Shown: positions 1 through 32,000, numbered from the stretch's first letter. The stretch is 32,000 nucleotides of DNA from Mycolicibacterium smegmatis (GCF_001457595.1 NZ_LN831039.1:960001-992000); one strand, 5' to 3'. Numbers and translations are program-made. The notes: generated from the letters alone by a model not told the origin.

Positions 1-412
1 CGACGTCGTGCAGTTCCCGCGCGTCGGCGCACACCAGCTCCAGCACCACCGGGTACGGGCCCGTTGTCGATGTGACGTAGTCGGTTTCCGGTAGCTGCGC
101 GAGCCCGGCCGCCAGATCGACCGGGGACCGGGTGCCGTCCGTGGTCACCAGTGCCAGGGCCAATGAGCCGAACCCGAGCAGCGCGGGGTCCGTCACGGCG
201 GCGATCGTCACGAAGTTTTCGTCGATCAGTCGCGAAACGCGTCGGCGCACAGTCTTTTCGGTGACGTCGACGCGACGTGCCAGCTCCGCGTACGGGATCC
301 GGCCGTCCACCTGCAGGTGATGGATCAACTGCAGGTCCAGGGAATCGAGATCGCCGGCCACCGCATCGGACTGCAGCGGCCGATTCCCGTACGACTCCGG
401 TGGCGATGGCAT
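1..412 (-). CDS. Lrp/AsnC family transcriptional regulator (partial; C-terminus runs off the left window edge)
   Basis: Absent from the ORF track because it is open at the window edge. Reverse-complement translation from ATG at 412..410 reads MPSPPESYGNRPLQSDAVAGDLDSLDLQLIHHLQVDGRIPYAELARRVDVTEKTVRRRVSRLIDENFVTIAAVTDPALLGFGSLALALV... This is the canonical Lrp/AsnC HTH followed by the start of the AsnC-type ligand domain. Confidence 0.8.
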   Translation of the reverse strand, partial: MPSPPESYGNRPLQSDAVAGDLDSLDLQLIHHLQVDGRIPYAELARRVDVTEKTVRRRVSRLIDENFVTIAAVTDPALLGFGSLALALVTTDGTRSPVDLAAGLAQLPETDYVTSTTGPYPVVLELVCADARELHDV

Positions 413-508
413 GCACAGAGGTTACTAGCCTTGCGGTGACCGCTCGATCCGTCGCGAACCGTCTCGGGACGCATTGACCTGCGCGCGGCCAGGGACCATC
501 CTGGCCGC

Positions 509-1135
509 ATGACGGTCACCCCGATGTTCCCGCTCGAAGTGGCGATGCTGCCGGGCGAGGAACTTCCGCTGAGGATCTTCGAACCCCGGTATCTGGCACT
601 GGTCAGCGACTGCATGGCCATGCCGGAACCGGCGTTCGGGGTGGTGCTGATCTCGGCCGGGCGCGAGGTGGGTGGCGGTGACAGGCGATGCGACATCGGG
701 GCGCTGGCGCGGATCATCGACTGCCAGAACCTCGGCGCCGACCGGTACCGGCTGGCGTGCGTGCTCGGCGAGCGCATCCGGGTGCTGCAGTGGCTCGACG
801 ACGCGCCCTACCCGCGCGCCGACCTCGAGCCGTGGCCCGACGAACCGGGTGAGCCCGTCGAGGAGTCGGAGGTGGCCGCCGTCGAGGAACGCATCGTCGC
901 GTTGTTCGACCTGATCGGGGAGGCCAGCGGGAAACCCGTGCCCAGCCGTGACATCGTCGCCGCTGCCGGTCTGGACCCCGAGAATCGGCTGTATGCGCTG
1001 GCAGCGCGCGTGCCGATGGGTCAGGCCGACCGCTACTCGGTGCTGTCTGCGCCCACCGAGGCCGCGCGTCTGGCAGCCCTGAGCGAAGCCGTCGACACTG
1101 TCACCGCGATGGTCGAGTTCCAGATTTCCGAATAG
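509..1135 (+). CDS. LON peptidase N-terminal (substrate-binding) domain protein
   Basis: 208-aa ORF. The N-terminus MFPLEVAMLPGEELPLRIFEPRYLALV matches the PLFPL..VLLPG..LPL.IFEPRY signature of the Lon N-terminal/PUA-like domain. It is divergent from the Lrp gene. Confidence 0.8.
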   Translation: MTVTPMFPLEVAMLPGEELPLRIFEPRYLALVSDCMAMPEPAFGVVLISAGREVGGGDRRCDIGALARIIDCQNLGADRYRLACVLGERIRVLQWLDDAPYPRADLEPWPDEPGEPVEESEVAAVEERIVALFDLIGEASGKPVPSRDIVAAAGLDPENRLYALAARVPMGQADRYSVLSAPTEAARLAALSEAVDTVTAMVEFQISE

Positions 1136-1170
1136 AGCGAATAGATCGACCGTTCGCAGCGTTAACTATT

Positions 1171-1236
1171 GCGAGTGTGAAACCTCTGCGATTTTTTGGC
1201 GATTTATTCGCAGAGGTTTCGCACTCGTCTTTTTGG
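1171..1236 (+). terminator. Candidate intrinsic terminator of the LON-domain gene (first REP-A unit plus T-tract)
   Basis: 20-bp stem: 1171-1190 GCGAGTGTGAAACCTCTGCG pairs with 1209-1228 CGCAGAGGTTTCGCACTCGT. The two non-Watson-Crick positions are G.U wobbles on the plus-strand RNA but C.A mismatches on the minus strand. The stem is followed immediately by CTTTTTGG (T-run 1230-1234). Confidence 0.55.
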
Positions 1237-1307
1237 CCGCTGACCTCCGCGAGTGTGAAGCCTGTGCGAGAAAACCGCAGAAATCTCGCTGAGGATTCAC
1301 AATCGCG
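1171..1307. repeat. Tandem pair of ~58-nt palindromic REP-like elements (family A, core GCGAGTGTGAA)
   Basis: Unit 1 is 1171-1228 (near-perfect hairpin). Unit 2 is 1249-1307 (GCGAGTGTGAAGCCTGTGCGAG ... CTCGCTGAGGATTCACAATCGC, about 4 mismatches in 22). Both begin GCGAGTGTGAA and lie between the convergent ends of the LON-domain gene and mrpG. Confidence 0.55.
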
Positions 1308-1320
1308 GACACGTGAAGCG

Positions 1321-1674
1321 TCAGCGCCGCCGGTGCGGGTCGGTTTCGCCGAGTTCGGCCATCTCGTCGCGGGTCAGCAGGTCGTCGCGGATGTTCTGCT
1401 CGCGGTAGGCGAGCTGGCCGACGCGGTTGGCGATCACCGGCGCGGTGATGATCGTGAACACCCCGGCGAGCACCAGCATGCCGACGTCGGCGTTGCCGCG
1501 CAGCCGGATCATCGCGCCCGCGATCACCAGCAGCAGGCCCAGCACCTGCGGCTTGGTGGCCGCGTGCATGCGCGACAAGGTGTCGGGAAAGCGGACGATG
1601 CCGATGGCCGCGGTCAGGGCCAGGGTCGAGCCACCGAGGATGAGAACTCCGGTGATGATGTCGGGGATGTTCAC
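1321..1674 (-). CDS. mrpG: Na+/H+ (monovalent cation/H+) antiporter Mrp subunit G
   Basis: This is the in-frame 3' part of track ORF 1321..2007. I place the start at GTG 1674..1672, forming a GTGA overlap with the mrpF stop. The product VNIPDIITGVLILGGSTLALTAAIGIVRFPDTLSRMHAATKPQVLG... is typical MnhG/PhaG. It is the last gene of the operon. Confidence 0.85.
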   Translation of the reverse strand: MNIPDIITGVLILGGSTLALTAAIGIVRFPDTLSRMHAATKPQVLGLLLVIAGAMIRLRGNADVGMLVLAGVFTIITAPVIANRVGQLAYREQNIRDDLLTRDEMAELGETDPHRRR

Positions 1675-1961
1675 GGTTTCCTCCGCCGCGGTGGGAGGGG
1701 CTCGTCGGTGTCGGGCACGCGGAAGCGTGCGACGCTGACCGAGCCGACGAAGCTGATCAGCGCCAGCGCGGTCATGCTGTAGGTAACGGTGGTGTCGAGG
1801 CTGAACGCGGCCCACGTGCCGATCGAGCACAACGTGACCGCCACCAGGGTGTCGAGCGCGACCAGACGGTCCAGCGTGCTCGGACCGGCCAGCAGCCGGA
1901 ACATCGTGACCGCGGCGGCCGCGGTCAGCATCACCGCGGCGATACCCCAAACCCAGTTCAC
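1671..1961 (-). CDS. mrpF: Mrp antiporter subunit F
   Basis: 96-aa, three-helix hydrophobic protein (MNWVWGIAAVMLTAAAAVTMFRLLAGPSTLDRLVALDTL...), typical MnhF. It makes 4-nt overlaps with mrpE and mrpG. Confidence 0.85.
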   Translation of the reverse strand: MNWVWGIAAVMLTAAAAVTMFRLLAGPSTLDRLVALDTLVAVTLCSIGTWAAFSLDTTVTYSMTALALISFVGSVSVARFRVPDTDEPLPPRRRKP

Positions 1962-2497
1962 GAGGCGTCCACCTCCTTCTCCGCTGACGGCTGCCAGTCG
2001 GCGTCACGCTCGAACGTTTTCACGAGCAACCGCTGCAACTGGTCGACCTGGGTGTAGAACCGGTTGACGGCACGATCGGATCCCACGTCGAGCACGTGCA
2101 CGTAGATCATCCGCCTCGTCTGGTCGATCTCCAGCGCGATGGTGCCGGGGGTCAGGTTGATGATGTTGACGGCAAGCGCCAGAACGAGATCCGATTTGAC
2201 CGCCAGATGGACCCGCAGAACCGCGGTCAGCGGCGGCGGGCCGGGTCGCACCGCGAGCCACGCCACCTGCACCGAGGACGAGAGTAGCTGGAAGATCACC
2301 CAGGCAACGAGTTTCAGAAGCGACAGTGGGTGGAGCCTGCCTTCCACCGGAACCGGAGGCAGGGGCAGCAGCACCGTGATCGCGACGGCGATGATCGTGC
2401 CGCCGACGATGTTGGCCGGCGACAGATCGCCCCACAGCAGAACCCAGACCAGCACCAAAAAGCACAGGACCCAGGCCCGAAGCAGCAGACGTCTCAT
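1958..2497 (-). CDS. mrpE: Mrp antiporter subunit E
   Basis: 179-aa ORF with an MnhE-like N-terminal membrane segment plus a soluble C-domain. Its ATG overlaps the mrpD stop (ATGA). Confidence 0.85.
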   Translation of the reverse strand: MRRLLLRAWVLCFLVLVWVLLWGDLSPANIVGGTIIAVAITVLLPLPPVPVEGRLHPLSLLKLVAWVIFQLLSSSVQVAWLAVRPGPPPLTAVLRVHLAVKSDLVLALAVNIINLTPGTIALEIDQTRRMIYVHVLDVGSDRAVNRFYTQVDQLQRLLVKTFERDADWQPSAEKEVDAS

Positions 2498-4089
2498 CGT
2501 GGCTCTCCCAGCACGGCGGTGATGTACTGCCCGCGGTCGATCACCTCGGCCGCCGCGCGCTCACTGAACGCGAAGATCGGCCCGGCCGCGACGGTGAGCA
2601 CCAGGCCCACCACGATCAGTGCGGCGGTGGGGATGAGCATGCCGATGGGCATGCGTCCCACGCCTTCCCGATCGGCGTACTCGATGTCCTCACCGTCGTC
2701 GAGCAGCACGGCGGGTGCGGCCTGCGAAAGATGCCCCTCGGGTGCGTCGGCGCGCGTGCGCCAGAACGCCTTCGTCCACACCCGGGCGACGACGTACAAC
2801 GTCAGCAGGCTGGTCACGACGCCGCCGGCCACCAGGGTCCAGGCGAGGGCCGAGCCGTTCGCGGCGCCGGCCTCCATGAGCGCGATCTTGCCGATGAAGC
2901 CCGAGAACGGCGGGATGCCACCGAGGTTGAGCGCCGGGACCACCCACACGAACGCCAGCACCGGGCTGGCGGCGGCCAGGCCGCCGAGGCGCTGCAGGGT
3001 CGACGCACCTGCCTGCCGTTCGATGAGCCCCACCACCAGGAACAGCGTCGTCTGCACCACGATGTGGTGGGCGACGTAGTAGATGGCGCCGGCCATGCCC
3101 AGCTCGTTGCCCAACGCGATGCCGAACACCATGTAGCCGATGTGACTGACGAGCGTGAACGACAACAGACGCTTGATGTCGCTCTGCGCGATGGCACCCA
3201 GGATGCCGATCACCATCGTCAGCAGACCCGCCACCAGCAGCACCGAGTCCAGACCGCCGTCGGGGAACAGCAGCGAGTGCGCCCGGATGATCGCGTACAC
3301 ACCGACTTTCGTCAGCAATCCGGCGAACACCGCGGTGACCGGTGCGGGAGCGGTGGGGTAGGAGTCGGGCAACCACGCCGACAGGGGGAACACCGCGGCC
3401 TTGATGCCGAACGCCACCAGCAGCACCGCGAAGATCGCCGTGCGGGTGCCGGGTGGAAGGTCGGTGAGGCGCACGCCCAGTTCGGCCAGGTTCAGCGTGC
3501 CCGTGGACGCGTACACCAGCGCGATGCCGATGAGGAAGATCATCGACGACACCATCGACACCAGCACGTAGGAGATGCCGGCGCGGACACGGTCGGCGCT
3601 CGCGCCGATGGTCAGCAGCACGAAGCTCGCGGCGAGCAGCACCTCGAACCCGACGAACAGGTTGAACAGGTCACCTGCGAGGAACGCGGTGTACACACCC
3701 GCCGACAGCACCAGGTACGTCGGCATGAAGATCGACACGGGCTGGCGCTCGTCGCCGTCGCGGATACCCTGACCGATGGCGTACACGACCACCGCCAGCA
3801 GCACGATCGACGACACCACGAGCATCAGCGCCGACAAGCGGTCCACCACGAGCGTGATGCCCAGCGGCCCCATGCCGGGGATGGCCTGATCCCATCCGCC
3901 GACATGCAGGACCAGCGTGCCGTCCCGGTCGGACAGGTACAGCAGTACACCACACACCGCGACGACGGCGGTCAGCGCGATCTGGGCGATGGCCCGCTGC
4001 AGGTGCGGACGCCTGCCCGCGATGAGCGTCGCCGCTGCCGCCAGGGTGGGGATCAGCACCGGCAACGGGATGAGGGTCTGCACCATCAC
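2494..4089 (-). CDS. mrpD: Mrp antiporter subunit D (NuoM/N-like proton-conducting membrane transporter)
   Basis: 531-aa polytopic protein of NuoL/M/N-type composition. The start is GTG 4089 or the adjacent ATG 4086, and both overlap the mrpC stop. Confidence 0.9.
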   Translation of the reverse strand: MMVQTLIPLPVLIPTLAAAATLIAGRRPHLQRAIAQIALTAVVAVCGVLLYLSDRDGTLVLHVGGWDQAIPGMGPLGITLVVDRLSALMLVVSSIVLLAVVVYAIGQGIRDGDERQPVSIFMPTYLVLSAGVYTAFLAGDLFNLFVGFEVLLAASFVLLTIGASADRVRAGISYVLVSMVSSMIFLIGIALVYASTGTLNLAELGVRLTDLPPGTRTAIFAVLLVAFGIKAAVFPLSAWLPDSYPTAPAPVTAVFAGLLTKVGVYAIIRAHSLLFPDGGLDSVLLVAGLLTMVIGILGAIAQSDIKRLLSFTLVSHIGYMVFGIALGNELGMAGAIYYVAHHIVVQTTLFLVVGLIERQAGASTLQRLGGLAAASPVLAFVWVVPALNLGGIPPFSGFIGKIALMEAGAANGSALAWTLVAGGVVTSLLTLYVVARVWTKAFWRTRADAPEGHLSQAAPAVLLDDGEDIEYADREGVGRMPIGMLIPTAALIVVGLVLTVAAGPIFAFSERAAAEVIDRGQYITAVLGEPR

Positions 4090-4553
4090 TTGGAACCCTC
4101 GAATCCGGGCAGGGCGTCGAGCTCGTCGGGAGCATCGGTGTCGCGGCTGGCATCGGGCTTGGGGATGTCGTCCTCGTCTTCGTCCTCGTCGACGACCTTG
4201 AGGGACACGCGGGTGTCCTCGGGGTCGTTGCTGACTTCTTCGATCGTGGTCAAGCGGTACGAGCGATAGGCGAGTGCGAGCACGAACGCCGCGATACCCA
4301 TGCTGATCACGATGGCCGTCAGGATCATGCCCTGCGCCAGGGGATCTGCCGTCGCTTCGGAGCCGTTGCTGGTGCGCCCACGGATCGGGGGGTTACCCGA
4401 TGCGCCGCCGACGGTGAGGATCAGCAGGTTCACGGCATTGCCGATCAGCAACAGCCCCAGCAGCATTCGGGTCAGGTTGCGTTCCAGCAGCAGGTAGACG
4501 CCGGTGCTGGTGAGTCCGCCGATCATGATGAGCGGGACGATGTAAGTGGTCAT
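4086..4553 (-). CDS. mrpC: Mrp antiporter subunit C (NuoK-like) with acidic C-terminal tail
   Basis: 155-aa ORF. The first ~100 aa form three TM helices typical of MnhC/NuoK (MTTYIVPLIMIGGLTSTGVYLLLERNLTRMLLGLLLIGNAVNLLIL). The C-terminus is an acidic tail (VVDEDEDEDDIPKPD...). Its ATG shares one base with the mrpA stop. Confidence 0.9.
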   Translation of the reverse strand: MTTYIVPLIMIGGLTSTGVYLLLERNLTRMLLGLLLIGNAVNLLILTVGGASGNPPIRGRTSNGSEATADPLAQGMILTAIVISMGIAAFVLALAYRSYRLTTIEEVSNDPEDTRVSLKVVDEDEDEDDIPKPDASRDTDAPDELDALPGFEGSK

Positions 4554-7432
4554 CAGGCCGCCGCCTTCTGGGGTTGGCCGGACTCGGCGAGTTCGACGTC
4601 GACCCGCGCGCCGAGGCTGCGCAGCACGTCGAGCACCAGGCCGACGACGATCAGGTACACGCCGAGGTCGAAGAACAGCGCCGTCACGAACTTGATCGGG
4701 CCGATCACCGGCACGTCGAGCTGCACCACGGCCGACGACAACGCGGGCGCGCCGAGCAGAAGCGACGCCACCGCGGTACCGGCCGACAACCCGAGCCCGG
4801 TGCCGAGGATCTTCCCGGCGTCCAGCGGCAGCGTCTCACCCAGCTCGTAGCGGCCGCCGGCGAGGTAGCGCAGCACCAACGCGAGGCCCGCGACCAGGCC
4901 GCCCGCGAATCCCCCGCCGGGGGTGTTGTGGCCGGCGAAGAAGAAGTACGCCGAGAGCACCATGATCAGCGGGAAGATGAGCCGCGTCGCCACCTCCAGG
5001 ATCAACGACCGGTGCCGAGGATCGCGCAGCTCGCTGCCGCGCAGCCACGTCACGTCGCCCGCGGCGGGGCTGTACGCCGCCACCGGCCCGATGTCGGGCT
5101 GGCCCACCGCGGTGCTGACGCGCGGCGCCGCACCGAACCGGCGATGACGGAACACCAGCGACGCGACCCCGGTCGCCGCCACCAGCAGCACCATGACCTC
5201 GCCCATGGTGTCCCACGCGCGGATGTCGACCAGCAGGACGTTGACGGTGTTGGAACCGTGGCCGCGGTAGTACGCGGCGTCGGGCAGCAGCACGGCGACA
5301 CCGGGCCCGGTGCGCGCGGCCATCGCGTAGACCGTCAGCGTGGTGACGGCCGCGCCGACCGAGAGCGCGAGCAGCGCACGTGGCAGCCGGTTCTTGTTGA
5401 TGTTGGCGGCGTCGGCCTCGGCGGGCAGGGTCCGCAGCACCAGCACGAAGATCACCAGCACCAGCGTCTCGACCAGGAACTGCGTCAACGCCAGATCGGG
5501 TGCGCCGTGGAACGCGAAGATCGCGCCGCAGCCGTACCCGGTGACACCGACCAGCAGCACCGCGGCCAGGCGGTTGCGCATGACCGTCGCGCCCAGCGCC
5601 GCGGCCAGCATCAGTAGCCCGACCACCACCTGCAGCGGCGAATCCCACAACTGCAGGTCGGGACGGTTGTGCGCGCCGAGCACCAGCGCCGCGGTGGGGA
5701 ACAGAACCAGGGTCAGCAGGATCACCGACTGCGTGGCGGGAAGCGAACCGCGTTGCGTCGACGCCGTCAGTCGCAGCGACACCACGTCGAGCCCGCGGAT
5801 CACCGCGTCGTAGATGCGGTCGGCGTTGCCCAGCGGCAGGAAACCGGACTTGGCCTTGGGCAGCCGGTGGCGGACGAGGAACACCGTGAAACCGGTCGCC
5901 AGCACCACGATCGACAACAGCAGCGGCAGGCCCACACCGTGCCACAGCGCGAGGTGGTAGGTGGATCCGCCTGGGACGGTGTCGGCGTAGTCCTCGAGCA
6001 CCGCGTCCAGACCCTTGGGCCACAACCCGAACACCAGGCCCGCCGCCGACAGGATGGCCGGGGCGAGCAGGAAGTTCACCGGGGGACGGTGCATCTCCGC
6101 GACGCGGACACTGGGGCCGGACAGTCCTTTCCCGGCGAACGCGCCCCACAGGAACCGCAGGCTGTAGATGGTGGTGAACACCGAGCCGACCACGATGCCG
6201 GTCAGCACGTACGGCGCGGCCGTGCCGAGGGCCGGGCTGTGCAGGACGGTCTCCAGGTCGGCTTCCTTGGCCACGAAACCGAAGAACGGCGGCAGCGCGG
6301 CCATGCTCGCCACCGCGCCGAGCGCGATGATCAGCAACGGCCGGTGCGCGCGGCCCAGCCCGGCCAGGCGCCGGATGTCGCGGGTGCCGGTGGCGTGGTC
6401 GATGACGCCCACCACCATGAACAGCGACGCCTTGAACATCGCGTGCGCGATCAGCATCGCCAGACCCGCGAGCATCATGTCGGGCCCGCCCGCGCCGACC
6501 ATCACCGTGATCAGGCCGAGCTGGCTGACCGTGCCGAACGCCAGGATGAGCTTGAGGTCGTATTCGCGCACCGCGCGCCACCCGGCCAGCAGCATCGTGA
6601 GCAGACCGAGCCCGATCACCATGGGACGCCAGAAGGCCGTGTCGGCGAATCCGGGGGTCATCCGCGCGATCAGGTACACACCGGCCTTCACCATGGCCGC
6701 GGCGTGCAGATACGCGCTGACCGGGGTGGGTGCGGCCATGGCACCCGGGAGCCAGAAGTGCATGGGCACGATGGCCGATTTCGACAGCGCGCCGATCAGG
6801 ATCAGCGCGATACCGACCGAGGCCGCGGTGCCCGTCGGCGGGGCGGCGATCAGCTCTGAGAGCAGGTATGTGCCGGCCATGTTGCCCAGCACGACGATGC
6901 CCGTCAGCATCGCCAGGCCGCCGAACGTCGTCACCAACAGCGCCTGGGTGGCGGCGCGGCGGCTGGTGGCGCGCTCGGCGTAGTGGCCGACCAGCAGGAA
7001 CGACAGCACCGTGGTGGTTTCCCAGAAGATGTAGAGCACCAGCATGTTGTCGCTGACCACCAGGCCGAACATCGCGCCCGAGAACGCGACCAGTTCAGCG
7101 GCGAAGCTGGGCAGCCGCTTCTCCATGCGACCGTCGTGGTGGTGGAAGTAGTGCGCGCAGTAGAAGAGCACCAGCGCGCCGATGGCGAGCACCAGCACGC
7201 TCATGATCGCCGCAAGCGAATCGAAGCGCAGGGTGAAATCCATCGACAGCTCGGGCACCCAGGACACCTGCACCGTCGGGACGTTGTCCGGACTGGGCCA
7301 GTTCAGCGCTACCCACACCAGTGAGCCGAGGGGCACCAGGGACAGCGGAAAAAACGCCATCCGGCCCCATCTGGCCACCATCAAGGGCGCCAACGCAGTG
7401 GCCACCGCGTGGGCGAGAAGAACGGCGAGCAT
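4553..7432 (-). CDS. mrpA: Mrp antiporter subunit A with fused MrpB domain (group-2 Mrp)
   Basis: The track ORF is 4553..7642. I place the start at ATG 7432..7430 (MLAVLLAHAVATALAPLMV...), preceded by GGAG. The 70 upstream codons are Arg/Pro-rich non-membrane sequence. The resulting 959-aa NuoL-like protein has a C-terminal MnhB-like membrane domain, and no separate mrpB gene is present. Confidence 0.9.
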   Translation of the reverse strand: MLAVLLAHAVATALAPLMVARWGRMAFFPLSLVPLGSLVWVALNWPSPDNVPTVQVSWVPELSMDFTLRFDSLAAIMSVLVLAIGALVLFYCAHYFHHHDGRMEKRLPSFAAELVAFSGAMFGLVVSDNMLVLYIFWETTTVLSFLLVGHYAERATSRRAATQALLVTTFGGLAMLTGIVVLGNMAGTYLLSELIAAPPTGTAASVGIALILIGALSKSAIVPMHFWLPGAMAAPTPVSAYLHAAAMVKAGVYLIARMTPGFADTAFWRPMVIGLGLLTMLLAGWRAVREYDLKLILAFGTVSQLGLITVMVGAGGPDMMLAGLAMLIAHAMFKASLFMVVGVIDHATGTRDIRRLAGLGRAHRPLLIIALGAVASMAALPPFFGFVAKEADLETVLHSPALGTAAPYVLTGIVVGSVFTTIYSLRFLWGAFAGKGLSGPSVRVAEMHRPPVNFLLAPAILSAAGLVFGLWPKGLDAVLEDYADTVPGGSTYHLALWHGVGLPLLLSIVVLATGFTVFLVRHRLPKAKSGFLPLGNADRIYDAVIRGLDVVSLRLTASTQRGSLPATQSVILLTLVLFPTAALVLGAHNRPDLQLWDSPLQVVVGLLMLAAALGATVMRNRLAAVLLVGVTGYGCGAIFAFHGAPDLALTQFLVETLVLVIFVLVLRTLPAEADAANINKNRLPRALLALSVGAAVTTLTVYAMAARTGPGVAVLLPDAAYYRGHGSNTVNVLLVDIRAWDTMGEVMVLLVAATGVASLVFRHRRFGAAPRVSTAVGQPDIGPVAAYSPAAGDVTWLRGSELRDPRHRSLILEVATRLIFPLIMVLSAYFFFAGHNTPGGGFAGGLVAGLALVLRYLAGGRYELGETLPLDAGKILGTGLGLSAGTAVASLLLGAPALSSAVVQLDVPVIGPIKFVTALFFDLGVYLIVVGLVLDVLRSLGARVDVELAESGQPQKAAA

Positions 7433-7506
7433 GGCACTCCGATCGGGTTGGGGTCGGGGTGTCAGCCTTATAGCTATGGGGGTAACTACGGCTTTTGGTT
7501 GAACCC

Positions 7507-7512
7507 ATTCTA
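7507..7512 (-). promoter_or_regulatory. Possible -10 hexamer (TAGAAT on minus strand) for the mrp operon
   Basis: Plus-strand ATTCTA at 7507-7512 reads TAGAAT on the minus strand, which fits the mycobacterial TANNNT -10 pattern. It lies ~75 nt upstream of the mrpA ATG in a locally AT-richer patch. There is no experimental support and other sites are possible. Confidence 0.25.
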
Positions 7513-7886
7513 AGGGGATGGGCCTGGCTACCATCGGTATGCAGAGACGCTGCCCGGCGGAGGGACGGCTCGCGTGGCAACCGACGGAGTCTTCGTAGTG
7601 GGCGCCTGCCCACCGGCGTGACGCCGACGTGTGAGCCGGCACTCGGCCGCGCGAGGACCGTTTTGCTGGCCGAGCGCACCAGCGCCACGGGCATCACCAG
7701 GGCATTTCCGGTCCACGCGCGCACTTGGAGGTGCTCGGCGGCCGTGGCCTGACCAACGATCTGCCGTCGCGCGGGTTGCCGGTCCCCGAGGTCGCCCCGC
7801 CCGCGGTGTGGTGTTCAAGCTCTCAAAGGTGCCGACCGAATTCGGCATGATCTTGATGGTTCGGCAAAGTGGCTCTCGCCGGCCCG

Positions 7887-7947
7887 CGCCGAGATTGCAC
7901 TGAGGGACAGATTCCGGAGCGAGGTCGTCCCTCAATGCAATCTCGGT
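7887..7947. repeat. REP-like palindromic element, family B, copy 1
   Basis: CGCCGAGATTGCACTGAGGGACAGATTCCGGAGCGAGGTCGTCCCTCAATGCAATCTCGGTG. Arms 7889-7908 and 7927-7946 are complementary with one mismatch, which would be a G.U wobble on the minus-strand RNA. It resembles the element at 8814-8876. Confidence 0.7.
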
Positions 7948-7979
7948 GAATTGTCGGTGCCGGGTGCCAGCATTCCGCC

Positions 7980-8849
7980 ATGGGCGAGGTGGTCATCGGC
8001 GGAGAGGCGTTGGCAAAGGGGCTGGTGACCCGGAACGACCTGCGACACCACTATCGGCGCCTGTTTCCCGGTGTGTATGTGCGCGGCGAGCCGACGCTGC
8101 GGGACCGGACGGTGGGCGCGTGGCTGTGGTCGGGGCGACGTGGGGTGCTCGCGGGCGTTGCCGCGTCCGCACTGCACGGCTCCGCGTGGGTCGATCCCGA
8201 CGTGCCGATCGAGCTGATCTGGCGCAACGGACGCCCGCCCGCCGGGCTGATCGTGCGGAACGAGACGCTCGCGGCTGACGAGGTCATGCGCGTCGCGGGG
8301 TTACCCGTCACCACCCCGGCGCGTACCGCGTTCGATCTGGCCCGCCACCTGCCACGCGACGAGGCCGTCGCCCGCATCGATGCGTTGGCGTGGACCCGCC
8401 GGGTGACCGTCGACGACGTCGCTGCGCTGATCGAGCGGTACCCGGCCGCGCGCGGGATTCGCGCTGCCCGAGCTGTTCTCCGGTTGGTCGACGCGGGGGC
8501 CGACTCACCACGGGAGACCTGGCTGCGGCTGCGGTTGACCGATGCCGGCCTGCCGCCCGACTCCACGCAGATCCCCGTCGTCGACGAGCGCGGCCGCATC
8601 GTGGCGATCCTGGACATGGGGTGGGAGCGCCACCTCGTGGCGGTCAATTATGACGGCGTCTTCCACCAGTCGGACCGCAAGAGGTACGTGCGCGACCTGA
8701 AAACCCTACGGGCGCTCGAAGACCGGGGCTGGATCGTCATCCGTGTGGTCGCCGAGGACGACATCGCCGACGTCATCACCCGCGTGCGACGTGCGCTGCT
8801 GCGCCGTGGCTGGCGCCGAGATTGCAGTGAGGGACAAATTCCGGCGTGA
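7980..8849 (+). CDS. DUF559/Vsr-like endonuclease-fold domain protein with N-terminal AbiEi-like HTH region
   Basis: 289-aa ORF. The C-terminal part ILDMGWERHLVAVNYDGVFHQSDRKRYVRDLKTLRALEDRGWIVIRV fits the DUF559 pattern (D..E.DG..H....D..R...L...GW.V.R). The N-terminus (GLVTRNDLRHHYRRLFPGVYV) resembles the multi-copy actinobacterial family with an AbiEi_4-like domain. The last 11 codons are encoded by repeat copy 2. Confidence 0.7.
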   Translation: MGEVVIGGEALAKGLVTRNDLRHHYRRLFPGVYVRGEPTLRDRTVGAWLWSGRRGVLAGVAASALHGSAWVDPDVPIELIWRNGRPPAGLIVRNETLAADEVMRVAGLPVTTPARTAFDLARHLPRDEAVARIDALAWTRRVTVDDVAALIERYPAARGIRAARAVLRLVDAGADSPRETWLRLRLTDAGLPPDSTQIPVVDERGRIVAILDMGWERHLVAVNYDGVFHQSDRKRYVRDLKTLRALEDRGWIVIRVVAEDDIADVITRVRRALLRRGWRRDCSEGQIPA

Positions 8850-8876
8850 GTTTGTCCCTCAGTGCAATCTCGGTGT
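8814..8876. repeat. REP-like palindromic element, family B, copy 2
   Basis: CGCCGAGATTGCAGTGAGGGACAAATTCCGGCGTGAGTTTGTCCCTCAGTGCAATCTCGGTG. Arms 8816-8838 and 8851-8873 have one mismatch. It has the same orientation as copy 1 and near-identical arms. It overlaps the stop of the 7980..8849 ORF and fills the gap to the convergent permease gene. Confidence 0.7.
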
Positions 8877-8882
8877 GCGGTT

Positions 8883-10169
8883 TCAGAAGTACCGCAGCCA
8901 GACGTATACCCAGGCCAGGGCCGTGCTGAGGAGCGTCACCACGATGCCGTAGCGCGTGAACTGCCAGAAGCTGATCGGATGGCCCGCGCGTTTGGCGATG
9001 CCGATGGCCACCACGTTGGCGCTCGCGGCGATCGCGGTGCCGTTGCCGCTGAAGCACGCGCCCAGCGCGAACGCCCACCACAGGGCGTCGCCGGTCACCG
9101 CGTCGGGCGCCTGGGCGACCATCGACTCGACCACCGGGGTCATGGTCGCGGTGTAAGGGATGTTGTCGATGAACGCGCCCGCGATCGACGAACCGAACAG
9201 CAGGGCCGTGGCCGCACCGAGCCAGTTGTCGCCGAACGCCGATTGCGCGACCGAGCCGAGTTCCCCGATGACGCCGGTGTGCGTCAGGCCGGCGACCATG
9301 ACGAACAGGCCCATGAAGAACACCAGCGTGGGCCACTCGACCTCGGGCAGCACCTCGTTGATGTCGACATCGGTGACCAGCAGCATCACGCCCGCGCCGA
9401 GCAGTGCGACGATCGAAGGGGCGACGTGGAAAACCGAGTGCAGCGCGAAGCCGACGATGACGATGTTGAGCACGATCAGGGACCGGACCAGCAGGCGCAT
9501 GTCCTTGATGGCGCGCCGTTCCTGCAGCGCCATCACCTCTTCGATGTGAACGTGATTGGCGCGCAGCTCTTTCCGGAACAGCACGCGTGTGAACACCACG
9601 AACAGTGCGAAGATCACGACCACGATCGGGGCCATGTGGACGAGGAAGTCGTTGAACGTCAGGCCCGCCCGGCTGCCGATGATGATGTTCGGCGGATCAC
9701 CGATGAGCGTGGCCGCGCCGCCGATGTTGGACGCGAGGACCTCGGCGATCAGGTAGGGCTGCGGCGGGATGCGCAGGCGGTCGCAGATCACGACCGTGAC
9801 CGGCGCGACCAGCAGGATGATCGTGACGTTGTCGAGCACCGGCGATGCGAACGCGGTGATGACCATCAGCATGACCATCAGCCGGAACGGTTTACCGCGA
9901 GAGCGTTTCGCGGCCCAGATGGCGAGGAAGTCGAACAGGCCGGTCTGTTTGACCACGCCGACGATCACCATCATGCCGAGCAGCAGGAAGATGACGTTCC
10001 AGTCGATACCTTCGTGCTCGGAGTAGAACACCTCCGCGCCGGGCACCAGACCCAACAAGGTCATCAGCCCGGCGGCGACGAGAACCGTCTTGACCTTGTC
10101 GGCCCGCTCGGTGGCGATGAACCAGAAGGCGACGACGAATATCGTCAGCGCCAGAACCGGAGCCAGCAC
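8883..10169 (-). CDS. ArsB/NhaD superfamily permease
   Basis: 428-aa polytopic ORF with a GTG start. Motifs typical of ArsB/NhaD permeases include ASNIGGAATLIGDPPNIIIG and FIDNIPYTATMTPV. Its size and composition resemble mycobacterial ArsB-type proteins. The substrate cannot be inferred from sequence. Confidence 0.8.
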   Translation of the reverse strand: MLAPVLALTIFVVAFWFIATERADKVKTVLVAAGLMTLLGLVPGAEVFYSEHEGIDWNVIFLLLGMMVIVGVVKQTGLFDFLAIWAAKRSRGKPFRLMVMLMVITAFASPVLDNVTIILLVAPVTVVICDRLRIPPQPYLIAEVLASNIGGAATLIGDPPNIIIGSRAGLTFNDFLVHMAPIVVVIFALFVVFTRVLFRKELRANHVHIEEVMALQERRAIKDMRLLVRSLIVLNIVIVGFALHSVFHVAPSIVALLGAGVMLLVTDVDINEVLPEVEWPTLVFFMGLFVMVAGLTHTGVIGELGSVAQSAFGDNWLGAATALLFGSSIAGAFIDNIPYTATMTPVVESMVAQAPDAVTGDALWWAFALGACFSGNGTAIAASANVVAIGIAKRAGHPISFWQFTRYGIVVTLLSTALAWVYVWLRYF

Positions 10170-10187
10170 GGGCCGGGAACCGGGGGA

Positions 10188-10682
10188 TCAGTCGCCCGGC
10201 CCGGCAACAGCCAGACTGGTCAGCAGCCGTTCCAGGGTGACAGCGCCGGTGAGCTTTCCGTCGCGATCGACGACGGCGATCAGCGGGCTGCGCTTGTTCG
10301 CCATGATCGTCGCGATCTCCAGCAGCGTGGCGTCGGGCGCCACGGTCGCCGGCGTGGCGACGGGGTTGGGAAGGCAGTCACCGACGGTGAGCTTGCCGGG
10401 TCCGTGCCAGAACAGGTCGGCGTGGATCTCGTCGACCGTTCGCACCAGCGCGGGATCGTCGCGGTAGGACTCGGGAATTGCCAACTTCAGCACCTGGGTG
10501 CCGGGCAGCACAGCCACCGGACGATCGAGGTCGTCGACGACCACCAGGCCCGGCAGCCGATTGACGACCATCAACTGCACAGCCTTGGAGACGGGGTCGT
10601 CGATGCGCACGGTCGGCGGGTGAACGGCGATCTCATGAGCTTGCATATCTCGTTTCCCTCGAGCAGGGGCAGTTAAGGTCAT
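10188..10682 (-). CDS. CBS-pair domain protein
   Basis: 164-aa ORF with two CBS repeats ([30 protein letters not shown] and [37 protein letters not shown]). The ATG at 10682 overlaps the upstream stop (ATGA). An alternative start is the internal ATG at codon 13 (MQAHEIA), preceded by GAGGGA. Confidence 0.8.
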
Positions 10683-10927
10683 GGTCCTCGTTCTCCGATC
10701 AATTCGGGACGGGTGTGCAGGATCTCGGCAATTTCGTCGGCCTCGTCGGGTTCCAACACGATGGTCTCGGCAGGGACGTCGACATCGGCGCCCGGGTCGT
10801 CAGCGCGGTAGGTGAACAGATGGCGGTTGCGATCGGCGTCGACCAGAACGCAGAACCGCTTGCCGTTCCGCGTGAGGACGTGGTGGAGCATTCCGTTACC
10901 AGGGACTGGCATCCGATCGATCCGCAT
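10679..10927 (-). CDS. KhtT-like cation:proton antiporter regulatory subunit, N-terminal domain only
   Basis: I place the start at ATG 10927, preceded by GGAGGG with a 7-nt spacer; the track ORF begins 5 codons earlier at a [48 protein letters not shown]...[14 protein letters not shown] parallels the B. subtilis KhtT/YhaT N-domain as I recall it (DLPGIGKKFEI...IIIHDDGRREIYRF...LDDSEARQIAAILGG). At 82 aa it has no RCK_C/TrkA_C domain. Confidence 0.65.
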
Positions 10928-11011
10928 CGGTGTTCCCTCCAAGCAGGTGCCCTCAAGTCTGCTTTTCCTATCTATCTGGGGCTATCCGGTCTGACACCCA
11001 TTCGGCCGGGG

Positions 11012-12028
11012 GTGAAGACTGTATGGACAAAACCCGCGGGGACAGTCCACGCTGGTGGGGTGAAACCGGCGCGCACTCCGGCGGCCGCGCTGTTCCGGAG
11101 AGTGTTTCTGATCAACGGCCTGATCTTCGCCCTCGGCACGTTGATCCTGGCAGTCTCACCGGCGACGGTTTCCTCGCGAATCCGGCTGACCGAGATCCCG
11201 GTGCTCGTCGTGGGTCTGGCGGTCATGCTGACAGCCAACGCGCTGCTGCTGCGGTCGAGTCTCGCCCCGCTGAACCGGCTCGCCGAATCCATGCAACGCG
11301 TCGACCCGCCGCGGCGTACCGACCGCGTCGACGGCCGCGGCACCGGGGACCTGCACCACCTGATCGAATCGTTCAACGCCATGCTCGACAGGCTGGAGAC
11401 CGAGCGGTCCACGGCCAGCGCGTCGGCACTTGCGGCCCAGGAGAACGAGCGGCAGCGCATCGCACGCGAACTGCACGACGAGATCGGCCAGACGCTGACC
11501 GTCGCGCTGCTCGCACTCAAACGTGCCGTCGACCGGGCGCCCGAGTCGATCCGCGGTGAGCTGTCCGATGCGAAGGAGATCGTGCGGTCCAGCCTCGACG
11601 AGGTGCGCGAGATCGCGCGGCGGTTGCGCCCCGACGCTTTGGAGGACCTGGGGCTGCACAGCGCATTGAACGCGTTGTGCAGCGACTTCGCGCAGGCGTC
11701 CGGCATCAGCGTCGTGAAACACATTTCGCCGCAACTGGATCGGTTGAAGCCCGACGTCGAGTTGGTGTGCTACCGGATTGTGCAGGAAAGTCTGACGAAC
11801 GTCGCACGGCACTCGGGTGCCCGCAAGGTGTGGCTCGATCTGCACATCAGCACCGACGAGTTGACGCTGCGTATTGCCGACGACGGACGCGGCGGTGTGC
11901 TCGAGGAGGGGGCCGGTATCAACGGCATGCGTGAACGTGCGCTGCTGGTGAACGGCACCTTCACCATCAGTTCGCCGGAGGACGGCGGCACCGAGGTGCG
12001 GTTGGTCATCCCGATGCGAGGCGGTTGA
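11012..12028 (+). CDS. Sensor histidine kinase, HisKA_3 (NarX/DesK-like) class, intramembrane-sensing type
   Basis: H-box ENERQRIARELHDEIGQTLT, N-box QESLTNVARHS, G-boxes DDGRGG and GAGINGMRERA. Two TM helices (VFLINGLIFALGTLILAV and IPVLVVGLAVMLTANALLL) are joined by only ~8 residues. The start is uncertain: in-frame GTG at 11012 or GTG at 11060. The track ORF start at 10715 overlaps the divergent gene and is rejected. Confidence 0.8.
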   Translation: MKTVWTKPAGTVHAGGVKPARTPAAALFRRVFLINGLIFALGTLILAVSPATVSSRIRLTEIPVLVVGLAVMLTANALLLRSSLAPLNRLAESMQRVDPPRRTDRVDGRGTGDLHHLIESFNAMLDRLETERSTASASALAAQENERQRIARELHDEIGQTLTVALLALKRAVDRAPESIRGELSDAKEIVRSSLDEVREIARRLRPDALEDLGLHSALNALCSDFAQASGISVVKHISPQLDRLKPDVELVCYRIVQESLTNVARHSGARKVWLDLHISTDELTLRIADDGRGGVLEEGAGINGMRERALLVNGTFTISSPEDGGTEVRLVIPMRGG

Positions 12029-12675
12029 TGGCAGCTCGCATACTGCTGGCCGACGATCACGCGCTGGTGCGCAGCGGGCTGCGCATGATCATCGACGCCG
12101 AACCGGATCTTCAGGTGGTGGCCGAGGCGGCCGACGGATACGAGGCACTCTCGGCCCTGGACACCGAAACCGTCGACCTGGCGATTCTCGACATCGCGAT
12201 GCCGCGGATGACGGGACTGCAGGCCGCGCGGGAGATCAATCGGTCGCATCCGGACGTCCGGATCCTGATCCTGTCGATGTACGACAACGAGCAGTACTTC
12301 TTCGAGGCGCTCAAGGCCGGCGCGTCGGGGTATGTGCTGAAGTCGGTGGCCGACCGCGACCTGCTCGAGGCGTGCCGTGCGACGCTGCGTGGTGAACCCT
12401 TCCTGTACGCCGGTGCCATCACGGCCCTGATCCGCGATTTCCTGCACCGTGCGCGCCAGGGTGGCGAACCACCCGACAGCATCCTCACGCCGCGTGAGGA
12501 GGAGGTGCTCAAGCTGATCGCCGAGGGGTATTCGACGCGCGAGATCGCCGCGACGCTGACGATCAGCGCCAAGACCGTCGACCGGCACCGCACGAACATC
12601 CTGGCCAAGCTCGGTCTGCGTGACCGATTGGCGCTGACGCGCTACGCGATCCGGGCCGGTCTCATCGAGCCGTGA
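12025..12675 (+). CDS. NarL/LuxR-family response regulator
   Basis: Receiver domain (ILLADDHALVRSGL, DLAILDIAMPRMTG, SMYD) plus a LuxR HTH (LTPREEEVLKLIAEGYSTREIAATLTISAKTVDRHRTNILAKLG). Its start overlaps the kinase stop by 4 nt. Confidence 0.9.
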   Translation: MMAARILLADDHALVRSGLRMIIDAEPDLQVVAEAADGYEALSALDTETVDLAILDIAMPRMTGLQAAREINRSHPDVRILILSMYDNEQYFFEALKAGASGYVLKSVADRDLLEACRATLRGEPFLYAGAITALIRDFLHRARQGGEPPDSILTPREEEVLKLIAEGYSTREIAATLTISAKTVDRHRTNILAKLGLRDRLALTRYAIRAGLIEP

Positions 12676-13094
12676 GCCCAGATCGGAATGGCATGGGAGG
12701 CAACGCCGATGCCCCAGCCCATGATCGGCCACACCGGCCAGAAGTACCATCCGCCTCCGCCGAGGCCGACGGCCAGCCAGATGCCGAGCATCAACACCGA
12801 ACCCGCGACGTAGGCCGCGAGGTGTAGCCGCACACTCATGCGGGCCGCGCGCATCTGTGCCTCGCGCCGGCGAGGGTCGTTGCGGCGCAGGGCGGCCACG
12901 GGAAGGTCGGCGACGAGGTCGCGCAGTTGCGCGGTGGTCTGCGCGCCGAACACTCGCTGCAACCGTTCCTCGTACTCGGGCATCCCCAGGTAGCCCTGTG
13001 CGAGGGCGCGGCCCAGGTCATCGGCGGTGCGTTCCCGCTCCGGGTCGCCGACGCGCGTGGACCGCTCGACAGTGGGCAGAACCGTGTTGGCCAT
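12642..13094 (-). CDS. DUF1707 domain membrane protein
   Basis: I place the start at ATG 13094, preceded by GGGAGG. The N-terminal RVGDPERERTADDLGRALAQGYLGMPEYEERLQRVFGAQTTAQLRDLVADLP matches the DUF1707 pattern. It is followed by two Trp/Gly-rich TM helices. The 3' end overlaps the convergent response-regulator gene by 34 nt. Confidence 0.75.
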   Translation of the reverse strand: MANTVLPTVERSTRVGDPERERTADDLGRALAQGYLGMPEYEERLQRVFGAQTTAQLRDLVADLPVAALRRNDPRRREAQMRAARMSVRLHLAAYVAGSVLMLGIWLAVGLGGGGWYFWPVWPIMGWGIGVASHAIPIWAHGSMRPARIA

Positions 13095-13108
13095 GGCAGC
13101 CTCCCGAT

Positions 13109-13161
13109 ATCTTGACGGTGACAAGTTCCACTGTCGCATGCGAACTTGTCACCGTCAAGAT
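13109..13161. repeat. Perfect 19-bp inverted repeat (intercistronic stem-loop or operator)
   Basis: 13109-13127 ATCTTGACGGTGACAAGTT and 13143-13161 AACTTGTCACCGTCAAGAT are exact reverse complements separated by a 15-nt loop. The right arm contains the stop codon (13157..13155) of the upstream SRPBCC-like gene. The left arm ends 3 nt before the GGGAGG RBS of the DUF1707 gene. Confidence 0.8.
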
Positions 13162-13541
13162 GTTTTCTGCTCCTGTCTCGCGCGGCCGGCAATGCGTTTG
13201 AGGGTCCGGCGCACGGCCACCCGGTGCCCGCCGGTGCCGATGACGAGCGCCCGGTAGACCTTGCCGTGCGGGCCCGGGAATGCCGCCCAGGTCTGCGAAC
13301 GCACCCGGGTTCGGCGCGCGTTGACCGCATCGAGAATGAACACCCACTCGTAGGCCGCGAACGGGTGGCGGCCACGGAGGCTGAGCCGCGTCCCGGCTTC
13401 GAAGTCGCCGATGACGAACCCGAATGGCGCGCGCGGATCGGCGGCATCTCCGCAGAGCGTGGTCAACACGGCCGCCCAGGTCGTAGCCGTATCGGTGTCG
13501 AGAGTTATGGCATGCTCATCGATATAGGATAATCGCTCCAT
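13155..13541 (-). CDS. Small SRPBCC-superfamily-like protein (family assignment tentative)
   Basis: This is the in-frame 3' part of the spurious 526-aa track ORF. I place the start at ATG 13541 (MERLSYIDEHAITLDTDTATTWAAVLTTL...). The 128-aa product has the pattern seen in small SRPBCC/DUF2867-like proteins (RGRHPFAAYEWVFILD...TRVRSQTWAAFPGPHGKVYRALVIGTGGH). Upstream of this ATG the frame turns Arg/Gly/Asp-rich, which is typical of a shadow frame. Confidence 0.6.
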   Translation of the reverse strand: MERLSYIDEHAITLDTDTATTWAAVLTTLCGDAADPRAPFGFVIGDFEAGTRLSLRGRHPFAAYEWVFILDAVNARRTRVRSQTWAAFPGPHGKVYRALVIGTGGHRVAVRRTLKRIAGRARQEQKTS

Positions 13542-13562
13542 ATAGAAGGACCGTACTAGATA

Positions 13563-14576
13563 GTGGCACCTCCACGGAAGCATGAAACCGACGCGATCCT
13601 CGACGCGGCGCGTGCGCTCGTCCTCACCGAAGGTCCGCGGGCAGCCAGTGTCGCCGCGATCGCCAAGGCCAGCGGTGCCCCGGTTGGCACCCTGTATCAC
13701 CGGTTCGGCAACCGCGACGGCATTCTCAAGGCCACCTGGCTGCGTGGCATCGAGCGGTTCCAGCGCCGCGCCATGGCAGCCGATGGTGCGACGCCGGTCG
13801 AGGTTGCGGTCGCGATGGCCGGCGCGGTCCTGCAGTTCGCGCGCGACGAACCCGAGGACGCCCGGTTGCTGCTGACCATCCGGCGGGCCGACCTGCTCGA
13901 CGGTGGGCCCGACGCCGACTTCGACGCGACGCTGGCCGACATGAACGCCCCGGTCTTCGAACGCCTCCACGAACTGGCCCGCGGCATCTTCGGGCGCGAC
14001 GACGACCGGGCGATGGACGCCGTCATGCGCGCCGTGGCCGACCTGCCGTACGCGACCGTGCGGCGTCACATCGACGACGGCAAATGGCCGGTGTGGCTGT
14101 CGGAGGACCTTGCGACGTCGGTACGTAGGCTGTTGTCCGTGGACAAAATCGTCAGCGCCAGCCGCGAGATCGCCGCACCTTCTGACGTCATCTTCGAACT
14201 CATCGCCGACCCGGCCCAGCAGCCCCGCTGGGACGGCAACGAGAATCTGCTCAGGATGGCCTCGGGTGGGCGCGTCCGCGGCGTCGGCGAGGTCTTCACG
14301 ATGGAGATCAAGCAGGGCGGCTTCCGGGACAATCACGTCATCGAGTTCGAGGAGGGGCGCCGGATCGCTTGGCGCCCTGCGGTTGCCGGTGAACAGCCGC
14401 TCGGACATCTGTGGCGCTGGGAACTGCAGCCCGCCGGTGAGGGGCGCACGCTGGTCACCCACACCTACGACTGGACGCAGCTCACCGACGAGAAACGCTT
14501 CCCCAAGGCGAGCGCGACCACCGCCGACAAGCTGCAGGAGTCCGTCGATCGGCTCGCCGCGATCGTCGAGGGCTAA
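13563..14576 (+). CDS. TetR-family regulator fused in-frame to an SRPBCC (polyketide cyclase/START-like) domain
   Basis: GTG start at 13563. The N-terminal TetR HTH is ILDAARALVLTEGPRAASVAAIAKASGAPVGTLYHRFGNRDGIL, followed by a ~190-aa TetR body. From codon ~193 (VDKIVSASREIAAPSDVIFELIADPAQQPRWDGN...WRWELQPAGEGRTLVTHTYDW) there is a complete ~145-aa SRPBCC domain. No in-frame stop separates the two halves. Confidence 0.75.
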   Translation: MAPPRKHETDAILDAARALVLTEGPRAASVAAIAKASGAPVGTLYHRFGNRDGILKATWLRGIERFQRRAMAADGATPVEVAVAMAGAVLQFARDEPEDARLLLTIRRADLLDGGPDADFDATLADMNAPVFERLHELARGIFGRDDDRAMDAVMRAVADLPYATVRRHIDDGKWPVWLSEDLATSVRRLLSVDKIVSASREIAAPSDVIFELIADPAQQPRWDGNENLLRMASGGRVRGVGEVFTMEIKQGGFRDNHVIEFEEGRRIAWRPAVAGEQPLGHLWRWELQPAGEGRTLVTHTYDWTQLTDEKRFPKASATTADKLQESVDRLAAIVEG

Positions 14577-16810
14577 CGCTTCTCGGCGAACTCCCGCAGC
14601 GACTCCACCTGCGCGGGATCCAGTGACGGACGCACGGTTTCGCGCGCCTTGGCGACGTCGGCGGCCGTGACGTCGGCCGCGTCGATCGAGCGGCGCATGG
14701 CCGTCATCGCCGATTCCCGCAGCAGCGCAACGCAATCGGCCGCGCTGTAGCCGTCCAGATCGTCCGCCAGGCTGTCGAGGTCGACATCATCGGCCAGCGG
14801 GATGGATTTGCCTGCGGTACGCAGGATGTCGCGGCGCGCGGCGGCGTCCGGCGGTTCCACGAACACCAGGCGCTCGAGGCGCCCTGGCCGCAGCAACGCC
14901 GGGTCGATAAGGTCGGGCCGGTTGGTGGCGCCGAGCACGACGACGTCACGCAGCGGCTCGATGCCGTCGAGTTCGGTGAGCAGCGACGCCACCACCTTGT
15001 CGGTGACCCCGGAGTCGAAGTTCTGTCCGCGGCGCGGCGCGAGCGCGTCGATCTCGTCGAGGAACACCAGCGAGGGCGCCGAATCCCGGGCCCTGGCGAA
15101 CAGTTCCCGCACGGCCTTCTCCGAGGAGCCGACCCATTTGTCCATCAGCTCAGAGCCTTTGACGGCGTGCACCGACAACCGACCCGAACTGGCCAGGGCG
15201 CGCACCACGAACGTCTTGCCGCACCCGGGCGGACCGTAGAGCAGCACGCCGCGCGGCGGGTCGATGCCGAGGCGGGAGAACGTGTCGGGGTGCTGCAGCG
15301 GCCACAACACGGCCTCGGTGAGCGCACGCTTGGTCTCGACCATGTCGCCGACATCGTCGAGCGTGACCGAACCGACCGACACCTCCTCGGACGCCGAACG
15401 CGACAACGGCCGGATGACCGTGAGCGCGCCCTCGAGGTCCTCGTGACGCAGCACCGGATCGTCGTCGGAGGAACTGGCCCTCGCGGCCGCCCGCAGCGCG
15501 CCCTCGCGGACCACGGCGGCCAGATCGGCCACCACGAAACCGGGTGTGTGATCAGCGATGTCGCCCAGATCGAGGTCCTCGGACGGGACCCCGCGCAACA
15601 GCATCTCCAGCAGCGACCTGCGGGCCGTGGCGTCGGGCAGGCTCAACCCCAGTTCGCGGTCGCACACCTCGGGTGCGCGCAACCGGGCGTCGACGTTCTC
15701 GGGAACCGCGGACGTCGCGATGAACGCCACGCCTGGCGTGGCAACGGCCTTGCGCAGTTCGGCGAGGATCAGCGTCGCCACGGGTTCGGGTGGCCGCATC
15801 TCGTTGCCCGCGGGCAGCAGCGCGTCGACGTCGGCGATGAACAGGACGCCGCCGGACTCGGTCACGGCCGCCACCGCCGACGTGACGCTGCGCAGGCGTT
15901 CGTCGACCTGCAGCGCACCGACCTCGGGGCCGTCGAGTTCCACCACGCGCCGCGAGGCGCAGACCGCGCGCACCATGGTGGCCTTGCCGACGCCGGCCGG
16001 ACCGGACACGAGCACGCCCAGATGCGGTGTGGCGCCCAGGGTCTTGAGAAGTTCGGGCTCGTCGAGGGACAGCCGCAGCCACTCGTCGAGTTTGACGGCC
16101 TGCGGATGGGTCACCTTGACGTCGTCGAACGACACGGGCTGTTCGGACCGTTGCGGGCTGACGGTGTGCCGGCCCGTGGGTGGTGGTGCGGGATCTTCGG
16201 GAGTACCGGTACCCCACGACACCACCGAATTCGGTTGCACGCTCACCGTGCCCGGCGGATCGACCGCGGTGACGGTCAGGAGCTCGGAGGTCCAGGTGAT
16301 GCCCACCGACGACGCCAGAGCGCTGGTGGCCGCCGAGGTGGACGTGCCGGGTCCGAGGTCGCGGGGCAGCAGCGAGACGGTGTCGCCGACCGTCATCACC
16401 TTGCCCAACAGGGCCATCCGCAACGTCGCGGGGGAGATGGACTGTGTGGCCAGGCGTGAACCAGACACCGTGACCGACCGCGCGCCGTACACCGTCACGG
16501 GCGACACCAGCACGGCGGCGTTCTCGCGCACCCCGGCGTTGGACAGCGTGACGTCGTCGAGCAGTGCGGTGCCGGCGGGCACCCCGGGCCCGGCCACGCC
16601 CGCGACGGCCGCGGTGGTGCGCGTCCCGGTCAGGGCCACCGCATCCCACTCCCGGATGCCGAGCGCGGCAAGCACTTCGGGATGCAGACGCACGACGCCG
16701 CGGCGGGAGTCCAGCGCGGAGGTGTTCAGGCGTGCCGTGAGCCGCAGATGGCTGAGGGGGGTGTCGTACTGATCGGCGCCGCCGAATTCGTCGTCGAAAC
16801 CCTGCGACAT
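14573..16810 (-). CDS. Cdc48/p97-like double-ring AAA+ ATPase (Msm0858 / Rv0435c type)
   Basis: I place the start at ATG 16810 (MSQGFDDEFGG...). The N-domain (VRLHPEVLAALGIREWDAVALTG) is Cdc48-N-like. D1 has Walker A GPAGVGKAT. D2 has Walker A GPPGCGKTF, Walker B LVFLDEIDAL, and GATNRPDLIDPALLRPGRLER. It sits directly downstream of pssA-psd-moeA, as I recall for mycobacteria. Confidence 0.9.
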   Translation of the reverse strand: MSQGFDDEFGGADQYDTPLSHLRLTARLNTSALDSRRGVVRLHPEVLAALGIREWDAVALTGTRTTAAVAGVAGPGVPAGTALLDDVTLSNAGVRENAAVLVSPVTVYGARSVTVSGSRLATQSISPATLRMALLGKVMTVGDTVSLLPRDLGPGTSTSAATSALASSVGITWTSELLTVTAVDPPGTVSVQPNSVVSWGTGTPEDPAPPPTGRHTVSPQRSEQPVSFDDVKVTHPQAVKLDEWLRLSLDEPELLKTLGATPHLGVLVSGPAGVGKATMVRAVCASRRVVELDGPEVGALQVDERLRSVTSAVAAVTESGGVLFIADVDALLPAGNEMRPPEPVATLILAELRKAVATPGVAFIATSAVPENVDARLRAPEVCDRELGLSLPDATARRSLLEMLLRGVPSEDLDLGDIADHTPGFVVADLAAVVREGALRAAARASSSDDDPVLRHEDLEGALTVIRPLSRSASEEVSVGSVTLDDVGDMVETKRALTEAVLWPLQHPDTFSRLGIDPPRGVLLYGPPGCGKTFVVRALASSGRLSVHAVKGSELMDKWVGSSEKAVRELFARARDSAPSLVFLDEIDALAPRRGQNFDSGVTDKVVASLLTELDGIEPLRDVVVLGATNRPDLIDPALLRPGRLERLVFVEPPDAAARRDILRTAGKSIPLADDVDLDSLADDLDGYSAADCVALLRESAMTAMRRSIDAADVTAADVAKARETVRPSLDPAQVESLREFAEKR

Positions 16811-16811
16811 G

Positions 16812-17672
16812 TCACCTTCCCGGCTTGCGGAGACCCAGGCGCGCCATCGACCGCCGATGCGGCTGTGCACGACGGATGGCGCGGCGCGCGGCGCGCCGCT
16901 GTTTCGGTTTCACGTCCCACGACTCCGGATGGCTGGCCACCCAGTGCTTGGTGCGGACCGCGAACGGGATGTGGATCACGTAGGCCACGATGATGACCAT
17001 GATCACGATGTAGCCGTAGAACACCGACGCCGCAACGCCGATGGCCACCAGCACCAGCAGCGGGGCCGCCATGTTCGGCGACACCGAGAACGTGTGGATC
17101 TTGCGCATCGGGATCCGGCTGACCACCAGCAGCGAGACGCCGATCATCCAGATGATCACGACCCACTCGGCCGTCACGCTGTTCCACCACTCGCCGGGCC
17201 ACTGCATCTTGGCCGCCAGCGGGCCGATCGCGCCGATCGCACCCGCGGGGGCAGGCATGCCGACGAAGTACTCCTTCTCGTACGCGGGCTGGTCCACGTC
17301 CAGCAGCGCGTTGAACCGCGCGAGCCGCAACACGATGCAGACCGCATAGAGCAGCACCACGATCCAGCCCACCCGCGAATGCGACAGCAGCGTGCCGTAC
17401 ACGATGAACGCAGGTGCCACACCGAAGTTCACGGCGTCGGCCAGCGAGTCGATCTCCTCGCCCATCTTCGAGGTGGCCTTGAGCATGCGGGCCACCCGCC
17501 CGTCGAGTGCGTCGAGGATCGCCGCGGCCGCCAGGAACGCCATGGCCTCGGTCGGCCGGTTGTCCAGGGCCATCTTGACCGCGCTGAGACCCAGGCAGAT
17601 GGCCGCCACCGTCAGCGCGCTCGGCAGCATGCGGACCGTGAAGGACGGGCGCTTGATGCGGGCCTTGATCAT
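16812..17672 (-). CDS. pssA: CDP-diacylglycerol--serine O-phosphatidyltransferase
   Basis: I place the start at ATG 17672, overlapping the psd stop (ATGA). It carries the CDP-alcohol phosphotransferase motif [28 protein letters not shown]. The 286-aa polytopic product has a basic tail. Confidence 0.9.
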
Positions 17673-18367
17673 GCGAGCTCCGCCAGCACCGTTTCGCCGG
17701 CCAGGGTGCGCTGACCGTGAGAGACGAGCACCCTGGCGTCCGCAGGGAAGTAGGTGTCCAGGCGCGAACCGTAGCGGATCAGGCCGTAGGTGTCGCCGAT
17801 CGAGAGCTTGTCGCCGACGTGGACGTCGCACACGATGCGCCGCGCGATCAGACCGGCGATCTGCACCGCGATGATGTGCACACCCTCGGGGGTGCGGATG
17901 ACGACACTGTTGCGTTCGTTGTCCTCACTGGCGGCTTCCAACTCGGCCGAGTGGAAGCGGCCGGGCCGGTGACGCACAGCGACCACCTCGCCGCCGATCG
18001 GCGCGCGCTGCACGTGCGCGTCGAGCACCGACAGGAAGATGCTGACGCGTTGCATCGGGATATCCGGCAGTCCCAGTTCGGCCGGGGGCGTGGCCTCGCC
18101 CAGCAGGCAGATCAGCCCGTCGGCCGGCGCCACCACGACGCCCGGCCGGGTCGGTGGGACCCGCGGCGGGTGCCGGAAGAACGCGGCATTGGCGCCCGCC
18201 GAGATCAGTCCCGCGCGCCGCATCCACCGCCGCTTGCGGCCGAGCAGGGCGACCGCGAGGCTCGCGCCGACGAAAGGAAGGCCCGCCGAATGCATCGGCG
18301 GAATGCTGGAGCGCACCAGCGCCGCGAGGCGTTCTGGGCCGGATTGGAGATCGGGGCGTCTGGCCAT
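17669..18367 (-). CDS. psd: Phosphatidylserine decarboxylase proenzyme
   Basis: 232-aa ORF of the short archaetidylserine/PS decarboxylase type. It has a conserved GxS self-cleavage site in [14 protein letters not shown]. It sits immediately upstream of pssA. Confidence 0.85.
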
Positions 18368-18402
18368 CGGCTGGATTCTACGTGCGACGGGTGCCGTGAT
18401 CG

Positions 18403-19590
18403 CTAGCTCAGGTCCCAGACCTGGACCGACGTCCCGGCGGGCACCTCGGTGAGGTCTTCGCCGATCTCCAGCAGACAGTTCGCCGAGGCCAGCCAGCGCA
18501 GGTGATGCGACGCCGGAGGCCCGTAGCTGGTGACGGTGTCGCCGGTGAGCACCCCGCGGCGGAACTGGCGTTTGCCTGCCGGTGAGGTGAGCGACTCGGT
18601 GAGCGTCGCGGTGAGCTTGGGCCGTTCCGGTTCGGGGTGCCCCATCGCCGCGCGCAGCGGCGCGCGGACGAACACCTCGAACGACACGAGCGCGCTGACC
18701 GGGTTGCCGGGCAAGGTGATGATGGGCGTGGAGCCGACGACACCGGAACCCTGAGGCATGCCGGGCTGCATCGCGACCTTGACGAAGTCGACCTGCTCGG
18801 CCAGGGCGTCCTTGACCACTTCGTAGGCGCCCGCGCTGACACCGCCCGTGGTGATGATCAGGTCGATGTCGCGGGCGTGCTCGGCGAGCACCGCGCGGAA
18901 GTTGTCGACGTCGTCGTGCGACATGGGCGACGAGATCACCTGCGCGCCGGCGTCGCGGACCGCGGCGGAGAGCATCACGGCGTTCGACTCGTAGATCTGC
19001 CCGGGCTGCAGCGGCGTGCCCGGTTTGACGAGTTCGCTCCCGGTGGACATCACCATCACGCGCTGTGGCGGGATGACGGTCAGCTCGGCCAGTCCGAGGG
19101 CCGCGGCCAGGCCCAGCGCGGCCGGGGTGACCATCTGACCGGCGTGCAGCACCGTGGTGCCTGCCGTGACGTCCTCGCCCGCGCGGCGGATGTGCTGGCC
19201 CGGCCGTGCGGCCGCGCGGATGGTCACCGTGTCGGTCGCGCCGTCGGTGGCCTCGACCGGGATCACCGCGGTAGCGCCGGCCGGAACCGGTGCACCCGTC
19301 ATGATCCGGTGTGCCGTACCGACTTTCAGAGTCAGCGCGTCGGTGCGCCCGGCCGGGATGTCCTCGGCGACGGGCAGCAGCACCGGGGTGTCGGCCGTCG
19401 CGCAGGCGATGTCCTCGGCCACGACGGCGTAACCGTCCATCGCCGAGTTGTCGAACCCCGGGAGCGAGAGCGGCGCCACGACATCGGACGCGAGCACCAG
19501 GCCCAGCGCGTCGGCGATCGGAACGGATTGCGGGTCACGGGCTTTGATCAGGCCTGCGACGATTCTCTGGTGTTCTTCGACGGTACGCAT
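18403..19590 (-). CDS. moeA: Molybdopterin molybdotransferase MoeA
   Basis: I place the start at ATG 19590 ([14 protein letters not shown]...). MoeA signatures are [14 protein letters not shown], the MoCF-binding core [16 protein letters not shown], and [15 protein letters not shown]. Confidence 0.9.
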
Positions 19591-19595
19591 GATCC

Positions 19596-20519
19596 TCACA
19601 CCGGGTAGCTGACGCCGGTCAGCTCTTCTGAGACGGCCCACAACCGGCGTTGCAACTCCGGATCACGGGACTGGGAACTGGATTTCACGAGCTTGGGGTG
19701 TCCGCGCACCTCGCGGAACCCGTCCGGGCCGTAGTACTCGCCGCCCTTGACGCCGGGATCGGTGGCCGCGCGCAGCGTCGCCAGCGCGCCCATCAGCGGG
19801 CTGTTGGAGAACAGGCTCGCGATCTGGTGGTAGCCGGGCAGCCCGGTGCCGGGGATGTGCCGCATGAGTTCGGTGTTCGACAAACCGGGATGGGCGGCCA
19901 CCGAGATGGTCGGCTTGCCTGCCGCGGCGAGGCGACGCTGAAGTTCGTACGCGAACAACAGATTCGCGAGCTTGGACTGGCCGTACGCCTCGACCCGGTT
20001 GTAGCGGCGTTCCCACTGCAGATCCTCGAAGTGGATCTTGGCGCGGATGCGGTGGGCCACGCTGGCGACGGCCACCACGCGGGAGCCCTCGACCGGCAGC
20101 AGGTTGTCGATGAGCAGACCCGTCAGCGCGAACGGCCCCAGATGGTTGGTGCCGAACTGCAGCTCGAACCCGTCGACGGTGGTCTGCTTGGGCGGATACA
20201 TCACGCCGGCGTTGTTGATCAGCAGGTCGATGTGCGGGTAGGCGCTCTTGAGTTCGTCGGCCGCGGTGCGTACGGAATCCAGTGACCCCACGTCCAGCTT
20301 CTGCAGCTTCAGATCGGCCTTGGGTGTCGAGGCCATGATCCGGTCCACGGCATCGCGGCCCTTGTCCAGGTTGCGCACCGCGATGACCACGTGCGCGCCC
20401 TTGGCGGCCAGCACCCTCGCGGTCTCGTAACCCAGTCCGGTGTTGGATCCGGTGACGATGGCCACCCGGCCTGATTGATCGGGAACGTCGGCCTCGGTCC
20501 ACTTCGTGTCGGCGCTCAT
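19596..20519 (-). CDS. Short-chain dehydrogenase/reductase (SDR) family oxidoreductase
   Basis: I place the start at ATG 20519 (MSADTKWTEADVPDQSGRVAIVTGSNTGLGYETA). It carries TGxxxGxG, NNAG and the YGQSK catalytic motif. The 307-aa product is of the Rv0439c type by position. Confidence 0.85.
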   Translation of the reverse strand: MSADTKWTEADVPDQSGRVAIVTGSNTGLGYETARVLAAKGAHVVIAVRNLDKGRDAVDRIMASTPKADLKLQKLDVGSLDSVRTAADELKSAYPHIDLLINNAGVMYPPKQTTVDGFELQFGTNHLGPFALTGLLIDNLLPVEGSRVVAVASVAHRIRAKIHFEDLQWERRYNRVEAYGQSKLANLLFAYELQRRLAAAGKPTISVAAHPGLSNTELMRHIPGTGLPGYHQIASLFSNSPLMGALATLRAATDPGVKGGEYYGPDGFREVRGHPKLVKSSSQSRDPELQRRLWAVSEELTGVSYPV

Positions 20520-20556
20520 GGCTCGAACAATACGGTTCCTCGGGCATGCTCGACGC

Positions 20557-21096
20557 ATGGACCGCGAAGGTGAGGAGTATTCGGGCAGCACCGCATCGGG
20601 ATTGGTTTTGCTCGACCCGTCGAACCCGCCGAGCCGCAAGGCGCCCCTGGCGTGGGCGATGGGTGCGGCGATCCCGTGGTCGATGCTGGTCTTCGGACAG
20701 CTCGTGTGGCTTCTGTTCGATCGCAGGATGCTGTGGCTGCACGGTCTGGCCGCGGTCGCCACGGCGGCGGGCATCGTGCTGTTCGTGGTGATCGTGCCGC
20801 TGTGGCGGTACCGCGTGCACCGGTGGGACATCAGCGTCGACACCGCGACACCCGCGGTGTACACCCGCACGGGGTGGCTCGTGCAGGAGCGGCGCATCGC
20901 GCCGATCTCCCGCGTGCAGACCGTGGACACCTACCGCGGTCCGTTGGACCGGTTGTTCGGCCTGGCCAACGTGACCGTGACGACGGCGTCTTCGGCCGGG
21001 GCCGTCCGCATCGTCGCACTCGACGTCGACGTCGCCGACCGGGTGGTGGCGCTGCTGACCGACATCGCCGCGATCGGTGAACAGGACGCCACATGA
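20557..21096 (+). CDS. Bacterial PH domain (bPH_2) membrane protein, YdbS-like
   Basis: Two TM helices are followed by one bPH_2 repeat (YTRTGWLVQERRIAPISRVQTVDTYRGPLDRLFGLANVTVTTAS). I chose ATG 20557 as the start because the track start at 20506 would overlap the divergent SDR gene start. Confidence 0.75.
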   Translation: MDREGEEYSGSTASGLVLLDPSNPPSRKAPLAWAMGAAIPWSMLVFGQLVWLLFDRRMLWLHGLAAVATAAGIVLFVVIVPLWRYRVHRWDISVDTATPAVYTRTGWLVQERRIAPISRVQTVDTYRGPLDRLFGLANVTVTTASSAGAVRIVALDVDVADRVVALLTDIAAIGEQDAT

Positions 21097-22592
21097 CCGC
21101 ACCACCGCAACCGCCCGGTGCCGGGCCGCAGTGGCAGCGGCTGAGCCCACGCATGCTGCTGGTGCATCCGGTACACGAAGTGCTGCAGCAGATACCGCTG
21201 CTGGTCGGTTCGGTGGTGCTGGGGTCGGCGACCGGCAACCCGCTGTGGACGGTGGCCGCGATCGTGCTGACCATCCTGTTCGGGCTGGCGCGGTGGTTCA
21301 CCACCACCTACCGCATCGAACCGAACGAGGTGCAACTGCGCACCGGCGTGCTGCAACGCAAGGTTCTTGCGGTGCCGCGCAACCGGATTCGTTCGGTGTC
21401 CACCGACGCGCGGCTGCTGCACCGCGTCATGGGGCTCACCGTGCTGCGGATCAGCACCGGCCAGGAGGCCAAGGGCGACGCCGAGTTCGCGCTCGACGCC
21501 GTCGAAGCCGGTCAGGTGCCGCGGCTGCGTGCGATCCTGCTGGCCGATCTGGCCGACGCGAGTCCCGAGGAGCACGTGCCCGCTGGACGTGAACTCGCCC
21601 GCTGGCAGCCGGCCTGGCTGCGGTACAGCCCGCTGAGCTTCACGGGCCTGGCAATGATCCTCGCGGCGTTCGGCATCGTGTACCAGGCAGGGGCGGGTGC
21701 GCTGATGCGCGATTCGGCGTTCGCGCAGTCCGGTCTGGATGCCGCCGAACGACTCGGTGTCGCGGTCAGCATCGCGATCGTGGTGGGTGCGGTGCTGGTC
21801 GCCTCGGTCGTGCTGTCGGTGCTGCGCTCGTTGCTGACGTACGGGAATCTGGTGCTGACGCGGCGGGACGGCCCAGGCGGTGACGGAGTACTTCACTTGC
21901 AGCACGGGTTGCTGCGCGTGCGTGAACACACCTACGACACGCGTCGGCTGCGCGGCGGGACGCTGCGTGAACCGTTGCTGGTGCGCATGTTCGGCGGTGC
22001 GCGACTCGATGCGGTGATGACGGGCATCGGCGGCGAGGGCGAGGCGTCGCTGCTGTTGCCGCCGTGCCCGGCAGCGACGGCCCGTGGTGTGTTGACCGCG
22101 CTCATCGGGCGTCCCGACGCGGTGTCGGGCCCGTTGCGTCCCCACGGGCCCGCCGCCACGCGCCGCCGCTGGACCCGCGCCCTGGTACTGCCGGTGATCG
22201 CGCTGCCCGTGCTCGCCGTCGTCGGCGTCCCGGTGTGGGCATGGGTCCTGTGGGCGCTGGTCACGGTGGCCGCGGCGCTGCTGGCGGCCGACCGGTCACG
22301 CGCGCTGGGCCACCGCGTCGACGGCGACTGGCTGGTGGCGCAGGCCGGAAGCGTCGAACGCCGGCGTGACTGCCTGCACACCGACGGCATCATCGGCTGG
22401 ACGGTCCGGCAGACACTGCTGCAACGTCGCGCCGGGGTCGCCACGCTGATCGCGGCGACCGCCGCGGGCCAGAAGCGCTACGAGGTGATCGACGTCCCCG
22501 CGGGACAGGCGTGGGCGATTGCTGCCGCGGGGACGCCGTGGATAGCAGACAGTGTCTGGGCCCACACACCCGTGGGGTTCGACTTGCGCTGA
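21093..22592 (+). CDS. Bacterial PH domain membrane protein, YdbT-like (three bPH_2 repeats)
   Basis: 499-aa ORF whose ATG overlaps the upstream stop (ATGA). It alternates TM hairpins with bPH_2-like repeats (LRTGVLQRKVLAVPRNRIRSVSTDARLLHRVMGLTVLRISTG; HLQHGLLRVREHTYDTRRLRGGTL; AQAGSVERRRDCLHTDGIIGWTVRQTLLQRRAGVATLIAAT). Confidence 0.75.
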   Translation: MTAPPQPPGAGPQWQRLSPRMLLVHPVHEVLQQIPLLVGSVVLGSATGNPLWTVAAIVLTILFGLARWFTTTYRIEPNEVQLRTGVLQRKVLAVPRNRIRSVSTDARLLHRVMGLTVLRISTGQEAKGDAEFALDAVEAGQVPRLRAILLADLADASPEEHVPAGRELARWQPAWLRYSPLSFTGLAMILAAFGIVYQAGAGALMRDSAFAQSGLDAAERLGVAVSIAIVVGAVLVASVVLSVLRSLLTYGNLVLTRRDGPGGDGVLHLQHGLLRVREHTYDTRRLRGGTLREPLLVRMFGGARLDAVMTGIGGEGEASLLLPPCPAATARGVLTALIGRPDAVSGPLRPHGPAATRRRWTRALVLPVIALPVLAVVGVPVWAWVLWALVTVAAALLAADRSRALGHRVDGDWLVAQAGSVERRRDCLHTDGIIGWTVRQTLLQRRAGVATLIAATAAGQKRYEVIDVPAGQAWAIAAAGTPWIADSVWAHTPVGFDLR

Positions 22593-22617
22593 AACTCCCG
22601 GCGTTTAATGTCGCTGC

Positions 22618-23433
22618 ATGGCTATCGGTGGTGTGCTCTTCGACATCGATGGTGTGCTGGTGACGTCATGGCAACCGATCGAAGGTGCGGCCCAGACGTT
22701 GCGGGTGCTGGCCGACAACCAGATCGCGCGGTCGTACCTGACCAACACCACCACCAAGACCCGCGTCCAGATCGCCGAACTGCTGACCGCGGCCGGGATG
22801 GACGTCTCACCCGATGAGGTGATCACCGCTGCGGTGCTGACGGCGGAGTACGTGCGTGATCGTTTTCCGGGCGCACGGTGCTTCCTGGTCAACAGCGGCC
22901 GCATCGACGAGGACATGCCCGGCGTCGACGTCGTCTACTCCAGTGAGTTCAGCGGCCCACGCGCCCCGGAGGCTCCCGACGTGGTGCTGCTGGGCGGGGC
23001 CGGACCCGAATACAGCCATCTGACCCTCAGTTGGGTGTACGACTGGATGGCCCAGGGCGTGCCCGTGGTCGCGATGCACCGCAGCACCTCGTGGACCACC
23101 ACCGACGGGTTGCGCGTGGACACCGGCATGTACCTGATCGGCATGGAGGAGACCTCGGGCCGCAAGGCCACCGCCGTCGGAAAGCCTGCGCCGGAAGGTT
23201 TCCTGGCCGCCGCGAGCCGGCTCGGTGTGGACCCCGACGAGATGTACATGATCGGCGACGACCTCAACAACGACGTGCTGGCCGCGCAGGTGGTCGGCAT
23301 GACCGGCGTGCTGGTGCGCACCGGCAAGTTCCGGCAGAGTGTGCTGGACCGCTGGGCCGCAGACGATTTCGCGATGCAGCCCAACCATGTGATCGACTCG
23401 GTCGCCGATCTGCCTGCGCTGCTGGGCCTTTAG
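22618..23433 (+). CDS. HAD-IIA family hydrolase
   Basis: Motif I VLFDIDGVL, motif II LTNTT, and motif IV MIGDDLNNDV. The 271-aa length and cap arrangement are typical of HAD-IIA (NagD-like) phosphatases. Confidence 0.8.
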   Translation: MAIGGVLFDIDGVLVTSWQPIEGAAQTLRVLADNQIARSYLTNTTTKTRVQIAELLTAAGMDVSPDEVITAAVLTAEYVRDRFPGARCFLVNSGRIDEDMPGVDVVYSSEFSGPRAPEAPDVVLLGGAGPEYSHLTLSWVYDWMAQGVPVVAMHRSTSWTTTDGLRVDTGMYLIGMEETSGRKATAVGKPAPEGFLAAASRLGVDPDEMYMIGDDLNNDVLAAQVVGMTGVLVRTGKFRQSVLDRWAADDFAMQPNHVIDSVADLPALLGL

Positions 23434-25136
23434 GGGTTGAGCCGGCGGACCGCCTCGATGCGCTCCTTGAGCTGCTCGGTGGTGGCCGCGGCCACCGGCG
23501 GCCCACCGCAGATGCGCCGCAACTCGTTGTGGATCCAGCCGTGCGGCTTGCCCGTGCGGTGGTGCGCGATGGTCACCAGCGCGTTGAGTTCCTTTCGCAG
23601 CTCCCGCAATTGGCCGTGCGTGGTGCGCGGCGGCGGGGGAGCGCCGGTCTCGGCGGCGACGGCCGTGCGCTTGGTGAGCTGTTCCTCCTGGCGGCGGCGC
23701 AGCAGGTCCCGCATCTGCTCGGCGTCGAGCAGGCCGGGGATGCCGAGATAGTCGGCCTCCTCGTCGCTGCCTGCCGGTGTCGCGGTGCCCCACGAGGCAC
23801 CGTCGAAGATGACCTGATCCAATTCGGCGTCGGCACCGAGGTATTCGAACCCGTTCTCGAGCTCGCTCTTCTCGTCCTTGCGTTTCTCGGCGTCTTCGAG
23901 TGCCGCGTCGTCGAGCCCGTCGGACTCGCGGTGCGGCTTGCCCAGCACGTGGTTGCGCTGGGCCTCCATCTCAGAGGCCAGCAGCAACAGGTTCGGCACG
24001 GACGGCAGGAAGATGCTCGCGGTCTCACCCTGGCGCCGCGACCGCACGAAGCGTCCGATGGCCTGTGCGAAGAACAGCGGGGTCGACGCGCTCGTCGCGT
24101 ACACGCCGACCGACAGGCGCGGCACGTCGACGCCCTCGGACACCATGCGCACGGCGACCAGCCACTTGCTGTTGGACTCGGAGTACTGGCTGATGCGGTC
24201 GGAGGCGCTCGGGTCGTCCGAGAGCACGACCGTGGGCGTCTCACCGGTGATCTTGGTGAGCAGGTCCGCGTAGGCGCGCGCCGTGGTCTGGTTGGTCGCG
24301 ATGATCATGCCGCCCGCGTCGGGCACATGCTGACGCTTCTGCTCGAGGCGCCGGTCGGCGGCCTTGATGACCGCGGGCATCCACTCACCGGCCGGGTTGA
24401 GCGCCGTGCGCCAGGCGCGCGCGGTTTGCTCGGCGGTCAGTGGCTCGCCCAGACGCGCCGCGTGTTCCTCGCCGGCGCTGTCGCGCCAGCGGGCCTCACC
24501 CGAGTACGCCAGGAACACCACGGGCCGCACCACGCCGTCGGCGAGCGCGTCGGAGTAGCCGTACACATGGTCGGCCTGAGACCGCATGAAGCCGCTCTCG
24601 TCCGGTTCGTAGTTGACGAACGGGATGGGGCTGTCGTCGCTGCGGAACGGGGTACCGGTGAGTGCCAGGCGGCGGGTGGCGTCACTGTAGGCCTCCCGCA
24701 TCGCGTCGCCCCAGCTCTTGGCATCGCCGCCGTGGTGGATCTCGTCGAAGATCACCAGCGTCCGGTAGTTCTCGGTGCGCACCCGGTGGCGCGTCGGGTG
24801 GCTCGCGACCTGGGCGTAGGTGACCACCACGCCGTCGTACTCCGACGAGGTCTGCGAGTTCGAGTTGCTGAACTTCGGGTCCAGCGAGATGCCGTTGCGC
24901 GCGGCCGAGGCCGCCCACTGGATCTTCAGGTGCTCGGTCGGTACGACGACGGTGATCTTGTCCACGGTGCGGTCGGCGAGCAGTTCCGCGGCGATGCGCA
25001 GCGCAAACGTCGTCTTACCGGCACCAGGGGTCGCGACCAGGAGATAATCACGCGGCTTGGTGGTCAGATACTTCACCAGCGCCTTGCGCTGCCAGCCCCG
25101 CAATGCCTGGGTGCTGGGCGCCGAGTCAGCCCGCAC
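23430..25136 (-). CDS. SF2 DEAD/DEAH-box (ResIII/SSL2-like) helicase with ~170-aa C-terminal extension
   Basis: I place the start at GTG 25136, preceded by AAGGAG with a 7-nt spacer. Motif I is ATPGAGKT, motif II FDEIHH, motif III TGTPFRSD, motif V SEGVDVP, and motif VI QAIGRFVRSRR. The C-terminal acidic and basic helical tail lies outside the helicase core. Confidence 0.8.
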   Translation of the reverse strand: MRADSAPSTQALRGWQRKALVKYLTTKPRDYLLVATPGAGKTTFALRIAAELLADRTVDKITVVVPTEHLKIQWAASAARNGISLDPKFSNSNSQTSSEYDGVVVTYAQVASHPTRHRVRTENYRTLVIFDEIHHGGDAKSWGDAMREAYSDATRRLALTGTPFRSDDSPIPFVNYEPDESGFMRSQADHVYGYSDALADGVVRPVVFLAYSGEARWRDSAGEEHAARLGEPLTAEQTARAWRTALNPAGEWMPAVIKAADRRLEQKRQHVPDAGGMIIATNQTTARAYADLLTKITGETPTVVLSDDPSASDRISQYSESNSKWLVAVRMVSEGVDVPRLSVGVYATSASTPLFFAQAIGRFVRSRRQGETASIFLPSVPNLLLLASEMEAQRNHVLGKPHRESDGLDDAALEDAEKRKDEKSELENGFEYLGADAELDQVIFDGASWGTATPAGSDEEADYLGIPGLLDAEQMRDLLRRRQEEQLTKRTAVAAETGAPPPPRTTHGQLRELRKELNALVTIAHHRTGKPHGWIHNELRRICGGPPVAAATTEQLKERIEAVRRLNP

Positions 25137-25330
25137 CCGAGGACTCCTTTCGTCGGAATGCAGTCTAGGCCAGGGCGTTCCGGAAGTGCATCTTGCCAGG
25201 AGCCGGCCGGGCGTGTCGCACGCGGGAAGGCTTGAGTTCTCGTGCGGCGAAGGCGTGCACCCGAGGTTGCTGAGCCGGTCGGTCGGGGTGGCGTCCGGGC
25301 CGCGGGCGGTGCGGAGCAAACGGATGTGAC

Positions 25331-25372
25331 AAAAGAGGAAGCCTCGCACATCGTGTGATGTACGAGGCTTCC
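25331..25372 (-). terminator. Intrinsic terminator downstream of the glycine-rich protein gene
   Basis: The 10-bp stem GGAAGCCTCG (25337-25346) / CGAGGCTTCC (25363-25372) has an inner 5-bp extension (ACATC/GATGT). On the minus strand it is followed by UCUUUUGU (plus-strand AAAAGA at 25331-25336). It lies 36 nt past the stop at 25408. Confidence 0.7.
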
Positions 25373-25407
25373 GTACCTACTGGGGATCTACGCGGCCGTG
25401 CCCGTGA

Positions 25408-28400
25408 TCAGGGGTTGTTGGCGCCGGTGGTACCCGCGGTGCCCGGGGTGCCGTCCGCACCACCGTTGCCGCCGTCTCCACCGTTGCCCCCGTTCCCCGA
25501 TCCGCCTGCGGTGGTGCCACCGGTGCCACCGTTGCCGCCGGCCCCGCCGTCACCGTTGCCGCCCGGGCCCGGCTCGCTGCCGTCGCCGCCGTTGCCGCCG
25601 TTGCCGCCGGTGTTGTGCTCACCGTCGGCGGTCTGGCCGCCCGACTTCCAGACGCTGGTGTTGCCGCCGTCGCCGCCGTTGCCGCCGGTCGCTCCGCCGG
25701 TGCCGTTGACACCACCGTCGCCGCCGTTGCCGGCCACCGCCGAGGAGTTGGCGATCTTGCTGCCCGCGGGGCCGGCCGGGTCGTACGCCTGCACCCAGCC
25801 GTCGGCGCCCTTGCCGCCGTTGCCGCCGTTTCCGGCGCCGCCGTGTCCGGAGATCGCGGTGCTGTCGGTGATGGCACCGTGGATCGCGGCGATGTTGCTG
25901 AAGCCGCCGGCCCCGCCGGTCGCACCGGCCGCGGTCGCCGCGCCGCCGTCTCCACCGACGGCGGTGTTACCGGTGGCGACGCCGGTGGTCCCGGCCGCCA
26001 TCACCAGCGCGTTGCCGCCGTTGCCCGCGATTCCGCCGTTCGAGGCTTCGCCGCCCTTGCCCGCGGTGGCCGTGCCGGTGGCGTTGCCACCGAGGGTCGA
26101 GCCGTAGCCCGACTGGACCCAGGATGTTCCGCCCTTGCCGCCGTGGCTGGCCGCGCCGGTGGCCTTTCCGCCGGCACCGCCGGTCGCGGTGCCGATCGCG
26201 GAGCCTGGATTGGCCGCGTTCGCCGTCGTGTTGACGACGCCGTCTCCGCCGTTGCCGCCCAAGCCGCCGTCGATGCCGTCACCGCCGTTACCGCCGGCGC
26301 CGATGCCGGAGGCGACGGCGCTCGGGCCGTTGGCCTCGATGGTGCCCTGGCCGCCGTTGCCGCCGTGACCACCGTTGAAGCCGTTGCCGCCGTGGCCGCC
26401 CGTGGCCGTTCCGCTGGCCTGGGGATTCGCCTGAACCACGTTGTAGGCGACGATCGTCGCGGCGCCGCCGGTGCCACCGGTGGCGCCGAGGGTGCCGCCG
26501 TTGCCGCCGTCACCGCCGGTGGCGGTGCCGCTGGCGTTGCTGCCGATGACGGTCGCGCGGATCAGCGCCTCACCGCCGTCACCGCCCTTGCCGCCCCTGT
26601 GCCCGTCGGCGTCACCGTTGCCGCCCTTGCCGCCGTTGCCGCCGGTCGCCGTGCCGGTCGCGGTTCCGTTGTTGACCCGGATCCGGCCTGCGCCGCCGTT
26701 GCCGCCGTTGCCGCCGGCACCGGTGTGCGATGGGTCGACGTACGTGCCGCCGTTGCCGCCGTTTCCGCCGTTGCCGCCCTTGCCGCCGTTTCCGAAGCCG
26801 ACTCCGCCGGCCCCGCCGTTGCCGCCGAGCGCGCCGTCGCCGCCCCGGCCGCCGTCACCACCGTGACCACCGGTGCCGCCCTCACCCTCGCTGACACCAC
26901 CGGCGCCGCCTGCGCCACCGTTTCCGTTCGCACCGGCATTCACGAAGGTGCCGCCGTCACCGCCGCGGCCACCGTTGCCACCCGTGTCGGTCTGACCGGT
27001 CGAATGCTGACCGTTCGCCTTCCACACGGAGGCGCCCGCGCCATCGCCGCCCCGGCCGCCGATTGCCCCGCCGGTGCCGTTGAAGCCTCCGTCGCCACCG
27101 TTGCCGCCGGCTGCCTTGCCCTTGTCGATGGTGGTGCCCGCCGGGCCGTTCGGGTCGTAGGCCTGGACCCAGCCGTTGCCGCCGTTGCCGCCATTGCCGC
27201 CCTGAGCGGCGCCACCGTGTCCGGAGGTCGCCGAGCTGTCGGTGATCGAGCCGTGGATGGCGGCGATGTTGGTGAAGCCGCCGTTGCCGCCGACTGCACC
27301 GTTCGCACTGGCCGCGCCGCCGTTGCCGCCGATCGCGGTGTTGCCGGTGGCGACGCCGGTCGCCCCGGCCGCCATCACCAGGGCGTCGCCGCCGTTGCCG
27401 CCCTTACCGCCGTCGGACGCCTTGCCGCCGTGGCCTGCCTTGGCGGTACCGCTCGCCTTACCACCGGTGGTGGGGCCGTAGCCCGCCTGAACCCACGACG
27501 TTCCACCCCTGCCGCCCAGGCTGTCCGCACCGCTGGCCGAGCCGCCGTCACCGCCGGCGGAGATTCCGGTGGCCGAGCCGTCGGCACCTGAGTAGATCTC
27601 GCCCATGCCACCGGCGCCGCCCGTGCCGCCGTCGATTCCGTCGCCGCCACGGCCGCCGGTCGCGGTGCCGCCCACGGCGCCGTTGTTGCCGTAGGCGTAC
27701 ACCGAGCCGATCCCGCCGTTGCCGCCGATACCGGTTCCGGTCGAGTTGCCACCGTCGCCACCGCGCGCGGTGCCCTCGGCGGTGCTGCCTGTGCCTTCGG
27801 CGATGAGCCGGCCGGTTCCGCCGGTGCCGCCGGTGCCGCCCGCGGCAGTCGTCGAACCGTTGCCGCCGTTGCCGCCGTTGCCGCCGATGGCGTTGCCGTC
27901 GACGGTTCCGCCGTTGGCCCCGACCAGGATGGCGCCGCCACCGCCGCCACCACCGCCGCCGCCCTTGCCGGGCCCGGCGGCCGTGGACTGCCCGCCGGTG
28001 CCACCGGCACCGCCTGCCCCGCCGCGGGTCTCGGACCCGGCGGTGACGTTGGGACCCGAGATCAGCACGTAGCCGAATCCGCCGTTGCCGCCGTCACCGC
28101 CGTTGCCGGCGGCTCCTGCGGCACCCGTCGAGCCGCTGTGGCCCAACAGGCCGAAGAGCCCGCCACCGGTGCCACCGATCCCGCCGGTGCCCCCGGTGCC
28201 GCCGCCCGTTCCGCCCGTGCCGCCGGTCCCGCCGTCGACATGGGCCGAGGTGCCGTCGGCCCCGACGCCGCCGGTGCCGCCGTCCCCGCTCTGTCCGCCG
28301 GTTCCACCGTTTCCGCCGCTGGCGAACAAGAAGCCGGTGGCGTTGCCGCCGTTGCCGCCGTTGCCTCCGCCACTGCCGACGCCGCCGTTACCGCCGTTTC

Positions 28401-29994
28401 CGAAACCGTTGCCGTGGTCAATGTTCCAGTCACCGGCAGCACCGGTCGCGCCAGCGAGGCCCTTTCCGCCCGCGCCGCCGTTGCCGCCGATCGCGAACAG
28501 CCAACCGTTCGCGTTTCCGCCGTTGCCGCCGGTACCCGCGAGGATGCCGCCGAGCGCCGCGCCGCCGGCGCCACCGGCACCGCCGATGCCCATGAGCAGG
28601 CCACCGCTGCCGCCGTTTCCGCCGTCCAGCCCGGCCCATCCGACGCCGCCGTTGCCGCCGTTGCCGAACAGGCCGGCATTGCCGCCGTTGCCGCCCGCCA
28701 GACCGGCTGCGCTGCCGTCGTATCCGTGGCCGCCGTCGCCGAACAGCAGACCGCCGTTGCCGCCGTTGGGGTTGTCGGCGGTTCCGTTGATGCCGTTGCC
28801 GATCAGGTACTGGCCGGAGATGGTGTTGATGACGCCGCCGAGTGTGGACCCGATGGGGCTGACCACCCAGAACTGTTGTCCCGCAGCGTGCAACGGCTGG
28901 TAGATGAGCCAGTTGACGATCTGGGTGGGGTCGAGCACCGCCGACGCCACGGTGGGAACCGGCAGCTGTGCCTGCGGGTTCACCGTGGTGCGCATCGCGG
29001 GGTCGGAGTACATCGGCTGACGGCGCGCCCACGCCATCACCGCCCAGACACCGGGCATGTCAGCAGGTTCGGTCGGTGCGTTCGGGATCAGCGTGGTGCC
29101 GAGCGTGACGACGGACAGCAAGCCGCTGATCGGCCGAAGTGAGGGTGCCGCGGGCGCCGGGTCGGTGGCCGGTGCTTGCACCTGCCGGGCGACCTGCGCA
29201 GTCGGTTGTGCGCCGAGCGAGTCGCTGGTGGGCTGATCGGTCGTGTTTGTCGAGGTGGCCTGCTGCTCGACCGGATCGGCGGCGGTGTCGCGGCCCTGAG
29301 GCTGCGTGACGCTCGGGGTCTCGGAATCCGGTGCAGTGGTGGGCCGTTCCCATCTGGGTTTCAGGTCCGGCAGCGGCGACTCGGGCGCGAGGGCTGCCGG
29401 GAACTTGGGCTTGCGCAGCGGGCTTCTGGCGTCGTCGGTGTCGGAGGGTTTGAGTCCGGCGCCCTCGGCGAAATCGCTGAGGGTCTTTCGGACCTCACCT
29501 GCCCGCTCGCGGAGACGCTCGTGCACCTGCTTGAGGTTCGGATGCCGCGGAGTGCCGAATGAGTTTCTGTCCCTTGTGGTCTCACTGGGCGTCTGCTCGG
29601 CGGACTGGCGATCGCTGCGGTGGTTTCCGACCCTGGTCCGCGGTGCGTCGGAGGGCCTGTTGTGCCGTGGCGTACCGATTCGGGGCGTCCCGTTCGCGCC
29701 TGTTGCTCCCGGCCGGAAGTGGCGCGGCCGGTCGGCGCTGCCGGTCGAAGACCCGTTACCGGCGGTGGTGGCGCCACCGGAGGCTGATGGCGAGTTCGAC
29801 GCACCGTCGCTCGTGGAACCTTCGGTGCTGAGGAGTTGCACGTCCGCGGTCACCGATCGCATGGTCGGCGAATCCGGCCCCAACAGCAGCATGACGCCGG
29901 CGCCCGCAAATGCGACGCTCGCCAGGCCGGCCGACGCAATCGGACGTGACAGGCTCCGTTCGCCGCGAGCTCTCGCTGCTCTGTGCTTCGCCAC
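25408..29994 (-). CDS. Large glycine-rich PGRS-like repeat protein with N-terminal signal/anchor sequence, no PE domain
   Basis: This is the single uninterrupted 4.6-kb minus-strand ORF. I place the start at GTG 29994, 4 nt after AAGGAG; the track ORF starts 32 codons earlier without an RBS. The N-terminus [39 protein letters not shown] is basic then hydrophobic. Next come ~250 aa of Pro/Thr/Ser/Arg-rich low-complexity sequence, a ~110-aa non-repetitive Trp-containing segment, and ~1,130 aa of GGxGGx repeats. Plus-strand ORFs over the same span are fragmented into several frames. Confidence 0.85.
25573..26290 (-). repeat. Intragenic repeat module, copy 2 (~238 aa) of the glycine-rich protein
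   Basis: GGDGIDGG...[11 protein letters not shown]...[20 protein letters not shown]...[22 protein letters not shown]...[13 protein letters not shown]...SVWKSGGQ. Anchor Trp codons at 26121..26119 and 25650..25648 are each exactly 1,374 nt from their copy-1 counterparts. Boundaries are approximate. Confidence 0.75.
26947..27650 (-). repeat. Intragenic repeat module, copy 1 (~234 aa) of the glycine-rich protein
   Basis: GGDGIDGG...[11 protein letters not shown]...[20 protein letters not shown]...[22 protein letters not shown]...[13 protein letters not shown]...SVWKANGQ. Anchor Trp codons are at 27495..27493 and 27024..27022. Boundaries are approximate. Confidence 0.75.
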
Positions 29995-30306
29995 ATTTCT
30001 CCTTATCGCTGAGCTGTGATGGATGACACGATCGTCAATAAGTGAGAGCGAGCTAACAGCATTCACGGGGAAATGTTCAAGCGATTGCAACGAAATTGAT
30101 CATGATCCGACGGGCGCGTCCGCGACGGATTGCCGCGACGGAATATGATTTGAACTGCGATAACCAAGATCTGCGACGCCGCTGACGGGCCTTTCTTGCG
30201 TCGAGGAATCTTTCGAAGCGCAACAAAAGTGGCAGCGGTCTCCCACGAGTGGCGGCGGCAGGTTAGAACACGTTCTATGGGCGCGGTCAACGCCGTCGCG
30301 CGACAC

Positions 30307-30336
30307 GGACGCCCACTCCTGTCGGAGCGGGCGTCC
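30307..30336 (-). terminator. Candidate stem-loop terminator (no U-tract) downstream of the XDH-family gene
   Basis: GGACGCCCACTCC (30307-30319), loop TGTC, GGAGCGGGCGTCC (30324-30336) form a 13-bp stem. The single non-Watson-Crick position is A.C on the plus strand but a U.G wobble on the minus-strand RNA, which favours function on the minus strand. It lies ~100 nt past the stop at 30439. No U-run follows. Confidence 0.4.
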
Positions 30337-30438
30337 GATAGCTGATGTCAACCCGCCGAGGAGCGGCGTCCAATGCGCCCCGCGGGAAACGTGTACCGAC
30401 TGTCGAAAAACAGCAAATGGTCTGCGTGGAGTGCGCGA

Positions 30439-32000
30439 TCACATCAACTTGTCGAGGGTGATCGGCAGATCGGTCATCCGGCGTCCGGTGGCGTTGAAGA
30501 CGGCGTTGGCGACCGCCGCGGGTATCCCGACCACCACCAACTCGCCGATCCCCTTCACGCCGATCGGGTCGGCGATCAGATCCTCGCCCGGCAGGAACTC
30601 CGCGTCGAGGTCGGGCACGTCGGCGTTGACCGGCACCAGGTAGTCGGACATGTTGGCGTTGACGATCCGTCCGTCGCGGTGATCGAGGTGAGTCGCCTCG
30701 AGCAGCGCCGCCCCGATGCCCATCACCATGCCGCCGATGGCCTGGCTGTGCGCCAGCATCGGGTTCACGATGCGCCCGGCGTCGTAGCTCGCGAACATCC
30801 GTCGCACGCGCACCGTGCCCAGTGCCTCGTCGACCGCGACCTCTGCGAAGACCGCGCCGAAAGAATGCATCGAGAACCTGTCGTGCGGGCCGTCCGGCGT
30901 CCACTCCAGCTCGGCGGACAGTTCGTCGAGGCGGCGACGGCGCAGCAGCTCCTCGTACCGCTCGCCGCGGGCGGGTTCGCCGCGCGCGGCCATGCGGCCG
31001 TCGGCCACCTCGACGTCCGCGGGCGCCAGCCCGTGCAACGGCGACCCGGGATCGGTGACGGCCATGCGCACGAACCGGTCGCGCAGCATCATCCCTACGT
31101 TGTGGATCGACGAGCCCGCACTGGCCATCAGCCGGGATCCGGTCTGGGCCGGAGCCACCGGTAAGGCGCTGTCACCCAACTGGAACCGCACGCGATGCAG
31201 CGCGACACCGAGCGCGTCGGCGCCGACCTGGCTCATCGCGGTATAGGTACCGGGACCGATATCGCTCGCGCCGCACAGGATCTCGACGGTGCCGTCGTTA
31301 CGAACCCGTGCCGATGCGGCACACGGACTGACGAGCGTGACGAAGCTGGCCGCCGACACGCCCAACCCGATGAGCTGTCGGCCCTCCCGCACCGAGCGGG
31401 GCACGGGATTGCGTCGCGACCACCCGAACGCCGCTGCTCCTGATCGCAGGCACTCGGTGAGCCGACGGCTGGAGAACGGTAGATTGTCCGTCTGATCGCG
31501 TGTGGGTTCGTTGCGTACTCGCAGTTCGATCGGGTCCATCGCGAGCCGGTGCGCGAGGTCGTCCATCGCAGACTCCAGCGCGAAGTTGCCCGAAAGGTGC
31601 CCCGGGCCGCGCATCTGATTGCCGGGGTGGACGTCGAGTTCGACAGTGCGCAACGCCGAACGCATGTTGGGCGCCTGATACATGTAACTCGCCGCGCCGG
31701 TCACGTTGTCGACGTACGGGCTGTACCGGGACACCTCCACAGCGCCTTCGTGCACGATGGCGGTGATGCGGCCCGAGCGGTCGGCACCGATCGCGAGCCG
31801 CTGCCGGTTGCGTGGCCGGTATCCCGTGACGGCGTACAGATGCCTCCGGGTCAGCATCAGTTTGACCGGCCTCCGGACGTGGCGCGCCACATGTGCCGCG
31901 ATGGCCTGATGCGGCCACACCTGGCCGGCGTTGCCGAAGGCACCGCCGACGAACGGCGATATGACACGGACGTTCTCCGCCGGCACGCCCAGCGCGTCGG
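30439..32000 (-). CDS. Xanthine dehydrogenase / aldehyde oxidase family molybdopterin-binding subunit (partial; N-terminus beyond right window edge)
   Basis: The reading frame is open to the window end; the track M at 31986 is an internal GTG. The sequence ...DALGVPAENVRVISPFVGGAFGNAG...GPGHLSGNFALESAMDDLA...GASDIGPGTYTAMSQVGADALG...IGGMVMGIGAALLE...KGIGELVVVGIPAAVANAVFNATGRR is typical of CoxL/XdhB-type Mo-binding C-terminal domains. Confidence 0.85.
   Translation of the reverse strand, partial: DALGVPAENVRVISPFVGGAFGNAGQVWPHQAIAAHVARHVRRPVKLMLTRRHLYAVTGYRPRNRQRLAIGADRSGRITAIVHEGAVEVSRYSPYVDNVTGAASYMYQAPNMRSALRTVELDVHPGNQMRGPGHLSGNFALESAMDDLAHRLAMDPIELRVRNEPTRDQTDNLPFSSRRLTECLRSGAAAFGWSRRNPVPRSVREGRQLIGLGVSAASFVTLVSPCAASARVRNDGTVEILCGASDIGPGTYTAMSQVGADALGVALHRVRFQLGDSALPVAPAQTGSRLMASAGSSIHNVGMMLRDRFVRMAVTDPGSPLHGLAPADVEVADGRMAARGEPARGERYEELLRRRRLDELSAELEWTPDGPHDRFSMHSFGAVFAEVAVDEALGTVRVRRMFASYDAGRIVNPMLAHSQAIGGMVMGIGAALLEATHLDHRDGRIVNANMSDYLVPVNADVPDLDAEFLPGEDLIADPIGVKGIGELVVVGIPAAVANAVFNATGRRMTDLPITLDKLM

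Follow-up and report, generated by a model that had tools for sequence, protein, structure and literature searches.

A PGRS-domain protein of Mycolicibacterium smegmatis that lacks a PE domain and begins with a putative Sec-type signal or anchor

Introduction

How does a PGRS array come to stand on a protein without a PE domain in a fast-growing mycobacterium, and how might such a protein leave the cell? The host, M. smegmatis, grows fast and by the usual counts has no pe_pgrs genes (PMC12209268, Table 1). The PGRS proteins examined by experiment are all ESX-5 substrates (PMC9436101, PMC13578627). The gene considered here lies in a 32,000-nucleotide stretch of M. smegmatis DNA, called the window below. 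M. smegmatis is not known to have ESX-5.

The gene has appeared in the literature before. A 2025 review (Biology (Basel) 2025;14:247; PMC11939664) lists MSMEG_RS04235 as an M. smegmatis “PE_PGRS” whose N-terminus is “questionable”. The same review lists an M. neworleansense orthologue, Mnewor_PGRS1, and cites unpublished RNA-seq in which expression in M. smegmatis is reported. The window protein is the product of the same gene. It is 98% identical to Msmeg_PE_PGRS_RS04235 (PMC11939664, Table S1), with the same C-terminus, and to an M. smegmatis ‘PGRS repeat-containing protein’, the name that NCBI also gives to the orthologues. A first reading, made from the sequence alone, had overstated the novelty of PGRS repeats in this context, since the gene and Mycolicibacterium PGRS proteins were already in the review and the orthologues already named. 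What is new relative to the literature is the correct N-terminus of MSMEG_RS04235. The protein would count as a non-PE, Sec-type variant within a known domain family.

The gene and its start

The coding sequence is a single open frame on the minus strand, ending in a stop codon (Table 1). Its longest possible version extends to a TTG at 30090, and the supported start is the GTG at 29994. This GTG and its ribosome-binding site are kept in 8 orthologues; GGGAGAA occupies the equivalent site in an alignment of the upstream regions. GC3 is 0.48 in the 32 in-frame codons upstream of the GTG, compared with 0.85 in the coding sequence. Likewise, an independent gene caller, run on 6 contigs that had each been assembled independently, picked this GTG. 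The sequence-only reading had described one minus-strand gene with this start, its own ribosome-binding site and its own terminator, and frame, conservation, GC3 and gene caller all agree with it. It was also right about an AT-richer upstream region (61% GC at 30091-30438, compared with about 68-70% elsewhere in the window) and about the neighbourhood. A scan of the window's open reading frames gave a CDC48-type AAA protein, pssA, psd, moeA, SDR, bPH, HAD and a helicase. A scan for the sigma-70 consensus gave no match; the conserved TATTGACG box is a possible promoter element.

Table 1. Features of the gene and its product, with window coordinates
Feature	Position	Strand	Remarks
Coding sequence, 1,528 aa	25408..29994	-	allele of M. 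smegmatis MSMEG_RS04235
Ribosome-binding site AAGGAG	29999..30004	-	4 nt 5' of GTG; read from the sequence
TATTGACG box, about 40 nt upstream of start	30033..30040	-	conserved across 8 orthologue upstream regions
Intrinsic terminator	25337..25372	-	16-bp stem, 4-nt loop, T-rich tail TCTTTTGT
Basic n-region, aa 1-18, assigned cytoplasmic	29941..29994	-	net charge +5
Hydrophobic putative signal/anchor segment, aa 19-39	29878..29940	-	KD19 maximum 1.95 at aa 19, spanning aa 19-37
Juxtamembrane segment, aa 40-60	29815..29877	-	column identity 0.89, top value in N-terminal 430 aa
Pro/Ser/Thr/Arg-rich stalk, aa 61-285, variable	29140..29814	-	P29, T26, S23, R23 among 225 residues
Conserved segment, aa 286-355	28930..29139	-	specific to Mycolicibacterium orthologues; KD19 1.3, below TM threshold
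Pre-PGRS helical hairpin, aa 356-397	28804..28929	-	AF2 helices aa 356-393; GRPLI-like GQYLIGNG at end
Classical PGRS array, aa 398-640	28075..28803	-	PF21526 at aa 398-467; G(L/F/W)(L/F)xGxGG motifs; Gly period 3
Gly-rich module 1, aa 641-1075	26770..28074	-	repeat of about 35-39 residues, short beta strands
Gly-rich module 2, aa 1107-1528	25411..26676	-	includes conserved C-terminal unit of about 234 aa

The published and RefSeq sequences of MSMEG_RS04235 begin at Met157, which is 156 codons too late and leaves out the N-terminal anchor segment. The listed M. neworleansense sequence begins just past that segment (MTADVRLV...). Because both listed starts fall after the anchor, the anchor went unseen in PMC11939664 and the presence of a PE domain was left open there. 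In 15 Mycolicibacterium orthologues, the start reads V(G/A)KH... and is followed by a hydrophobic segment. The gene is syntenic in them, adjoining the helicase, and their ORFs measure about 1,300-3,300 aa, or 1,362 to 3,383 aa from stop to stop.

Compared with the published allele, that of strain mc2 155, the window allele has about 98 extra PGRS residues. The gap in mc2 155 falls inside the classical PGRS array. Since M. fortuitum keeps the segment absent from mc2 155, the longer form is ancestral.

The N-terminal segment and the stalk

The protein had been described as starting with a basic and then a hydrophobic signal or anchor segment, and this description holds. Residues 19-39 are the sole segment of the protein with KD19 above 1.6, the transmembrane threshold. 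The net charge is -2 behind them (aa 40-60) against the positive charge ahead, in agreement with the positive-inside rule. The segment has a column identity of 0.87 over the 15 orthologues, and together with the juxtamembrane residues it forms the best-conserved stretch of the N-terminal 430 aa. The evidence supports an N-terminus built like a Sec-type signal or signal-anchor in its n-region and h-region.

For a plain signal peptide the segment is long and its conservation very high, and a proline follows it, which makes cleavage uncertain. The LLLG|P that closes the hydrophobic stretch is unfavourable for signal peptidase I. A possible signal-peptidase site is the A-[FL]-A at aa 28-30 (A-F-A here), which lies inside the hydrophobic stretch. 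The Tat motif S/T-R-R-x-F-L-K was looked for and is absent, the n-region having no RR pair. A scan of the protein found no LPXTG motif, as had been claimed, and with a cysteine count of zero there is no lipobox Cys.

The stalk has a column identity of only 0.08-0.55 and is presumed to be disordered. Behind it, a weaker hydrophobic stretch at aa 287-303 (KD 1.3) has merely 15 residues between prolines and is missing from relatives with signal peptides. If it were a transmembrane helix, the PGRS region would sit inside the cell, which would count against export.

Absence of a PE domain

The protein is a genuine PGRS-domain protein without a PE domain in a fast grower. Down to E 1, the listed Pfam matches include no PE domain (PF00934, a helical hairpin of ~90-110 aa), and a custom PE HMM found nothing in a six-frame translation of the 32-kb window (best E 0.8). 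This agrees with the earlier claim of no recognisable PE domain, and the six-frame search equally revealed no type VII targeting domain of the PE kind upstream in another frame. In orthologues, the frames upstream of the start are closed within about 100 codons and hold no PE-like sequence. The 440-bp upstream region has no coding signal, that is, neither GC3 bias nor a PE signal.

The hairpin before the PGRS array

The array is preceded by a helical hairpin in which the columns Y, H, W, I-N and YLIG-G are invariant among relatives. It carries the motif YxPxH rather than YxxxD/E. At the junction with the array (aa 394-405) stands a GRPLI-type motif, as described for PE_PGRS proteins (PMC9436101), which aligns with the GRDLIGNG of PE_PGRS11-type proteins.

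The hairpin module is common to M. tuberculosis PE_PGRS11 and to PGRS proteins with signal peptides. Among the 150 best-scoring hairpin-bearing relatives, at least 73 have a signal-peptide-like N-terminus and 15 have a PE domain. In Mycolicibacter paralogues and in PGRS-enzyme fusions, a cleavable signal peptide (...AFLAFGMTPL..AP.A.A|D) lies directly upstream of the hairpin. The fusions join signal peptide and PGRS to a GH5 cellulase or to a PecA-like protease. Since the signal peptides of those relatives are cleavable, the PGRS part homologous to theirs should lie outside the cytoplasm, and these relatives strengthen the case for a Sec-type N-terminus here. Some Mycolicibacter relatives with RRRR could be Tat substrates.

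The glycine-rich region

The earlier reading spoke of about 1,130 residues of GGxGGx repeats. The region is glycine-rich (41% Gly over aa 398-1528), but it is not uniform, being a classical PGRS array followed by two modules of about 430 aa each that are 57% identical. The PGRS domain PF21526 matches aa 398-467 (E 3.8e-12, 46.9 bits compared with a gathering cut-off of 27) as the sole Pfam match among those listed; in any PGRS array the model reaches no further than the first ~70 residues. Thus, of the PE, PGRS and RTX domains proposed for an HMM search, the second was recovered and the other two are missing among the matches listed.

In AF2 models, aa 399-447 reach a pLDDT of 84-89 without DSSP secondary structure, and aa 448-632 stay below 50. 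Residues 625-960 give a pLDDT of 82.6 and a pTM of 0.84, with strands every 35-39 residues, from very shallow alignments. Hydrophobic autocorrelation peaks at the same lags of 35-39. The C-terminal unit and the corresponding end of the M. peregrinum orthologue share 68% identity. Elsewhere, PGRS has been modelled as a polyglycine-II sandwich (PMC9436101), and an AF3 sail fold has been reported for the mc2 155 allele of MSMEG_RS04235 (PMC11939664).

Proposed explanation and alternatives

The protein is probably a cell-envelope protein conserved in the clade of fast-growing Mycolicibacterium, in which a non-PE, Sec-type N-terminus carries the PGRS array. What is observed is the architecture, the lack of PE, the pattern of conservation, the homology between PE_PGRS proteins and the hairpin plus PGRS, and how prevalent signal peptides are among relatives. 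Sec dependence, topology, anchoring or release, envelope location and function are suggested by the sequence.

In this explanation, the basic tail and the 21-residue hydrophobic segment would target the nascent chain to SecYEG in an N-in/C-out orientation. The segment would then be retained as a type II signal-anchor, or cut at A-x-A. The stalk of ~225 residues could act as an extended spacer through periplasm and cell wall. The hairpin with its GRPLI-like motif would cap the start of the glycine-rich fold, which may comprise a polyglycine-II type PGRS segment and then the two duplicated beta-rich modules. At a guess, the acidic head with its periodic hydrophobic edge would be a scaffold, structural or adhesive, located at or within the mycomembrane or cell surface.

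One variant of this explanation differs in anchoring. Here signal peptidase I would cut after A-[FL]-A and release the protein, which would touch wall and mycomembrane only via the glycine-rich head. The A-x-A stands at the same position in 15/15 orthologues, and Mycolicibacter relatives have obvious A-x-A|D sites. However, the motif sits in the middle of the hydrophobic stretch. The nine hydrophobic residues after it, together with the juxtamembrane peptide, show the highest conservation, which suits a retained anchor. Release is possible but the less likely outcome. Type VII secretion, of a PE_PGRS whose PE was missed or by co-secretion with a partner, is improbable. It would conform to every PGRS protein studied so far and to the question left standing in the review, and a route independent of type VII would be without experimental precedent, because export in slow growers needs ESX-5. 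Against it stand the missing PE signal in all six frames, the conserved start codon with its non-coding upstream region, the YxPxH hairpin, the absence of esx, WXG and PE/PPE genes among the window ORFs scanned and the lack of a known ESX-5 in this species.

Two further alternatives concern the repeats themselves. The first reading had pointed to RTX-like calcium-binding nonapeptides, which would make the protein a beta-roll adhesin. Matches to GGxGxDxUx are indeed present above chance (9 loose and 5 strict, compared with 2.5 and 0.39 in residue shuffles), and among the weak top Foldseek matches are beta-helix proteins, the AlgE4 A-module for one. Yet the strict matches (aa 780, 865, 1234, 1246 and 1393) are scattered and never tandem in a 9-residue register. 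Glycine recurs with a period of 3 and hydrophobics with one of 35-39 rather than 9 or 18, and HemolysinCabind (PF00353) does not appear in the list of Pfam matches, which goes down to E 1. A structural search of the models against the PDB gave no significant match (best E 0.011, query-normalised TM-scores up to 0.25). The calcium-binding reading fails on these points and is very improbable. Least credible of all is an artefact, either a spurious frame in GC-rich repeats or an assembly in which repeats were collapsed or expanded. The DNA does have a 9-nt period and 72-76% GC, many database orthologues are partial at contig ends, and the mc2 155 allele is shorter. Nevertheless, the in-frame GC3 is that of a coding sequence, and protein-level conservation extends over at least 15 species with synteny. 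Long and nearly identical repeats are lacking, the longest internal one being 300 nt at 76% identity. Exactly this 1,528-aa product recurs on 6 contigs from separate runs in two sequencing projects, and M. fortuitum keeps the segment that mc2 155 lost.

Comparison with known systems

PE_PGRS proteins of slow growers, such as PE_PGRS11 (Rv0754) and PE_PGRS33, share with the M. smegmatis protein the Pfam PGRS array, its GGx triplets and its G-phi-phi-x-G-x-GG edge motifs. The entry motif GQYLIGNG corresponds to GRPLIGNG or GRDLIGNG, and with PE_PGRS11 the entire Y-x-P-x-H...W-I-x-S-x-x-G...I-N hairpin is shared. Both have an acidic glycine-rich face and a length that is polymorphic between strains. 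Unlike them, the present protein has a basic tail, a hydrophobic anchor and a 225-aa stalk in place of PE and YxxxD/E, and its C-terminal two-thirds are beta-containing repeats of 35-39 residues rather than plain PGRS.

The signal-peptide PGRS proteins of Mycolicibacter (the M. terrae complex) and Mycobacterium spp. also combine hairpin and PGRS with a non-PE hydrophobic export signal. They carry the NCBI name ‘PGRS repeat-containing protein’ too. They differ in their short cleavable signal peptide (Arg-rich n-region, AFLAFGMTPL, A-x-A|D) without a long stalk. They are usually much shorter, occur in many copies per genome, and some have C-terminal enzymes.

The polyglycine-II/polyproline-II antifreeze proteins of springtails (PDB 2pne, 7jjv) likewise have glycine at every third position. 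The Foldseek matches to them are weak and not significant (E 0.016-0.05, target-normalised TM 0.23-0.29). In contrast to them, the modelled modules have DSSP beta strands and a 35-39-residue super-repeat, and there is no functional relation. The springtail fold is the structural template proposed for PGRS.

Meaning for the PGRS family

PGRS proteins occur beyond the slow-growing pathogens, and beyond type VII secretion too if the Sec reading is true. From the taxonomic spread, an ancestral route for PGRS display is plausible. It is tentatively suggested, at somewhat short of even confidence, that PGRS with the GRPLI-type hairpin arose as Sec-exported envelope proteins in the common ancestor of Mycolicibacterium, Mycolicibacter and Mycobacterium, and that capture by PE and ESX-5 came later in slow-growing pathogens. 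On that reading, MSMEG_RS04235 with its corrected N-terminus would offer a genetically tractable, type VII-independent model of the passage of a PGRS sail through the wall and of its contact with the mycomembrane.

Start codon and integrity of the gene

The PGRS gene lies in a single long ORF on the minus strand, which ends at 25408 and in its longest version extends to TTG 30090. An earlier reading, made from the sequence alone, had chosen GTG 29994 as the start, and the ribosome-binding site, conservation among orthologues, GC3 and an independent gene caller all agree with this choice. An AAGGAG at 30004-29999 is separated from the GTG by a 4-nt spacer. The GTG is conserved in an alignment of eight orthologue upstream regions, as are a GGGAGAA-type ribosome-binding site and, about 40 nt further upstream, a TATTGACG box. 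In the 32 in-frame codons that precede the GTG there is no third-position GC bias (GC3 0.48), compared with 0.85 for the coding sequence and 0.77 for codons 1-156. The independent gene caller gives an identical 1,528-aa product on each of six contigs, which were assembled separately and come from at least two sequencing projects.

Repetitive DNA raises the possibility that the array was collapsed or expanded in assembly. The repeat DNA of the gene has a 9-nt period, but the longest duplicate inside it spans just 300 nt (76% identity). Together with the agreement of the six contigs, this makes such an artefact unlikely.

The flanking signals proposed earlier were recovered as well. At 36 nt past the stop there is an intrinsic terminator whose 16-bp stem is followed by a T-rich tail, and the AT-richer upstream spacer of about 440 bp has 61% GC, against about 68-70% elsewhere in the window. 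A sigma-70 promoter scan gave no match for the gene, and Rfam gave no riboswitch or RNA element upstream of it. In seven orthologous loci (L001-L007), a conserved CTGAGAAAAAGCTGAGAT element precedes the start codons by about 200 nt; the window's upstream region does not contain it.

The neighbours are housekeeping genes, as first described: a CDC48-type double AAA ATPase, pssA, psd and moeA, then an SDR gene. Further neighbours encode a bPH protein, a HAD hydrolase and a ResIII helicase. The same side of the PGRS gene also carries genes for Mrp antiporter subunits, a histidine kinase and a TetR/SRPBCC protein, and a molybdopterin xanthine/CO-dehydrogenase-type large subunit lies on the other side. 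One candidate partner gene with apparent paralogues beside PGRS genes, “orf19663”, was rejected. This Arg-rich 495-aa frame is a shadow of the SDR gene that it overlaps, and its tblastn “paralogues” near PGRS genes elsewhere come from translating SDR genes in a wrong frame.

Architecture of the protein

Features of the PGRS protein (aa, counted from GTG 29994) and side features of the window (nt)
Feature	Position	Properties
Basic tail	aa 1-18	net charge +5
Hydrophobic segment (anchor)	aa 19-39	KD19 1.95; sole segment above the usual TM hydropathy threshold
Juxtamembrane segment	aa 40-60	net charge -2
Codons absent from annotated M. smegmatis entries	aa 1-156; nt 29527-29994	annotated start Met157 (MHERL...)
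Pro/Ser/Thr/Arg-rich stalk, length variable	aa 61-285	column identity 0.08-0.55
Conserved segment confined to Mycolicibacterium orthologues	aa 286-326	
Motif-rich module (hairpin)	aa 356-397	Q-x-W-V-x-S-P-x-G...V-I-N...S-G-Q-Y-L-I-G-N-G; helical hairpin by AlphaFold2
Modelled helical hairpin	aa 356-393	pLDDT 58-78
Pfam PGRS match	aa 398-467	
Typical G-phi-phi-x-G-x-GG edge motifs	aa 398-640	
Modelled segment without DSSP structure, as expected of polyglycine-II	aa 399-447	pLDDT 84-89
PGRS segment of ~98 aa, variable between strains	aa ~470-575; nt 28075-28803	absent from mc2 155 allele and P0206
Modelled short strands, regular spacing	aa 633-949	pLDDT 70-93
Modelled short strands, regular spacing	aa 1103-1385	pLDDT 72-88
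Modules 1 and 2	aa 650-1075 and 1107-1526	57% identical to each other
Ms_IGR-8 (Mycobacterium sRNA), Rfam match	nt 1158-1220 (+)	47.1 bits (gathering score 44), E 3.8e-07; between LON-substrate-binding-domain gene and Mrp antiporter genes
Long shadow ORFs	nt 25355-29142 (+) and 19663-21150 (-)	
Shadow ORF opposite the PGRS gene, for example	nt 25615-27591 (+)	658 aa

With these charges on either side, the hydrophobic segment has the charge pattern typical of a Sec signal or signal-anchor oriented N-in/C-out. Across the N-terminal 430 aa of 15 Mycolicibacterium orthologues, column identity is highest at aa 21-60 (0.87-0.89). At aa 28-30 a conserved A-[FL]-A triplet, a possible signal-peptidase site, lies inside the hydrophobic run.

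In PE_PGRS proteins the entry to the PGRS domain is marked by a GRPLI motif (PMC9436101), and a clear counterpart ends the hairpin. The single Pfam PGRS match directly after it does not mean that the remainder is something else, since the 73-position model covers just the first ~70 residues after the LIGNG motif in every relative tested. Glycine has a period of 3 throughout, and hydrophobic residues in the modules recur every 35-39 residues. The last ~234 aa share 68% identity with the C-terminal end of the M. peregrinum orthologue, and a 3,329-aa orthologue has two copies of this unit.

AlphaFold2 was applied to 1,199 residues (aa 330-1528) with a 13-row alignment; the mean pLDDT is 58, but parts are modelled confidently, as the table shows. 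With module 1 (aa 650-1075) as query, no homologue was found at E<=1e-5, probably owing to composition filtering, so the modules were modelled from a 2-row alignment. Modelled alone, module 1 (aa 625-960) reaches pLDDT 82.6 and pTM 0.84, with a strand group about every 35-37 residues. The models suggest a confident, repetitive, solenoid-like Gly-rich fold, which, given the very shallow alignments, is a lead and not a result. A search of the PDB by sequence found no match, and Foldseek against the PDB found nothing significant for either the 1,199-aa model or the 336-aa module.

An alternative view of the array, also raised from the sequence, is that it contains RTX-type calcium-binding repeats. 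Matches to GGxGxDxUx do occur, nine loose and five strict, and exceed those in residue shuffles (2.5 and 0.39), an excess explained by the non-random GGx register. However, they are scattered, without 9- or 18-residue periodicity, and no HemolysinCabind match appears among the Pfam matches listed down to E 1. RTX-type calcium binding is not supported.

Identity and published annotation

The supplementary sequence Msmeg_PE_PGRS_RS04235 of a 2025 review (PMC11939664) matches the protein from aa 157 to an identical C-terminus. By this match, the ORF is identified as an allele of MSMEG_RS04235 in an M. smegmatis strain other than mc2 155. Its product is 99% identical to a 130-aa metagenomic fragment and 98% identical to a [quoted passage not shown] from the 90% cluster of that fragment. 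The segment missing from mc2 155 and from the partial M. smegmatis protein P0206 is retained in the M. fortuitum orthologue. M. smegmatis strains are thus polymorphic in PGRS length, the difference being in frame, and the longer form is likely ancestral.

The annotated M. smegmatis start cuts off the anchor. Likewise, M. conceptionense P0004 and M. neworleansense “Mnewor_PGRS1” are annotated from MTADVRLV, immediately past the anchor. These starts point to a systematic RefSeq-style miscall that hides the membrane anchor in several species, which is probably why the architecture has been missed so far. Truncated annotations may also conceal use of the anchor on other proteins; a search with the N-terminal 72 aa found one 109-aa fragment only, and so gave no indication that the anchor serves other proteins as a portable sorting signal.

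The review reports PGRS-domain proteins in M. smegmatis and related Mycolicibacterium, sail-like in AlphaFold3 models and expressed according to unpublished RNA-seq. It calls their N-terminal annotation “questionable” and states that a PE domain “needs experimental confirmation” (PMC11939664). Other recent papers confine PGRS proteins to slow-growing pathogens (PMC12209268, PMC13578627): one gives pe_pgrs = 0 for Mycolicibacter and Mycolicibacterium (PMC12209268 Table 1), and the other describes PGRS proteins as not conserved in M. smegmatis (PMC13578627).

The PGRS domain, the gene as an M. smegmatis PGRS protein (PMC11939664) and the NCBI name of its orthologues, “PGRS repeat-containing protein”, are established, so a PGRS protein in a fast grower is not new. 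What is new is the N-terminal architecture: for MSMEG_RS04235, neither a corrected start with a conserved anchor nor an explicit absence of PE was found in the searchable literature. Searches there also returned no account of the hairpin shared with PE_PGRS11, of the predominance of signal peptides among relatives, or of the duplicated beta-rich modules.

Absence of a PE domain

The original claim that there is no PE domain holds. An HMM made in-house from the N-termini of four PE_PGRS proteins has no match in any of the six translated frames of the whole window (best E 0.8), and the three frames upstream of the gene are full of stops.

Orthologues were found in 14 further genomes, including M. 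peregrinum, M. senegalense, M. fortunisiensis, M. llatzerense and M. frederiksbergense, with stop-to-stop lengths of 1,362-3,383 aa. All those recovered start V(G/A)KH..., with the same anchor next. Their frames close within ~100 codons upstream of this start and contain no PE-like sequence there. Several adjoin the same helicase (92% identical). In M. peregrinum and M. frederiksbergense a second paralogue of ~1,370 aa, with the N-terminus MAKHRAVGTNSWW..., lies between the helicase and HAD genes (L014 10001-13345, L013 10001-13348). The window has no such paralogue; there the two genes abut at 23430-23433.

The hairpin-plus-PGRS family

A library-wide HMMER search with aa 284-440 found 216 cluster representatives at E<=1e-3. 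Among the best 150, the PE HMM flags 15 and at least 73 are signal-peptide-like, the others being mostly fragments; these counts are approximate, as they rest on the in-house HMM and a crude signal-peptide heuristic. Stereotyped signal peptides have an Arg-rich n-region, G-A-F-L-A-F-G-M-T-P-L and then A-P-x-A-x-A|D, and are typical of Mycolicibacter (M. terrae complex) genomes, with many copies each.

In some signal-peptide relatives, hairpin and PGRS are followed by a GH5 cellulase or, in Mycolicibacter acidiphilus, by a PecA-like aspartic peptidase. A further architecture joins PGRS to a beta-propeller. PE-linked forms include M. tuberculosis PE_PGRS11, arranged as PE, hairpin, PGRS and phosphoglycerate mutase. 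Since the hairpin-plus-PGRS cassette follows three different N-termini (a PE domain, a cleavable signal peptide or, as described here, an anchor plus stalk), it is a mobile unit. In the signal-peptide relatives the cassette must lie outside the cytoplasm. An extracytoplasmic cassette is expected here too, by homology, and this speaks against a weak hydrophobic stretch at aa 287-303 as a second transmembrane helix.

Non-PE PGRS-enzyme fusions with signal peptides were noted: P0116 (Mycolicibacter acidiphilus) and P0049, P0054, P0079, P0138 and P0046 (Mycobacterium spp.). They include one PecA-family aspartic peptidase and several GH5 cellulases. Protease homologues in fast growers are described as lacking both PE and PGRS (PMC13578627), whereas the M. 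acidiphilus protease has PGRS and lacks only PE.

In a neighbour-joining tree of the ~80-aa hairpin, which is unbootstrapped and omits the present protein owing to the HMMER bias filter, most PE-linked copies fall in one 30-tip clade. The tree was not used as evidence on the direction of evolution.

Two further matches were noted. At L012 5623-12303, in a MAG labelled Gordonia sp., a 2,226-aa ORF has a signal peptide, Gly/Ser/Thr-rich repeats, the hairpin and a long Gly-rich array; either PGRS proteins extend beyond Mycobacteriaceae or this contig was mis-binned. P0027 (5,306 aa) has a signal peptide of another kind, and 28 stretches of it match the GGxGG part of the query; it is probably a Gly-rich repeat protein unrelated to this family, from a different phylum.

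Proposed mechanism and significance

In the proposed model, Sec would target the protein in an N-in/C-out orientation, after which it would remain anchored or be released by cleavage at A30. The ~225-residue stalk, presumably disordered, would span the periplasm and wall. Pro/Thr/Ser-rich Sec substrates of mycobacteria are often O-mannosylated, and the same is predicted for the stalk. The acidic Gly-rich head, with its periodic hydrophobic edge, would then contact the mycomembrane or surface, with which PGRS “sails” have been proposed to associate (PMC9436101). The function is probably structural or adhesive, a putative role.

The prediction that a PGRS protein is exported independently of type VII secretion is well motivated. 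PGRS biology is usually framed as a branch of ESX-5 secretion and virulence. If a conserved PGRS protein does carry a Sec-type anchor, the PGRS fold would be separated from type VII secretion. This would suggest a housekeeping role in the envelope, from which the virulence-associated family expanded, and would offer an easy system for knockout and localisation in a standard laboratory species.
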